Shown one piece after another: positions 1 through 64,000 of a stretch of DNA of 64,000 nt (positions are counted from its first letter, which is position 1; each line of letters starts with the position of its first letter). The DNA comes from Candidatus Bathyarchaeota archaeon (GTDB lineage Archaea; Thermoproteota; Bathyarchaeia; Bathyarchaeales; Bathycorpusculaceae): positions 128,001 through 192,000 of the forward strand of contig CAWHDT010000003.1 in NCBI GenBank assembly GCA_963828195.1, given 5' to 3'. A program made the position numbers and the translations under genes. The notes beneath the pieces were generated by a model that searched no databases, was not told the DNA's origin, and worked only from the letters and a program-made list of their open reading frames with translations.

Positions 1-43
1 TTTCAATATCAATCAATAAAAAAATTATTAAAAGGAATATAAA

Positions 44-1237
44 ATGACAGTTGAAAAGCCCAAACGAAGCAATATGATGTACGCATTCCTAATAATTGGT
101 CTACTAATTGGAGTCGCTTTAGGATTTTCAGTAGGTTACTTTAGCAATCAATCGCAGATCAATTCGCTGAACACAAAAGTTGCGAACCTTCAAACCTCCG
201 AGACGAACTCTTTGGTCAGCTTAGCCTCTAATGGGAACCCGTTTGCAGTCGGTGCAGCAGGCACTCTAACATACGCCTTTGGCTCAGAATTGACCGCTTT
301 TGAGACACAGTATCCAAGCATTACAGTTGCACCTCCTCTATTTGAGGGAAGCAGTTTAGTTGCTCAAGAAGAGAATCTCACACAATCGTTAAGTTTGGAA
401 GCCGCCGCTGACACAACCGCTATGCCAACCGTCCTCTTCCCGAACCAAGCTAATTACGAAATTGCCTTTGGCCAAACACCAATGGTCATTATTGTGAATC
501 TGCAATCATCTGCCGGACAAGAACTTTATAACATGTGGACTGCCGCTAAAGGACTTGCCGTAAATTCTACTGCGTGGACTACAGCTTGGCAAAATATGTT
601 TACTTTGATCGCGCTCAACACAACCACTACTGTCGGTGTTTCAAATCCTTTCACTGACCCTAGCGGTTTTCAAGCTGCTGGCATGCTAAGATTGGCGGGC
701 TTATATTTCTTTGGAAATGTAAGCTACCTCTATGACGCAGTATACAACAACCCAAGTAGATATGTCATGGCAGATAGTGAAGATGATTTGGTTCCGCTTA
801 TGCAGACTGATCACATAGATTTCATTACTTCAGCTTACGAGTCCAACGCTATACCACAGACAAATCAAACTGAAGGTAATCTTGCATGGATAACATTACC
901 CGCCCAAGTTAACTTGGGAGTATTGGCTAACACTCCCTACTACAACGAAGCCAACTTCAACTACACGGAACTGGGAACAACCCAACAATTCGTCGTTAAC
1001 CCAGTGGTCTATTGTGTCACGATCCCAACGGTCTCCACTAACTCCGCAGCGGCTACGTTATTCATCCAAAACCTATACACCTCTACAGGCCAGGGCATAC
1101 TTGAGAATTATGGCATAACACCCTTTTCGCAGGGCATCGTCTGGCCTAGTGCTAGCTACTCCAATGTTCCAAGTGTAATCCAGCCATACACTGTGCCGGT
1201 AAACTCTACAACTTTATCCCAATTTGCTGGGGCTTGA
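44..1237 (+). CDS. wtpA: Tungstate/molybdate ABC transporter substrate-binding protein (WtpA/ModA-like), N-terminally anchored
   Basis: N-terminal TM; AAGTL, GSS, AAAD, NPFTDPSG and AYES resemble WtpA-type binding-protein motifs; first gene of an ABC operon. Confidence 0.7.
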   Translation: MTVEKPKRSNMMYAFLIIGLLIGVALGFSVGYFSNQSQINSLNTKVANLQTSETNSLVSLASNGNPFAVGAAGTLTYAFGSELTAFETQYPSITVAPPLFEGSSLVAQEENLTQSLSLEAAADTTAMPTVLFPNQANYEIAFGQTPMVIIVNLQSSAGQELYNMWTAAKGLAVNSTAWTTAWQNMFTLIALNTTTTVGVSNPFTDPSGFQAAGMLRLAGLYFFGNVSYLYDAVYNNPSRYVMADSEDDLVPLMQTDHIDFITSAYESNAIPQTNQTEGNLAWITLPAQVNLGVLANTPYYNEANFNYTELGTTQQFVVNPVVYCVTIPTVSTNSAAATLFIQNLYTSTGQGILENYGITPFSQGIVWPSASYSNVPSVIQPYTVPVNSTTLSQFAGA

Positions 1238-2028
1238 TTGAGTTTAATGGAAAATTCAAAGCCCTACTGATCTTATGCGGCGCAATAACAATCCTTTTTT
1301 TTATTTACCCAATCCTACTGATCATAGCCCTCGGCGTCAACAACCTTATCTCCGCGCTGTCCACAGGCTCCTTCATCTCTTCAGTTGAGGTTACTTTCGT
1401 AATTGCGACCGCCGCAGCGCTTCTCTCTGTGTTAGTAGGCACTCCTTTTGCGTATCTTTTGGCTAGATCCGAATTCAGGTTTAAAGAAGTTGTCGAAGCA
1501 ATTATCGATATACCTATTGTGGTTCCTCACGTTGTTGTTGGCATAATGATAGTGCTGGCTTTCTCTTCGCAATATGGGTTAGGTCCATTTCTTCAGAGGC
1601 TAGGCATAAACATGATCGATACATTGTTGGGTGCCATAATCACAGTTACCTACCTTTCAGCAACTTACTCCATTAGAGTAACTGAGTCCTCGATAAAGAC
1701 GATTAACCCAGATGTCGAGTTGACCGCCCGAACACTTGGATCCTCACAAGCATTTACGTTTATCCACGTTGTAATCCCTCGAATCTGGAAGTCAATAGCA
1801 AACGGAGCATTACTCACTTGGGCAAGGGCAGTTGCCGAGGTGGGAGCGTTGCTCGTAGTAGCCTATTACGTGTACTTCAACGGGAACTATGTTTATCCAG
1901 CTTCAATCTACATTTACGAAGGGTTCGAAGCATTAGGGTTAGCAGGTGTAGTGAAGTATTCAGCCGCTCTTCTAATAATAGTCCTTGTTGTATTCATCAT
2001 TTACAGGTGGATTCTAAAACATATCTGA
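1234..2028 (+). CDS. wtpB: Molybdate/tungstate ABC transporter permease
   Basis: About 6 TM; IDIPIVVPHVVVG, EAA-like loop ELTARTLG, WARAVAEVGA; TTG start overlaps upstream stop. Confidence 0.8.
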   Translation: MIEFNGKFKALLILCGAITILFFIYPILLIIALGVNNLISALSTGSFISSVEVTFVIATAAALLSVLVGTPFAYLLARSEFRFKEVVEAIIDIPIVVPHVVVGIMIVLAFSSQYGLGPFLQRLGINMIDTLLGAIITVTYLSATYSIRVTESSIKTINPDVELTARTLGSSQAFTFIHVVIPRIWKSIANGALLTWARAVAEVGALLVVAYYVYFNGNYVYPASIYIYEGFEALGLAGVVKYSAALLIIVLVVFIIYRWILKHI

Positions 2029-2031
2029 GAG

Positions 2032-3078
2032 GTGAATGCGCTGTTTCAAATAATCAATGTTAATCTCACCTTAGGCACTTTCAAGCTGAACTCAATCAGC
2101 TTAAACGTTGATCAACAAGAATACATGATTATAATCGGACGAACTGCCAGCGGCAAGACCTCACTTCTTAAAACAATTGCAGGAGCCTACAAACCATCAA
2201 GCGGCAAAATACTGCTCAACGGCTCAGATATTACAGCCCTGCCCCCGGAAAAAAGAAATATCGCCTATGTATCACAGATTTTTTCTTCATTTGACCCGAT
2301 GAATGTCCGCGGCAACATTGAATTCGGACTTAAAGCAAGACGCGTGGCAACGCCAGAAAGAGAGCGACGGGTGAACGAGATTGTCAAAGACCTTGGCATT
2401 GGGCATCTGCTAGATAGAATGCCCGCGACGTTAAGCGGTGGGGAGCAGCAGCGTGTTTCGTTGGCGAGAGCGTTGGTTACCCGTCCAAAGATTTTGCTTT
2501 TGGATGAACCGCTTTCGATGATAGACCCTGAAACTAAAGTGCAAATTGTACGTCTGTTGAAAGCGATTCCCGAAAAATATAACATTCCAGTGGTCCATGT
2601 TACTCACGAATGGGACGAGGCTTATTCTTTAGCAAGCAGAATCGCTGTTATAAATCAGGGGCAAATAATTGAGGTGGGTGACCCCGAACAAATATTTAAT
2701 GAACCAAAAACCTATCTTACTGCCAAGTTGGTAGGTTTCTATGACATGCACAGGGGAAACGCAACTCTCACCGACTCTGGGTCTACAATAAAGCTGGAGA
2801 ACGGCTTAGAACTCAAGTCCCGAACGAAAATTAGCGGCTCAGTCTACGCATGTGTAAGACCTGAACGAGTTAAACTAAGCACTATTGACGAGCCCAATAA
2901 ATTCGAAGGACAAGTCGTAGAAGTTTTCAGAGAGAGATTTGGGTTTCGCACAATCATAAATATCAACAAAATTGAGTTTACCGTTCTCATTGACAGCAAG
3001 CTAACAAAGGGCGATGTTGTAACAATAACAATACCCGAAGACAGTGTGTACCTGATACCTTCAACCGAAGCGCGGTAA
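2032..3078 (+). CDS. wtpC: ABC transporter ATPase (WtpC/ModC-like) with C-terminal TOBE-like domains
   Basis: Walker A GRTASGKT, LSGGEQQR, Walker B LLLDEP, VTH. Confidence 0.8.
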   Translation: MNALFQIINVNLTLGTFKLNSISLNVDQQEYMIIIGRTASGKTSLLKTIAGAYKPSSGKILLNGSDITALPPEKRNIAYVSQIFSSFDPMNVRGNIEFGLKARRVATPERERRVNEIVKDLGIGHLLDRMPATLSGGEQQRVSLARALVTRPKILLLDEPLSMIDPETKVQIVRLLKAIPEKYNIPVVHVTHEWDEAYSLASRIAVINQGQIIEVGDPEQIFNEPKTYLTAKLVGFYDMHRGNATLTDSGSTIKLENGLELKSRTKISGSVYACVRPERVKLSTIDEPNKFEGQVVEVFRERFGFRTIININKIEFTVLIDSKLTKGDVVTITIPEDSVYLIPSTEAR

Positions 3079-3170
3079 CGCCCCTTGCTATCCTACCCGA
3101 ACTGCCCAAAAAAAGGAGGAAGCATTCCCACTCAAAAAAAGATTTTTCCCCGAATAATTTTTGGGGCTTC

Positions 3171-4013
3171 TTAATGGTTCAATTTTTTGTCCCACCACAT
3201 AAGTGCATGCAGACTTGGTTTTTTGTTGCTGAATCTGTAGGCGCCGTCTTTTGTTTCGGTTAGGGTCTCTGTGAGGTATTTCTTTAACTTGATTTTTTCT
3301 TCTTGAGTTAATGCTTCATTTGTGTTTCTTCTTTCAAATCTTTTGCCATGTTCAGACAGTGCATCATCTATGCTTTTGTAGGTAATTGCTGAGGGTTTGG
3401 TTTGGAAAATTTCGATGTTCGCCCGAATTCCCATCTGATAAAGTAAATTGTAAATCACTATGTACATGCGAGTTTCCCCGTACGGTCTGCCTATCGCTTT
3501 GTATAAGCCTATGTCAAACTGTCTGTCGCCTGCTCCCCAAATCACATATGCGCGTTTTTTTGCGGCTTCATCCATGTTTCTTAGGAACGTCTCTAAGTTG
3601 CGTTCCCAACCCATTGATCGGGAAGCAACGACAATGTCATGTTTTTCCACATCTTTGCCAATGACTGCGGTCTCAAACGCCTTGTTTATGTACGTAATGT
3701 TGCTGACATTTTTCTTTTCAGCGTTTTGTTTTAGGTACTTGAGCATCTCACCTGAAATATCAAGAGCAGTGAGGTGTCTGCATTTCTTTGCGAGCGGTAT
3801 CGCCAATAAACCTGGTCCGCAACCGACGTCCAAAGCTGTCCAGTCTGGTTTGATTTTGATTCTTTTCATTACTTTTTTGCCGTAGTCATCTGCATCCTCT
3901 TTGTTCCATCTGGACGCGGCGTGATCCCAGCTTGTAGCTTTATCTGCGTTGCCTGCGAAAAAGATTATGCCGTCTCGCCAAACTGCACTCCAATCAATTT
4001 GATTCGGATCCAT
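3171..4013 (-). CDS. Class I SAM-dependent methyltransferase
   Basis: Motif I LDVGCGPG, motif II ALDIS, HDIVVASRS. Confidence 0.9.
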   Translation of the reverse strand: MDPNQIDWSAVWRDGIIFFAGNADKATSWDHAASRWNKEDADDYGKKVMKRIKIKPDWTALDVGCGPGLLAIPLAKKCRHLTALDISGEMLKYLKQNAEKKNVSNITYINKAFETAVIGKDVEKHDIVVASRSMGWERNLETFLRNMDEAAKKRAYVIWGAGDRQFDIGLYKAIGRPYGETRMYIVIYNLLYQMGIRANIEIFQTKPSAITYKSIDDALSEHGKRFERRNTNEALTQEEKIKLKKYLTETLTETKDGAYRFSNKKPSLHALMWWDKKLNH

Positions 4014-4166
4014 ATTAGTTTGCCTCCTGACCCCGCTGGATCATGAAGGAGCATTTTTTTGATGTTGCTTCTGGTATCTCTGGGAATATTGTTTTGGTTG
4101 TGTTTGTTGGCACAACCTTTTTAAATATGCGATATGTTTTGGCAAACATAACGGAGATAATAATAA

Positions 4167-5633
4167 ATGAAAAATAAATATGTTTACATAACTATCGGAA
4201 TAATCGCAATCATTGTAATTTCACTAGCAGCCTACATGTACGTGGATAATCCTCTTGACATTGCTACTGCGCCATCTGCAACCTCCACACCCTCCGCAAC
4301 TTCGACACCGTCTGCGACTTCTACACCATCCGCAACCTCCACACCGTCTGCAACCTCCAAACCATCTGCAACAGCTACGCCGACTGCAACAACAAATCCG
4401 GGTATTCCCATTACTTTCGCGGCATCAGGTTTGGATAGCTCTTCAAACAGCACTGTAGTAACCACCAGCATAGGTGATTTTGATTACGCACAGCTGCCTT
4501 ACACCGTAAATGTTGCTTCTGGACTCGTGGTTACCTTCTCTTACACGGTCAATGTGACCACTGTTGTTCCAGACTGTTTTTTCACGTTATCTAGCGCTCC
4601 AAGCTCAACTTCCGTCACAGTGAACAGTGCAACAACTGTGAACGCTACCTACGGCAGAGCCATCATAGACTACAGCGGAACCATGGTCCAAATACCTCAA
4701 GCATCCCAAATCAACCGAATAGCAGACTCATGGGCAGCACACAATACAGAAGTAATTCTCTGCGGCGACCAAAGCAAAATCGTAGCTACCACACCTACCG
4801 ACACAACGATAGCTATGCTTAATATCATGTATCCCAACATGGCAACAATGTCCGCGCCTTTTGCTAGTTCAGGCACCCCGAATATTGAACAGCTCCTCGC
4901 AGACAACCCCGACATAGTCTTCATGTCCTACAGCGCCAGCGCCCAATCGGCATACCAATCCATGGTAAGCGCAGGTTTATGTGTAGTGCAAATGTACTTC
5001 GCTACTTTCCCCGACATGCTAACCACTGTCCAGCAAACCGGCTGGATTCTAGGTCCAACTGCACTGGTTAAGGCAAACGCTTACGTATCATACTTTGACA
5101 GCGCTTTAGCAAATGTCACCGCGGTAACTTCGCAGATTCCACAAAGTCAACAGGTAACTGTGCTGCACATTAGTGGAACAAGCCCGCTCTACGTTGATGG
5201 AGGCACCACCCTCATTGACACCTGGATCAACACCTGCGGAGGAATCGACGCCGCATCGTCAGTCAGCGGCAACATGCAGCAGATTACTCTTGAACAACTG
5301 CTTTCATGGAACCCACAGGTCATCCTTGTCGGGTCAGCTACAGCAACCAGCATAGCAAATACACTCATGACTAATCCTCAATATGCTTCACTAAGTGCGG
5401 TGCAAAACGACAAAGTGATTGTGAACCCGATGGGTGTGTTCGATTGGAGCCGCTACAGCATCGAAGAAGCACTTAACATACAATGGGTCGCACAGACACT
5501 ATACCCTAACCTGTTTACCAACATTAACATGGCATCGCAAACAGTATACTTCTATCAGACATTCTATGGGTACACACTTTCCAACGATCAAGTGCAAGCT
5601 ATACTGAGCAACACAACTCCACCATCTACCTAA
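4167..5633 (+). CDS. Class III (Fe-siderophore/cobalamin/MolA-type) ABC substrate-binding protein with Ser/Thr/Pro stalk
   Basis: N-terminal TM, STPSAT repeats, NIEQLLADNPDIV, ITLEQLLSWNPQVI, LSAVQNDKV. Confidence 0.85.
   Translation: MKNKYVYITIGIIAIIVISLAAYMYVDNPLDIATAPSATSTPSATSTPSATSTPSATSTPSATSKPSATATPTATTNPGIPITFAASGLDSSSNSTVVTTSIGDFDYAQLPYTVNVASGLVVTFSYTVNVTTVVPDCFFTLSSAPSSTSVTVNSATTVNATYGRAIIDYSGTMVQIPQASQINRIADSWAAHNTEVILCGDQSKIVATTPTDTTIAMLNIMYPNMATMSAPFASSGTPNIEQLLADNPDIVFMSYSASAQSAYQSMVSAGLCVVQMYFATFPDMLTTVQQTGWILGPTALVKANAYVSYFDSALANVTAVTSQIPQSQQVTVLHISGTSPLYVDGGTTLIDTWINTCGGIDAASSVSGNMQQITLEQLLSWNPQVILVGSATATSIANTLMTNPQYASLSAVQNDKVIVNPMGVFDWSRYSIEEALNIQWVAQTLYPNLFTNINMASQTVYFYQTFYGYTLSNDQVQAILSNTTPPST
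4270..4392 (+). repeat. Degenerate 18-nt coding tandem repeat (PSATST)n linker
   Basis: Repeated units such as CCATCTGCAACCTCCACA / CCGTCTGCGACTTCTACA. Confidence 0.8.
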
Positions 5634-5655
5634 ATCAGCCAACGAGCGATTCAAG

Positions 5656-6711
5656 ATGTCTCAAGCAAATGAAGGAAAGCGTCGATCACCTTTAAGCTAT
5701 GAACTTAAAGGCTCCCTCTTACTCATTTGCACAATTCTTATTTTTTTAGTTTCGCTCGGAATAGGAAGATATAACGTTCCTATCGCTGACTTAATTAAAA
5801 TCTTGTTATCACAGTTCATTAATATTCAGCACAATTGGCCAGCCACGATGACCACCGTCGTAATACAAGTCAGGTTACCACGCTTAATCATGGTGGCTTT
5901 AGTGGGAGCTGCCCTAGCAATTTCAGGAGCAACTTTCCAAGCCGCTCTAAAGAACCCGCTTGTTTCCTCAGATATACTTGGAGTATCTGCTGGAGCTGGT
6001 TTTGGCGCAGCGGTAGGTTTGTATTTCAACCTAAACTTATTCACGGTCCAGATTCTTGCGTTAGTCGTAGGAATGGCTGCCGTTGGAATGGCCTACGCAA
6101 TCTACAGTTTAACCAAAAGATCATCGACTCTGATTCTTGTTTTATCAGGCATAATTATCGGTTCTTTTTTTTCTGCCCTAGTTTCGTTAATGAAGTTTCT
6201 TGCAAATCAAAGCGTAGCGAATAACGGTGCATTCACCGCCATTGTGTTTTGGCTCTTGGGAAGTTTCTCTACCGCCGGCACTTACACAAACGTTATTGAG
6301 TTTGGTCCTCCAATCCTGCTTGGAATAGTTGTCCTTTTGTTGTTAAGGTGGAGAGTTAACGTTCTCTCACTTGAAGACACTGAAGCTAAGGCGTTAGGTT
6401 TAAATGTTAAACTATATCAGGGAATCATCATATTTTCCGCCACACTTATAACAGCATCCGCCGTCAGCGTGGCTGGCCTAGTAGGCTGGATTGGATTGTT
6501 TGTGCCGCACGTCGCACGGATGTTGGTTGGATCAAATAACAGCAAGGTCTTGCCTGTCTCAATATTGATAGGTATATCCTTTTTAATCGCCATGGACGAC
6601 ATTGCACGTTCCCTCACGCCATATGAAATTCCCATCGGCATCCTGACCGCAATCGTCGGGCTCCCGCTATTCGCATACTTACTGGTACGCCAAAGAGTTG
6701 GTTGGTCATGA
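5656..6711 (+). CDS. FecCD/BtuC-family ABC permease
   Basis: VRLPR, ALKNPLVSSDILGVSAGA, GWIGLFVPHVAR, EIPIGILTAIVGLP. Confidence 0.92.
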   Translation: MSQANEGKRRSPLSYELKGSLLLICTILIFLVSLGIGRYNVPIADLIKILLSQFINIQHNWPATMTTVVIQVRLPRLIMVALVGAALAISGATFQAALKNPLVSSDILGVSAGAGFGAAVGLYFNLNLFTVQILALVVGMAAVGMAYAIYSLTKRSSTLILVLSGIIIGSFFSALVSLMKFLANQSVANNGAFTAIVFWLLGSFSTAGTYTNVIEFGPPILLGIVVLLLLRWRVNVLSLEDTEAKALGLNVKLYQGIIIFSATLITASAVSVAGLVGWIGLFVPHVARMLVGSNNSKVLPVSILIGISFLIAMDDIARSLTPYEIPIGILTAIVGLPLFAYLLVRQRVGWS

Positions 6712-7529
6712 ATCTAGAAGTAAATAACGCAACTTTCTCCTACAAAAAAGGCAGCCCCGTTTTCAAAGACATATCCTTCACTTTAAAACAAGGCGACATC
6801 TTTTGTATTTTAGGTCCAAACGGAGCTGGAAAATCCACCCTGCTAAGTTGCATCGGGAACTTGTTCGATTTAGAAAAAGGCTCAATAATTCTTGATGGCA
6901 AAGCTATATCCTCTATGGGTCGAAGGGACATAGCAAAAAGGATTGGTTATATCCCTCAGTTTCATACTCCAGTTTTTCCCTACTCTATTTTCGATTTCGT
7001 TTTGATGGGTCGCACTCCTCACATCGGCGCGTTTTCTTCTCCAAAAAAAAGCGACATAGACTTAACGGAAAAAGCATTAGAGGCAGTCGGCATATCGCAC
7101 ATGGCTAAAAGACCCTACAACGAGATCAGCGGCGGCGAAAGACAGCTTGTCATGTTTGCGAAGGTGCTGGCGCAGGAGCCAGACATCATCCTTCTTGATG
7201 AACCAACGTCGCATCTGGATTTTGGAAACCAATTCAAGATTCTTAATATTATTGAAAACTTGGCTAAAAGTGGCTTTTCCGTGGTTATGACTTCTCACTT
7301 TCCTGACCACGCCTTCTTGATTTCCACTAAAGTCGGCGTTATGAAGGAACAGTCATTTATTGATATTGGAGCAGCAAACGATGTAATAACTGAAGAAAAC
7401 ATGAAGCAAACATATGGCATAGACGTGAAAATCTCATTTATTGAACAAGCAAACAGAAAGGTGTGTATTCCTCTCAAAAATCTTTCAGGCAACTCCACTT
7501 TTGGCTTCTCAAAGCCTGAGCAACAGTAG
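6708..7529 (+). CDS. FecE/BtuD-type ABC ATPase
   Basis: GPNGAGKST, ISGGERQ, LLDEPTSHLD; ATG at 6708 overlaps permease stop (ATGA). Confidence 0.92.
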   Translation: MNLEVNNATFSYKKGSPVFKDISFTLKQGDIFCILGPNGAGKSTLLSCIGNLFDLEKGSIILDGKAISSMGRRDIAKRIGYIPQFHTPVFPYSIFDFVLMGRTPHIGAFSSPKKSDIDLTEKALEAVGISHMAKRPYNEISGGERQLVMFAKVLAQEPDIILLDEPTSHLDFGNQFKILNIIENLAKSGFSVVMTSHFPDHAFLISTKVGVMKEQSFIDIGAANDVITEENMKQTYGIDVKISFIEQANRKVCIPLKNLSGNSTFGFSKPEQQ

Positions 7530-7656
7530 CACCCTTGAACGCCGAGGCGTTCTTTGGATAAGCCGGCAACAAATTTGGCTCGAATAACGAAAACATTATG
7601 GGGAAAGCAAAAGCTAGTAAAAAAGCAAGCTATTAAGGGGATAGCTTCTGAAAATG

Positions 7657-7947
7657 TTAGGGCTTCTGCGTTTTAGCCCATTCTTCTTTGACAAGCTTGG
7701 TTATGTTATCCAAGTTTGTCTGTGCAGTAAGGTCGGCGATGACGTTGTTGAGTTCGTTCTTTATCAACAAAGCAACTTCACTTGGTCTTAGCGGTTCTGG
7801 CCTTGTGGCTTGATAAACTCTGAGTGCGCGCAGACAGAACTTCATCATTAGTTTTTGCTGTTGGTCCTGTAAATCTGAAAGCTCGTTTTTGCTGTTTTTC
7901 ATCAGCTTGTCAAACTTGTTTGAATCCCATTTTCCTTCTTCAGTCAT
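7657..7947 (-). CDS. Hypothetical helical protein
   Basis: 96-aa ORF with protein-like composition filling the gap downstream of pyrG. Confidence 0.6.
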   Translation of the reverse strand: MTEEGKWDSNKFDKLMKNSKNELSDLQDQQQKLMMKFCLRALRVYQATRPEPLRPSEVALLIKNELNNVIADLTAQTNLDNITKLVKEEWAKTQKP

Positions 7948-8015
7948 GTTTAAACTATCCTTACCGTTTCATATCAATCATGCATTATAGCCTTTTCTAC
8001 TAAAGCTCTTGGGTG

Positions 8016-9656
8016 CTAAGAAATAGCGGCTTTTGGTTTTCCCAGCTTCTTATTAACGCATGCTTGGATAAACCCCAAGTATTCAGGTGAAGGTCTTCCA
8101 GGCCGACTTTTGAATTCGCCGTGAAACTGAGATGCAAAGAAGAAGTAGTTTTTTGGTAACTCCAAGGTCTCCATTCTTCTGCCGTCGGCGCTTTTGCCAG
8201 TGAAGCATAAACCATTGTTCTTCAGGTTTTCTTGGTAGTCCAAGTTTACTTCAAAACGGTGTCTGTGCCGCTCGTAAATTTCTTCTTGCCCATACATGCT
8301 GTAGGCAAGGGTCCCTTTTTGCATAATCACTTTGTGCGCACCCAGACGCATCGTTGCACCCTTGACTTCTACGCCCCGCTGCTCCGGCATAAGGTCTATG
8401 ACTGGATGTGGCGTTTCAGGATTGATTTCGGTGCTGTTTGCATCTTTTAAGCCGCATACTTGTCGAGAGTACTCTATAACTGCCAGTTGGAAACCGTAGC
8501 AAATGCCTAAGAATGGAATATCGTTCTCTCGGGCAAACTGGACCGCTGCGATTTTGCCTTCAGTGCCTCTTGGGCCAAATCCGTATGGAACAAAGATTCC
8601 GTCGAAATTGGCAAGGTCTTTTACGCATTGCGGTTCATGCTCAAGTTTCTCAGCCTCTAAGTATGAAATGCAAACCTTAGTTTTGCATGCGCCTCCGCCG
8701 TGCCGAAGCGCCTCAGTCATGCTTACGTAACTGTCAGTTAACCCAGCATACTTACCCACTAAAGCTATCTTTACTTCGTTTTCAGGATTTATCAGACCCT
8801 CCACATATTGCTGCCAAGCGCCGAAATCTTTAGTCTCGCATTTGATGGCTAGTCTTTGACAGATAAAGTCGCCCATGCCCTGTTTATCTAAAATAAGCGG
8901 CACCTGATACACGGATTCAGCGTTATAGGAGCAGAAGACTGCGCTTTCGGGGATGGTGCCGAATAACGCTATTTTTCTGAGGGTTTCAGCATCGATCATT
9001 TTGGGGCTTCTAGCAACTATCGTGTCGGGCTGAACGCCGATCCGTCTTAACTCGTTGACACTGTGCTGTAACGGTTTAGTTTTCATTTCACCAGTAACAT
9101 CCAAAATCGGCACCAAAGCCAAATGCACATACAGCGTATTTTCGTAGCCTTCCTCCATACGCATCTGTCGAATAGCTTCCAGAAACGGTAAGCCTTCAAT
9201 GTCGCCGACTGTTCCGCCAACTTCGGTTAAAACAACATCAGCGCATGCAGTTTTGCCGACGGTTTTGATGCGGTTTTTGATTTCGTTGGTTACATGTGGC
9301 ACAATTTGGACGCATCTACCTAAAAAGTCGCCGCGTCGCTCCTTCTCAATTACAGATTTATAAATCATTCCGGTGGTTAAGTTGTTTTCCTGTTTGAGGC
9401 TTAAGTCTAAGAAGCGTTCGTACCAGCCTAAATCTAGGTCGGTTTCTCCTCCGTCGTCGGTTACGAAGACTTCGCCATGCATGTAGGGATTCATCGTTCC
9501 CGCATCAACATTCACGTAAGGATCAATTTTTACAACCGTAGGCTTTAGTCCCCGAGCCTGAAGCATTTTGCCTATGGAAGAAGTCAATATGCCTTTGCCG
9601 ACCGAACTTAATACGCCTCCCGTCACGAAAATGTACTTAACCATGGTTTTCCCCAC
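8016..9656 (-). CDS. pyrG: CTP synthase
   Basis: KYIFVTGGVLSSVGKG, DPYVNVDAGTM, KTKPLQHSV, GATase GICYG and QFHGEF; start may be ATG 9644. Confidence 0.98.
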   Translation of the reverse strand: MGKTMVKYIFVTGGVLSSVGKGILTSSIGKMLQARGLKPTVVKIDPYVNVDAGTMNPYMHGEVFVTDDGGETDLDLGWYERFLDLSLKQENNLTTGMIYKSVIEKERRGDFLGRCVQIVPHVTNEIKNRIKTVGKTACADVVLTEVGGTVGDIEGLPFLEAIRQMRMEEGYENTLYVHLALVPILDVTGEMKTKPLQHSVNELRRIGVQPDTIVARSPKMIDAETLRKIALFGTIPESAVFCSYNAESVYQVPLILDKQGMGDFICQRLAIKCETKDFGAWQQYVEGLINPENEVKIALVGKYAGLTDSYVSMTEALRHGGGACKTKVCISYLEAEKLEHEPQCVKDLANFDGIFVPYGFGPRGTEGKIAAVQFARENDIPFLGICYGFQLAVIEYSRQVCGLKDANSTEINPETPHPVIDLMPEQRGVEVKGATMRLGAHKVIMQKGTLAYSMYGQEEIYERHRHRFEVNLDYQENLKNNGLCFTGKSADGRRMETLELPKNYFFFASQFHGEFKSRPGRPSPEYLGFIQACVNKKLGKPKAAIS

Positions 9657-9758
9657 AATAACCTAACCTTTCAAGCTGACTTAATATAACTCTTTTGTGT
9701 ACAGAGCTGCAAAAATGTGCAATACAGAATGATTTACCTTAAACATGTAAGCAGCTAA

Positions 9759-9856
9759 GTGAGGCAAGGCTGCTTTATTTGCGGTTGTACTTTTTCTTCA
9801 GCTGTGGGCTGCGCCTTAACTGCCGTGAGGCAAGGCTGCTTTATTTGCGGTTGTAC
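9759..9856. repeat. Two identical 32-bp direct repeats with a 34-bp spacer (CRISPR-like mini-array geometry)
   Basis: GTGAGGCAAGGCTGCTTTATTTGCGGTTGTAC at 9759-9790 and 9825-9856. Confidence 0.85.
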
Positions 9857-10120
9857 AGCCTCTCTTTCATAATCCCCCGTTAAACTGTGTAGGTTTAAGG
9901 CTAGAAACAATAGAAATAATGAGTGACCAAAAAATAAGGCTGATGATAAAAAATTTCTACTCATCTAAATGGCACGCCAAAATTGGAACGCGGGTTAATT
10001 ACATGTTTTTTAGAATAGTTTTTATAAATTTATTTGGCTGACAATTTGATTAAAAATTTGCCTTTTTCGGCAGAAATATTTAATTCAGAACACTGACTAA
10101 TTATGAGTGGGGAATTGAAA

Positions 10121-10354
10121 ATGCCTAAGGCCTTTGTATTGATAAATGTGGAATCGGGCTCGGAAGAAGATGTTCTTGACCAAATCAAAAAAATTGAAGG
10201 CGTGGACGAAGCATACTACTCTTACGGCGTGTACGACATAATTACTAAAGTAAAAGCGGAGTCGATGGAAAAACTTAGGGATACGGTAACGCGGAAAGTA
10301 AGAACCATAAGCAGAGTCAGGTCAACTTTAACGCTGATAATGATGGAAGAGTAA
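10121..10354 (+). CDS. Stand-alone Lrp/AsnC ligand-binding (RAM) domain protein 1
   Basis: MPKAFVLIN...YGVYDIITKV...VRSTLTLI; no HTH. Confidence 0.9.
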   Translation: MPKAFVLINVESGSEEDVLDQIKKIEGVDEAYYSYGVYDIITKVKAESMEKLRDTVTRKVRTISRVRSTLTLIMMEE

Positions 10355-10609
10355 CGCGGAAGAACCCGTTCTCTTATTTTTTATTGAATATTTTGTAACA
10401 ATTAATTTGATTATAACTAATTTTGAATCCCCTTCCGACAAGGATATTGGGTTTTTGCTTTTAGGTTGCTGTGAGAAATGCCGTGGACGGGCGTTAAATT
10501 AGGGGAAAAGTTGGTGTTTAGGCGGCAATCAAACGGTAACTTGATAGCTTTCTAGGAAACATTTTAATGCAGACTTAACTAATCAATTATTATAGGAATG
10601 GATGAAGAT

Positions 10610-10846
10610 ATGCCAACAGCCTTTGTTTTAATAAACACTGAGATAGGTTCCGAATCTGATGTGTTGAAAGAACTCAAAAAAGTCGAAGGTGTTGAAGAAG
10701 CCTCAGCCGTCTACGGAGTCTACGACATTGTGGCAAGAGTCAAAGCAGATACCATGGATAAATTAAAAGAAATAGTTACCTGGCGCATTCGACGGCTAGA
10801 CAAGGTGCGGTCAACGCTAACGATGATTGTTGTTGAAGAAAAATAA
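10610..10846 (+). CDS. Stand-alone Lrp/AsnC RAM domain protein 2
   Basis: MPTAFVLINTEIG...YGVYDIVARV...VRSTLTMIV. Confidence 0.92.
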   Translation: MPTAFVLINTEIGSESDVLKELKKVEGVEEASAVYGVYDIVARVKADTMDKLKEIVTWRIRRLDKVRSTLTMIVVEEK

Positions 10847-11021
10847 CCCTATTTAACTCCCTTTCTTTTACGTACCTCAAAAACTCGCGCCGTTCTCAGC
10901 ACAACCGAGCCATAATCTTAATCCGATGATTTAACGAGAAGAACGTAATCTCGGTGCATAACCGACTTCCAAAAGAAGAGTTTCTGTCCATAAAAGAATC
11001 CGTCCCATAAAAATGCTAACT

Positions 11022-11045
11022 TGTGACTGTATCAAGCTAGTCACA
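11022..11045. promoter_or_regulatory. Palindromic operator-like site TGTGACT-N10-AGTCACA just upstream of a TATA-like box
   Basis: Perfect 7-bp inverted repeat followed by CTTAAAT at 11050-11056. Confidence 0.45.
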
Positions 11046-11076
11046 TAATCTTAAATTTTCTACAACTTACCTAACT

Positions 11077-11195
11077 TTCAGTGCGTCTGGAGTAACGAAC
11101 GAATGAAAGTAAAGATGAAAATCCACGAAGATAAGACGGGGAGTAGCCACGTTACGGTGAGCATGCTCCTTGTGAACAGACGCACTGAACTTTTT
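11077..11195 (+). ncRNA. Candidate structured RNA or leader
   Basis: Perfect 13-bp terminal inverted repeat TTCAGTGCGTCTG (11077-11089) / CAGACGCACTGAA (11177-11189), internal hairpin, T-tract after it, TATA-like box upstream. Confidence 0.45.
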
Positions 11196-11327
11196 ATAGG
11201 TTGGACCAAGCGGTTTCGAAGCACAATGAGCCTTTTTATGTTCCCCTCGAACAAGAAAGATTCTTCGAACCTCTAAATCCAACCACCCATCCCCCCTCTC
11301 AAAAAATTGAAAGGAGATTGTTAAAGA

Positions 11328-11615
11328 ATGCCCACAGCATATATCCTTTTAAATACCGAAATAGGAGCCGAGAATCAAGTACTAAAAGCCTTGAAAAAAA
11401 TCGACGGAGTCGAAGAAGCACATCATCTTTGGGGTGTCTACGATATAATAGCGAACGTAAAAGCAGACAACCTGGAGAAACTCAAATATATTGTAACGAG
11501 GAAAATCGAGAAAATCGGCAAAATAAACTCAAAACTAACCATGATAATAAGTGAACCCCAAAAACCAATTCTGCATGAACAAGTAATCTTTGAACCAACC
11601 CCAGTTCTTCAGTAA
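11328..11615 (+). CDS. Stand-alone Lrp/AsnC RAM domain protein 3 with C-terminal extension
   Basis: MPTAYILLNTEIG...LWGVYDIIANV; AGGAG upstream. Confidence 0.9.
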   Translation: MPTAYILLNTEIGAENQVLKALKKIDGVEEAHHLWGVYDIIANVKADNLEKLKYIVTRKIEKIGKINSKLTMIISEPQKPILHEQVIFEPTPVLQ

Positions 11616-11696
11616 ACATAGGCTATATTCTTTTTCGGCTAACAATATTTTTTACCTTCGCAGTTTCTTTCCTACTTAACTTGGAGAGCAGCTGCT

Positions 11697-13046
11697 TTGA
11701 CTACACCACAGGTAATGCACATTGGGCTAGATGATACTGACTCAACAAAAGGCGGCTGCACAACTTATCTTGCTGCTTTGCTTATTGAAGCGCTCGAAAA
11801 GTTTCAGGTTGAATTTACTGATTATCCAAACTTAATTAGGCTTAACCCAAACGTGCCTTGGAAAACAAGAGGCAACGGCGCCCTATGCCTAAGATTCAAG
11901 TATGGTGCCGCATTTGAAGAGCAAATAAAAGATATGGCTTTAACTTTATGGGAAGAAAACTCCGCTATTAACGAGAGAGGCACCGATCCTGGAATAGTTT
12001 TTTTCAAGGGACATGAGGTTCCCGAGGAACTTGAGATTTTTGCGAAAAAAACGGAGACCCGTATTGTAACACTCAAGGAAGCCATGGCGCTTATCAAGAA
12101 GTTTGGGGCTGAAGCATGCGGCTTTAACTCTTGCAGAGGCATCATCGGCGCGTTGGCAGCCATCGGGGAAACACTCAACTGTGACCACACCTACGAGCTC
12201 ATTGCTTATAGGGCACCACAGAATTGGGGTTCAAAGAGAAAAGTTGATGAAGCATCCATTTTTGAAATGGATAAGTTAACTGAGCCTTACACCTTCAATA
12301 ATGTGGATTGTGAAAAGCGCAGAGTAATCATTACGCCGCGGGGACCAGACCCAATTCTCTTCGGAGTAAGAGGAGAATCGCCAGAATTACTGAAAAAAGC
12401 TTTCAGCATAATTAAGCCGCTTGAAAATGTTGAGCGCTGGGTTATTTTCCGTTCAAACCAAGGAACCGATGCCCACCTAAAGACTGTGGAAGCGTTAAGC
12501 AAGATTAAGCCTTACAGTTCAGTAATTGCGAAAGGTGTTGTGTCGCAGAACCCACGGATAATTCCTCTTCGGCACGTGATATTTTCAATTAAAGATGAGT
12601 CGGCAGAAGTGGATTGCGCCGCTTACGAACCAACGGGCAACCTGCGCAAAATCGCAAGGGAACTTGTCGTCGGCGACATTGTTGAGGTCTATGGAGCCGT
12701 GCACAAGTCAACAGGGGGCAAGTTACCAACAATTAATCTTGAAAAAATCAATATTTTGAATCTTGAACCAAAAACAGTGTTGGAGAACCCGTTCTGCCCC
12801 AAATGTGGAAGACGGTTGAAGTCAATGGGCAAAAACCAAGGGTTTCACTGTGAAAAATGTGGCGTGAAATGTGCCGACTTAACAAAAATAAAGACAATTA
12901 TCCCCAGAACACTTACTGCGGGTTTATATTTGACATCTACAAGGTCGCAACGTCATCTTACTAAACCTTTAAGGCGCTACGGCTTGGAAAAAGCTCGTTA
13001 TGAAAAAATACCGCTGATTAAGGTTTGGCACTCGTCAATCGCTTGA
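11697..13046 (+). CDS. tiaS: tRNA(Ile2) 2-agmatinylcytidine synthetase
   Basis: HIGLDDTDS, GGCTTY, RLNPNVPWKTRGNGA, OB domain AAYEPT, Zn ribbon CPKC...CEKC. Confidence 0.96.
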   Translation: MTTPQVMHIGLDDTDSTKGGCTTYLAALLIEALEKFQVEFTDYPNLIRLNPNVPWKTRGNGALCLRFKYGAAFEEQIKDMALTLWEENSAINERGTDPGIVFFKGHEVPEELEIFAKKTETRIVTLKEAMALIKKFGAEACGFNSCRGIIGALAAIGETLNCDHTYELIAYRAPQNWGSKRKVDEASIFEMDKLTEPYTFNNVDCEKRRVIITPRGPDPILFGVRGESPELLKKAFSIIKPLENVERWVIFRSNQGTDAHLKTVEALSKIKPYSSVIAKGVVSQNPRIIPLRHVIFSIKDESAEVDCAAYEPTGNLRKIARELVVGDIVEVYGAVHKSTGGKLPTINLEKINILNLEPKTVLENPFCPKCGRRLKSMGKNQGFHCEKCGVKCADLTKIKTIIPRTLTAGLYLTSTRSQRHLTKPLRRYGLEKARYEKIPLIKVWHSSIA

Positions 13047-13195
13047 ATGCTACCTCATACTTGACTTCGCAAATCTTGTCAAGTCGGCTTCGTAAGCTTG
13101 CGCCAAAGTTGACAACACACGTTAATTGATTTTTCAAAAACCTATAAAACTGGTTCAAACGCTAACAAGCTTCAGAAACTAAGGAAGAGAGAGAA

Positions 13196-15370
13196 ATGAA
13201 AACAAACAATAAAGAGAAAACACGCCATTCAATGAATCTTCGCAAGTTCGCAAAACCAGCGGCCCTCTGCATCATTGCAATCTTTGCAATAAGCATCTTT
13301 TCAGCTTTCGCATTTAACGGAGTTCACGCTGCATCGGCAACGCTGGCGCTGCATACTTCTGGAACCCAGATACTTGACTCAAATAACAACCCAGTCTATC
13401 TTCGAGGCATGGGGGTAGCTGGGATGACTCCAGACCTCATTTTGTGGGGAACAGGCTCCAGCGACAGTTGGGGCGACCAGTGGGGGTCAGCCTCGTCAAC
13501 AGCAGTAACCCAAACGTTTACGGAGTTGTCAACAGTCTGGGACGTTAACATGATACGCGTCTTCATCTATCCGGAGTGGTGGATGCTAAATGGAGCTGAC
13601 GGCACTGCAAACGGCGAAAACGTACAGAGCTACGTTGAAACCTTAGCTAGTGAAGCAGAAGCAGCCGGCATCTACATCGACATCGTACCCTACCAACTCA
13701 CAGCCTGCTCAGGCTCATTCAGCTCAGACCCATATCTAACACCTAACCAGGCAGGATCCCAAGGACTACCGATGTGCGGCAACTGGGACAGCGCAGCCTC
13801 AGCGTTTCTGAGCTATGAGGAGAGCCAAAACGGCTATGCTAATGAGCAGGCTTTCTGGACCGCGTACTGGACGTCTATGGCTAACGCGCTCAAAGCTTAC
13901 CCAAACGTGATCTTTGAGGCTTGGAATGAGCCTATGGGTTCATCTACCAACACGGTGACTTCCGGGTACATGACTTACCTAACCACGATGTACAATGCGA
14001 TTCGCAGCACTGGCTCAACGAATTTGATTTTTATGCAGTGGAACTGCGGATGGGAACCAAACGTTGGCCAGACACTGGGCTGGGCATCAGCAATGACTTC
14101 AGCGATCGGAAGCCCAACGAATTTGGCTTTTACAACGCACCTCTACTACTACGCTCCCTCTGATCTTACTCAGTTTTGGGATTCAAGCGGAAGCGACTCT
14201 TCAGGCGTTCCTATGACTACGTCCCAGCTTGAAACGCAGCTGCAGGGCTTACAAAGCGGCATGGATGTCAGTGCGCCTTTGGTTATCAACGAGGAGGGCT
14301 CTTGTCTTTCTTCGTCCAGCAACACTGCAAATGACGCGACTTGGTGGAGTAATTTACTCGCAGCTCAATATGCCTGTGGAATCGGCGACGGGGCTTATTA
14401 TTGGCTTAGCAGCAGCGGTCTTGGCGGTACTTATGATGGTGAGGAGCTGTTGTCAAGCGGTTATACGGCGAACACTATGGGACAAGACTACATCAACGCG
14501 TACGTAGCGCCAACACCGACGCCTACGCCAACCGCTACTCCAACACCTACAACAACTCCAACTCCCACTCCAACACCAACCCCAGTACCCACAGCAACGC
14601 CAACTTCAACGCCAGCCCCAACGGCAACCCCAACGCCAACACCAGTTCCAACACCGACACCAACTGCAACGCCCACGCCTACTCCAATTCCTACTCCTGT
14701 ACCAACGCCAGTGCCGACCGCAACACCAACTCCAGTCCCAACACCCGCCACAACTTCAACACCGACAACAACGGCAGTGCCAACAGCAGTACCTACTACT
14801 CAATCTTCACCTTCATCAACCATGATCCCGTCTGCGTCACCAACCCCTACTACAACACCTACAGCCACGCCTACACCAACAACTACTCCAAGTCCAACTG
14901 TTGTGCCAGCGGAAACAGGCAACGATTCATCAATAGATCTTGCAATCACCGGAAACGTAACCAGCAGCCAGATGTCTGACGTCACAATTTCAACAAACCA
15001 GTCTGCAACAACAACATCAGTCTCTTTCACCGTGACAGGGGAAAACGGCAACATTGGCTTTAGCAACGTCACCATCCCAAAGAGCGCAGTGCCATTCGGA
15101 ACAACACCTGCAATCTACATCGACAGCCAACCAGCCCAAAACCAAGGCTACACACAAGACAGCAGCAACTACTACGTATGGTACACAACTCACTTCAGCA
15201 CACACCAAATAACAATAACGTTCGCTGCAGCATCGGCGCATGGCTCCACGACGCATTCAAGTTTGCTTCTATATCTAATCGGTGGAGTAGCAGCTACAGT
15301 AGCAGTAATGGCAATCTCCGCAGTAGCGTTCGTAGCAAGAAAAACCATAATAAAACCAAAGCTGAAATAA
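13196..15370 (+). CDS. Secreted, membrane-anchored GH5-family glycoside hydrolase (cellulase-like) with Pro/Thr linker
   Basis: Signal peptide; LHTSGTQILD..VYLRG, NMIRV, WNEP (acid/base), THLYY, INEEG (nucleophile); PT linker; C-terminal beta domain plus TM. Confidence 0.85.
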   Translation: MKTNNKEKTRHSMNLRKFAKPAALCIIAIFAISIFSAFAFNGVHAASATLALHTSGTQILDSNNNPVYLRGMGVAGMTPDLILWGTGSSDSWGDQWGSASSTAVTQTFTELSTVWDVNMIRVFIYPEWWMLNGADGTANGENVQSYVETLASEAEAAGIYIDIVPYQLTACSGSFSSDPYLTPNQAGSQGLPMCGNWDSAASAFLSYEESQNGYANEQAFWTAYWTSMANALKAYPNVIFEAWNEPMGSSTNTVTSGYMTYLTTMYNAIRSTGSTNLIFMQWNCGWEPNVGQTLGWASAMTSAIGSPTNLAFTTHLYYYAPSDLTQFWDSSGSDSSGVPMTTSQLETQLQGLQSGMDVSAPLVINEEGSCLSSSSNTANDATWWSNLLAAQYACGIGDGAYYWLSSSGLGGTYDGEELLSSGYTANTMGQDYINAYVAPTPTPTPTATPTPTTTPTPTPTPTPVPTATPTSTPAPTATPTPTPVPTPTPTATPTPTPIPTPVPTPVPTATPTPVPTPATTSTPTTTAVPTAVPTTQSSPSSTMIPSASPTPTTTPTATPTPTTTPSPTVVPAETGNDSSIDLAITGNVTSSQMSDVTISTNQSATTTSVSFTVTGENGNIGFSNVTIPKSAVPFGTTPAIYIDSQPAQNQGYTQDSSNYYVWYTTHFSTHQITITFAAASAHGSTTHSSLLLYLIGGVAATVAVMAISAVAFVARKTIIKPKLK
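14505..14905 (+). repeat. Low-complexity coding Pro/Thr repeat linker
   Basis: (PT)n codon repeats. Confidence 0.9.
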
Positions 15371-15502
15371 GTTCCTTCTTTTTATTTTTTTAGTCAAATA
15401 GGCATATGTCAGCGTTGATTTTTAGCTAACGATTTAAATGCAAGATTCTCGTAACCCATTAAAAGCTAATAAAAATATTAAAACACATGGAGCGTCAAAA
15501 GT

Positions 15503-18304
15503 TTGAAGCAGTTCACGGCAAAAGATTATGATCTTCCATTCTTTAAACAGGAAGGCTTCGTTAGAAAGCATTGCCCGAAATGCGGCGAATACTTTTGGAC
15601 CCAGAACGCCGAGCAGGAAACCTGCGGCGAATCCAGCTCTGACGAATGTGGATACTACACTTTCATTAATAATCCAGCCGCAAAGAGAAATTTCAGCCTT
15701 GCCGAGATGAGAGAAGCTTTTCTTTCCTTCTTCGAGAAAAATGGGCACACCCGCATTAAACCTTATCCGGTTGTTGCGAGGTGGCGCAAAGACATTTACC
15801 TAACTCATGCAAGCATAATTGACTTCCAACCCTACGTCACCGAGGGAATTTCACCCCCGCCTGCAAACCCACTAGTGATTTCCCAGCCATCCATCAGGCT
15901 GACAGATATTTCTAACACCGGACCCACCTTTGGGAGGCACTTAACCATTTTTGAGATGGGAGGAGCCCACGCCTTCAATTACCCCGACAAAGAAGTTTAT
16001 TGGAAAGACGAAACCGTGCGTTTCCACCAGAGATTCGCCACTGAAGCACTGGGCATAAAATCTGACGAGATAATTTACAAAGAGGGCGTGTGGGTTGGCG
16101 GCGGCAACGCTGGTCCCGATGTCGAATGCATCTGCCGCGGCTTGGAAGTTGGCACTTTGGTTTTCATGCAGTACAAGGTAGTCGGCGAAGACTTCGTCGA
16201 ATTGCCAATCCGCACTGTAGATACCGGTTACGGAATTGACAGGTTTGCCTGGATCAGCCAAGGCGTACCGAGCGCGTTCCAAGCAATTTACGGCAAAATG
16301 CTTGACAAAATCTACGCTATGGCAGGGATAACCGATGTTGACAACGAATTTTTGTCAGCTGTGGCGAAGTATTCTGGTTTGGTAAGCGTTGACAAAACCG
16401 CCAATAGGATGGTGACTCGGAGACGCGTAGCAGAGCTTTCAGGCATCGATATAAAAACACTCGAAAAAGTTTTGGTCCCCATTGAGAACGCTTGGGCAGT
16501 AACTGACCATACTAAAACTTTGAGTTTCATGCTCTCAGAAGGCGTTGTCCCCTCAAACATCCAAGAAGGCTACTTGGCGCGGCTGCTGTTCCGCCGAGTT
16601 TACCGTTTAATGCGAACCCTAAACATGGAACCGGCAAAACTCTACGACATCATAGACATGCAAGTGGATTACTGGTCTAAAGATTTCCCCCGCCTAAAAG
16701 AAATGCAAAACGAAATCATAGAAATGCTCAAAGTAGAAGAAGAAAAGTTCGAAGACACCCTCAAACGGGGCGAAGGCATGGTTAAACGAATAGCCACCGA
16801 GCTAAAGGCAAAGGGCACGGGCAAGCTGCCGATGGATACACTCACTGAACTATACGATTCACATGGACTCCCCCCAGAAATCGTTAAGCAAGCCGCCGAA
16901 AAAGAAGGCGTGCAAGTGGAGCTTCCTGAGAACTTCTACACCTTAATCGCTAACCGGCACATGCAGGCATCCAAGCCCGCGGAAGAGGAAGAGAGCCAAG
17001 CAGAGAAAACTCTCGAGAAAGCGGCTGAGCAACTGCCAGCAACAGAGCAACTGTATTATTCTGACACTTACATGCGCGAGTTCGACGCAAAAGTCCTCAA
17101 AATAATCAGCGACAAGTACGTTGTGCTAGACGGAACATGTTTTTATCCTGAAGGCGGCGGTCAACCCGCAGACCATGGATGGCTAATTGTGGGTGCCTCA
17201 AAATTCGACGTGGTTGATACTCAGAAAATCGGGAAAATCATCGTGCATAAACTCGGCACTTCGACGACATTCAGAGAAGGCAGCATAGTTCACGCCGTTC
17301 TTGACTGGGACAGACGGTACTCGTTGATGAAGGCGCATACAGTTACGCACCTGATCAATGGCGCTGCAAGACGTGTTTTGGGCGAGCATGTTTGGCAATC
17401 AGGCACGCAGAAAGGCTTGGAAACTTCACGGCTGGACATTACGCATTATCGAAGGCTGAGCCCCGAAGAAGTCCACAAGATTGAGATGCTGGCGAATGGG
17501 GCAATTGCAGCAGACATGAAGATTGATGTGACTTGGTATCCGCGGAACGAGGCGGAAGCACGCTACGGCTTCAGGCTCTACCAAGGCGGTGCAGTTCCAG
17601 GCAAAGACATCCGCGTTGTAAAAACTGGCGATTGGGATGTGGAAGCATGCGCTGGAACCCATCTGCGAAGCACCTTGGAAGTTGGGTTCGTAAAAATCGT
17701 CTATACCGAGCGCGTGCAAGATGGCGTTGAACGTTTAGGCTATGCGGTCGGGTTGGAAGCGTTAAAAGCGGTGCAGAATCAGGAAAGCTTGCTATGGAAA
17801 GTTTCGGAAGTTCTAATGGCACCTATTGACAAGATGGATAAAACTGCTGAGAAAATCGTGAAAGAACTCAAAGACGCCCAGATTGAGAAGCGCAGGCTAA
17901 TCAAAGAATTGGCTGAGAAAGAAAGCGCAGTTGGGCAAACGCAAGCATGTGAAGCAACGGTTGAAGCCAGCGGTGTCGCCATTGTGAAGCGGGACTTCGG
18001 AGAAGTAATTGACGTTAACCGCATGATTCAGACTGCTACAGAAATGATAAAACGCAACGAAGCAACTGTGACGCTGTTTTATGGTTCTGACGGAAAAACC
18101 TGCAGACTCATGGTTATGGCTGGAGAAATCGCAGTGCAAAAAGGCGTAAACGCAGGTAACATAGTGAAAGAGGTTGCGCCGATTTTCGGCGGCGGAGGCG
18201 GCGGCAGACCAAATTTTGCACAGGGGGGCGGAACACAACCTGACAAACTACCCGAAGCTGTAAAAGCGGCTGAAGGGGCAGTTAAAAATCAGTTGAAACA
18301 CTAG
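15503..18304 (+). CDS. alaS: Alanyl-tRNA synthetase (archaeal type)
   Basis: N-terminal CPKC, YPVVARWR, VDTGYG, editing HTVTH..C, C-terminal GGGGGRPNFAQGGG. Confidence 0.98.
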   Translation: MKQFTAKDYDLPFFKQEGFVRKHCPKCGEYFWTQNAEQETCGESSSDECGYYTFINNPAAKRNFSLAEMREAFLSFFEKNGHTRIKPYPVVARWRKDIYLTHASIIDFQPYVTEGISPPPANPLVISQPSIRLTDISNTGPTFGRHLTIFEMGGAHAFNYPDKEVYWKDETVRFHQRFATEALGIKSDEIIYKEGVWVGGGNAGPDVECICRGLEVGTLVFMQYKVVGEDFVELPIRTVDTGYGIDRFAWISQGVPSAFQAIYGKMLDKIYAMAGITDVDNEFLSAVAKYSGLVSVDKTANRMVTRRRVAELSGIDIKTLEKVLVPIENAWAVTDHTKTLSFMLSEGVVPSNIQEGYLARLLFRRVYRLMRTLNMEPAKLYDIIDMQVDYWSKDFPRLKEMQNEIIEMLKVEEEKFEDTLKRGEGMVKRIATELKAKGTGKLPMDTLTELYDSHGLPPEIVKQAAEKEGVQVELPENFYTLIANRHMQASKPAEEEESQAEKTLEKAAEQLPATEQLYYSDTYMREFDAKVLKIISDKYVVLDGTCFYPEGGGQPADHGWLIVGASKFDVVDTQKIGKIIVHKLGTSTTFREGSIVHAVLDWDRRYSLMKAHTVTHLINGAARRVLGEHVWQSGTQKGLETSRLDITHYRRLSPEEVHKIEMLANGAIAADMKIDVTWYPRNEAEARYGFRLYQGGAVPGKDIRVVKTGDWDVEACAGTHLRSTLEVGFVKIVYTERVQDGVERLGYAVGLEALKAVQNQESLLWKVSEVLMAPIDKMDKTAEKIVKELKDAQIEKRRLIKELAEKESAVGQTQACEATVEASGVAIVKRDFGEVIDVNRMIQTATEMIKRNEATVTLFYGSDGKTCRLMVMAGEIAVQKGVNAGNIVKEVAPIFGGGGGGRPNFAQGGGTQPDKLPEAVKAAEGAVKNQLKH

Positions 18305-18406
18305 TTGCTCGTTATTTTGCAACTAACCGCCGCGTGTTACTTAGCTAGATGATGGATAATTTAATTATTAGAATGCGCATTTCTGGAGCAGCGGATAGGT
18401 GAATGT

Positions 18407-19060
18407 TTGATAGCTAATGCTTATCTGAAAAAGATTTTCAGTTTGGCGTTGACTTTCAATTCTCTTCTCAGCATTTTTTCGGTGTTAGGCGTTTTGATGG
18501 GGTTTTATTCAGCAAGGTATCATTGGAAACCTTATCCGCCGTATCTTATTGATGGCTCCATCTTTTGGTTCGCGGTTTTAGCTGCAATGTTCAACATCTA
18601 TCTGGTCATAAGGATTGGCAGGGTGAAAACAGGGCGGTTGTGGTTTCACCATTATGTTTGGGGATTTGCCCTGTTTGTTTTAGCGTGTGCTTTGCTTCTG
18701 TTGTTTGGTTCCACTTCTTTTTTTAGCATATTTGTTGGGAACGGGTATAGTTTTGCGGTTTATGCTGGACGTTTCTTTGTTTTGGGCGGTTTAACTTTGT
18801 TCATCGACGATTTTGCTGATGTTTCAAAGAGATTAACGTTTTTTCTGAGGCTGGCTCGGTCGAAGATTTATAGAGTTCGAGGAGCGATTCGCGTTGTTCA
18901 GGGTATTTTAGGCTTTATGTCCTTCTACATTTTCCTATGCGTTATCTTCTCAACTTCATTGCTGCAGGGAAGTAACTGGGTGGGTAATTTGGTTTTAGCT
19001 GGAACTTTGTTGGTGACGAGTCTCACTTCTCTGGCAAGTGCATATATGAAAATATGGTAG
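18407..19060 (+). CDS. Hypothetical polytopic membrane protein
   Basis: About 6 hydrophobic segments; WFHHYVWG and IDD motifs. Confidence 0.7.
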   Translation: MIANAYLKKIFSLALTFNSLLSIFSVLGVLMGFYSARYHWKPYPPYLIDGSIFWFAVLAAMFNIYLVIRIGRVKTGRLWFHHYVWGFALFVLACALLLLFGSTSFFSIFVGNGYSFAVYAGRFFVLGGLTLFIDDFADVSKRLTFFLRLARSKIYRVRGAIRVVQGILGFMSFYIFLCVIFSTSLLQGSNWVGNLVLAGTLLVTSLTSLASAYMKIW

Positions 19061-19232
19061 CCTTCACTAAATTATGTTCGGAGCTTTTTAAAAGCTGCAG
19101 CGCCGCTTTTGACTATAAACTGTTTTTAGTTTTTGTTAAAGCAATTATTGGTTAATTCCTCGGGAGAAAATATATAAGCAACTATGTGCATTGCTGCATT
19201 AGGTGAAATGGTGCAGAAGCACTTAAGCACTG

Positions 19233-19643
19233 ATGATGTATATGCGTAGAAGTTTAACGGTAACCCCTGAAAACGACAAAAAGATTCTACTTACAAAAGG
19301 GCGGTTCCTAACTGGAGACGCCCCCTTCGACATCGACTATACAACACTTGTAAACATATTCATTGAACTAGGCCACAAACTGATGACTTCAGCATGGAAC
19401 GACAGCGCAAACCCCAACGTTGTCATAGACAAAAATGAGATTATAGAATCCTTCAAAAAACACTTCTTCAACGCCGAACTTAAAGAAGAAGCAGTCGGAG
19501 ACATGGTAGCCGAAATCATATTTAGAAAACTCGTCGAACAATCCAATGAAGCATGCGACCAAACTGGAAAAAGTCCAACGCCTGAGTTGCCTGCTGAACA
19601 GCCAAGTCAAAAGGACACAAAAAAGGAAAAATACATCGCATAG
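19233..19643 (+). CDS. Hypothetical protein at head of grpE-dnaK operon (possible regulator)
   Basis: ORF 26 bp upstream of grpE; N-terminal strand-helix pattern RRSLTVTPENDKKI. Confidence 0.6.
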   Translation: MMYMRRSLTVTPENDKKILLTKGRFLTGDAPFDIDYTTLVNIFIELGHKLMTSAWNDSANPNVVIDKNEIIESFKKHFFNAELKEEAVGDMVAEIIFRKLVEQSNEACDQTGKSPTPELPAEQPSQKDTKKEKYIA

Positions 19644-19669
19644 AGTTAAACAATGAGGAAGACGCCAAA

Positions 19670-20206
19670 ATGGTTGATGAAGAACAAGAGCAGACTGTTA
19701 ACCGCTTAGAGCAGCTTCTAGATGGTGAGCGGAAGCGTGCAGAAGACTATTTGAATAGGTTGAGTTATCTGCAGGCTGACCTGGAGAACTTTAAGAAGCG
19801 GTTTGATAGAGAAACGGAGCAGATAAAGAATTACTGCACCGAACGCTTCGTCATCCAACTGTTAGATGTAGTGGATGAATTGGAGTTAGCGGTTAAAAAC
19901 GGCGAAATCTCAACGTCGCCTGACGCTTTAATCGTAGGTGTAGAAATGACGCTTAAGAAGTTTAGAAAGATTCTTGAGCAAGAAGGTGTTACACCAATAG
20001 AGAGCCCCGAAGGCAAAGTTTTTGACCCCACCCGTCATAACGCAGTTGCCGTAGTTGAGCAAGCTGATGTAGCTGACGGCACGGTGCTTGAGGAAATAAG
20101 AAAAGGCTACATGATGAAGGGCAAAGTAATTCGTCCCACCATCGTCAAAGTAGCAGTCAAATCAAAAAACATTGAAAGTAACCAAACGGAGGAAAAAAAT
20201 AAATGA
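19670..20206 (+). CDS. grpE: Nucleotide exchange factor GrpE
   Basis: [31 protein letters not shown]. Confidence 0.96.
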
Positions 20207-22131
20207 GTAATCAAAATCAAAAAACAAACCAGAAAGTATTGGGAATAGATTTGGGAACAACCAATTCAGCAGCCGCCATATATGAAGGCGGACACGCAAC
20301 GGTTATTCCAAGCGCGGAAGGCCCAACAATGGCGGGAAAAATGTTCCCCTCAGTAGTAGCCTTCACAAAAGACGGACAACTCTTGGTAGGCGAACCAGCG
20401 AAACGCCAAGCAGCCACCAACCCGGAAGGAACAATTTTTGAAATAAAACGCAAAATGGGCACCGACTACAAAGTCAAAGCTTACGGAAAAGAATATACTC
20501 CACAACAAATCTCGGCGTTCATACTTCAAAAAATAAAGAAAGACACTGAAACATATCTTGGCGGCTCAATTAACAAGGCAGTCATCACGGTTCCAGCGCA
20601 CTTTAACGACAACCAGCGTCAAGCCACCAAAGACGCAGGCGAAATCGCAGGGTTCCAAGTTATGCGAATAATTAACGAGCCCACTGCTGCGTGCCTCGCG
20701 TACGGCATAGATAAGGTTCAGCAGGAAATGAAGATCCTTGTGTTCAGTTTCGGCGGGGGAACGCACGACGTCACAGTGATGGATTTCGGCAAAGGAGTCT
20801 TCCAGGTTCTCAGCACCAGCGGCGACACTCAACTCGGCGGAACCGACGTGGACAAAGCAGTCATGGACTACATTTTAGGCGAGTTCAAACGGCAAACAGG
20901 GATAGATATTTCAAACGACAAAATGGCAATGCCTAGGCTTAAAGACGCAGCTGAAAAAGCCAAAATCGAGCTCTCCACGCTGATGAGCACCGACATCGAC
21001 CTGCCATTTCTAACAGCTGACGCTTCAGGACCCAAACACCTGCACCTAACATTAACCAGAACAAAACTTGAATCTTTAGCGCAACCCATCGTGCAGCGAA
21101 CACAACCCACACTGCTGAAAGCTCTCGAAGACGCAAAATTGACGCCGCAGGGAATCGACAAAATCATCCTAATCGGCGGAATGACACGTATGCCGCTTGT
21201 GCAGAGGTTTGTTGAGCAAATCCTGGGCAAAGCACCAGAACGCGGAATTGACCCGATGGAAAGCGTTGCAATAGGAGCAGCCATTCAAGCAGCCGTCGTT
21301 ACCGGCGAAGTCACAGATCTACTCTTGCTCGACGTTACACCATTATCGTTGGGTGTCGAAACCATGGGCGGCGTATTAACCAAAGTAATGGATAAAAACA
21401 CAACCATCCCCACCAAGAGAAGTCAAATCTTCACAACAGCAGCAGACTTCCAGACCGCAGTTACAATTCACGTGCTTCAAGGCGAACGTGCAATGGCGGG
21501 AGACAATGTTTCACTAGGCATGTTTAACCTTGTCGATTTGCCGCCAGCGCCCAGAGGCATCCCCCAGATAGAAGTAACCTTCGACATCGACGCCAACGGC
21601 ATAATGAACGTCACCGCGAAAGACTTGGGCACAGGAAAACAATCAAAAATAACCATAACAGCAGCTACTAAGCTGTCAAAGGACGAAAAAGAACGTTTAA
21701 TCAAAGATGCCGAACAATATGCGGAGCAAGACAAGAAGAAACGTGAAGAAGCTGAAGTGCGCAACAACGCTGATAGCCTAGTATACACTGCGGAACGAAC
21801 AAAAACTGATCTTGCAGGCAAAATCAGCCAGGAAGAAGTAGGCAAAATCGATGCGGCAGTCACAGAGCTCAAAAATGCCTTGGCAACCAACGACATGGCG
21901 CAGGTCAAAGCAAAATCCGACGCGCTCCAGAAGGTACTGCAAGAAGTCGGAACAAAAGTTTACCAGCAAGCAGCATCAGAATACGCAAAACAGCAGGGAC
22001 AGCAGCCAGGGCAAGGACCTCAGGCAGGACCAGGCCCACAGGAACCTCCAAGCGGCGGTCCTGAAAGTCCAGAACCCGAACCCTCAGGCGAGGAACGAGT
22101 GGTCGATTCAGAAGACTACAAAGTAAAATAG
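20203..22131 (+). CDS. dnaK: Hsp70 chaperone DnaK
   Basis: [35 protein letters not shown]. Confidence 0.98.
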
Positions 22132-22222
22132 AACCCACAGGCATAACCTCATTTTTTCTTTTGTTTTTGATGTTTGCATTCCATAGGCACTTTTCTAACT
22201 AAAAGATGCTAAAAAATAAAAA

Positions 22223-22372
22223 TTACCCTATCTTCTTTTTAGGTGTAAACTTTTTAATCGTTGGCTCTTTATTTTCTGAAATTAAAGCGTCTGGAGATTT
22301 AGCTTTTCTCAATAAATAAGCAGCGTATTGATCTGGTGTAAAGTCTTTTCTAAACTTGTGTTCTTTACCCAA
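22223..22372 (-). CDS. Small basic hypothetical protein (49 aa), not in ORF track
   Basis: TTG start preceded by GGTGA; MGKEHKFRKDFTPDQYAAYLLRKAKSPDALISENKEPTIKKFTPKKKIG. Confidence 0.4.
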   Translation of the reverse strand: MGKEHKFRKDFTPDQYAAYLLRKAKSPDALISENKEPTIKKFTPKKKIG

Positions 22373-22405
22373 AGTTTTTTCACCGATTATTGATCACATA
22401 AATTA

Positions 22406-22732
22406 TCAAGAAGGCAGAGGGGCGTTCTGAGAGGGGTTCTGTTTTGCTTCGTTTGTCCTTTGGAGTCCGATAATGAAATATAAGTTTACCATTATTGCAA
22501 GTAAAAATAGTGCCAAAGTAAAATTAAAAGTGAGTGCTGTACCAGAAGCACCGCCCTCAGCTAATTCTCCAATCCCCCATGGAAACATGGCGCTTATTTT
22601 TACGGGCACATTGTTAAACGTGAACGTATTTAGACTTAAGAATTCACCCCATTCGACAAGTACGTACAGAACAACAAATACAACATTGACCAAAAAGATA
22701 TGTTTCAATTGATTATTCATATCAGTCAACAT
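22406..22732 (-). CDS. Small two-TM hypothetical membrane protein
   Basis: Two hydrophobic helices. Confidence 0.6.
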   Translation of the reverse strand: MLTDMNNQLKHIFLVNVVFVVLYVLVEWGEFLSLNTFTFNNVPVKISAMFPWGIGELAEGGASGTALTFNFTLALFLLAIMVNLYFIIGLQRTNEAKQNPSQNAPLPS

Positions 22733-22848
22733 CTTATTTGTTTTGACCTTGCTTAAAAGATTTCATTCGTTAAGATATGTTATTTTCAGTAGTGAATCAA
22801 TCGAAAGCATAATTAAGTTTTAAAGTATCCATCTGCATTAAAGTAGTC

Positions 22849-23028
22849 ATGTTGCTTTCGCTTTCCTTTGCTCAAAAGGTGTGCTTAATCGGGTTTGCTC
22901 TGATTTTCGGTACTTGGGGAATTGCTCTTGTGGCTAAAACTACAAGTATTCCGTTGACTGTGCTTTTTTTTGTCGGCATGCTTTGCGTTACCTATAGCCT
23001 ATGTGAAAACGTAAACATTCCGAAGTAA
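22849..23028 (+). CDS. Small two-TM membrane protein (59 aa), not in ORF track
   Basis: MLLSLSFAQKVCLIGFALIFGTWGIALVAKTTSIPLTVLFFVGMLCVTYSLCENVNIPK; TTTTAAA about 25 nt upstream. Confidence 0.45.
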   Translation: MLLSLSFAQKVCLIGFALIFGTWGIALVAKTTSIPLTVLFFVGMLCVTYSLCENVNIPK

Positions 23029-23227
23029 GGGTTCAGACTCAGCGAATTAACTGGCATAGAGGCACAAGGCATAAGCGCGGGTTTTTCAATTTGTCCTAGC
23101 CAATCAGTCAGCGGGTCACTTTACCTTAGCTTTTGCGGAAAACAAAATTAACAAGGGAAATGGTATAAATTACAGTCTGGTTCTTACTAAAAAGTCAAGT
23201 AAAAAGTTAATCCAAGGTTAAGTGCTG

Positions 23228-24331
23228 ATGACTGAAAAACGGGATTACTATGAAGTTCTCGGCGTTCAACGCAACGCATCAAAGGACGAAATCAAAGACG
23301 CCTACAGAAAACTAGCTATGCAGTTTCATCCAGACCGCAACAAAGATCCAGGCGCGGAGGAAAGATTCAAAGAAATCAGCGAAGCCTACGCCGTTCTCAG
23401 CGACGACCAAAAAAGACAAACATACGATCAGTTGGGTCATTCAGGCTTTGATCAGCGATACCGTCAGGAAGACATTTTCAGGGGAGCCGACTTCGACTCG
23501 GTTTTTAGAGACATGGGTTTCGGCGACATTTTCCGAACTTTCTTCGGCGGAGGATTCGGAGGCGAAAGAGGCAGCATAGGGCAAGACTTAGCTATTGATC
23601 TTGAAATCACGCTGGAAGAAGCCGCCCGAGGAGTCGAAAAAGAAATTGAAATTCCACGAACCGAAAAATGCGACGTATGCGAGGGCTCAGGCGCAGCGCC
23701 GGGTACTTCCGCCAAAATCTGTCCAAGATGCGGCGGCTCCGGGCAAGTGCAAAACATGCGTAAAAGCGGATTCGGAATGTACGTGCAGGTGACGGCTTGC
23801 CCAACATGTAAAGGAAAAGGCAAATTGATTGAAACGCCCTGCCCTAACTGTCACGGCTCAGGAAGAGTTAGAAAACGCCGTAAAATCACCGTTAAAGTGC
23901 CCATGGGCATAGATGAAGGCAACCAGCTTAGGCTCAGGGGCGAAGGAGAAATGGCTCAGAACGACGGCGAACCAGGAGATCTTTATGTCGTGGTTCACGT
24001 TAAGCCGCACCCGCAATTTCTACGGGAAGGAGATAACCTGTGGCATGTAGCCATGATTACTTATCCGCAAGCTGCGTTAGGCGCAGAAATTGCTGTTCCC
24101 ACCCTTGAGGGACCGACAACGGTGAAGATTCATCCGGGAACGCAGGTGGGCGAAGTTTTAACTTTAAAGGGAAAAGGTATGCCTCGGTTCAGAGCTTACG
24201 GCAGAGGCGACTTAATAGTGCGCGTAGGAATCTCGGTTCCAGAAAAACTTACAGGTCAGCAAAGAGCACTTCTTGAACAGTTAGCGAAAGAATTCGACAG
24301 CGAAGTGACGAAACACAAATTCCACTTTTAG
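23228..24331 (+). CDS. dnaJ: Chaperone DnaJ
   Basis: J-domain DYYEVLG..HPD, G/F region, four CxxCxGxG repeats. Confidence 0.98.
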
Positions 24332-24400
24332 CAATTAACTTATGAAGATTATTTTTTTCTTGATGGAAAAAAGGTTTTGAAAAAGAAAGAAAAGAATTGT

Positions 24401-26359
24401 TTATTTGGTTACCTGTTTGCGTAGCTCGTTGTATGTTGCTTTTATGTCCTCGATTGAGCCTTCGTCTTCAATTGTCGATGTGTCGCCCAGCGGTGCTCCT
24501 GTAAGTACGGCTTTAAGTAGTCTGCGCATGATTTTGCCGCTTCGTGTCTTCGGCAGCTTGTTTACTATGATGATGGCGTCTGGTGTAGCTATTGGACCGA
24601 TTGTTGTTCGGATCTGTTTTATGAGGTCTGCACGAAGCTCGTCTGATGGGGTGAATCCGCCTCTGAGAACAACGAATGCTACTGGAACTTCGCCTTTCAC
24701 TGCGTCCTCCTTACCCATCACTGCTGCCTCAGAAACTGCTGGATGTGCAACTAACGCGCTTTCAAGCTCTACTGTTCCGATGCGGTGCCCAGCAACTTTT
24801 AGAACTTCGTCTGCTCTGCCAAGAAGCCAATAGTAGCCCTCTGGGTCTCGGACTGCGTAGTCGCCTGAGTAGTATATTCCTGGCCACCTGCCAAAGTATG
24901 TTTGTTTGAAGCGGTCAGCATCTTTCCAAATTGTCTGCAGCATTCCAGGCCACGGCGATTTGATTACGAGAACACCTTTAGTGCCTGCCTGTACTGGCTG
25001 TCCCTTCTCGTCGAAGATGTCAGTGTTGACTGCGGGCATCGGAAAAGTTGCGCTGCCAGGTTTCAAGGGTGTAAGTTCTATTCCTGCGGTGGGGGAAATC
25101 ATGAATCCGCCAGTTTCTGTTTGCCACCAAGTGTCAATTATCGGGAGTTTTTCTTTGCCGATTACGCGGTAGTACCATTTCCACGCTTCTGGGTTTATGG
25201 GTTCACCTACTGACCCCAGAATGCGCAGGGTGCTTAAGTCATGTTTTGTTACGCATTGTTCGCCGAATTTCATGAACATTCTAACGGCGGTTGGTGTGCC
25301 GTAGAGGATGGTTACGCCGTGTCTTTCAATCATGTCCCACCAGCGGTCTTGTCCAGGGTAATCAGGTGTGCCTTCGAAGAGGAACGCGGTAAGGCCCAGG
25401 CTTAATGGTGCATAAACGTTGTATGTGTGCCCCGTAATCCAGCCGATGTCTGCAACACACCAGTAAATGTCCTCGTCTGTTGGGTTGAAAGCCCACTTAA
25501 GCGTCCAATAAGCCCAAACAAGGTATCCGCCTATCCCATGTTGAACGCCTTTGGGTTTGCCCGTTGTTCCTGAAGTGTAGAGGATGAATAATGGGTCAGT
25601 TGATTTCATGCTTTCGGGTTCAACGTAGGCGTCTGCGCCCGCATTTGCAAGTGCATCATGGTACCAAACGTCTCTGCCTTCCTTCATCGTTACAGGTTGA
25701 CCAGTCCGCTTAACAACAATGACTTTTTCGATGCAAGGCATGTTTGGCAATCCTTTGTCTGCGTTGTCTTTGATGCCGATTGGTTTTCCTCTTCGGAAGG
25801 AACCGTCCGCTGTAACTAAGACTTTTGCGCCGCTGTCGTTAACTCTGTCAGCTAATGCTTCAGCACTGAACCCAGAGAATACAACTGTGTGGACTCCGCC
25901 GATTCTTGCCGTCGCAAGCAAAGTTATGGGCAGCTCAGGAATAACAGGCAGGAAAACTGCGACGCGGTCGCCTTTTTTGATGCCGAATTCCTTTAGTGCT
26001 TTTGCAAGTTTGTTTACTTCGCGGTAAAGTTGATAGTAACTGTAAGTTTTTACTTCGCCCATTTCGCCTTCCCAAATGTAGGCAAGCTTGTTTTTACGGT
26101 TGCCTTTAATATGCCTATCAAGGGCGTTGTAGGAGATGTTTAGTTCGCCGTCGGGGAACCATTTGTAAAACGGCGGGTTAGAATCATCAAGAACCTTGCT
26201 AAAAGGCTTAAACCAGTCGATGGCTTTTGCTTTTTCCTCCCAATATTCGTCCGGGTTCTTTATTGATTTCTCCCATTCTTTCTTGCGTTTTTCTCCACTG
26301 GAAAATTTTGCTCCGCTTGGACAAAACTTTTCATCAAAGGGTAAACTTGATTCTGACAT
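24401..26359 (-). CDS. acs: Acetyl-CoA synthetase (AMP-forming)
   Basis: YTSGTTGKPKG, DTWWQTETG, LPKTRSGKIMRR; start could be slightly upstream (26368). Confidence 0.96.
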   Translation of the reverse strand: MSESSLPFDEKFCPSGAKFSSGEKRKKEWEKSIKNPDEYWEEKAKAIDWFKPFSKVLDDSNPPFYKWFPDGELNISYNALDRHIKGNRKNKLAYIWEGEMGEVKTYSYYQLYREVNKLAKALKEFGIKKGDRVAVFLPVIPELPITLLATARIGGVHTVVFSGFSAEALADRVNDSGAKVLVTADGSFRRGKPIGIKDNADKGLPNMPCIEKVIVVKRTGQPVTMKEGRDVWYHDALANAGADAYVEPESMKSTDPLFILYTSGTTGKPKGVQHGIGGYLVWAYWTLKWAFNPTDEDIYWCVADIGWITGHTYNVYAPLSLGLTAFLFEGTPDYPGQDRWWDMIERHGVTILYGTPTAVRMFMKFGEQCVTKHDLSTLRILGSVGEPINPEAWKWYYRVIGKEKLPIIDTWWQTETGGFMISPTAGIELTPLKPGSATFPMPAVNTDIFDEKGQPVQAGTKGVLVIKSPWPGMLQTIWKDADRFKQTYFGRWPGIYYSGDYAVRDPEGYYWLLGRADEVLKVAGHRIGTVELESALVAHPAVSEAAVMGKEDAVKGEVPVAFVVLRGGFTPSDELRADLIKQIRTTIGPIATPDAIIIVNKLPKTRSGKIMRRLLKAVLTGAPLGDTSTIEDEGSIEDIKATYNELRKQVTK

Positions 26360-26454
26360 TTTGCTCAACCTAATTTGCTGAGAATGATAAACTCTGAGAA
26401 TATAAGTTTTTAGTATCTAATTTATTTAGAAAAATAAAAAGAGAGTTAGTTGTT

Positions 26455-27030
26455 TTAGCTGGTAGGGTAAATTGGCAAGACAGTTTTTTGGTTTGCTTCA
26501 TTTAAGACTTCAGCTAATCCAAGATACACCGCACTTAAGCCGCAGATGACACCTTCGACGCCCGTGATTTTTGTGAAAGTTGCGCCTCCACCGTATTGTC
26601 CAATTGCCAGCATAAAGAACAGTATAGTTAAGCTTCCGAAAACGAACTGCAAAGCGCGATTAGCTTTTAACGTGCCAAAGAACATGCCGAAAGTAAAGAT
26701 TCCCCACATTATGAAATAAGCTGCCAAAGAAGCCGCGTTGGGACCGCTGAAGCCCGTAAATTTAGGTAAAACCAAAAGCATCACGAAACTCCACCAGAAT
26801 AAACCATAAGACATGAAAGCCACAGTGCCAAAAGTGTTGCCTTTTCTGAACTCCATTGCACCAACAATTATCTGTGCTATTCCCCCGTAAGCCAAGCCCA
26901 TTGCTAAAATCACTGAATTCAGCGGATAAGCGCCTGCGTTAGCCAAGTTAAGAAGAACAGTTGTTACGCCAAAACCAAGTAGTCCTAAAGGTGCGGGATT
27001 CGCCAATTTTGATATCAGATTGTTACTCAT
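26455..27030 (-). CDS. satP: Acetate uptake transporter (GPR1/FUN34/YaaH, SatP family)
   Basis: LANPAPLGL signature, GNTFG, 6 TM; ATG at 27030 fits the family N-terminus. Confidence 0.93.
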
Positions 27031-27348
27031 TTTCCGTATTTCCTCAAGTTGCTGTATTACCCCTTGAATGCAATGATTGCATTTTAAAGCTTTTCGGGTG
27101 ACCACACTGATTGTTTTTCCCGATGCCGTGTACTTAAATTCTGAGATGATAAAATTCAAGCGTTAAATTTTTCTAACTATAGGAAAGGCAATCTTTTGAT
27201 AAAGGCTCCACTTCGCCTTTTTTTAAAGCCCTTAGTTTAGCTTTGAAGTATTTTGGGTATGCATATTTTTTATAGACGGGTTAGCCGCAAAGTTTATTGA
27301 CTTTATAATTATACTAGAATTTGGTATTTTAAAGGCGACGTGATTTTT

Positions 27349-28053
27349 ATGAAGTGGGAAACAAAAATCGAAGAAATTATACCTAGAACTGCTGATGTGA
27401 CCAGTTTCAGATTTGCCCGACCGTCAGAATTAGCTTACAAGCCGGGGCAATACTTTTTTGTAGCATTAAAACAAGGCGACAAAGAATTAACTCACCATTT
27501 CAGCTTCAGCAGCAGCCCAACAGAAACAGACCACTTTGAATTCACTAAAAAACTAACTGACAGTGAATACTCAAAGACGCTAAAAACCGCCAAAGCAGGC
27601 GACTGGGCAAGAATAGACGCGCCTTATGGGCAATTCACCTTTGAAGGAGAATACCCCAAAATCGCGTTACTTGCAGGAGGAATCGGAGTCACCCCGTTTG
27701 TGAGCATATGCAAAAACGCCACAGACAAACACTTGAACACGAAAATCACGCTCTTCTATGGCTGCCGCACAGAAAATGACATAGCATTCAAACAGGAATT
27801 CGAGAAGATGCAAGAAGAAAACAAAAATCTAAAAATTGTTTTCACCGTCAACGAAGCATCCCCTCAGTGGAAAGGCGCAGTCGGCTTAATCACTGCGGAC
27901 ATGATACAAAAAGAACTGCCTGACTACAAAGAAAACATGTTTTACCTTTGCGGACCGCCGCCGATGGTCACAGCGATGGAAAAACTTATAGTAAGCATCG
28001 GCTTACAAAAAGAAAAATTAAAACTGGAGTATTTCACAGGTTACCCACAATAA
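27349..28053 (+). CDS. FAD/NAD(P)H ferredoxin-reductase-type oxidoreductase
   Basis: YKPGQY, FSFSS, DAPYGQF, AGGIGVTP, YLCGPPPM, terminal EYF. Confidence 0.9.
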   Translation: MKWETKIEEIIPRTADVTSFRFARPSELAYKPGQYFFVALKQGDKELTHHFSFSSSPTETDHFEFTKKLTDSEYSKTLKTAKAGDWARIDAPYGQFTFEGEYPKIALLAGGIGVTPFVSICKNATDKHLNTKITLFYGCRTENDIAFKQEFEKMQEENKNLKIVFTVNEASPQWKGAVGLITADMIQKELPDYKENMFYLCGPPPMVTAMEKLIVSIGLQKEKLKLEYFTGYPQ

Positions 28054-28204
28054 ACCAAATTTTTTTGCTACCTTTAGGAAAAAAGAATTCTTCTTCCAAA
28101 GGTACTTGAGTTTTTTACGAATAGACTATTTTAAATTATTTTCTTGTCGATACTTTGTTTCTGACGCAAACAAGTTTTTAAAATAGCAGCGGGTTGATGC
28201 TAAC

Positions 28205-28492
28205 ATGGATAAACTCAAGATTGTTGTCTTGATTATCGTAGTGGCGATATTTTTTGAAATATTTTACATATATGAAACAAATACGATATACATGCAGACG
28301 AACCCTTCAATACAAGAAATTAGCCACAACGCTAAAACCTACACTATGGTTTGGGACGCCGGTAACTCGACGGTGACAATAGTTAGCCCAGAGGGAAATA
28401 CAACACTTAATGTGGTAAGCGGGCAAGAATTTGTCTGTAACGGCTCGTCAACCTTGTATCAGGGCAAAACCATAATTTTTCGCACGCCCTAA
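28205..28492 (+). CDS. Small membrane-anchored hypothetical protein
   Basis: N-terminal TM followed by beta-rich segment. Confidence 0.6.
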   Translation: MDKLKIVVLIIVVAIFFEIFYIYETNTIYMQTNPSIQEISHNAKTYTMVWDAGNSTVTIVSPEGNTTLNVVSGQEFVCNGSSTLYQGKTIIFRTP

Positions 28493-28525
28493 TTGCTCAA
28501 CATGTTTTCTTAAGAAAGGGATGTT

Positions 28526-29809
28526 TTATGGGTAGAACCTGCGCGTTGTCCTTGGGAACGGGATTGCATCAATGATGTTGTCTAGGTCCAGCATCCACGT
28601 TAACAATCGCTCAAGCCCCATTCCGAAGCCGACATGGGGAACTGTCCCGTAGCGTCGCAGGTCAAGGTACCACTCGTAGTCTTCAGGTTTCAAGCCTTGC
28701 GCCTTCATGCGTTGGATAAGTATATCTTTGTTTTCTTCTCTTGCTCCGCCTGTGCTGATTTCGCCGATTCTGGGCACCATCATGTCAACTGACATCGCCA
28801 CTTCGGGGTGGTCTTGGTAGGTTTTGCAGTAAAACGCCTTAATCTCTGTGGGGTAATCGTAAACGAAGAATGGCTTGCCGAAGTCTTCAGCTAAAACCTT
28901 CTCGTCCTCATAACCCAAGTCAGCGCCCCAGCTCAAAGCAGGATTTTTCACTTTAAGCCTGTCGATGGCTTCCGCGTAGGTTATGCGTGGAAAGGGGGTC
29001 TGCACTGTTTTGAGTTTGTTTATGTCGGCGCTCAGTTCTGTGAATTCTTTTTGGCAGGTGTCGCCGATGGTTTTGCAGATATGCGTCATCATGCCTTCTT
29101 CAAACTTCATCAAATCATTCATGTCGGCAAACGGCCATTCAGCTTCCATGTGCCAGTACTCGGTTAAATGCCGAATTGTCCTGCTTTTTTCAGCGCGGAA
29201 CGAAGGCGCGATGCAGTAGACGTTTTCTAAAGAGAAGATTAGTATTTCGAGGTAAAGCTGGCTGCTCTGGGTTAAGTATAGGTCTTGGTCGAAATATTTT
29301 AAGCCGAAAAGTGTGGAGCCGCCTTCCACTGCCGCGGATATAAACATGGGCGGCGAAACTTCGGTGTAATCTTGGCTTTTGAAGTATTTCCGTGCTGCCT
29401 CTAATGTGTCAGCGCGAACCTTCATCATCAAATTCATTTTTCGGCTACGCAGCCACAGATGCCGCATGTCACGGATGAACTCTTCACTTTTATCTTTGGC
29501 AATGGGGAAGGTTTCTGCTAAACCGATTATTGTGATGTTTTCCGCAGCGATTTCGTATCCGCCGGGGGCACGTTTGTCTTCTTTGGCAACGCCTTCAAGC
29601 GTCAAGCTGGATTCAATTGTTAAGAGCTGCGCTTCCGTCCATGCTGGACTGGCTTTTTTAACGGTGCACTGGATTACTCCTGTGGAATCGCGCAGAACCA
29701 GAAAAATCAGTTCTTTTCCTTCACGTTTACGGTAAACCCAACCGCGAACCGTGACTTTTTGGTCTGGACAGCAGCCTTCAAGTATTTTGCCTATTTTAGC
29801 TAAAGCCAT
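28526..29809 (-). CDS. asnS: Asparaginyl-tRNA synthetase
   Basis: OB fold VRGWV, YLTQSSQLYLE, FRAEKSRTIRHLTEYW, GFGMGLER. Confidence 0.93.
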   Translation of the reverse strand: MALAKIGKILEGCCPDQKVTVRGWVYRKREGKELIFLVLRDSTGVIQCTVKKASPAWTEAQLLTIESSLTLEGVAKEDKRAPGGYEIAAENITIIGLAETFPIAKDKSEEFIRDMRHLWLRSRKMNLMMKVRADTLEAARKYFKSQDYTEVSPPMFISAAVEGGSTLFGLKYFDQDLYLTQSSQLYLEILIFSLENVYCIAPSFRAEKSRTIRHLTEYWHMEAEWPFADMNDLMKFEEGMMTHICKTIGDTCQKEFTELSADINKLKTVQTPFPRITYAEAIDRLKVKNPALSWGADLGYEDEKVLAEDFGKPFFVYDYPTEIKAFYCKTYQDHPEVAMSVDMMVPRIGEISTGGAREENKDILIQRMKAQGLKPEDYEWYLDLRRYGTVPHVGFGMGLERLLTWMLDLDNIIDAIPFPRTTRRFYP

Positions 29810-29944
29810 AGAGCATCAACCGTTTGCATTAATACTTAATTTCAAACCTAAATGCCTATCGATTTAGACTTTTAACTTTTAGATACATTAAACCGAAATT
29901 CTTTCCATAAAAAGGGGAATCGCTGGCGACATTTCCAGTTACGT

Positions 29945-31375
29945 CTAAATCTGATTATTTATCGAACGCGTGCTGTTTCGCTCTGCTCTTTTACCTAAAA
30001 AGAATGCGACGACTGCCACTGCAATAAATGCTATTGCTACTGCTGCAACAGTCAAATCTTGAGGTGCAGATGCATTAGACTTCTGTGATTGCAGAGTTAA
30101 AGGTGACGCGCTTGGAGATGTGGTTGATGAAGTGGTTGTGGATACAGGTGTTGGCGCCGTTTTGTTGGGCGGATTCTGGGATTGTATTGAGGTTGAATTG
30201 GAAGTTGTGGTTGGCGTGGCTGTCGAGGGCGATGCGTTAGGGGTTGGTATAGGCGCATTTGGGTTAGGCAGTGCATCAGGGTTTGGAGCAGTCAAAAAGG
30301 GAACGAAATTAACTGTGCCCACGGTAAAGTCATCTTTATAGTCGTAGATTGTTTGGTTGATTGCCTGTTGGTCACTTGTTCCCCACCAATTATTAATTAA
30401 GTTAATTTCTGAAGTTGCATCTAGGGTAAGTTTGGCGTTCAGTTGATTGTCATAAATGTTGTTGTCAACTATTGTGGGGACAATGGAGCTTTCAACTTGA
30501 ATCCCCACAGCATTGTTGGTGATCGTGTTATTTTCGACAGTAACAGCGCTGGCGTCTGAATTTTGAAAGTCTACAGAGATTCCGACGAGGCTGTCGTTTA
30601 TCAAGTTAAACTCGATTAAAGTTGAAGCTGTGGATCCAGATTCATCGTTTAAATACAGGCTGAAGAGGGTGTTGTCGGCGACGACGCTGCTTCCGGCGCC
30701 AATGTAGAGGTTGCCTGTAATCTGGTTATTTGAAATTACTGGTGATCCGCCTGTGACGCTGAGCGGTGTATCAATGTTATTGTTTTCAATTGTAGGTGAT
30801 CCGCCTGTAAGAGTGAGGGCGCCGCTTAGCAGAGAACTGTCGCTAATTCTTACGCTGCTTGAAATCTCAAATTCAACGTTGGAAATCACGGTATTTTCTA
30901 TTACTGACCCGGAATTTGTCTGTTGGTTCCAACTTGTGCTGGAGGATGAAAAAGTGATTGCGGAGTAAAAGGCAATGATGATGTGCCCCTGCACGTCGCC
31001 GTTTATGTAAATTGGGTTGCTGCTTGTGCCTACTGCAGACAAAACGCCGTTAACATCTATGCCGTCGCCTATGAGTCCCATGGTGATGTTAGCGCCTGGT
31101 TGAATGATTAGGGAACCATTATCCTCTAGGTAATAGTTGTTGAGGTTGACTGTGGCATCAGCACCTATTGTTAAAGTGACTCCGCTGTTAACAAGGACGT
31201 TTCCAGTGAAATTGTAGGGGCTATTTGCTTGACTCCAAGTGGTATCTGAGCTAATTATGTAGCTGACGTTTGTGCCGCTTTGAGCTTTTCCAAAAGGCAT
31301 TGTGCCAACAAAAGCTAACCCGCCGATCATAAGTGCAATCAAGAATGCACTCAAAAAAGCTTTAGTCTTTGCCAT
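29945..31375 (-). CDS. Secreted right-handed parallel beta-helix (pectin-lyase-like) surface protein with C-terminal TM anchor
   Basis: Signal peptide from MAKTK, DTTWSQANSPY, repeated I.NN.I, NNWWGT, S/T/P linker, TM plus basic tail. Confidence 0.8.
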   Translation of the reverse strand: MAKTKAFLSAFLIALMIGGLAFVGTMPFGKAQSGTNVSYIISSDTTWSQANSPYNFTGNVLVNSGVTLTIGADATVNLNNYYLEDNGSLIIQPGANITMGLIGDGIDVNGVLSAVGTSSNPIYINGDVQGHIIIAFYSAITFSSSSTSWNQQTNSGSVIENTVISNVEFEISSSVRISDSSLLSGALTLTGGSPTIENNNIDTPLSVTGGSPVISNNQITGNLYIGAGSSVVADNTLFSLYLNDESGSTASTLIEFNLINDSLVGISVDFQNSDASAVTVENNTITNNAVGIQVESSIVPTIVDNNIYDNQLNAKLTLDATSEINLINNWWGTSDQQAINQTIYDYKDDFTVGTVNFVPFLTAPNPDALPNPNAPIPTPNASPSTATPTTTSNSTSIQSQNPPNKTAPTPVSTTTSSTTSPSASPLTLQSQKSNASAPQDLTVAAVAIAFIAVAVVAFFLGKRAERNSTRSINNQI

Positions 31376-31578
31376 AGCACTCACTAAATTATCTGTACTG
31401 CGTGAGCGCTTAAGAGAGTTTTTGTAAAAATTTGTTGACACAAGATTTCTTGACTATGCAGAACCAATCTTGCTTTCAAAACGGCTTTAGCTTTTCAAAC
31501 GATAGTCATGTCCAGTGTAGCGGGACGAGTGATATATCGACTTTAAAAGTTTAGACGTATGTGTTTAAGGAGATGTTT

Positions 31579-31665
31579 ATGGTGAAGAAAACAACCATAA
31601 TCTTGCGGGATGATGTCTACCAAACTTTGAAAGAGAACGCGGGCGCCCAAAACATTTCAAGGTAA
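31579..31665 (+). pseudogene. Truncated ribbon-helix-helix antitoxin-like ORF
   Basis: AAGGAG RBS, MVKKTTIILRDDVYQTLKENAGAQNISR* resembles N-terminus of archaeal VapB-type antitoxins; no toxin follows. Confidence 0.45.
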
Positions 31666-31784
31666 CTCAGATTCAAGCCCAAAACCCACACAAATCAAAC
31701 TGAAATAAGCCCTGAATTTGACCAGCCTACCCTATGAGGCGGTCTAGTATTTACACTAAAAATCCACTGTAAATATGGCAGGCA

Positions 31785-31891
31785 GAAGAAGAAGAAAAAT
31801 TGTTTTCATCAGCTTCTTCTTCTTTTAAAAATAAATATTTTGCCGAGAAGAACAACAGTTGTTTTTTGGGTGTTGTTGTTCTTTCAAAATT
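31785..31891. repeat. Dispersed ~105-bp double-hairpin repeat, copy 1
   Basis: Near-identical to 56598-56699; stems GAAGAAGAAG/CTTCTTCTTC and AAGAACAACA/TGTTGTTCTT. Confidence 0.85.
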
Positions 31892-31930
31892 GAAAATTGG
31901 TAACAAAAATTCAGCCAAACAGCGGCTTTT

Positions 31931-33175
31931 TTATGCTTCTTTGATGCTTGGCTCATAAACTTTCCAAAAAATAAAAATTGAAAGCGGAATCGCGGATGCT
32001 GCCAGCAAGAGGAAGGGCAGTTGCGGTGATACAAATGCGTATAGCGCTCCGACCAGAATTAGGAAGACTGCCTGCGTCAGGTACATGAAGAACTGCAGGC
32101 TCCCTATGGCTGTTCCCCGTATGTTCCTCGGGATCAAGTCGCCCATTAGGACTTGGTAGCTGTTGAGTTGAAGCAGGTTGCCGAGGCCGAAGAAGAAAAA
32201 GGCAAGCAGCAGCATGTCAAAATTGGCGTTTATGAAAAGCAGCATTCCTGGAACATACAGGAGGTAGCCAAGTATCAGGAAGCGTTTTCTGCCCAAGGTG
32301 TCCATGCTGAACCCCGCGAGGATGGCTGGAACCGAAATGGTCAGGTACATGAAAGCTAAGACAATAGCCCATTGCGAGAGAGACATTTTAAGGATGGAGG
32401 TTGCGTAAACCACGAAGTATGTTTGGCAGCCTGCAACTAACCCGTTTATGACTATGATGGCTACAAAAAGGTTGAAAGCTGACGTTGGAAGCTTCCGCCA
32501 AACATTTATGCCTTCTCTAACCGATTTCGGGTAGTCTCTTAAAGCATTTAAGAAAGTTGGACGTTCTTTTCCGTCTTTGCCCGTCAACGTCTCTTTTAAT
32601 CTAAGTCTGAGAACTGCAATCCCAAAGTACATCACTGCCACAAAAGTGTAAGCTATCCGCATACCTAAATCAAAGTGAAAGGTAACAACCAAAAACTGTG
32701 CAATAAGCGGGGCGGGCAAGATTACAATTGTCGAAATAACTGTTTGGAAACTGTACCCTGCGCCCCTGTTCTGCGGAGCCAAAGAATCCAGGTCCATAGC
32801 CATCAATGCTGGACCGTAAATAGAGCACAGGTTTTGTATCAGAATTCCCAGCAGCAAGAAGGGCCATGAAGGAGCCAAAATAAAAAACAATGTCCCAACG
32901 CCCAAGCCGAAAGTCATAGTGACTATGAGCCATCTTCTGCCGTGTTTATCTGCTAAGTAGCCGCCTGGAAACTGGACCAGAGCAAGCGCGACTGCGCCGG
33001 CAAAACCCATGATTGAAATTAGAAACACGTTGGCTCCAAGGTGCAGGTAAAAAAGGCTGGAGTAGGTGTCGGGGATGGGCTGCGCAAAAAACATGATGAT
33101 CCAGCTTACGGTTATCAGTAGAAAGTTTCCTTTTAGGACGGCTGAGTCTCCTCGGAAAAGCTCTGACAGCTTCAT
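31931..33175 (-). CDS. MFS transporter
   Basis: About 12 TM; motif A GGYLADKHGRR and MDTLGRKR. Confidence 0.93.
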   Translation of the reverse strand: MKLSELFRGDSAVLKGNFLLITVSWIIMFFAQPIPDTYSSLFYLHLGANVFLISIMGFAGAVALALVQFPGGYLADKHGRRWLIVTMTFGLGVGTLFFILAPSWPFLLLGILIQNLCSIYGPALMAMDLDSLAPQNRGAGYSFQTVISTIVILPAPLIAQFLVVTFHFDLGMRIAYTFVAVMYFGIAVLRLRLKETLTGKDGKERPTFLNALRDYPKSVREGINVWRKLPTSAFNLFVAIIVINGLVAGCQTYFVVYATSILKMSLSQWAIVLAFMYLTISVPAILAGFSMDTLGRKRFLILGYLLYVPGMLLFINANFDMLLLAFFFFGLGNLLQLNSYQVLMGDLIPRNIRGTAIGSLQFFMYLTQAVFLILVGALYAFVSPQLPFLLLAASAIPLSIFIFWKVYEPSIKEA

Positions 33176-33339
33176 TTGCTTAAGAAATCGGCTTAAGCAT
33201 ATTTAAATTAAGAGCGATTTGAGGCGAAGTTGCTCTGCAAACGGGGTGAACGGAAGCAAACGACAAAATTAGGAACCATGATTCTACAAATGGAAATCTG
33301 GCTACTTGCTTTTCTTGGTCTTCAAATAAAAACAGAAAA

Positions 33340-33579
33340 TCATGAGGTGGCTGCTTTGATTGGCGAATCTAACCCGTTTTGGAACACTTGAACGCCGTAG
33401 TGGAGCAGGCTTTTTACGGCGCTTATCCTGCTTCCCGGCACGGAAGCAACGCCATGAATCAAACCGTACAAAGACAGAAACGCCATAACCAAAAACGTAG
33501 AGCGGGAGTAGACCAGGAGCAATAAGACAAAGAGGGACAATTTAGTAAATCCTTCAGTTGACGCCTTTTGCAAGCTCAT
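33340..33579 (-). CDS. Possible small membrane protein
   Basis: 79-aa ORF with hydrophobic N-half in an otherwise empty gap. Confidence 0.35.
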   Translation of the reverse strand: MSLQKASTEGFTKLSLFVLLLLVYSRSTFLVMAFLSLYGLIHGVASVPGSRISAVKSLLHYGVQVFQNGLDSPIKAATS

Positions 33580-33784
33580 TGTGCTATTTCTCGCAGTTGT
33601 TATCTCTTCAACGGAAAAAGTTAAGGGTTGTGCTTAAGTCTCGACATTCTTGAAGAACACTACTCAGTTATGCGCCGAAATTGACAAACGAGTTTAAATC
33701 AGCCTAAAATGATTGAATTCAGAAAATGCCTTCCCCCCGCAATTCTTAAATCGCCCTTGCCAAGAGCTTAATTAGATTAATACA

Positions 33785-35158
33785 ATGCAAAGCTCAGTAG
33801 AAGGAAAATACAAGCTTAAAGCATTAAAGATTTCAGCAATCGCAATCCTTAGCGTTGTAATAGTTGAAGTTTCAATAGGATTATTCGTTAACAGTTTGGC
33901 AATACTAAGCGACGGCTTACATGCTTTGCTCGATGTTGTTTCAACGGTCATGCTTTTTTTTGCGGTTCGAGCCTCAATCAAGCCGCCTGATGAAGAACAC
34001 ACATATGGACACGAAAAGTTTGAAACCATAGGCGGCTTAATCGGAGGAATAGTTTTAATTGCGGTTGCGTTCTTGATTTTTTATGAAGCCGCGTTAAGAT
34101 TGACTGGATTAGAGAATGCACAGATCAATCAAGGCGGCGTTTACGTTGGTTTCATCGCGATTGGCTACGCGATGTTTATTGCTTCTTTAAGGGTTACCGT
34201 CTTCAGAAAAACTCAGCACATGGAAAGCCCCTCCATGAAAATAGGTCTCTACGACGCAGTTTCTGACTTGAGCTCAACATTGCTTGCTCTTCTGGGATTC
34301 GGTTTGGCTGCTTTAGGTTTTCTTTACGGGGATGCTTTAGCATCAATCTTCCTCGGAGTCATGCTTACTTACCTCAGCGTTAAGCTCATACGGTACAGCG
34401 TCATGGAACTTAGCGATACCGCGTCAAAGGAGCTGGTTCAGAAAACAAGAAAAGTGATTCTTTCACACGAGGGGATTGTGAAAGCTGATAACCTCAAAGT
34501 CCGCAAAGTTAGCTCCAAAATTTTCGTAGATGCAGCCGTACAAGTTCCAAGTCATATGCCCTTGGAAGAGGCTCATTCTTTGGTCTCCACTATTGAAACC
34601 GACTTGAAGCAATCTCTCGGAAATGTAGATGCCACGATCCATGTTGAACCGTCAGAAAAAGAAGCAAAAATGGATCAGCTGGTAAAAAAACTGGCAACAG
34701 TGGAGGGTGTTAAAGAGGTTCATGAAATCTCAACCATTTACACTGGCGGCAAATTCTACATTACATTACATGCCTACGTGGACCCCGAGATGTCAGTTGA
34801 AGATGCACATAAAATAGCGGAGAACATTGAACGAAGAATGAAAGCCGAAATTAAACCTCTTGAAAACGTAACTGTACATGTGGAGCCTTCAGGTATTGCG
34901 GTCCCAGCGCCGGAAGCAAATGAGGCACAGCTTAAGAGGGCAGTTCACGAAGTCGCCGAAGGCATCGGTAACTTGCAAATCAAGCGAATAGTAACTTACG
35001 TCGCAGAAGGCAAACGTTACATCAACATTGATTGCTGCTTCATCAAACAAATCCACATAAAAGACGCACACAAGATTGCCTCACAGCTTGAAGAAGAAAC
35101 AAAAGAACGGTTCGCTGACGCGGTCGTCACAGTGCACATTGAACCAGAATGCCCATAA
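33785..35158 (+). CDS. Cation diffusion facilitator with three C-terminal ZT_dimer domains
   Basis: SLAILSDGLHALLD, PPDEEHTYGHEKFE, three repeats ending AH..A..IE...HVEP/HIEP. Confidence 0.92.
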   Translation: MQSSVEGKYKLKALKISAIAILSVVIVEVSIGLFVNSLAILSDGLHALLDVVSTVMLFFAVRASIKPPDEEHTYGHEKFETIGGLIGGIVLIAVAFLIFYEAALRLTGLENAQINQGGVYVGFIAIGYAMFIASLRVTVFRKTQHMESPSMKIGLYDAVSDLSSTLLALLGFGLAALGFLYGDALASIFLGVMLTYLSVKLIRYSVMELSDTASKELVQKTRKVILSHEGIVKADNLKVRKVSSKIFVDAAVQVPSHMPLEEAHSLVSTIETDLKQSLGNVDATIHVEPSEKEAKMDQLVKKLATVEGVKEVHEISTIYTGGKFYITLHAYVDPEMSVEDAHKIAENIERRMKAEIKPLENVTVHVEPSGIAVPAPEANEAQLKRAVHEVAEGIGNLQIKRIVTYVAEGKRYINIDCCFIKQIHIKDAHKIASQLEEETKERFADAVVTVHIEPECP

Positions 35159-35237
35159 AAGTTAAAGATTAAGATGATTAAATTCTTAAAAATAATGTTT
35201 TATCAAAATAATTGAGAAAAAAGAAAGAAAGGGGATT

Positions 35238-36020
35238 TTATTTTTTAGCTTTTCTTGTGTATGCGTATGTTCCAAATGCGACAATGACCAGTGCCATCGC
35301 CGTGAAAATTGCGGCTGCAGACGAAAACTCATTCACTGTCGGCGAGGTGGATGTGCCAACTGGGCTGAAAACTGCTTCGTAGCTGTACGTGTTTCCATAG
35401 CCGTGGTCAACGTTGTAGGGATTGTTTGTCGGCGTAGCTGTATATGAGTATGAACCGTGGTCGTTCATTGGAGTGCCACCAATGACCCAGTTGTCAAATT
35501 GCCATCCGTTGTTTGGAATCGCTGTCAAATCAAGTGAAGTAGCGTTGGCTAATTCGTATGTTCCCGGCGCGGGGCTTGTGGTTCCTCCAACTCCAGCTAT
35601 CACAACAACTATTGCATTAGTAGCGGAATTGGTTTGAACTGCTGGGGGTATAATGGTGTCTGGTGTAAATGTTGCCTGTATAGCGTAGGCGCTCTCGTTA
35701 AGAGTAATTGTGAGCGGGTTATCAACGGCATCGGTATATGAGTAAGCTGCAGTTACAATAGTCCACAATCCGAAGCTAAAACCGTCACCGGGGACCGCTG
35801 TGAATGTCTGAGACGACCCATCGGCATAAGTGTATGGACCTGGGGTTTGAACTGAGCCGTCAGTATTAGCGTATGATCCTCCCACTGAGGCTATGAGGGT
35901 TACAGTGTCGTTCGTCTGTGCTTTCGCGATTGGTGCGTAATTATTTGCGACGGCCATTAGAAGTGTTGCTGTTAGCAAGGTAAATACGACGATTCTCAAT
36001 GTTTTCGATGTTTTTGCCAA
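35238..36020 (-). CDS. Surface protein with two InlB-B/Flg_new-like repeats and PEF-CTERM-like anchor
   Basis: TTG start with GGAG; signal peptide; GGS/GGT..PG.Y..TA.P..G..F..W repeats; C-terminal VNEF plus TM plus basic tail. Confidence 0.75.
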   Translation of the reverse strand: MAKTSKTLRIVVFTLLTATLLMAVANNYAPIAKAQTNDTVTLIASVGGSYANTDGSVQTPGPYTYADGSSQTFTAVPGDGFSFGLWTIVTAAYSYTDAVDNPLTITLNESAYAIQATFTPDTIIPPAVQTNSATNAIVVVIAGVGGTTSPAPGTYELANATSLDLTAIPNNGWQFDNWVIGGTPMNDHGSYSYTATPTNNPYNVDHGYGNTYSYEAVFSPVGTSTSPTVNEFSSAAAIFTAMALVIVAFGTYAYTRKAKK

Positions 36021-36066
36021 TTTTTTATTCTCCGTTAAAAGTAGATAATTCAATGTAGGTGCATTC

Positions 36067-36118
36067 GATATATTAACTTTGTGATTCCTACTCATTTGAT
36101 ATATAAAACTTTGTGATT
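36067..36118 (-). promoter_or_regulatory. Tandem duplicated BRE/TATA-like promoter elements
   Basis: AATCACAAAGTT(T)(T/A)ATATATC twice, about 31 bp apart, upstream of the 35238-36020 gene. Confidence 0.5.
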
Positions 36119-36414
36119 GTATTAATGCAGCAACAATTATGCGAAAATAAATTGTTTTCCAAAAATAAAAAAGAGCTGATGTGTATCACAGTTCATTCAA
36201 CTTTAATCAGAAAGCAGACAAACGCTAAACTCCTTAATCAATAATGAAGAAAAAGACACAGAGGCAACACGAGAAAGGCAGGGCAAACCCAAAATGTCAG
36301 GTTTGATTGACCCAGAATAGATTAGTTTATTTCCAGTAACATAAAAAGCGGGCTCAGTTATTTTTTAAAATCAAAAACGCTTTAATGGTTAACGTTATAT
36401 AGTGACCTGTGTAA

Positions 36415-38691
36415 ATGTACGAGTGTGCGACGGAAATGTTGTCTCGTTCAGCCAAAGTTAAATTGAAAGCGATTTTGATTATTGACATAATTATTATAGG
36501 CGGAGCTGCAGGAGCCTATCTTTATCTTCAAAATCGGGGACTGATCGCAAATGCAGCTAAACCAGCTACTTTTACTATAACAGACCTCACTATCGATCCT
36601 CCAGTAGCAAACGTGACAGATGCCATAGAAATCTCAGTCAACGTAACAAACGTGGGCGCTTTAGAAGGCAACGCAACAATAAATCTTGAAATTAACAATG
36701 CAACAAAAAACACCGAGAACGTAACGCTTACAGGCGGAGGATCTCAACTTGTCCAGTTTACCGATATAGAAACAACGCCGGGGAATTATACTGTGCAAAT
36801 TGGTGACTTGACGGGAATGTTTACAATTAATCCTGCTCCGCCAGGGTCAAGTAAGATAATATTGTCTAACCTGTTTTTTTCGCCGTATGAAGTCTGGCCA
36901 AATCAACCTGTTAACGTGACGGCAACCGCTGAAAACCCGACTGACCAGCCTGACAGCCTTGCTGTTACGGTTTCGCTTGATGGCACAGCTGTGGAAACTA
37001 ATGTTATTTCGGTAAATGCAAGCACGAGCGAAATTGTAGAATTTACTGTTAATGCTACAACGTTAGGATGGCACACTGTTAATCTGAACACATTAAGCGG
37101 GCAATTCTCAGTTGTTAAGACCGGTTACCACACGCTTTTAATTAACAGGTCTGGCGGAGGCTCCACACCTTTACCCTTCACCTTAAACGGAGCAGGCTAT
37201 AACACGCCTTTCAGTCAACTTATGCCCGTGGGGCAATACACCATAACTGTCCCAAGTCCATTTAGCGTTGGAACCGGGGTGCTGGCGTTTTCTTATTGGG
37301 AAGATGGCGAAACTAATCCGACGCGAACTTTCACGTTAAATCAAGATATGATAGTGATTGCAACGTACACTTTGATTAGTGGATATGCCTCTTGTCCGTC
37401 GCTTTATACTTGGAATGGAACAGCCTACTCTTACGTCACTGACGTTTCAAATGCCGGTTGGTTGGGATACACCGGGTACATGACAAGTAGCGGCAGCATT
37501 GTGAATATAGGCGGAAACCCCTGGGACAACGTGAAACTTAACCAAAACCAGATGGCGTTAACAGACATTGACGGCACCAACTGCTATGACATGACTCTTT
37601 TCCAGCAAGCCGATGAACTCTTCTACTTAGACGCGGCATATTTGCTAGTTGTTGATCACCCAGCAGGCACCAACGTCTACTCAAGTGTAACTAATTATCT
37701 TAACCAAGGGTTAAATGATCAAATCTACACGGTAAACCAAACTACCACAACATCCCCTCTCAGCGCGACTTATGTTTGGGGACCAAACGGCACCAACGCT
37801 CAAGGCGAAAATGTCTTGCCTCAAATTTCGAAGCTTGATGGTGTTTTCACGCCTGGAAACAGCGGAGATCTTAGCCCCTCCTGGAATAACATCTACTTTA
37901 ATCAGTTAACAATGGACTTAGGAAACCTATCCTCGGCAAACACAATCAAACTTGAAATAAACGGAATTGTCGATTGGGGTTCACCAGTTGACTATGACAA
38001 TTGGATAGCCAGCTTTAAGGCGGCAGCTGCACAGGGACTGGTAGCTACTGGAACACAAATAACGCCGCCCGCTTACATGGAAATTAAATATCCAAACGGC
38101 ACCTGGGTTCCTGTTCCGCAGAGTAGGCAGATGCCAATCCCGTCGGATTCTAACCCAAGAACTTTCGTGGTGGATTTAACTGGGCTATTCCCAGCTGGTT
38201 TAAGCGATTACCAGATCAAAATTGTCAATTTCTGGAATGTAACCTACGACTACATCGGAGTTGACACCAGCACGCAACAGAACATAACAATTCAAAAAAT
38301 CAGCCCAATCGCAACCCTAAGCCAAGTGTGGACAACCAACTCGACTTCTTCAGGAAACTTTACACAATATGGAAACGTAACGGCGCTGCTTCAAAGCGCA
38401 GACAACCAATATGTAATCGGACGCCAAGGCGACGAAGTTACTATGGAGTTTCCCGTCAGCAATTTAACGGCTCCTGCCCCAGGCATGGTTAGAGACTACT
38501 TCTTCTTCGTAGCATGCTGGTTTAAAGATCCGCCCGGAGGTTGGGGCTACGGATTCACCTTTACAGTAGACCCAATGCCTTTCCTCGGAATGACCGGATT
38601 TCCATACTCGACAGCTGAAAGCTACCCCTACACCGCAGCGAACCTGGCGTACCTGAAAGAGTACAATACGCGGGTAATTCCTACTTCATAA
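36415..38691 (+). CDS. Membrane-anchored extracellular protein: two CARDB/Ig-like domains plus C-terminal SCPxLYTWNG domain
   Basis: N-terminal TM; ISVNVTNVG and VNVTATAEN CARDB-like repeats; ASCPSLYTWNG...RDYFFFVACWFKD..VDPMPF.GM..FPY; start may be ATG 36436. Confidence 0.75.
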   Translation: MYECATEMLSRSAKVKLKAILIIDIIIIGGAAGAYLYLQNRGLIANAAKPATFTITDLTIDPPVANVTDAIEISVNVTNVGALEGNATINLEINNATKNTENVTLTGGGSQLVQFTDIETTPGNYTVQIGDLTGMFTINPAPPGSSKIILSNLFFSPYEVWPNQPVNVTATAENPTDQPDSLAVTVSLDGTAVETNVISVNASTSEIVEFTVNATTLGWHTVNLNTLSGQFSVVKTGYHTLLINRSGGGSTPLPFTLNGAGYNTPFSQLMPVGQYTITVPSPFSVGTGVLAFSYWEDGETNPTRTFTLNQDMIVIATYTLISGYASCPSLYTWNGTAYSYVTDVSNAGWLGYTGYMTSSGSIVNIGGNPWDNVKLNQNQMALTDIDGTNCYDMTLFQQADELFYLDAAYLLVVDHPAGTNVYSSVTNYLNQGLNDQIYTVNQTTTTSPLSATYVWGPNGTNAQGENVLPQISKLDGVFTPGNSGDLSPSWNNIYFNQLTMDLGNLSSANTIKLEINGIVDWGSPVDYDNWIASFKAAAAQGLVATGTQITPPAYMEIKYPNGTWVPVPQSRQMPIPSDSNPRTFVVDLTGLFPAGLSDYQIKIVNFWNVTYDYIGVDTSTQQNITIQKISPIATLSQVWTTNSTSSGNFTQYGNVTALLQSADNQYVIGRQGDEVTMEFPVSNLTAPAPGMVRDYFFFVACWFKDPPGGWGYGFTFTVDPMPFLGMTGFPYSTAESYPYTAANLAYLKEYNTRVIPTS

Positions 38692-38952
38692 CCCATTTTC
38701 TTGCCAAAACCTAAAAAAGGCGATTGGGCGGCAAAGATATGCAAGATTTAAAAGGTGCTCCTCATATTTTTAATATCTAAAAATTCATTGAGACCTCTGC
38801 ATGTCTTTCACTAGAAAATCCACTTATCGGCTTTGTGGAGCGTTTGCTCACGTTTTTGCATTGGTGGTTGCAGTCTTCATATCTTAGCTCTTGAGAGCCT
38901 TTAATGTTGAGCTTAAAGCCTAACTTACAATAATCGAAATGGCGAGAAAGAA

Positions 38953-39933
38953 ATGATTTGGGAAGTCATAGGAGACATATTAAGAATTTCAGTGCTTGGG
39001 GGGCTCGGAGCAGCGGGGATACTTGCCATTTTAATATGGAAAAGGAACAAAACTGTAAGAGTAACCTACATTCGGCTGGTCATTCAGGCGGTCGCTTTTG
39101 CAGCCATATTTTATATATTCAGTTATACTTTTCCGCTTATCTACGCTTTAATCGCCATTTTTGCGATGACTATAGTTTTAGGTCGGTTGTTCTGCGGTTG
39201 GTTTTGCCCATTCGGCTTTGTTATGGACCTAATTGTCCTGCTTAGAAAAGCACTCAAAATTCGTTACATAAACTTTTCTGACAAACTAAACATGATTCTA
39301 CACCAATCAAGATACGTAATACTGCTATTTTTCCTCCTTGTGCCCGCCATCTTATGGTATATCGCACCGCTTCCAAACATCAATTTCGCCTTCGATTTGG
39401 CGCAAATTTTGGGAGGTCCCTTCCATCCATATACTGTTCTGATTGATCCGTTGACACCTCTGATTGTTCCATATGCTGGTCCACTGGTTGTTAGCCATAT
39501 TAATTTCAGTTACCCGTACGTTCACGATATATTCAATTATTCGGGTCAAAATCTTGGTGAAATAATAGCTATTGCTTTTGTTGGTTTAACGTTGGTAGGT
39601 TCATTTTTTGTAAGGCGCGTTTGGTGCCGCTTCTGTCCAACAGGCGCTTCGTTTGGAGTCATGAATAGGTTTAAGGGGTTCAATTGGGCACCTCTGCTTC
39701 ATCTAGATAAAGATGAGGAAAAATGCACGAAGTGCGGCGTTTGCAAGAGAGTGTGTCAATCGCAAGTCCCCGACGTGTATGAACAGAAGGGTGGAAGAAT
39801 AAACACTTCAATGTGTATGTTATGCTTGCGGTGTGCTGAAATGTGTCCATACGAAGATGCCTTGAAATTGAAGTTGGGAAGTAAAACAGTGTTCAAATCG
39901 AGAAACTGGCTAGAGCCATCAACATGTGAGTGA
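38953..39933 (+). CDS. NapH/MauN-like membrane polyferredoxin
   Basis: TM helices; GRLFCGWFCPFG, WCRFCPTG, CTKCGVCKRVC, CMLCLRCAEMCP. Confidence 0.9.
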   Translation: MIWEVIGDILRISVLGGLGAAGILAILIWKRNKTVRVTYIRLVIQAVAFAAIFYIFSYTFPLIYALIAIFAMTIVLGRLFCGWFCPFGFVMDLIVLLRKALKIRYINFSDKLNMILHQSRYVILLFFLLVPAILWYIAPLPNINFAFDLAQILGGPFHPYTVLIDPLTPLIVPYAGPLVVSHINFSYPYVHDIFNYSGQNLGEIIAIAFVGLTLVGSFFVRRVWCRFCPTGASFGVMNRFKGFNWAPLLHLDKDEEKCTKCGVCKRVCQSQVPDVYEQKGGRINTSMCMLCLRCAEMCPYEDALKLKLGSKTVFKSRNWLEPSTCE

Positions 39934-41273
39934 AGAAATCCATGAAAAGCGAAAAAACCGAAAAAAAATATACGCCTGAAATCTCAACCAGAGAACTTGA
40001 GGAACTTAGAGACTCCATCAAAACTGCATCTCAGAAGGTAATCTCCGAGAACATAGAGCGCATGAAAAAAGCCGACCCTAACAGACCTGAAGCCATGAAG
40101 TATTTTGACGAAATCGCAAACGTGTTTGGCAAACGAGAAACTGAGATCGCAGCTGAGAAAGCGAAAGGAAAGAAAGTGATCGGCTACATGTGCCTGTTTG
40201 CTCCCACAGAGTTAATTTTGGCGGCAGATGCTATTCCAGTCAGAGTAAACTCAGGTTGGTACGATACTTCTAAAATCGGCGACAGAGTGGTGCCAGTTGA
40301 AGTGTGCCCCGTTATTCGCTCAACGATAGGCGCACAAATGATTGGGCTTTCGCCTTTTCTTGAGTTAAGCGACGCCTTGATCAGCGTTTTAACCTGTGAC
40401 GGCATGACTAAACTGAGCGAAATCTTAAGTGACTACAAGACCATTTGGGATATGAACATTCCACGAATTAAAGATTCAGACCACTCCCTTCGCTTCTGGA
40501 ACGACGAAATAAGACTCATGAAAACGCAGATTGAGAAGTTCACCGGCAACAAAATCACGCGGAAAAACTTGAAAGCAGCCATCGAGCAGACGCAGAAGGC
40601 GACAAAAGCTTTTCGCCGCCTGCAGGACCTGCGGAAGGGTCAACCAGTAATTATGGGCAGAGATGCAATGCTGGTTAATCAAGCGTACCTGTGGGATGAT
40701 AAAGCCCGGTGGACAGAGAAAACTGAAGCATTATGCGATGAACTGGAAAAGAGGGTCGAGCGGAAAGATTGGGTTTGTCCTCCTGATACGCCTAGGGTTC
40801 TGGTGACGGGTACGCCGATGTTTTGGCCTGATAACTGGAAGCTTCCAACTTTGGTTGAAGAAGCGAATCCAAAGGGCATCATCGTTGCTGATGAGCTTTG
40901 TTCAGGCGAAAGAATTCTTATCGACCCTGTCGGCATCGACGAATGGAACATGGATGACATGCTTAACGCTATCGGAGAGCGGCATCTTATGGCTTCTACT
41001 TGTCCCTGCTTCACTTCAGGCGACGGAAACGAGGACAGAATCAACTGGCTGCTAAACAAGGTTAAGGAATGGAATGTTCAAGGCGCTATCTATTATGTAG
41101 TGCGGGGCTGCATGCTGTATGCGATGGAGTACAACAGAATTAAAAAAGCGCTTGACAAAATAAATGTCCCAACATACTATCTTGACACAGAATACACCAG
41201 GGAAGATGTCGGGCAAATGAAGACGCGTGTTGAAGCATTCCTCGAGATGTTAACGGCGAGGGTTGACTTTTAG
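39930..41273 (+). CDS. Double-cubane-cluster-type anaerobic reductase (2-hydroxyacyl-CoA dehydratase/HgdAB superfamily)
   Basis: RPEAMKYFD N-extension; Cys motifs in both halves: GYMC, EVCP, LTCDG, ELCSG, TCPCF, RGCM; TRVEAFLEML. Confidence 0.8.
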   Translation: MKKSMKSEKTEKKYTPEISTRELEELRDSIKTASQKVISENIERMKKADPNRPEAMKYFDEIANVFGKRETEIAAEKAKGKKVIGYMCLFAPTELILAADAIPVRVNSGWYDTSKIGDRVVPVEVCPVIRSTIGAQMIGLSPFLELSDALISVLTCDGMTKLSEILSDYKTIWDMNIPRIKDSDHSLRFWNDEIRLMKTQIEKFTGNKITRKNLKAAIEQTQKATKAFRRLQDLRKGQPVIMGRDAMLVNQAYLWDDKARWTEKTEALCDELEKRVERKDWVCPPDTPRVLVTGTPMFWPDNWKLPTLVEEANPKGIIVADELCSGERILIDPVGIDEWNMDDMLNAIGERHLMASTCPCFTSGDGNEDRINWLLNKVKEWNVQGAIYYVVRGCMLYAMEYNRIKKALDKINVPTYYLDTEYTREDVGQMKTRVEAFLEMLTARVDF

Positions 41274-41282
41274 GGTGGATTT

Positions 41283-42068
41283 ATGATCACTGTCGGGATG
41301 GATTTAGGCACTCAACGTGTAAAGACAGTTGTGTTAAAAGACAATACCGTCGTTTCGAGAGGGCAAGCCTTCTCAGGGTTTGACCCTTCCAAAGCCACGG
41401 AAGAAGCAGTGAACCAAGCATTAAAAGACGCAAACTTGAAGATTTCTGATGTTGCCTATTTTGTCGCTACCGGTTCAGCTATGGAAATGGCGCCTTATTC
41501 TAACGGCACCGTAAGCATGATGGGTGCTGACGCTAAAGCAGGAGTTCACCTTTTTCCGAAAGCCCGAACAATAATTGATGTGGGCGCTGAAGAAGCCCGA
41601 GCCGTTAAATGCGACGAAAAAGCCATTATGGTTGATTTTATCGTTAACGAACGCTGTGCTGCCGGCGCCGGAGCATTCATAGAGGCGATGGCTCGGGCGC
41701 TGGAGGTGAAACTGGAGGAGATGGGTCCGCTTTCACTTAAGGCTGAGCGCGCTAGCCCCATAAACGCTTCCTGCGTCATCTTCGGCGAATCCGACGTGGT
41801 TTCGCTTATTCACCGCCAAGAATCCAAGCCAGAAATAGCCCGAGCGGTTTTTGACGCGATGGCAGATCGAATATCCTCCATGATCCACAGGTTAGGCATT
41901 AACCCAGATGTGGTTTTGATCGGCGGAGTCGCGAAGGATGTTGGTTTTGTTGCCTCTCTAAAGAGAAAGCTTGGGGTTGACGTGTTGATTCCCGATTTTC
42001 CCGATTACGCGGGCGCTTTAGGTGCAGCTCTTGTTGCAGCCGCCCGAGCGAAGGAGGGTCAGAAATGA
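41283..42068 (+). CDS. BadF/BadG/BcrA/BcrD-family ATPase, BzdP-like subunit
   Basis: GMDLGT, ATGSA, DVGAEEARAV, NERCAAGAG, NASCVIFGES. Confidence 0.85.
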   Translation: MITVGMDLGTQRVKTVVLKDNTVVSRGQAFSGFDPSKATEEAVNQALKDANLKISDVAYFVATGSAMEMAPYSNGTVSMMGADAKAGVHLFPKARTIIDVGAEEARAVKCDEKAIMVDFIVNERCAAGAGAFIEAMARALEVKLEEMGPLSLKAERASPINASCVIFGESDVVSLIHRQESKPEIARAVFDAMADRISSMIHRLGINPDVVLIGGVAKDVGFVASLKRKLGVDVLIPDFPDYAGALGAALVAAARAKEGQK

Positions 42069-42976
42069 AGGAGCCCAGCAGCGTTAAAGAGGAAATTGAG
42101 TTTTGGCGTTGGCGCGAGTACAACCGCGTAGTGCCTGGCAAAAAGTGGTGCAGCAAAGACTTAATCACTGCAGGTGTTGACGTGGGCTCTGTGGGTTCTA
42201 AAGCAGCTATAATGGTGAATGGCGAAGCGTACTCTTGGGGGATAACGCGAACTGGCTCCAACAGTCCCGAGAGTGCAACCAAAGCTTTGAACCTTGCATT
42301 AGAAGGAACCGGACTTAAGGGAAGCGACCTAAAATACATCGTAGGCACAGGCTATGGACGAGTAAATGTTCCCATGGCTAACAAGGCGATTACGGAGATT
42401 GCTTGCCACGCTAAAGGCGCCAACTTTATTTGGGGACCAAGCGTGCGCACCGTGCTGGATGTCGGCGGTCAAGACATCAAAGCTATTCGCTGCGATGAAA
42501 CGGGTAGAGTGGTTTCTTTTTTGATGAATGACAAATGCGCGGCGGGAACTGGCAGAGGCATGGAGGTGTTTGCTGATTTGCTAAAGATTCCAATTGAGGA
42601 AATCGGCGCTATCTCACTGATGGTTGATGTCGAGCCGCCGCCGGTAAGTTGCACCTGTGTGGCTTTTGCGAAAACTGAGGCTATGGGGCTTTTGCGTAAA
42701 GGCTGGTCTAAAGAGAAGGTTTTGGCTGCTTACACGCGGGCTATGGCTGTCCGCATGGCTAACCTGATTAACAGAGTGGGCTTAGAGAAGGAGCTTGTTG
42801 TCACAGGTGGTCAATCCAAGAACATCGGGATCGTGAGCAGAATCGAAGTTAATTTGGGCGTAAAGTGTTTGCCGATGCCTAACTGGCGCGACAATGGTTT
42901 AGATCCGATGGTTGCGGGTGCGTTTGGCGCCGCGCTTTTCGGCAAAGCCCTCTACGAGAAGGCACAGAAATCTTAA
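42065..42976 (+). CDS. BadF/BadG/BcrA/BcrD-family ATPase, BzdQ-like subunit
   Basis: EFWRW N-terminus, GVDVGSVGSK, GTGYGR, EIACHAKGA, DVGGQD, MNDKCAAGTG, SCTCVAFA. Confidence 0.85.
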   Translation: MKEPSSVKEEIEFWRWREYNRVVPGKKWCSKDLITAGVDVGSVGSKAAIMVNGEAYSWGITRTGSNSPESATKALNLALEGTGLKGSDLKYIVGTGYGRVNVPMANKAITEIACHAKGANFIWGPSVRTVLDVGGQDIKAIRCDETGRVVSFLMNDKCAAGTGRGMEVFADLLKIPIEEIGAISLMVDVEPPPVSCTCVAFAKTEAMGLLRKGWSKEKVLAAYTRAMAVRMANLINRVGLEKELVVTGGQSKNIGIVSRIEVNLGVKCLPMPNWRDNGLDPMVAGAFGAALFGKALYEKAQKS

Positions 42977-42992
42977 CTGGAGGTCAAAAGCC

Positions 42993-43280
42993 ATCATCAC
43001 GCACTACGGCTACAGCGACGGTTCAGGCGAATACTACATAACCATCGACACTGACAAGTGCAGCGGCTGCGGCAAATGCGTCAAGCAGTGCCCACAATCT
43101 GCGCTTCAGCTGGAAACGATGTTTATTGACCTGGAAGATAAAACCGTCGTCTCAGTTGCGGAGGAGCATCGGAGAAAAATAAAGTACACTTGCTCATCAT
43201 GCAAACCCGAAACCAACACGGCTCCATGCGTTATAGCTTGCAAAGCCAAAGCAGTCAACTGCACGTGGAAACCGCAATAA
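42993..43280 (+). CDS. 2x[4Fe-4S] ferredoxin of the type found with bzd-like reductases; probable ATC start
   Basis: GGAGGT at 42979-42984, then (M)ITHYGYSDGSGEYYITIDTDKCSGCGKCVKQCP...CSSC..PCVIAC. Confidence 0.8.
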   Translation: MITHYGYSDGSGEYYITIDTDKCSGCGKCVKQCPQSALQLETMFIDLEDKTVVSVAEEHRRKIKYTCSSCKPETNTAPCVIACKAKAVNCTWKPQ

Positions 43281-43504
43281 CAGGCATTGCAGCGAGATTT
43301 GGGTGATTTTGCACAGTACAAGGTTTTTTCTATGTCGCTGTGCTGTTTAGACCTAAAATTTTAGGCTGGCATTCAAATAGGAGGATGGCATTGCAGAGCG
43401 GCTTGCTGATTGCATAATTTTAAATATTTGTTTTGTCTTAAGTCTTATTTAAAGCGATTTTAACTTGTTCACTTAAGTTCCAACCAAGAGGCGCAAAAAG
43501 TAAA

Positions 43505-44536
43505 ATGGCTACCTCAAAGTACCCTACGGGCAAATGGATAAAATCATCGAGTAACAGGTTCTTTTCTAACAGAGAATTCTTAACTCACTCAGTTGAAGTA
43601 AACTCTTCCGCATCCTCCCTGGGCAAGGTTGCCTCAGATCAAAATAACCAATCGGAAAAGAACACTCAACCCGCGTACCTGCTAAGAACAGTTTCAACTG
43701 AAGATTGCTTCCGTTTTTACAGTGCAGTTGGGAAATTCACTGGGGAAACCGCGTGCAGCACCGTTGACTTCGCCGCGAAACTGCAAACAATCCCCATTGA
43801 CTCGGTAACTTTTCATTTTCTACACCAAGATTTCCAAAAATGGTTCAGAGACACCATCGGCGACGAAAAATTAGCCGACAGAATTGACCAGATCAAAGCA
43901 GGTTTGCAAGGCGAAGACTTGAGAAATGAGCTTTTGAAAAAGGTTCAGAACCGCACAGCTGAATTAAATATGACGCCGGAAGATCTGCGCGTGGCATGGC
44001 GAGTGGCGGCTTACACCATCATCGTATTTGCAGTCATAACTTACTTTTTTGTTGGCGTGTGGCCGTCAAAAACAGAAGACATCGCGTTAAACGCAACAAC
44101 AAGGCAGGTAACACTGTATGGGACGGGCGTACGTTTCCCAATCGGCGCCGAAACCACGCTTGTATTCGTAATGATGTTTGCTGGAATAATGGGCGCGTGC
44201 GTCTTTTCGCTTTTCGCGATTTCACATCATCTTGGAGCCGACAAAGACTTCGATAAAACTTGGCAAGCATGGTACCTGCTAAGGCCCATTATCGGCGGAG
44301 GACTCGCCTTAATCTTCTATTTTCTGTTGCGTGGCGGAGTGCTCTCAATCGGGGCAAACCTGAACAGTTTGAACCTTGTAGGGCTTGCAGCCGTGTCTGG
44401 GCTGGTCGGCATGTTTGCTGAGCACGCCATGCATAAACTTCAAGACTTAGCAGACACCCTGTTTGGAGCAGCCCCCGAAAACGCGCAAACAACAGCCAGC
44501 ACCACACCACCAGCGTCCGCTAATGCAAATTCGTAA
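43505..44536 (+). CDS. DUF5752-like domain fused to a 4-TM membrane module
   Basis: FRFYSAVGKFTGETA..SVTFH....DFQKWFRDTIGDEKLA; TM module WYLLRPIIGGGLA..GLVGMF. Confidence 0.75.
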   Translation: MATSKYPTGKWIKSSSNRFFSNREFLTHSVEVNSSASSLGKVASDQNNQSEKNTQPAYLLRTVSTEDCFRFYSAVGKFTGETACSTVDFAAKLQTIPIDSVTFHFLHQDFQKWFRDTIGDEKLADRIDQIKAGLQGEDLRNELLKKVQNRTAELNMTPEDLRVAWRVAAYTIIVFAVITYFFVGVWPSKTEDIALNATTRQVTLYGTGVRFPIGAETTLVFVMMFAGIMGACVFSLFAISHHLGADKDFDKTWQAWYLLRPIIGGGLALIFYFLLRGGVLSIGANLNSLNLVGLAAVSGLVGMFAEHAMHKLQDLADTLFGAAPENAQTTASTTPPASANANS

Positions 44537-44656
44537 ATTGGCTTAAGACTTGAGCAGGGCGGATGCAGTAATAATATTTTCTTAAAAAGACAGCGCCCGC
44601 AAAGCAAAGGTTTTCCCCTGGTTTTTGTGAAGGCTGTTGCTAAGATGGACTTCAGG

Positions 44657-45610
44657 CTAAAATTTCGTTAAGTCAAAGCCTACCCTTTTAGATAATTTTG
44701 CCAGATCATTTAGGACATAGACAAACGCATATCCTCTCCAGCTTCCCCATCTTTCCTGCGCAATCGCTGTGAGATTAGTTATGGCTTCTCGCGAATCATC
44801 AGGTTCTTTGCCGAAGAAGAGGACATAAAAGATTTTGGCGCTCCAAGAATCCAGTGGAAAACCCATCTGAGGCATCACAAGTTCCGCTGAATAATTGCCG
44901 ATCCCTCGAAGCGTAAGAAGCATTTTCTTTGCTTCTTCAGGCTCCATACCGTACAGCTCGTCCATTGTGGGGAAGCCTTGGATCAACGTTTTCGCTATGC
45001 TTACGAGGTTTTGGGCTCTGTATCCGAGTTTAGCTTCTGTTTTCAGTTCTTGAAGCGATTTGGAAGCTATGGTTTGGGCTGAAGGCCAGTATCGGATTGT
45101 TTCTCCGTCAAAGTTGGCTTGGTCACCGTATTTAGCGGTTAATAGCTCCATCATTTGGTTACTTCTTTTCATAGGCGCCATCTGAAGGGTAACAGCTAAA
45201 ATCAACGCGGGAAACAGTTCTGGCCAACCGACCGTGTGCATGCCGTAGAGGTCATCGACGACATCTCGCAGGATAGGGTCTTTTCGACTGAGCTCATAGA
45301 AACCTGTTAGGTCCTCGTCGGTTTTGAGCGCCCGCTTCAACATATGCTTAATGACCTGTTTTTCCGAGACGCCTACTTTGGTTTCGGAGTAGATTGTGCA
45401 GTAAATTTGCGGTTCATCTGTTGTTCCTGATGAGCGTAGTTTTAAGCCTAAAAGCTCGTTGTTGAATCGTGTTACGCTCCAACATGTGTCGTCCCTGAAG
45501 TCTTCATCTGGTGCGGACCACCACCAACCGGCAGGCTTACGAAGAGTAAGTTCAAAATTGTACGGCGGAACCGCATCAATCTTAAAAGAATATTTTTCTT
45601 TCAAGTTCAA
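44657..45610 (-). CDS. HhH-GPD DNA glycosylase (AlkA/3-methyladenine glycosylase II-like)
   Basis: KLGYRA, HhH LLTLRGIGNYSAE, FPLD, ERWGSWRGYA. Confidence 0.85.
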   Translation of the reverse strand: MNLKEKYSFKIDAVPPYNFELTLRKPAGWWWSAPDEDFRDDTCWSVTRFNNELLGLKLRSSGTTDEPQIYCTIYSETKVGVSEKQVIKHMLKRALKTDEDLTGFYELSRKDPILRDVVDDLYGMHTVGWPELFPALILAVTLQMAPMKRSNQMMELLTAKYGDQANFDGETIRYWPSAQTIASKSLQELKTEAKLGYRAQNLVSIAKTLIQGFPTMDELYGMEPEEAKKMLLTLRGIGNYSAELVMPQMGFPLDSWSAKIFYVLFFGKEPDDSREAITNLTAIAQERWGSWRGYAFVYVLNDLAKLSKRVGFDLTKF

Positions 45611-45754
45611 GATGAAACCCTCAGCAGTAATAATTCAACACTTTCATACCTAAAAAAAATAAACCCACAACACAGATAAAAGTAATGGTTTAAGAAAAAT
45701 CATATAAACTATTTGCGATGTATCTCTACACTCAGAGAAGTGGAGGGCCGAGTT

Positions 45755-47428
45755 ATGAGTAAAAAAATTTTATTCGCAATCCTAACCTTGATTTTCTTAG
45801 TCAGCATGATAGTTTCTATTTTCCTTGGAACATTAAATGTGACCAAAGCCCAAAGCAGCGACGGTAACGGGGACCCCAACTCATGGCTCATGTTCCGCAA
45901 TAATTTAGTTCACACAGGCTTTTCCACGACCGCCAACCCTCCAACAACAAATCAAACTATATGGAGCTACAAAACAGGCTCCTACGTGGAGTCATCACCT
46001 ACAATAGCCAACAGCACAGTTTTTGTTGGCTCTGGCGACGACAACATCTATGCTTTGAACGCGCTGACAGGCACTAAAATATGGAACTACTCGACGAATG
46101 CTGCAGTTGTTTCTTCTCCTGCAGTCGCCAATGGCATTGTCTTTGTAGGTTCCGAGGACCACAATGTTTATGCTTTGAACGAAACTGATGGAACAAAACT
46201 CTGGAATTTTACAACTGGCAACATGGTTGATTCCTCCCCAGCAATTGCCAGCGGCATAGTATACGTAGGTTCATGGGACGACAATGTTTATGCCATAAAC
46301 TGTTCTACCGGAGCCAAACTTTGGAATTACACTACTGGAAGCGCAGTTTATTCATCTCCCGCTGTTGATGACGGAGTAGTTTATGTAGGCTCCTTTGACG
46401 GCAACATATACGCTTTAAATGCAGTAAGCGGCGCTCAGGTATGGAACTCCACAATAAAAGGTTATGTAGTGCATTCTTCGCCCGCCGTTGCTGTCGGCCT
46501 AGTTTATGTAGGCTCGGACAATGGTAACTTTTATGCTTTGAATGCCGCAACTGGCAAACAAACATGGAACTTTACAACAGGTAGTGCAGTGGAATCTTCC
46601 CCCGTTTTTGCAGGAACAGCAGTATATGTGGGCTCATTTGATGACAATGTTTACGCTTTGAATTATACAACAGGCGCAAAAATATGGAACTTCACAACGG
46701 GGAGTGCCGTGTTTTCGTCTCCCGCTATTGCCAACGGCATACTGTACGTAGGCTCAAATGACGGTAACATGTATGCTTTGAATGCTTCAACAGGCACGAA
46801 AATATGGAGCTACTCAACCAGTAGCGTGTTATCATCTCCTGCTATTGCAGATGGCATTGTCTACGTAGGTTCGTTTAACGATTACGTTTACGCGTTTGAG
46901 ACAATTTTGATTGCTCCTTCTACGTCAACTTCTTCCAGCACAGTATTTCAAGGCCAAACAAGTAGTTTGACTTCTACTATGGTCACAACAGGCACTTCAC
47001 CTTATAGTTATCAGTGGTTTAGTGAGTCTCCTGGGGCATCCTCTTACTCGTTAATTAGCGGAGCAAGCTCGCCAAATTACAACTTTGTAACCTCAGCTTC
47101 AACCGCTACAGGTAACTGGAACTTCGTACTTCAAGTAACCGATAGCACTGCAGCGACCGTGAGCTCAAATGTTACATCTGTAACAGTGAATGCGCCTGCG
47201 CCAACTTCAACTCCAACTGCATCTCCAAATCCAACTCCATCGCCGCATGTAACCGCGACTCCTATTTCGTCTCCAAAACCAAATGCTTCGCCCACTCCAA
47301 GCCCAACAAAAACTGTGCCCGAGTTCAACATTGAGGCTGCAATTTTTGTGTTGACATTGACCTCTTGTGCGATTGCGTTGGGATCAAGAAAAATGACTAT
47401 AATCCGCTTTGAACCAAGCCAGAAATGA
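45755..47428 (+). CDS. Secreted PQQ-like beta-propeller repeat (BamB-like) surface protein with PEF-CTERM
   Basis: WLMFRNNLVHTG, eight SSPA...VYVGS.D.N.YALNA.TG...W repeats, PT linker, VPEF plus TM. Confidence 0.9.
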   Translation: MSKKILFAILTLIFLVSMIVSIFLGTLNVTKAQSSDGNGDPNSWLMFRNNLVHTGFSTTANPPTTNQTIWSYKTGSYVESSPTIANSTVFVGSGDDNIYALNALTGTKIWNYSTNAAVVSSPAVANGIVFVGSEDHNVYALNETDGTKLWNFTTGNMVDSSPAIASGIVYVGSWDDNVYAINCSTGAKLWNYTTGSAVYSSPAVDDGVVYVGSFDGNIYALNAVSGAQVWNSTIKGYVVHSSPAVAVGLVYVGSDNGNFYALNAATGKQTWNFTTGSAVESSPVFAGTAVYVGSFDDNVYALNYTTGAKIWNFTTGSAVFSSPAIANGILYVGSNDGNMYALNASTGTKIWSYSTSSVLSSPAIADGIVYVGSFNDYVYAFETILIAPSTSTSSSTVFQGQTSSLTSTMVTTGTSPYSYQWFSESPGASSYSLISGASSPNYNFVTSASTATGNWNFVLQVTDSTAATVSSNVTSVTVNAPAPTSTPTASPNPTPSPHVTATPISSPKPNASPTPSPTKTVPEFNIEAAIFVLTLTSCAIALGSRKMTIIRFEPSQK

Positions 47429-47593
47429 GCAGAAACGAGTAAAAAACAAAAACTCAAGGTTTCAGTTAACTTAATGAGTTATAGTTTGAATTTATAGCCA
47501 AGCCAAATTTTTGGGTTGCCACCAAGTTGTGGCTTTGCAGTTACAGTCACAAATGTTTAAGAATTAATGTCTGTACTTGCTGGGTTATTGTAA

Positions 47594-48136
47594 TTGTTGA
47601 TTTTTTCGGGAGGTGTGTGTGTGTCAAAAATTAATCCTGGGTCAAACATCTACGGAGACAATGATACTAAAAGTGCACGTCCGGGAGGAATGCAAGACAT
47701 TGACATCATGGAGCCCTCAATTGACGACAAGAAGAAACTTCATTGCCCACAATGTGACAGAGTTTTTGCATCAAGAGAAGACTACATCAGCCACGCTTTA
47801 TCTAAACATCAAACCAGCCAGCTGAAGCAAGTGAACACGTCTTTAGATATGGTGCCATACAATAATGGTTTTCATTTTTTCACATCTATAGGCCGCTACA
47901 CAGGAGAAACAGCTGTCAGTTTATCAACCTTTGCCAAAGACGTTGAGGTCGTGCCGATTGAGTCAATTGATTTTCACTTCAAAAGAGGCGACTTTCAGAA
48001 GTGGCTAAAAGATACAATTGGAGATACCGAATTGGCGAAAGCAATCGAAAATGTGGAGAAAGAACCTGCAGGCGAGCCATTAAGACAAAGACTTCTGGCG
48101 GTCATAAATGCACGAGTAAATGAACTTAAAAAATAA
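47594..48136 (+). CDS. C2H2 zinc finger fused to DUF5752-like domain
   Basis: CPQCDRVFASREDYISHALSKH; FHFFTSIGRYTGETA..SIDFHFKRGDFQKW; start uncertain. Confidence 0.75.
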   Translation: MLIFSGGVCVSKINPGSNIYGDNDTKSARPGGMQDIDIMEPSIDDKKKLHCPQCDRVFASREDYISHALSKHQTSQLKQVNTSLDMVPYNNGFHFFTSIGRYTGETAVSLSTFAKDVEVVPIESIDFHFKRGDFQKWLKDTIGDTELAKAIENVEKEPAGEPLRQRLLAVINARVNELKK

Positions 48137-48185
48137 ACTCTAACCAGCAAGAATCTTGGCGACGAAAAAATTAAATGTTGGAGCA

Positions 48186-48818
48186 TTAAAGACCGGGGAT
48201 ATTTGTATCCACCAAGGTTATGTCCATATTGTAGGATAGGCCATCTACTGATGCTGGGGAAGTCATAACCATTTCAATGGGCCACTGAACACTATTATCA
48301 ATGTAGTAAGCAGCGCTGATACCCTGGCTATCGTATTCATAAACTGTACAGTTGCATGTCCCAAGATTCGGCAAGGTCACTTGGGTGTTATAGGTGCTAT
48401 TTAGAGTTAAACCATCAGGTTGGAAAGTCATGTTTTCCCTGCTCACCCAAGTTGTAGTAGTGTTCTCCGTTGCACCGAAGGGCGTCGACATGTTAAAGTC
48501 AGTTAAGACTTGAATGTAAGTATCGTTTAGGCCAACTATTTCCATTTTTGCGGTGAAAGAAATCGGCATTGATAGAATGCTGGTTTGGCCTTGGTAGGTC
48601 GCATAGGCTCCTATTTGAATCCATGATTGCGGGTTGTTTTGATTGTTAGTTTGACTGTTCACATCGTTATTTTGGGTGCCAGTAGTGTTTTGACCAGCCA
48701 TCAGCAATGCACTGGCTAACACCGCGCCAACAACAAGAATTATAACAGCCACTGCGATTACCGCTATTTTCTTTTTGCTGTGTGTTATGATTTTTGAATC
48801 TTGCTGATTCGTTTCCAA
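48186..48818 (-). CDS. Membrane-anchored hypothetical extracellular protein
   Basis: N-terminal TM, N/Q linker, beta-rich domain. Confidence 0.7.
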   Translation of the reverse strand: METNQQDSKIITHSKKKIAVIAVAVIILVVGAVLASALLMAGQNTTGTQNNDVNSQTNNQNNPQSWIQIGAYATYQGQTSILSMPISFTAKMEIVGLNDTYIQVLTDFNMSTPFGATENTTTTWVSRENMTFQPDGLTLNSTYNTQVTLPNLGTCNCTVYEYDSQGISAAYYIDNSVQWPIEMVMTSPASVDGLSYNMDITLVDTNIPGL

Positions 48819-49039
48819 TTTATGCCCCTCAATCTAATATATTGAATATTACTAAACAATATATATCTTCTGGATCACAAATAGCCAAACCAATGTTGCT
48901 TACATAACCCACCTGCATTCACATTTAATGCCCCACAATGAGCTTAAAAATAAGAAGCTTATCAGTAAAGAGGGAACCCATTTGGTACGACGCATTCTAT
49001 GCCGCACTCCACATTAGAAAGAGAAAATGGGCGCTTAAT

Positions 49040-49105
49040 TTATTTGCCCGTTTTCGCTTCGTGCTTTGCTTTTTTCGCCGCATTCTTCTTTTTTAAAGAT
49101 GGCAT
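49040..49105 (-). CDS. Putative 21-aa lysine-rich micro-protein
   Basis: MPSLKKKNAAKKAKHEAKTGK*; BRE/TATA-like GAAAAGTCTTTTTA 24 nt upstream; pyrimidine tract downstream. Confidence 0.4.
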   Translation of the reverse strand: MPSLKKKNAAKKAKHEAKTGK

Positions 49106-49641
49106 AATGCAGTAGTGTACAGATGAAGCTAAAAAGACTTTTCACAAAAACCAACGTTTGCCATCACAAAATAAAAAATAAGCTACATCCATGTTGCCAT
49201 CTGATTCTTTTTGCGCACGTTCTTTGATTTTCAGGTAAATGTTTTTGTCAGATACGGAGCAGTTAAATCTTCGTCACTAAAACTCTTGACAACTGAAATA
49301 TTATTTTTCGGAATACGCCAAGTTTTCGAGGATTATCCGTTTTTTAAATCTGCAAACAGATAGGCGGTTATTGCCATTCAAGATACCAAAACATCTTCTT
49401 TACATAACTTGAACATAATTTCTCTGCCCAAGAAATCAATGTTTTTTTCATTTATTTTTTGCCTTCACGAATTATGGAGGTAAAAAATAAGCCTTAAAGA
49501 TATGTGACTGTTTAGGTGTATCCACATTTTCCTTCGATTTTTAACTTGAAATTTACTCTTTTTTTGTATGTTGAGAAAAACATCGAGGATCGGCAGAAAA
49601 AGCTAACGCTAATGGGGATTCTCCGGAGATGTTTGAAGTTA

Positions 49642-49854
49642 TTACATTCGGTTGAAATATTCTAGCGGGGCATACCAGGAAACTGTAATTGTTTTTTTGC
49701 AGTTGTTGCACTTAAGTTTTGTTTTAACAATCTTGCCGTAGAAACTGTTCGGAAGAGGATTTACAAATGAAAATGCGGTATGCAGCTTATCAGGCGGCTC
49801 AACTTCAAGGATTTCATTGCAGAAGGGACACTCGAGGGTAGCCATCACATCCAC
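49642..49854 (-). CDS. Small zinc-ribbon (CPxC...CxxC) protein
   Basis: CPFC and CNNC. Confidence 0.7.
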   Translation of the reverse strand: MDVMATLECPFCNEILEVEPPDKLHTAFSFVNPLPNSFYGKIVKTKLKCNNCKKTITVSWYAPLEYFNRM

Positions 49855-50063
49855 CTTCCACTAATAATACCCTACTCTAAGGTAAAAAATTTGCGATGCC
49901 ATATCACAACAAAAAGCCCTCGCACTCGATTGTCAAGTTAGAAACCCCGTTTTTCTTTACAAAATCCGAAGTAATTTTCAATGGGTAATGTTTCTCGCTC
50001 AAATATCGGAATTTGCCATCGCGCTGCCTTCGAACCCGGCATGGATAATTCTTTAATCTTAAG

Positions 50064-50384
50064 CTATTTCTTCGTGATTTCAACAAGTATTTTCCCATTT
50101 TCGATTTTGCATCGGTAACATTCCAGTTTTACTTGAGGAATTTCCTGGTATTGCCCATTTCGAACGTCAAATTTCCAGCCATGACACGGGCACATAACAA
50201 TGTAGCCTGCAAGGATTCCCCTTTCAAAAGAGCACCCCTCATGCGGGCAAAAGTTTGAAACCCCAAAAACTTCGTCGCCCACTCGCACCAGCAAAATCGG
50301 TTTGCCCTTGATGCGGACGGGTTTCATGTGGCCATCTTTGAGTTCGCTCTCTTTTATGCTGGAGACAAAATCGTTTTTGCTCAT
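50064..50384 (-). CDS. Rieske [2Fe-2S] ferredoxin
   Basis: CPH...CPCHGWKFD. Confidence 0.92.
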   Translation of the reverse strand: MSKNDFVSSIKESELKDGHMKPVRIKGKPILLVRVGDEVFGVSNFCPHEGCSFERGILAGYIVMCPCHGWKFDVRNGQYQEIPQVKLECYRCKIENGKILVEITKK

Positions 50385-50442
50385 GCGTTTGCCTTCAAAC
50401 TACTTTGCTCGGCAAAGAAAAAAATTGTTCGTCATGACACGT

Positions 50443-51813
50443 TCACGTCATAAACCTCTTCACGGTTTCATAAAGTATGCTTGTTCCATAAACAAGGTTC
50501 TCGACAGTTATTCTCTCGTCAATGCCGTGCATCCGCTTCTCTAACTGATCGTTAGGTTCATCCGGAATCATCGGCTGGAATCCGTAGCATACGCTGCCAG
50601 TTTCCCTAAAGAACCGCGAATCCGTACCCCCAGTTGTTAATGTTGGAGTTACTCCGCAGCCTGGCTCAAACTCACCGAGAACTTTGGCGATGGTGCTGTA
50701 AAGTGGTGTGTCAGTCGTTGATTCTGATCCGCCGTGCGCTTGAATAAATTCAAATGTCAGCTTGTCCAAGCCCACATCTTTAAGCAAACTTTTGATTAAA
50801 CTAATCGTTTCGTTGACATCTTGTCCAGGCAGGATTCTGCAGTCAAAAACAGCCTCGCAGTCTGAAGGAATAATATTTTCTTTAACTCCTCCGCGAATCA
50901 TAGTTGGGGCGATGGTCATTTTGGTCCGAGGTCTAATTTCCTCAGCTAAAGCCCTATCTTTTTTTGCCAACTCATCTAGTATCAGTTCACTCTGCGTTGG
51001 ATTAGCTAGTAAATGAGTAAAAGTTCCGTCAAGGTCAGGGTCCTGTTTTGCCATTTGAGCAAGGAACTGCTTTAATGTGGGTACATAGATGGTCGGCGGC
51101 TTGTAGTCCGCAAGTTTATCGATAACTTTGTTCATGCGCAAAACCGCGTTGTCCGCCATATTAGGGGTGGAGCCGTGTCCAGGTGTCCCTTTAGCTTTTA
51201 TTTTAAGCCACAGAATCCCCTTTTCAGCCGTTTGAACGGGAAAAACATAGCCGTTTTTCGAGGGGAAAGCCAATCCGCCCCCTTCGTTAATAACATATGG
51301 GCACCAAACTTTTTCTTTATGGTGGCTCAGAAGGTAACCTGCCCCCTGTTCCCCACCTTGTTCCTCATCTGCGGTGGCTGCCAAAACTATGTCGCCTTTG
51401 AGGTTGATGTTGTTTTTCTTTAAGAGCTTGAGAACCATGATTTCGATGGCGGTCATGCATTTCATGTCGTAAGCTCCTCTGCCGTAAACGTAGCCATCTT
51501 TGACCACTCCTGCAAACGGGTCAACGGACCACTCATCGGGGTTGGCTGCAACCACGTCAAGATGCGACAGTAAAAGAAGGTTGGGTTTTTCGCCTGTTCC
51601 CGTAAGTCGCGTGATTACGCTGCCTCTTCCAGGCGCTGACTCGATAATTTCTGTTTTAAACCCATCTTTAGCCAGATACTCCGCTATGTAAGTGGCTGCT
51701 TTTATTTCGTTTCCAGGCGGATTGGTCGTATCAATCCGTATTAACTCTCCAAGTAATTGCGTGACTTCTTGTTTTGTATCATTTAAAATTTGAGGCGGCA
51801 TTATTTTTTCCAA
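50443..51813 (-). CDS. M20/M25/M40 metallopeptidase/deacylase
   Basis: TTNPPGNE, SHLDVV, GRGAYDMK, ADEE, HGIDER. Confidence 0.93.
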   Translation of the reverse strand: MEKIMPPQILNDTKQEVTQLLGELIRIDTTNPPGNEIKAATYIAEYLAKDGFKTEIIESAPGRGSVITRLTGTGEKPNLLLLSHLDVVAANPDEWSVDPFAGVVKDGYVYGRGAYDMKCMTAIEIMVLKLLKKNNINLKGDIVLAATADEEQGGEQGAGYLLSHHKEKVWCPYVINEGGGLAFPSKNGYVFPVQTAEKGILWLKIKAKGTPGHGSTPNMADNAVLRMNKVIDKLADYKPPTIYVPTLKQFLAQMAKQDPDLDGTFTHLLANPTQSELILDELAKKDRALAEEIRPRTKMTIAPTMIRGGVKENIIPSDCEAVFDCRILPGQDVNETISLIKSLLKDVGLDKLTFEFIQAHGGSESTTDTPLYSTIAKVLGEFEPGCGVTPTLTTGGTDSRFFRETGSVCYGFQPMIPDEPNDQLEKRMHGIDERITVENLVYGTSILYETVKRFMT

Positions 51814-51945
51814 GCTCCTTAAGTTGTTTACGTGTTTTTTCTCTTAAAAGTATCTATGGTCCTATTACTGTTGCCGTGTTAGACGGGAACAATTTTTTGC
51901 TTATTGGACAATGATGTTTATATATGATGCCAAAAAACCTATTGA

Positions 51946-52470
51946 ATGATAAAGTTGGTTGCAATGAAAGAACTGAAACCGATAGATTACAAAATACTGT
52001 TTGAATTAATGAAGGATTCTCACAGAAGCGATAGGCAACTGGCAAAATCTTTAGGTGTTTCCCAGCCTACTGTGACCCGAAGAAGAGCGATGCTTGAGGA
52101 AAACTTCATAGAAGGATACACTGTCATACCAAAGTTTGGTCAAATCGGGTTTGAAATAGCCGCTTTAACTTTTTTGAAAAGCAAACTTAAACTTAAAACA
52201 GGCGAAGAAAAAAATCAAGCTTTAAAGAAAATGAGAGATTGGTACATGAAACAACCCAACGTGATTCTCGTTATGGAGGGAAGAGGCATGGGTTGGGATG
52301 CCGTCTGCATTTCGCTTCACGAAAACTTTTCGAATTTCGCTGATTTCATAAGAGCGCATGATTCAGAACTGTCAGAATGGGTGATTGAAAGCCAAACTTT
52401 CCACGCTGATCTGAAAGCTGGAATCATAATTAAGCCATTGCACCTGAAATACTTGACTGCACCAAAATAA
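51946..52470 (+). CDS. Lrp/AsnC-family transcriptional regulator
   Basis: wHTH IDYKIL..DSHRSDRQLAKSLGVSQPTVTRR. Confidence 0.88.
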   Translation: MIKLVAMKELKPIDYKILFELMKDSHRSDRQLAKSLGVSQPTVTRRRAMLEENFIEGYTVIPKFGQIGFEIAALTFLKSKLKLKTGEEKNQALKKMRDWYMKQPNVILVMEGRGMGWDAVCISLHENFSNFADFIRAHDSELSEWVIESQTFHADLKAGIIIKPLHLKYLTAPK

Positions 52471-52700
52471 GCCCAATTCCCAATGATTTAAAACAGCCAG
52501 ATTTCTCTTTTTATTCAATCATTTTTAAACATGTTTAATGGTCAGCAACGGGCTTTTGCGGGGTAATTTAATCTCTAAAAGAGAAAGACTTTGAATTCTG
52601 CCCCTTTTCGCAAAAACGCCTTATGTGCCGACGTTGAATTTTTGGTTATTCGGCGATAAACGCTTGAGTTTTTGCTGAACTGAAAAGTGAATAATCGGTT

Positions 52701-52836
52701 GTGATTGGAGGGCAGCTTCGTGTGTTGGCTACCCATGGCCATCCGTCATCGAGGAGAAAGGAGAAGGCTTCGAAAACGGAAAAATTCTTTTGGCTTGAGT
52801 GGTTTAGCCTTCAACCGTTACTTACCCTCCAATCAC
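52701..52836 (-). ncRNA. Candidate structured RNA or small-ORF mRNA closed by a terminal stem
   Basis: Perfect 12-bp IR GTGATTGGAGGG/CCCTCCAATCAC, internal IR GAAGGCT/AGCCTTC, minus-strand TTTTAA about 27 nt upstream. Confidence 0.45.
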
Positions 52837-52915
52837 TAAACAATCATGATACTGCAAAACACTTAAAAGACTTATGAATCAGAAATAAAGATTAATAATA
52901 AACAGGAAAAAAAAA

Positions 52916-53482
52916 TTATATTATGGCTAAGACGCCTTCCAAAATCTTCGCTTCTGGAACATCCAATTGCTTGGATAAAGATGCTTTCAGAATCGACGAG
53001 AACTTTGGAAAAGCGCCGTTGTACGTGATGATTTGGTCGCCTTTGAGGGCATCAGCTTGAAAAACCTTTTCATCTTCTTTGTAGGAGAAAGATACTGTTT
53101 GGGCGTGGAACGATAGAGCTTGAAAATCTTCCCATTGCTTGCACCGCAAAATTACAGAAGGCTTGCCTTGAGCCACCGAAACAGGTGCAGTTTGACTTAA
53201 AGATTGGCTTGTTTGCTCTTTGACGGCTGCTGGAGGTTCTTCTTTAGGTGCGCTGCTTGACATGTGAGTGATTAAGTTTGTTACTTCTTTCTGCATATTG
53301 TTTATTTTTTCTTCAATTTTTTCCACTTTACCAGTTATTTCGCCTGCATCTCCAAGTTGCTCGGTAACCGTTGCCAGTTCATTAATTAATTTGTCTAAAT
53401 CGCTCTCATGTTCTTTGAGAACGTTTACTATGAAGTCTAAGGCCTCTAAGGCATCATCCTTTGATTGCGGATTCTTCGTCAA
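52916..53482 (-). CDS. Hypothetical coiled-coil protein
   Basis: Heptad-rich N-half, linker, small C-terminal alpha/beta domain. Confidence 0.75.
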   Translation of the reverse strand: MTKNPQSKDDALEALDFIVNVLKEHESDLDKLINELATVTEQLGDAGEITGKVEKIEEKINNMQKEVTNLITHMSSSAPKEEPPAAVKEQTSQSLSQTAPVSVAQGKPSVILRCKQWEDFQALSFHAQTVSFSYKEDEKVFQADALKGDQIITYNGAFPKFSSILKASLSKQLDVPEAKILEGVLAII

Positions 53483-53792
53483 CTAACACATCCCCCATTG
53501 TCTGCCACTCATTATGACGAAACTGTAAATAAAGATAGCGAATCCTCAAGTAATATCACAATAGATGCACACCTATAACTATTAAGAATCATATGTCCTA
53601 ATATATGAAGCTTTACGATACAATACTGGTTTCATGCCTGAATCGCCACCACAAATAAAGCGCCCCAGAAACGCCATGGCTAATCAATGACATTTCCATA
53701 CGCAACAAACTAGCTACATTACCTTCATAGTTTTCTCAATTTTTCGGCAGTATTTTTGCTTGTTTTGTATTTTTTGGCTGTTTTTGCTTCTT

Positions 53793-56318
53793 TTACTCTT
53801 TTATGTCCCCTAAAACGCTGAGTGCTACAACTATAATTATGAAAATGAAGTATACTGCGCCAGTTATCAAAAGTGAATTGTGGAAAATCGGTTCTGCCGT
53901 GAGAACTTTAGTTGAAGGCAGCGGAATATCATAATCTAAAGTGAAAGCTACATAGAAGCTCAGTCCTAACACCTGAGTCAGGTAGAGAAGCAAGTTTACC
54001 AGTTTACTGTTCAGCATATAGCGTTTCTTAGAGATTCTACCCGCGTCTTTAGTTTTGGCGGATGCAGCGAAGAGTAGGCATAGGCCGACGAAGGGTGTTG
54101 TCACTGCCCACAGGTCTAGGTAGCCGTGGCCTAGGAACCAAGCGTACCATGTGCCCCATCCTCCGACAGCACCAAAAATAAGGTATAATAGGAAAATCAA
54201 AAGCAGGTACATGCCTAATGCTGTGACGATTATGCCTAATGTTTTCAGATTAATTGTTTTCGATGAGAGGTCCATTTTCTGGCCTGATTTTCTCGCGAAG
54301 AAAGCAATATAGATGAAAAGCAGGAATAACCCAACCGTTGTCAAGATGAAACTAAGCAGGTTTATTGGCCACTGTGTGATGTAGCCTGTTCCTTTTGTGA
54401 TTACTGCGCCTATCCAGTTGCCCGCGTTGCTTAGCCAAAAAACAAACAGGTATGCGGCGCCTGCGATCAGCCCCCATTTTATTTGTTTTGCAACGGGTTT
54501 GTTCGGGTTTAATTCATAAAATAATTTGGCCAGCACAACCGGAATTAATGTTCCTTCAGCCAACCCCGGCAAAGTAAGTTGGAATACTTTTGCCAGCGCA
54601 AAGTGGAATCCGCCTGGGATGCCTTCGACAAAAACTGAGGGCCAGAAGGAAAATATGAAATAGCCTATTTCGAAGATTAGAATCAGTCTGAGGGCCATGA
54701 AGGCTTCTGGTTTTGACAGGTCTCTTCTTGCAACATAGAAGAGGACGGCGATGACGACGATGATGCTTGCTCCGAGGCAGCAGCTGATTCCCAGCGAGGA
54801 AGGTATATCTTCAAACGCCAGTCGGCCCACTGTGTGGCGGTTGTAAACGGTTAGGAAGAAGTCGTAGAGGTTGTAGGAAATCCAAGAAAGCGCAACAAGC
54901 AGCAACCCAATTCTGAAAGTCGTATCCGTTGAACTGGCTTTAAGTGTAGGTTGAGTAAAATTTGTTGTAGCTGCGGCTGGTTCAGCGCCGGCGTTGTTTT
55001 CAGGAATGGACTCAGCGGCGGGGTCACTAATCGGATCGGGAAGTGGGTCAATAACAGTAACTGATTCAGTAATTGGAGTAATTGGATCGGCGATTGGAGT
55101 AACTGGAATATTTGGAGTAAGTGGTCCAATGCTCACCTCGTTTTTTAGGGATCGCGGGGTTGGGGGTAAAGGATTTTCGTTGGGTTTTAATTGCTTTTTT
55201 AGTTGTTCCTTGAAAATTGATCTGCAGCGTTCTATGGCGCGTTCTCTATTGCTGTCAACATCGATTTTATCTATGGAACTTTTTAGCTCATCTCTGTCCA
55301 CGTTGAAGTTAGTTTTGGCAGATAGATCCGTCAAGACACTTTCAAGCTGACTGACTTCTCTTTCGTTATCTTTGTCTCCAACAGCCTTCCCGAGTAAAAG
55401 GTCATTTAAAATAAAATATGCCGAAATCACATTCTTAGCATCATTAAAATTTGGGTGATTCACTTTAAATTCATCATTAACGCCCAAGCCATTAAAATAT
55501 TCGTATACTGATTTAATGAAGCTGCTAGCTTCGTTTGAAACTTCTTTAGGAATCTGTTTTTTTACCGCTTGAATGATTTTTGTGAAGTCCAAGTTCGAAG
55601 GCGGCGTATTTTGGACTGTGAAGGTGGTGTTTGCTCCAAAACGGTTTAAGAAGCCTTCCAGGTTTTCCCAGTTTATCCGTTTCGCCTCTAAACCCATCAG
55701 AATGTTAAATGATAGGTCAACAACACCAAGTGAAGCGTTAATTTCCTCCAACAATTCGTTTTTTCCCAAAGAGGCTTTATCGATAGCCTCATGAGATTTT
55801 TCAGCGGGTTTCCCAACAGATACCGGAACAGATTGCACAATTGGTTGCACGAATGGCTTCGCTTCTGGTTTTGCAATGGGCGGCTCAACAGATGCAGGAA
55901 CAGATTCCGTAACCGGTTTCTCAATAGACTTCTCAGCGGGAACCTCTGCAAATTCAGCGGGTTTCTCAACCGTTTGCTCGGTGGGAACCTCTGGGGGGTT
56001 CTGTTTGGTCTCAAGTAATGTGTTAACTTGCTCTATTAATGGGCTGAATAAGTCGGGATTTTGTTTGGTGAAGAAACTGTTAGTGGTGCCTTTCCAAGTT
56101 ATGCTTATCTCTTTCCCAAATTTCTCAATGTGCTCAATTTCAAGAACGGGAATTTCCCCAACAACAACCCAATTTTTTTTACCGAAGCCTTTGCTGGTAG
56201 CAAAAAACTTGGCTATATTATCGGAAACCTCAAGTTTGGCTACCTCGAGGGGTTTCTGCTTTTTTTTCGGCGTTTCCTTCTTGCCTTCGGAATCATTGGA
56301 TTGTGTTGCAAGTTTCAT
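53793..56318 (-). CDS. Large hypothetical protein: soluble N-half plus polytopic membrane C-half
   Basis: 841-aa ORF; Pro-rich linkers; about 10 TM in C-terminal part. Confidence 0.8.
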   Translation of the reverse strand: MKLATQSNDSEGKKETPKKKQKPLEVAKLEVSDNIAKFFATSKGFGKKNWVVVGEIPVLEIEHIEKFGKEISITWKGTTNSFFTKQNPDLFSPLIEQVNTLLETKQNPPEVPTEQTVEKPAEFAEVPAEKSIEKPVTESVPASVEPPIAKPEAKPFVQPIVQSVPVSVGKPAEKSHEAIDKASLGKNELLEEINASLGVVDLSFNILMGLEAKRINWENLEGFLNRFGANTTFTVQNTPPSNLDFTKIIQAVKKQIPKEVSNEASSFIKSVYEYFNGLGVNDEFKVNHPNFNDAKNVISAYFILNDLLLGKAVGDKDNEREVSQLESVLTDLSAKTNFNVDRDELKSSIDKIDVDSNRERAIERCRSIFKEQLKKQLKPNENPLPPTPRSLKNEVSIGPLTPNIPVTPIADPITPITESVTVIDPLPDPISDPAAESIPENNAGAEPAAATTNFTQPTLKASSTDTTFRIGLLLVALSWISYNLYDFFLTVYNRHTVGRLAFEDIPSSLGISCCLGASIIVVIAVLFYVARRDLSKPEAFMALRLILIFEIGYFIFSFWPSVFVEGIPGGFHFALAKVFQLTLPGLAEGTLIPVVLAKLFYELNPNKPVAKQIKWGLIAGAAYLFVFWLSNAGNWIGAVITKGTGYITQWPINLLSFILTTVGLFLLFIYIAFFARKSGQKMDLSSKTINLKTLGIIVTALGMYLLLIFLLYLIFGAVGGWGTWYAWFLGHGYLDLWAVTTPFVGLCLLFAASAKTKDAGRISKKRYMLNSKLVNLLLYLTQVLGLSFYVAFTLDYDIPLPSTKVLTAEPIFHNSLLITGAVYFIFIIIVVALSVLGDIKE

Positions 56319-56597
56319 TTTGCATCTATCTTTAATTGCTTTTTCGATTTATAAATTGATGCATAAAAACGCTTAAAGTTAGCAGTATTGCAGGTTTTTA
56401 ACCCGGCGATTGGCGGTTTTCTTAGCGCCTGCCACCTTCTATTAGGTTCATATAGTGAATCGCGTCAGTTGGCTGTGGGCGAGCACTGGGAGAAGCATTT
56501 CTTAAAAAGAACAGAAACCAACGTTGTGGACACAAAAACGCCTTACCTAAGAGGATACCTGCTATTTGCGCCAAAAAACAACCACAAAAAGAAACAG

Positions 56598-56699
56598 GAA
56601 GAAGAAGAAAAATTGTTTTCACCAGCTTCTTCTTCTTTTGAAAATAAATATTGCCGAGAAGAACAACAGTTGTTTTCGGGGTGTTGTTCTTTCAAAATT
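56598..56699. repeat. Dispersed ~105-bp double-hairpin repeat, copy 2
   Basis: Near-identical to 31785-31891. Confidence 0.85.
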
Positions 56700-56740
56700 T
56701 TATAAAAATTAAAAGAAAAGGGAAGTGGGTTGGAAAGCGT

Positions 56741-58375
56741 TTACTTCATTATTGCTTTGAGGTCTTCGTCGGGGGTTTTGATGGGCATTATGTTGAATTT
56801 GTTGACAAGTACTTTGAGTATGTTTGGGGTTATGAAGGCTGGTAGGCTTGGTCCAATGCGTATGTCTTTTATGCCCAGGTACAGCAGCGAGAGGAGGATG
56901 GCGACTGCTTTCTGTTCGTACCATGACAGCACCATCGAGAGGGGCAAATCGTTTATTTGCACTCCGAAGGCGTCGGCTAAGACTTGAGCGATTTTGACGG
57001 CGGAGTAGGCGTCGTTGCATTGTCCGATATCGAGTAAACGTGGGATTTCGTCGATTGTGCCAAGTTCTTTGTCGAAGAAGCGGAATTTGCCGCATGCCAA
57101 CGTCAATATGACCGTGTTTTTGGGTGCTTTCTCAACGAATTCTGTGTAGTAGCTTCTGCCCGGCTTTGCACCGTCGCATCCTCCCACTAAGATGAAGCGC
57201 TTAATATGCCCGCTTTTGACTGAAGCAATGACTTTGTCAGCTACGCCCAGCACGGCGTTTCTGCCGAACCCAACTAGAACACTTTTGCCCTCAGCGTCTT
57301 CTTGGAAACCCGGCATCGCCAAGGCTTTCTGGATTACTGGCGAGAAGTCATTGCCGTTTATGTGCGGTACACCTGGGTAACCGACGGGTCCTGACGTGAA
57401 GATGTTGCCTTTGTAGCTTTCGACTGGTCTTTGGATGCAGTTGGTTGTCATCAAAATAGCGCCTGGGAAAGCAGCGAATTCTTTTTGCTGATTCTGCCAA
57501 GCGGTTCCGTAGTGACCGTAGAAATGCGGGTACTTGTTGAGTTTGGGGTAGCCGTGGGTAGGAAGCATTTCGCCGTGGGTATAGACGTAGATACCTTTGC
57601 TTTGGCTTTGCTTCAATATGTGTTCTAAATCGATGAGGTCGTGGCCAGAGACGAGGATGGCTTTGCCTGCTTTGTGACCCAGTGGAACTTTGGTTGGAGT
57701 GGGATGGCCATAGGTTTCCGTGTTGCCTGCGTCGAGGAGCTCCATAGCGCGTATGTTGATTTCGCCGCATTTGAAAACTAAACCGACAAAATCGTTGACG
57801 CCAAGAGACTTGTCAAAAGGAGCTGCGAGTCCTTCGTAAACGAAGTCGAAAACTTTGCTGTCTTTTTTCCCGAGCAGATAAGCGTGGTAAGCGTATGCTG
57901 CTACTCCTTTTAAGCCGTAAGTTAGGAGCCACTGAAGTGAATGCAGGTCAGAGTCAACTGCGGGTTCAGAGTTTACTCCATAGCATTTGCCCTGTGCAAC
58001 TAAGCCTTCTGTTGTGTTTTCCAGCTGCAGACTGAACGTGGAGTTAACTTTAGATTTTACCGCGTATAGTCGGCTGCGTATTTGCTCTTGGAACTGCCCT
58101 GTCTTTCTTATGTAGCCAGCTAGTGATTCGGGGTCAAAATTCACGTTTGTCAAAGTGGAAAACAATGCTTCGCAGGCGAAGACATCGATGTTTTCGTCTT
58201 TTACACCCGCTTTAGCTGCCTCGATCGACAGTTGGCTGAGCCCTCTTAGCATGTAGACAAGCAAGTCTTGAAGCGCCGCGACATCGGCGGATTTTCCGCA
58301 GACACCAGCAACGGTGCAGCCTTGCCCTTTGGCTGTTTGTTCACATTGGTAACAGAACATTTGGTTTTGACTCAA
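56741..58375 (-). CDS. hcp: Hybrid cluster protein (hydroxylamine reductase)
   Basis: MFCYQCEQTA..GCT..GVCGK, TLTNVNFD, YTHGEMLP, GGCDG, GQCNDAY, SWYEQKA. Confidence 0.97.
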   Translation of the reverse strand: MSQNQMFCYQCEQTAKGQGCTVAGVCGKSADVAALQDLLVYMLRGLSQLSIEAAKAGVKDENIDVFACEALFSTLTNVNFDPESLAGYIRKTGQFQEQIRSRLYAVKSKVNSTFSLQLENTTEGLVAQGKCYGVNSEPAVDSDLHSLQWLLTYGLKGVAAYAYHAYLLGKKDSKVFDFVYEGLAAPFDKSLGVNDFVGLVFKCGEINIRAMELLDAGNTETYGHPTPTKVPLGHKAGKAILVSGHDLIDLEHILKQSQSKGIYVYTHGEMLPTHGYPKLNKYPHFYGHYGTAWQNQQKEFAAFPGAILMTTNCIQRPVESYKGNIFTSGPVGYPGVPHINGNDFSPVIQKALAMPGFQEDAEGKSVLVGFGRNAVLGVADKVIASVKSGHIKRFILVGGCDGAKPGRSYYTEFVEKAPKNTVILTLACGKFRFFDKELGTIDEIPRLLDIGQCNDAYSAVKIAQVLADAFGVQINDLPLSMVLSWYEQKAVAILLSLLYLGIKDIRIGPSLPAFITPNILKVLVNKFNIMPIKTPDEDLKAIMK

Positions 58376-58528
58376 ACTTTACACCTACCTATGCATAACG
58401 CGGCTTACCAGATAGCCGTTATCCCTGATGTATTAGGGATTACGCTTCAACCTCCTCTACTAAAGATTGGCTCTGTCCGGAAGCAGGTGTAAAAAAGCTT
58501 TTATTGCAAATCATTTCTAAGAGTAATC

Positions 58529-59101
58529 ATGCGCTATAATGCTACAACCATAGCAATCTTAATTATTACAGTATTATTCGTTAGCGCAATCGCCGAAACG
58601 ATAGTTTATTTCAATAATGTTCTAAAAGAAAAAGATTCGAAGATTGCATCGTTGACTACCCAAATACCAAACCTAGTCAGCCAAATTTCAATTCTCAACA
58701 GCCAAATGGCAAATCTGACATCGCCAAATCTTGTAGCCACATTGAAAACCCAGGAGGTACCGAAGTTCTCTCAAGAATACCCAGGCGGACCAAATTACAC
58801 CATCCCCTATAATTTCGTTCAGATAACAGGTACAGTAACTAATTCGGGGGCAGGAACGGCATTCAACGCGGGTCTACACGTGGTTGGCTACGAGTTAAAT
58901 GGGCTATTGGTGGCTAACGTAACTGTTCCTTTGAGTTCAGGGTACTTCGGCTCTGACAATGCAACAGCCGCCTATAGCACAGGTGCCTCGCAATTCGGAA
59001 ATTTGGGCATTGGGCAAATAGCAAATATCAACGAAAGTATAATCCACGAAGGAGCCGTTTACAATTGGACTGCCACGCCAGTTTGGTCAAATTCGCCATA
59101 A
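58529..59101 (+). CDS. Membrane-anchored coiled-coil plus Ig-like hypothetical protein, paralog A
   Basis: TM, heptads, PYNFV..TG.VTN.G.GTAFN.GLHV, HEG..NWTATPVW. Confidence 0.75.
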   Translation: MRYNATTIAILIITVLFVSAIAETIVYFNNVLKEKDSKIASLTTQIPNLVSQISILNSQMANLTSPNLVATLKTQEVPKFSQEYPGGPNYTIPYNFVQITGTVTNSGAGTAFNAGLHVVGYELNGLLVANVTVPLSSGYFGSDNATAAYSTGASQFGNLGIGQIANINESIIHEGAVYNWTATPVWSNSP

Positions 59102-59125
59102 TCAAAAATCCTTGGAAGAAACAAC

Positions 59126-59728
59126 ATGCAAAACAAAACAAAATACAAAATAATTTCTGCGGCTTTGGCAATCATACTCCTCGCCAGCATAACTGTCGGA
59201 ACGGTAAGCTATTACCTGAATTCTTTAAATGAAAAGAACTCAAAGATATCGTCGTTAAGCGATGAAATAGCCAATTTAACAGCTCAAATTTCAACCCTTA
59301 AAAGTCAGGTCGCAAGCCTGAAGGCAAATGCAACTTCTCCGCATCTTGTTAGCACATTAACCACGAAAGAAATTTCTTGGATTACTATATGGCAAATGTT
59401 TGGTGGTGGTCCTCCATACAATTTCGTTGAGGTTACCGGGTCAGTAACAAATATTGGCGGGGGGACTGCATTTAACACTGGACTGCACGTTATTGGTTAC
59501 GACGGAACTGGTGTTTTAGCGGTAAATGTCACGGTTCCTTTGAATGATGAAAATTATCCTTATGCTGCAAGTTTTGGATCGGACAAGGCAACTGACCCGT
59601 ACGGGACAAGTTCATGGCAACTGGGAAGTTTAGGCACAGGCAAAACCGCAACAATTTATCTGGATATTTTTCATGAAGGAACGATTAGCAACTGGACTGC
59701 AACTCCCGTGTGGACAAATTCTGCCTAG
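59126..59728 (+). CDS. Membrane-anchored coiled-coil plus Ig-like hypothetical protein, paralog B
   Basis: Same motifs as 58529-59101. Confidence 0.75.
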   Translation: MQNKTKYKIISAALAIILLASITVGTVSYYLNSLNEKNSKISSLSDEIANLTAQISTLKSQVASLKANATSPHLVSTLTTKEISWITIWQMFGGGPPYNFVEVTGSVTNIGGGTAFNTGLHVIGYDGTGVLAVNVTVPLNDENYPYAASFGSDKATDPYGTSSWQLGSLGTGKTATIYLDIFHEGTISNWTATPVWTNSA

Positions 59729-59746
59729 CCGTGGGTTCAAGGCCTC

Positions 59747-60373
59747 TTATATTTCCCGTTTAAAATAGTGCTCAAGCAAACGTCTTGTTCCCCTGCGCAT
59801 AATCTCAGAAAGCGTTGCTGCGCTAATGCCTAGTTTGGCTGCGAGCTCTGCCATCCCTATTTGCCGTGGATAATCAAAAAACCCGCTTTTGAGGGCAAGC
59901 CAAAAAATCCGCTCTTGATTCTCTGTTAACACGCCTATTTGCTGCTCAAATTTGCCGATTTTTCTGATATTAACTTTGTAGCCTGCTTTTTCCAAGTCGC
60001 CTATTATGCCCTTGTAAGCTTCGGGGGTCGGCACCATGAAACTGTAAGAGATTATGCTGTCCTCCATGCTTTTGCCTGACACCAAAAAAGCCTCATGAGC
60101 CAAAATCGTGTTGCAGACCTCGCAGCCCTCGCTTTCCAGCCAAACCGCCGATTTTCCTTCCACATGCCCCTTGGAAGAGAGTTCTTTGGGAACACTGTGA
60201 GTCTGGTCTTCGCCTACATCCATCAGGTGCCTAACGCATCCCCTGCTTGAACTGCGCACGTCCACAACTTTAAGGTGCTTAAACCCGAGGGAACTAAGCT
60301 TCTTAACCATTCTGCACTGCTTGTTCTCGATTTCAATCACGACATGGTAAGGTTCACGCCACGCATCAACCAA
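59747..60373 (-). CDS. HTH-10 (bacterio-opsin activator-like) transcriptional regulator
   Basis: LTENQ..ALKSGFFDYPRQ..ELAAKLGIS.ATLSEIMRRG. Confidence 0.9.
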   Translation of the reverse strand: MVDAWREPYHVVIEIENKQCRMVKKLSSLGFKHLKVVDVRSSSRGCVRHLMDVGEDQTHSVPKELSSKGHVEGKSAVWLESEGCEVCNTILAHEAFLVSGKSMEDSIISYSFMVPTPEAYKGIIGDLEKAGYKVNIRKIGKFEQQIGVLTENQERIFWLALKSGFFDYPRQIGMAELAAKLGISAATLSEIMRRGTRRLLEHYFKREI

Positions 60374-60455
60374 ACTAATCAGCCTTACAATCTAACTTCA
60401 AGAACAGGCTGTTAAACATGTTTGCCCAAAAAAATGACCCTAAAAGCTGCGAAAT

Positions 60456-60713
60456 TTAAGGCGGAACTTGCTTGCTGGCAACCATGAGGATTTGGCTGAT
60501 TAAGAATTCTTCATCAGCGCTTTTGTGTTTAGCCCTGTGATTCTTTATGGCTCTATCCATGGCGGATAAGTCAGGGACCACCAAGATTTTTGCTCCGCAA
60601 GAACACCTTACAATGGGCATTTTTGACCTAAACTTTGGTTTGTGGCTTCGACCGAGTTCTTTTTCGATTTTATAATCGATGTGTTGATTTTTCTTTATGT
60701 TCTTACTCTCCAC
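60456..60713 (-). CDS. Small putative zinc-binding protein
   Basis: CSCG...HRAKH. Confidence 0.55.
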   Translation of the reverse strand: MESKNIKKNQHIDYKIEKELGRSHKPKFRSKMPIVRCSCGAKILVVPDLSAMDRAIKNHRAKHKSADEEFLISQILMVASKQVPP

Positions 60714-61012
60714 ATAAAAAGCTGTATTGTATCTTCTGACATCGGAAGAGCGATAAAATAATATCCTGTTTAATTCCTATTAAATATTTGTTGTCAGCTG
60801 CAAACAATCACAAAACAACAAATCTAAAATGGTTGCGTCAAAAACGAGCCCAAGCAGTCTCCACTGAAAAAGAAAAATGACTCTGCGCTTGACTTTAACC
60901 CACCTTGTCGCCGTTTCAGCCAGCATTTGTTGTCTCAGATTGATACCACATTGTTTTATAACTTTCCATAGAGAACATCATTAAAACAAGAAGGGAAGAA
61001 GGAAGGAGCTTT

Positions 61013-61594
61013 TTGGAGGTGAATTTTTTGAGAAAGAAAATTTTGATTATTGCAATAATTTCTGTTCTTTTAGTTGCAGTTCCTCTTGTGATAGCGACAG
61101 TGGAAAATCAACAAACCACAATCAATGTCAGTGGAACGGCAAGTTATCCAAATGCTGCGTCCACGCCCGACCCGACCGCAACCCCCAGCGCCTCTCCGGT
61201 GGCGACGGTAAGTTATTCTTTAACGTTGCCTAATGGCACGGCTTATCCGTCTTCATTAACTAATTTTCCGTTGATTGTGGAAGTCGACAATGGACCGATT
61301 GCTCCAGTGGTAGTTGGCGAAGTATTTAATGTCACCAACACGGGCAACGTGCCGATCAACATGACTGTGGCCGCGACAAACTTGAACTTGCCCAGCAACT
61401 TATCATTTAACTTGGGATGGGGAAACTATAATGGAGGAGCCTCAACAGTTGATGTGGGTCAATCTATAACGATGTATTTCCTCCCAACAGCTTATCCAAC
61501 GACTTTGTACTACCCCAACGGAACATTAACATTCACTCCGGGAGCAACGTTCAGCTACAGCTTCAACATCGTGATATCCGCAATAGAAGCCTAA
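61013..61594 (+). CDS. Secreted hypothetical protein
   Basis: Signal/TM, PT linker, FNVTNTGNVP Ig-like motif. Confidence 0.7.
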   Translation: MEVNFLRKKILIIAIISVLLVAVPLVIATVENQQTTINVSGTASYPNAASTPDPTATPSASPVATVSYSLTLPNGTAYPSSLTNFPLIVEVDNGPIAPVVVGEVFNVTNTGNVPINMTVAATNLNLPSNLSFNLGWGNYNGGASTVDVGQSITMYFLPTAYPTTLYYPNGTLTFTPGATFSYSFNIVISAIEA

Positions 61595-62015
61595 GTTTCT
61601 TGAAAAAGTAAAGCTATTTTTAATTAGTTTAGTTTGTTTGAACAGCGTTTTTTGAAATTCAGAATCTTTAAGGTTTAGTGGGCTCCAAGCCCTGCCCTTT
61701 TTTATGGAAACCTAGAATAAATCAATAAATCAGTTAGCCCTGAAAATTATCCTTGTGTAGTTCTGTTGGTCAAATAGACATCTTCCTCAACTTTTTCACA
61801 AGCTTTATTAAGATTTACTACACACAAGTTTTTCTGCGAAGAAACATGCATCACTCAACAAAAAAAGACCGTGAGAGTGACTAAAAAAATGCGAAAGTTA
61901 ACTTGAAAAGCCTTGTCAAGTTGGCTTCGCAAAGAGCATTAATTGAATTTGCAAAAACCTCTTATATCGACTTCGCCGATAAGGGGAACAATAATTCAGG
62001 AAGAGAGAGAGAAAA

Positions 62016-64000
62016 ATGAAAACAAACAAGTTAGGGAACATAGTTGATTCCATAAACTTTAGGAAGCTTGCAAAGCCATTAGCACTTTTCACCATTGCAA
62101 TCTTTGCCATAAGCGCAGTTTCAGTTTTTTCGCTGTCTGGAGTTCACGCTGCATCAGCAACGCTGGCGCTGCATACTTCGGGGAACCAGATACTTAACTC
62201 AAACAACAACGTTGTGTATCTACGCGGGATGGGCATAGCTGGAATGACGCCGGACCTGATTCTCTGGGGGACAGGCTCTAGCGACAGTTGGGGCGACCAA
62301 TGGGGCTCAGCCTCGTCAACAGCGGTAACCCAAACGCTAACAGAGCTATCCAGCGCCTGGAACGTAAACATGCTACGCATCTTCATTTACCCAGAATGGT
62401 GGATGCTAAATGGGGCAGACGGTACCGCAAACGGCGAAAACGTGCAGAGCTACGTTGAGACTTTGGCCAGTGAAGCAGAAGCGGCAGGCATCTATATCGA
62501 CATCGTGCCTTACCAGTTAACTGCCTGCTCAGGCTCGTTCAGCTCCGACCCGTATCTTACGCCTAACCAAGCTGGGTCTCAGGGACTGCCCATGTGCGGT
62601 AACTGGGACAGTGCAGGACAAGCATTCCTCAGCTACGAAGAAAGCCAAAACGGCTATGCTAATGAACAGGCATTCTGGACTGCGTACTGGACGTCTATGG
62701 CTAACGCGCTCAAAGCTTACCCAAACGTGATCTTTGAAGCTTGGAACGAACCTATGGGTTCATCAACCAACACCGTAACCTCAGGATACATGACTTATCT
62801 TACCACGATGTACAATGCTATACGCGGCACAGGCGCAACCAACTTGATTTTCATGCAGTGGAACTGCGGTTGGGAACCAAACGTTGGCCAGACACTGGGC
62901 TGGGCTTCGACGATATCTTCAGCTATTGGAAGCCCAACGAATTTGGCGTTTACAACGCACCTTTACTATTACGCGCCTTCGGACCTTACTTCGTACTGGA
63001 ACCAGAACGGTAAAGATTCTAGTTCAGGCGGGGTTCCTATGACTACTGCTCAGCTTGAAACGCAGCTTCAGAGTCTGCAAAGCGGCATGGACGTCAGCGC
63101 TCCACTGGTCATTAATGAGGAAGGCTCATGCCTATCCTCGTCTAGCAATACCGCAAACGACGCTACGTGGTGGACTAATTTGCTTACCGCTCAATATGCC
63201 TGTGGAATTGGCGACGGGGCTTATTATTGGCTTAGCAGCAGCGGTCTTGGCGGAACTTATGATGGTGAAGAGCTGTTGTCAAGCGGTTACACGCCGAACA
63301 CTATGGGACAAGACTACATCAATGCGTACGTAGCGCCATCTCCAACGCCAACCCCTACCGCAACGCCTACACCTACTTCAACGCCCACGCCAACCCCAAC
63401 ACCTACACCTGCACCAACCGCTACTCCAAAACCCACCGCAACTCCAACGCCAGCCCCAACCGCCACACCGACTCCAACCCCAACACCAAAACCAACAGCA
63501 ACCCCAACACCAGTTCCAACTACTGCTCCAACTCCCACGCCAACTGCAACCCCGACTCCAACTCCAGACCCGACCCCAGTTCCAACGGCCGATCCAACTC
63601 CAGCACCTACAGCAGCTCCAACCCCAACTCCTGTACCAACCGCTACGCCAACACCAACTCCGGCTCCAACGCCAGTTCCAACTCCAGCGCCGACAGCCGA
63701 TCCAACTCCAGCTCCGACACCAGCACCAACGGCTGATCCAACTCCAGCACCTACCCCGGTTCCGACCGCGGATCCTACGCCAGCGCCAACGCCGGCTCCA
63801 ACTACCGCACCAACTTCGGCGCCAACTCCAAAACCGACACAAGCCCCAACATCGCAGCCTGCCGCAGCAAATATAGTGCAGAACGGCGGTTTTGAATCTG
63901 GAACTTCACCTTGGACATTAGTTATCTCAAATCCATCGCAATATGCAGGAACGCTCACTCAGAGCTCCGACGCTTACTCTGGCAAATACAGCGGCCAATT
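62016..64000 (+). CDS. Second GH5 glycoside hydrolase with long PT linker and CBM4/9-like module; truncated by window end, absent from ORF track
   Basis: ATG 62016 MKTNKLGN...[25 protein letters not shown]; highly similar to 13196-14510; ends [16 protein letters not shown]...DAYSGKYS. Confidence 0.88.
63332..63860 (+). repeat. Low-complexity coding Pro/Thr/Ala repeat linker
   Basis: PTPTP and PTADPTPA repeats. Confidence 0.9.

What the first reader, a model, noticed from the sequence alone, without database searches (positions are those of the whole stretch)
38953..43280. Hybrid ATP-driven low-potential reductase: membrane polyferredoxin + double-cubane protein + BzdP/BzdQ-type ATPase heterodimer + ferredoxin
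Seen: five tightly coupled genes with overlaps or gaps of 16 bp or less. The 447-aa protein has cluster-type Cys motifs in both halves (Cx37Cx29C in the N-half, then ELC, CPC, GC) and an RP..M.YFD extension. As I recall, this is the pattern of the [8Fe-9S] double-cubane cluster protein (DCCP) of Carboxydothermus, which reduces acetylene/azide/hydrazine in vitro using a homodimeric ATPase and has no known physiological substrate. Here it is paired with two different ATPase subunits resembling BzdP and BzdQ of class I benzoyl-CoA reductase, plus a YGYxDGSG ferredoxin. There is no BzdN/BzdO catalytic pair and no other aromatic-degradation gene in the window. A NapH-like membrane Fe-S protein leads the operon. 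Inference: an undescribed membrane-linked electron path (membrane carrier to ferredoxin to ATP-dependent activator to double cubane) for a hard-to-reduce substrate, and a possible evolutionary link between DCCP and aryl-CoA reductases.
Basis: partly seen in the sequence, partly recalled or inferred. Interest (0 to 1): 0.85.

Follow-up and report, generated by a model that had tools for sequence, protein, structure and literature searches.

The report
Membrane-docked ATP-driven double-cubane reductase operon
This is a five-gene operon of the sediment and peat archaea Bathyarchaeia that encodes an ATP-powered, very-low-potential iron-sulfur reductase of unknown substrate tied to a membrane iron-sulfur protein; it matters because such genes are usually read as a benzene-ring reductase, which the sequence does not support.

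Summary
Five same-strand genes at 38953-43280 overlap or lie 16 nt or less apart.

- **g2 (447 aa)** belongs to the double-cubane cluster protein (DCCP) family, not BzdN/O or HgdA/B. All six cluster-ligand Cys are invariant. The seventh, non-ligand Cys is Asn.
- **g3 and g4** are two different ATPases. g4 is BzdQ-like and canonical. g3 is not specifically BzdP-like: it has lost the phosphate-binding and catalytic-base residues in nearly all orthologs.
- **g5** is a 2x[4Fe-4S] ferredoxin that starts at a non-canonical ATC codon.
- **g1** is NapH-like. Adjacency in distant relatives, one fused protein and a controlled complex prediction (0.65 against 0.00) place it directly on g2.

The order g1-g5 is kept in most of 80 Bathyarchaeia species loci. 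Seven of nine genomes with this DCCP type have no second HGD-D gene, and the genome lacks benzoyl-CoA pathway genes.

I read it as donor module (ferredoxin, asymmetric ATPase pair) plus acceptor module (DCCP docked on the membrane protein). The substrate and the direction of electron flow at g1 are unknown.

It is a new variant of a known kind. The DCCP-to-BCR evolutionary link is already in print, and this scan noted the same operon type twice before on other DNA.

The parts
38953..39933 (+). g1: NapH-like membrane Fe-S protein, 326 aa. It has about five TM helices, CX3CP (C81-C85-P86) and CX2CP (C225-C228-P229) motifs, and a C-terminal 2x[4Fe-4S] domain predicted to be cytoplasmic.
   Evidence: Pfam Fer4_5 54.8 bits plus Fer4 families. 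TIGR02163 NapH/MauN 77.3 bits, below its cut-off of 213. Hydropathy and K/R distribution. All 14 Cys and both Pro are invariant in 45 sequences.
39930..41273 (+). g2: double-cubane cluster protein (DCCP) family, 447 aa. Many relatives are 443 aa, so ATG 39942 may be the real start. Six cluster-ligand Cys at 88, 126, 156, 324, 358 and 394. Asn107 stands where DCCP has its seventh Cys.
41283..42068 (+). g3: archerase-type ATPase subunit, 261 aa. The two cluster Cys (C125, C164) are kept. The phosphate-binding site is degenerate (GTQRVK, DVGAEEAR) and the catalytic-base Glu is replaced by Met.
   Evidence: Pfam BcrAD_BadFG 145 bits. Alignments to five solved ATPases. Ortholog counts. Residue roles from PMC9351452.
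42065..42976 (+). g4: canonical archerase ATPase subunit, BzdQ-like, 303 aa, with a roughly 33-aa N-terminal extension.
   Evidence: TIGR03192 bzdQ 352.4 bits (cut-off 380.2), covering model positions 6-292. MbdQ 9GAI_D 190.9 bits. Motifs DVGGQD[IV]K and ITEIAC kept in 102 of 102 orthologs.
42993..43280 (+). g5: 2x[4Fe-4S] ferredoxin, 95 aa, with CxxCxxCxxxCP and CxxCx8CxxxC motifs and a conserved N-terminal ITHYGYSDGSG. It probably starts at ATC 42993, 8 nt after GGAGGT. The ORF as listed starts at TTG 42912.
36415..38691 (+). Upstream 758-aa protein with an N-terminal TM helix and no Pfam match. It is separated from g1 by 261 nt. Whether it belongs to the system is open.
   Evidence: Present upstream in 60 of 80 genome loci. 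Absent from sister-type loci. No Pfam family.
43324..43329 (+). T6 run 44 nt after the g5 stop, a possible archaeal transcription end.
   Evidence: Read directly from the sequence printed. Not tested.

Best explanation
The operon encodes a two-module, ATP-driven, very-low-potential reductase.

**Donor module.** The ferredoxin g5 reduces a [4Fe-4S] cluster held between g3 and g4. g4 hydrolyses ATP. g3 keeps the cluster ligands but has lost the residues that bind phosphate and activate water. The pair is therefore an asymmetric 'one-active-site' archerase.

**Acceptor module.** A g2 homodimer carries one [8Fe-9S] double cubane per subunit. It receives the energised electron as in the solved DCCP:DCCP-R complex. 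It is docked, at a different surface, on the cytoplasmic 2x[4Fe-4S] domain of the membrane protein g1.

The substrate is not benzoyl-CoA or a 2-hydroxyacyl-CoA. It is either a small molecule reduced at the double cubane, or something reached through g1.

**Shown:** family membership, ligand conservation, gene linkage, absence of a partner subunit, degeneracy of g3.
**Inferred:** cluster type, electron order, homodimer, g1-g2 contact, ATP stoichiometry.
For: **g2 is a DCCP**
- NF040772 330.7 bits against at most 100.8 for the BCR and dehydratase models.
- 6ENO/7YYL about 275 bits against BzdN 92.8.
- Model pLDDT 92. Best fold match 6ENO, TMt 0.93 over 427 columns.
- The six ligand Cys are invariant in 49 sequences of 29-91% identity. 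The motif comes from PMC7317905.
- Q429, which matches DCCP Q408 (the residue that touches the ATPase), is nearly invariant.

**No partner subunit**
- Of 101 sampled genomes of the class, 9 hold this type at 68% identity or more. Seven of those nine have a single HGD-D gene.
- Five of five tested have exactly two ATPase genes, both adjacent.

**Asymmetric ATPase**
- g3 orthologs carry D[VI]GAEEAR in 111 of 118, and Met at the E69 position in 116 of 118.
- g4 orthologs carry DVGGQD[IV]K and Glu in 102 of 102.
- All five solved relatives have GGQ(D/T)xK.

**Operon conservation** (80 loci)
- g2 and g3: 80 of 80.
- g4: 77 of 80. The other three are contig ends.
- g5: 76 of 80.
- g1 in place: 74 of 80.

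**g1 goes with g2**
- A NapH-like gene lies directly upstream of the DCCP gene in 15 of 24 sister-type metagenome loci (28-48% identity) that have at least 1 kb of upstream sequence.
- G055 has the same pair.
- One representative protein, P0205, fuses the two.
- In L093 the two ATPases plus the ferredoxin sit apart from the NapH-DCCP pair.
- Complex prediction: ipSAE 0.65 (three runs 0.63-0.68), best of 3 controls 0.00. That mark was reached by 116 of 157 solved complexes and 2 of 215 mismatched pairs. Runs agree in at least 91% of contacts and partner pLDDT is at least 68. My own alignments were used, so the counts hold only roughly.
- The interface joins g1's first Fer4 motif (255-267) to g2 332-379, next to ligand C358. 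It lies away from the ATPase-docking residues.

**Not a benzoyl-CoA pathway**
- No Oah and no dienoyl-CoA hydratase or crotonase match. Benzoate-CoA ligase gives only sub-cut-off ligases, in a genome that is 96% complete.
Against: - g2 scores below the curated NF040772 cut-off (330.7 against 350) and lacks the seventh conserved Cys.
- No cofactor, activity or expression data exist.
- g1 is missing at the locus in L007, L017 and L065 and is displaced in L063, so the core can exist without it next door.
- Nine of 24 sister-type loci lack an upstream NapH-like gene.
- The complex model has no clusters and no membrane, and it used my own alignments.
- g3 may still bind nucleotide. Degeneracy is inferred from sequence only.
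- The related genomes are kin, so the conservation counts are not independent.
- G000 and G090 also hold a canonical DCCP that has no ATPase of its own. The ATPase pair may therefore serve two acceptors.
Confidence: 0.72

Rival explanations
1. g1 takes electrons from a membrane carrier (a quinol or similar) and hands them to ferredoxin g5, which feeds the ATPase pair and then the double cubane. In this reading g1 is the inlet.
For: - g1 resembles NapH/MauN quinol-dehydrogenase-type proteins.
- It leads the operon.
- In L093 a NosR-like FMN_bind/Fer4_5 protein and ApbE follow the DCCP gene, which hints at transmembrane electron traffic.
Against: - Across relatives g1 stays with the DCCP, while the ferredoxin stays with the ATPases.
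- The complex model puts g1 on g2.
- No MqnA/D and no crotonase-type MenB were found in the 96%-complete genome. I found no sign of menaquinone synthesis, though the search was not exhaustive.
- Going uphill from quinol to ferredoxin level would need its own energy input.
Confidence: 0.15
2. It is a class I benzoyl-CoA (aryl-CoA) reductase, or the remnant of one. This is how papers that list BCR genes in Bathyarchaeia annotate such genes.
For: - g4 nearly reaches the BzdQ cut-off (352.4 against 380.2).
- BzdN also holds an [8Fe-9S] cluster.
- JGI names for homologs read 'BcrC/BadD/HgdB'.
- Papers infer aromatic degradation from such genes.
Against: - There is no BzdO/BcrB-type catalytic subunit. 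Seven of nine genomes have only one HGD-D gene.
- g2 scores 100.8 against a cut-off of 453.8 for BzdN.
- No Oah or Dch was found, and no ligase scored above cut-off.
- Benzoate inhibited growth of B. tardum, which has a 'BcrACD' cluster lacking BcrB.
Confidence: 0.04
3. It is an ATP-dependent reductive activator or maturase for another metalloenzyme, for example a corrinoid methyltransferase or another Fe-S enzyme, rather than a catabolic reductase. g2 would act as an electron relay only.
For: - In BzdN the double cubane is a relay or store, not the active site.
- G000 holds a second, canonical DCCP without its own ATPase.
- The B. tardum paper discusses an activating enzyme for its O-demethylase (passage cut off).
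Against: - No candidate client gene is conserved beside the operon. The downstream genes are found in 0 of 80 loci.
- The conserved partner is the membrane protein g1.
Confidence: 0.09

Closest known systems
DCCP / DCCP-R of Carboxydothermus hydrogenoformans (PDB 6ENO, 7YYL, 7YZM; Jeoung and Dobbek)
   Same: - The fold matches over the whole chain, including the N-terminal RP..M.YFD extension (TMt 0.93).
- All six double-cubane Cys ligands are present.
- The ATPase-contact Gln is kept.
- ATPase genes lie adjacent.
- The physiological substrate is unknown in both.
   Different: - About 35-45% identity. It lies in a separate clade from the canonical type.
- The seventh Cys is Asn.
- It has two different ATPase subunits, one degenerate, instead of a homodimer.
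- It has a dedicated ferredoxin.
- It has a NapH-like membrane partner.
Class I benzoyl-CoA reductase of Bzd/Mbd type (BzdNOPQ, MbdONPQ; PDB 8S02, 9GAI)
   Same: - A heterodimeric ATPase module with a BzdQ-like subunit.
- A subunit with an [8Fe-9S] cluster.
- Ferredoxin as the donor.
   Different: - There is no BzdO-type catalytic subunit.
- Both MbdP and MbdQ keep the GGQxxK motif, but g3 does not.
- No CoA-ester pathway genes were found.
- It has a membrane partner.
NapH / MauN / NosH-NosR family membrane Fe-S proteins
   Same: - TM helices followed by Cys-Pro motifs.
- A cytoplasmic 2x[4Fe-4S] domain.
   Different: - Its score is far below the family cut-off (77 against 213).
- The second motif is CX2CP.
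- No Nap, Nos or Mau partner genes lie in the operon.
- Its partner is a DCCP.
2-hydroxyacyl-CoA dehydratases with activator (HadBC/HadI, HgdAB/HgdC)
   Same: - An HGD-D fold.
- An archerase ATPase with a bridging cluster.
   Different: - The dehydratases are alpha/beta heterodimers with three-Cys [4Fe-4S] sites and a homodimeric activator.
- g2 scores 92.7 against a cut-off of 700 for HadC.

Membership tests
DCCP (NCBIfam NF040772, double-cubane-cluster-containing anaerobic reductase) | HGD-D fold matching the solved DCCP over its full length | tested here: met
   Pfam HGD-D 312 bits. Foldseek 6ENO TMq 0.87, TMt 0.93.
DCCP (NCBIfam NF040772, double-cubane-cluster-containing anaerobic reductase) | Six Cys that ligate the [8Fe-9S] cluster | tested here: met
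   C88, C126, C156, C324, C358 and C394 are invariant in 49 sequences. The motif is from PMC7317905.
DCCP (NCBIfam NF040772, double-cubane-cluster-containing anaerobic reductase) | Seventh, non-ligand Cys (Cys94 of DCCP_Ch) of the 7-Cys motif | tested here: not met
   Asn107 in the window and in 3 of 4 Bathyarchaeia homologs aligned; Ser in the fourth. Of the 100 family rows, 63 have the Cys.
DCCP (NCBIfam NF040772, double-cubane-cluster-containing anaerobic reductase) | Score over the curated cut-off (350 bits) | tested here: not met
   330.7 bits. The genome's other paralog scores 500.7.
DCCP (NCBIfam NF040772, double-cubane-cluster-containing anaerobic reductase) | Cognate ASKHA-type ATPase encoded alongside | tested here: met
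   Two ATPase genes are adjacent, in 77 of 80 loci with both. The described systems have one.
DCCP (NCBIfam NF040772, double-cubane-cluster-containing anaerobic reductase) | Binds an [8Fe-9S] cluster and reduces acetylene, azide or hydrazine with ATP | not testable with these tools
   This needs anaerobic biochemistry.
Class I benzoyl-CoA reductase, Bzd type | BzdN plus BzdO catalytic heterodimer | tested here: not met
   Seven of nine genomes have one HGD-D gene only. g2 scores 100.8 (BzdN) and 27.1 (BzdO), far below both cut-offs.
Class I benzoyl-CoA reductase, Bzd type | BzdQ and BzdP ATPase subunits | tested here: inconclusive
   g4 scores 352.4 against a cut-off of 380.2 for BzdQ. g3 has no specific match: BcrD 155 against 313, MbdP 109 bits.
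Class I benzoyl-CoA reductase, Bzd type | Downstream benzoyl-CoA pathway (Dch, Oah) and benzoate-CoA ligase in the genome | tested here: not met
   No match for TIGR03200 or TIGR03189. TIGR02262 gives at best 275 bits against a cut-off of 375. The genome is 96% complete.
2-hydroxyacyl-CoA dehydratase | Alpha/beta pair of HGD-D subunits with three-Cys [4Fe-4S] sites | tested here: not met
   A single gene with six cluster Cys. HadC 92.7 against 700; HadB 23.7 against 750.
NapH/MauN family (TIGR02163) | Score over cut-off, two CX3CP motifs and two [4Fe-4S] motifs | tested here: not met
   77.3 bits against a cut-off of 213.05. One CX3CP motif and one CX2CP motif. Both Fer4 motifs are present.

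The most novel reading that the evidence does not exclude
The double cubane of g2 would be a relay, as in BzdN, not the catalytic site. ATP-energised electrons, well below ferredoxin potential, would pass from it into the Fe-S clusters and Cys-Pro motifs of the NapH-like protein g1. There they would reduce a membrane-bound or extracytoplasmic substrate. This would be a membrane 'super-reductase' driven by a one-active-site ATPase pair, a kind of ATP-driven electron export not described for any archerase system.
Probability: 0.22. Interest if true: 0.85.

Novelty: new variant of a known kind. Interest (0 to 1): 0.62.

Why it matters
- **An open question becomes testable.** The physiological role of double-cubane proteins has been open since 2018. 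This version is single-copy, tightly linked to a membrane partner and a ferredoxin, and common in Bathyarchaeia of peat, soil, sediment, hot springs and termite gut. That gives a defined system in which to look for the substrate.
- **A possible change in energy cost.** A degenerate ATPase subunit would mean one ATP site per transferred electron. That changes the energy budget of such reductions.
- **A correction to the literature.** The finding warns against counting these genes as benzoyl-CoA reductase when inferring aromatic degradation by Bathyarchaeia.

Tried and rejected
- **RNA runs.** None was listed for the operon, so nothing can be said about expression.
- **Source names of sister proteins.** The listing of cluster members could not be made because the database is switched off. 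The taxonomy of the sister-type metagenome loci therefore stays unknown.
- **Apparent NapH-DCCP fusion ORFs in L087 and L090.** These are over-long ORFs in high-GC DNA. The two matches lie in different frames. Only P0205 stands as a fusion, and it is a single predicted protein.
- **Unknown proteins upstream of the NapH-like gene in L093 and L139.** They are not alike.
- **In-frame TGA reported beside the G091 DCCP.** It lies outside the gene, so there is no selenocysteine.
- **Protein atlas.** It added only cluster names.
- **Heterodimer of g2 with the canonical DCCP on contig C7.** Rejected as a rule, because 7 of 9 genomes lack that paralog.
- **Origin of the two-ATPase state.** The ATPase tree does not show whether the pairs in L086-L091 share one origin with g3/g4. 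Only the L093-type pair does.
- **Literature searches for a description of this system.**
  - 'double-cubane cluster': 20 papers.
  - 'double cubane' with archaea and NapH, at least two of three terms: none of the 15 listed holds 'double cubane'.
  - 'Bathyarchae' plus 'double-cubane': 1 paper, on MCR activation.
  - None describes this operon.
  - Supplements were not read.


Full report
**The observation**

One search lists five ORFs on the + strand:
- g1 38953-39933
- g2 39930-41273
- g3 41283-42068
- g4 42065-42976
- a ferredoxin ORF ending at 43280

The junctions are -4, +9, -4 and +16 nt. The last value holds only if the ferredoxin starts at ATC 42993. No ATG, GTG or TTG follows the g4 stop in that frame, and a GGAGGT lies 8 nt upstream of the ATC.

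In 74 orthologous loci the codon before the conserved ITHYGY is canonical in 41 (TTG 20, ATG 15, GTG 6). It is ATT, ATA, ATC, GTT, GTC or TTT in 33. In 26 loci the ORF holds no canonical start at all.

**What the proteins are**

*g2.* It is best matched by the double-cubane model NF040772: 330.7 bits against a cut-off of 350. The next best are BzdN at 100.8 and HadC at 92.7. Among solved structures it matches C. hydrogenoformans DCCP at about 275 bits and BzdN at 92.8. An AlphaFold model built from 49 sequences (pLDDT 92) superposes on 6ENO at TMt 0.93 over 427 columns, N-terminal helices included.

The review PMC7317905 (passages read) defines a 7-Cys motif of which six Cys ligate the [8Fe-9S] cluster. 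All six are invariant in my 49-sequence alignment, which spans 29-91% identity. The seventh, non-ligand Cys is Asn107 here.

In a quick tree of 100 family rows, the Bathyarchaeia clade has 100% support. It sits in a 9-row clade (98%) with four 7-Cys representatives that are at most 45% identical to it.

*g4.* It is a canonical archerase. It falls just below the BzdQ cut-off (352.4 against 380.2) and shares the model's N-terminal extension.

*g3.* It is a generic family member and is not specifically like MbdP.

*g1.* It has Fer4_5 and two Fer4 motifs and is only weakly NapH-like. Hydropathy and charge place its Cys-Pro motifs and its Fe-S domain in the cytoplasm.

**Is there a hidden partner subunit?**

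The own genome (96% complete) has two HGD-D genes and two ATPase genes. The second HGD-D gene, on contig C7, is a canonical 7-Cys DCCP scoring 500.7 bits. It belongs to another major clade and has no ATPase of its own.

In a sample of 101 genomes of the class, 9 hold the window type at 68% identity or more. They fall in two families of the order. Seven of the nine have no other HGD-D gene. Five of five tested have exactly two ATPase genes, both next to g2.

So the window type does not need a BzdO/HgdA-like partner.

**Conservation**

A genome scan found relatives in 177 species genomes. The best 80 loci are almost all labelled Bathyarchaeia.

| Gene | Present in the 80 loci |
|---|---|
| g2 | 80 |
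| g3 | 80 |
| g4 | 77 (3 contig ends) |
| g5 | 76 (4 contig ends) |
| g1, in place | 74 |
| 758-aa upstream gene | 60 |
| downstream genes | 0 |

g1 is absent inside L007, L017 and L065, is cut off in L034 and L080, and lies elsewhere in L063. These genomes are kin, so the counts are not independent.

**Beyond Bathyarchaeia**

A metagenome scan seeded with the sister representatives gave 80 loci. Of 24 sister-type loci (28-48% identity to g2) with at least 1 kb of upstream sequence, 15 have a NapH-like gene directly upstream.

Of 18 sister-type loci with at least 2 kb of downstream sequence, 4 have two ATPase genes, 6 have one and 8 have none.

In L093 the order is ATPase, ATPase, ferredoxin, about 3 kb of other genes, NapH-like, DCCP, ApbE, and a FMN_bind/Fer4_5 protein. 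A Bathyarchaeia genome of another family, G055, has NapH-like plus DCCP with no ATPase in the next 2.9 kb. One representative protein, P0205, fuses the two domains.

So the conserved core is the NapH-DCCP pair, and the ferredoxin goes with the ATPases.

**The ATPase pair is asymmetric**

PMC9351452 (passages read) states the following about DCCP-R:
- S9-N11 and Q92-D94 bind the phosphates.
- G92/Q93 and D94/K96 start the hydrogen-bond networks to the cluster.
- E69 acts as a base. The E69Q and E69N variants are about tenfold slower.
- DCCP Q408 touches Q93.

By the alignments, g3 has T-Q-R, A-E-E and R at these sites, and Met at the E69 position. All five solved relatives (MbdQ, MbdP, HadI, HgdC, DCCP-R) keep GGQ(D/T)xK.

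| Feature | g3 orthologs | g4 orthologs |
|---|---|---|
| Phosphate-2 motif | D[VI]GAEEAR in 111 of 118 | DVGGQD[IV]K in 102 of 102 |
| E69 position | Met in 116 of 118 | Glu in 102 of 102 |

Of 26 ATPases from sister-type loci, 24 have Glu and 2 have Asp at that position. Both subunits keep the two cluster Cys.

The L093 pair is orthologous to g3 and g4 (99% and 100% support), and its first member already has GAEEAR. The first ATPases of L086-L091 have GGQG[VL]R but form their own clade.

I infer one working ATP site per cluster. This is sequence inference only.

**Does g1 touch g2?**

A complex prediction scored ipSAE 0.63, 0.65 and 0.68 in three runs, against 0.00 for each of three controls. 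It used g2 with a 49-row alignment and g1 with 44 rows.
- The mark was reached by 116 of 157 solved complexes and 2 of 215 mismatched pairs.
- The runs agree in at least 91% of their contacts, and partner pLDDT is at least 68.
- My own alignments were used, so the calibration holds only roughly.

I know of no solved NapH-DCCP complex, which argues against a pass from memory. That point is my recollection, not a test.

The interface joins g1 99-110, 255-267 (first Fer4 motif) and 297-299 to g2 332-379, next to ligand C358. The residues that contact DCCP-R in the solved complex map to g2 420-429. The two sites therefore appear separate.

**Not an aromatic pathway**

No Oah and no dienoyl-CoA hydratase (indeed no crotonase match) were found. 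The benzoate-CoA ligase model matches only sub-cut-off AMP-ligases.

Papers do read such genes as BCR:
- PMC9241837 and PMC12694404 (passages read).
- PMC10477458 reports 'BcrACD' without BcrB in Bathyarchaeum tardum and says benzoate inhibited growth. I did not verify that this cluster is the same type.

**Mechanism and its limits**

I commit to this order: ferredoxin g5, then the g3/g4 cluster with ATP hydrolysed at g4, then the double cubane of a g2 homodimer held on g1.

Whether g1 is an outlet, a second inlet or an anchor is open. I found no MqnA/D and no MenB-type gene, which weakens a quinol-dehydrogenase role. The genome has three Fer4_5 proteins in all.

**Novelty**

PMC11971306 (passages read) already shows an [8Fe-9S] cluster in BzdN and proposes DCCP as the ancestor of BCR and the dehydratases. 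That part of the finding is known.

My searches found no paper that describes any of the following:
- a DCCP with a heterodimeric, half-degenerate ATPase;
- a DCCP with a NapH-like partner;
- a DCCP in Bathyarchaeia.

This scan noted the same operon type twice before on other genomes. Those notes agree with what I found. I could test the claim about other archaeal phyla only as far as unnamed metagenome contigs allow.

Noticed in passing
window 42977-42995, and loci L006-L085 at the matching place: The ferredoxin gene appears to start at a non-canonical codon. The window has ATC. Across 74 orthologous loci, 33 have ATT, ATA, ATC, GTT, GTC or TTT at the homologous start position. In 26 of them no ATG, GTG or TTG exists anywhere in the ORF upstream.
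   Followed up: partly
G000 contig C7:115634-118727 (L005:9135-12228): The genome's second, canonical DCCP (500.7 bits, all seven Cys) sits between a DsrE/TusD-like gene and selD. It lies beside a ModE-like gene, molybdate ABC transporter genes and MobB/MobA-like genes, and it has no ATPase of its own. In G091 selD, a DCCP and one ATPase are adjacent. This fits the DCCP-SelD association reported in the preprint 10.1101/2022.07.06.499078 (passages read).
   Followed up: partly
window 36415-38691: A 758-aa protein with an N-terminal TM helix, many N-x-S/T sites and no Pfam match lies upstream of g1. It is present in 60 of 80 Bathyarchaeia loci but not in sister-type loci. I did not test that.
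   Followed up: no
L093:7236-9965: In the metagenome locus whose ATPase pair is orthologous to g3/g4 and whose 483-aa DCCP lies in the same 9-row clade as the window's, an ApbE flavin transferase and a FMN_bind plus Fer4_5 (NosR-like) membrane protein follow the DCCP gene. This hints at an extracytoplasmic flavinylated electron path.
   Followed up: no
window 24401-26368 (-): An AMP-forming acyl-CoA ligase-like gene scores 225 bits to the benzoate-CoA ligase model, below its cut-off of 375. It lies 12.6 kb upstream of the operon and is not linked to it.
   Followed up: no
L042 and L048: Two loci with the Bathyarchaeia-type operon carry other labels in their records: 'Methanocella sp.' and 'Nitrososphaerota'. 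This may reflect binning or naming rather than biology.
   Followed up: no
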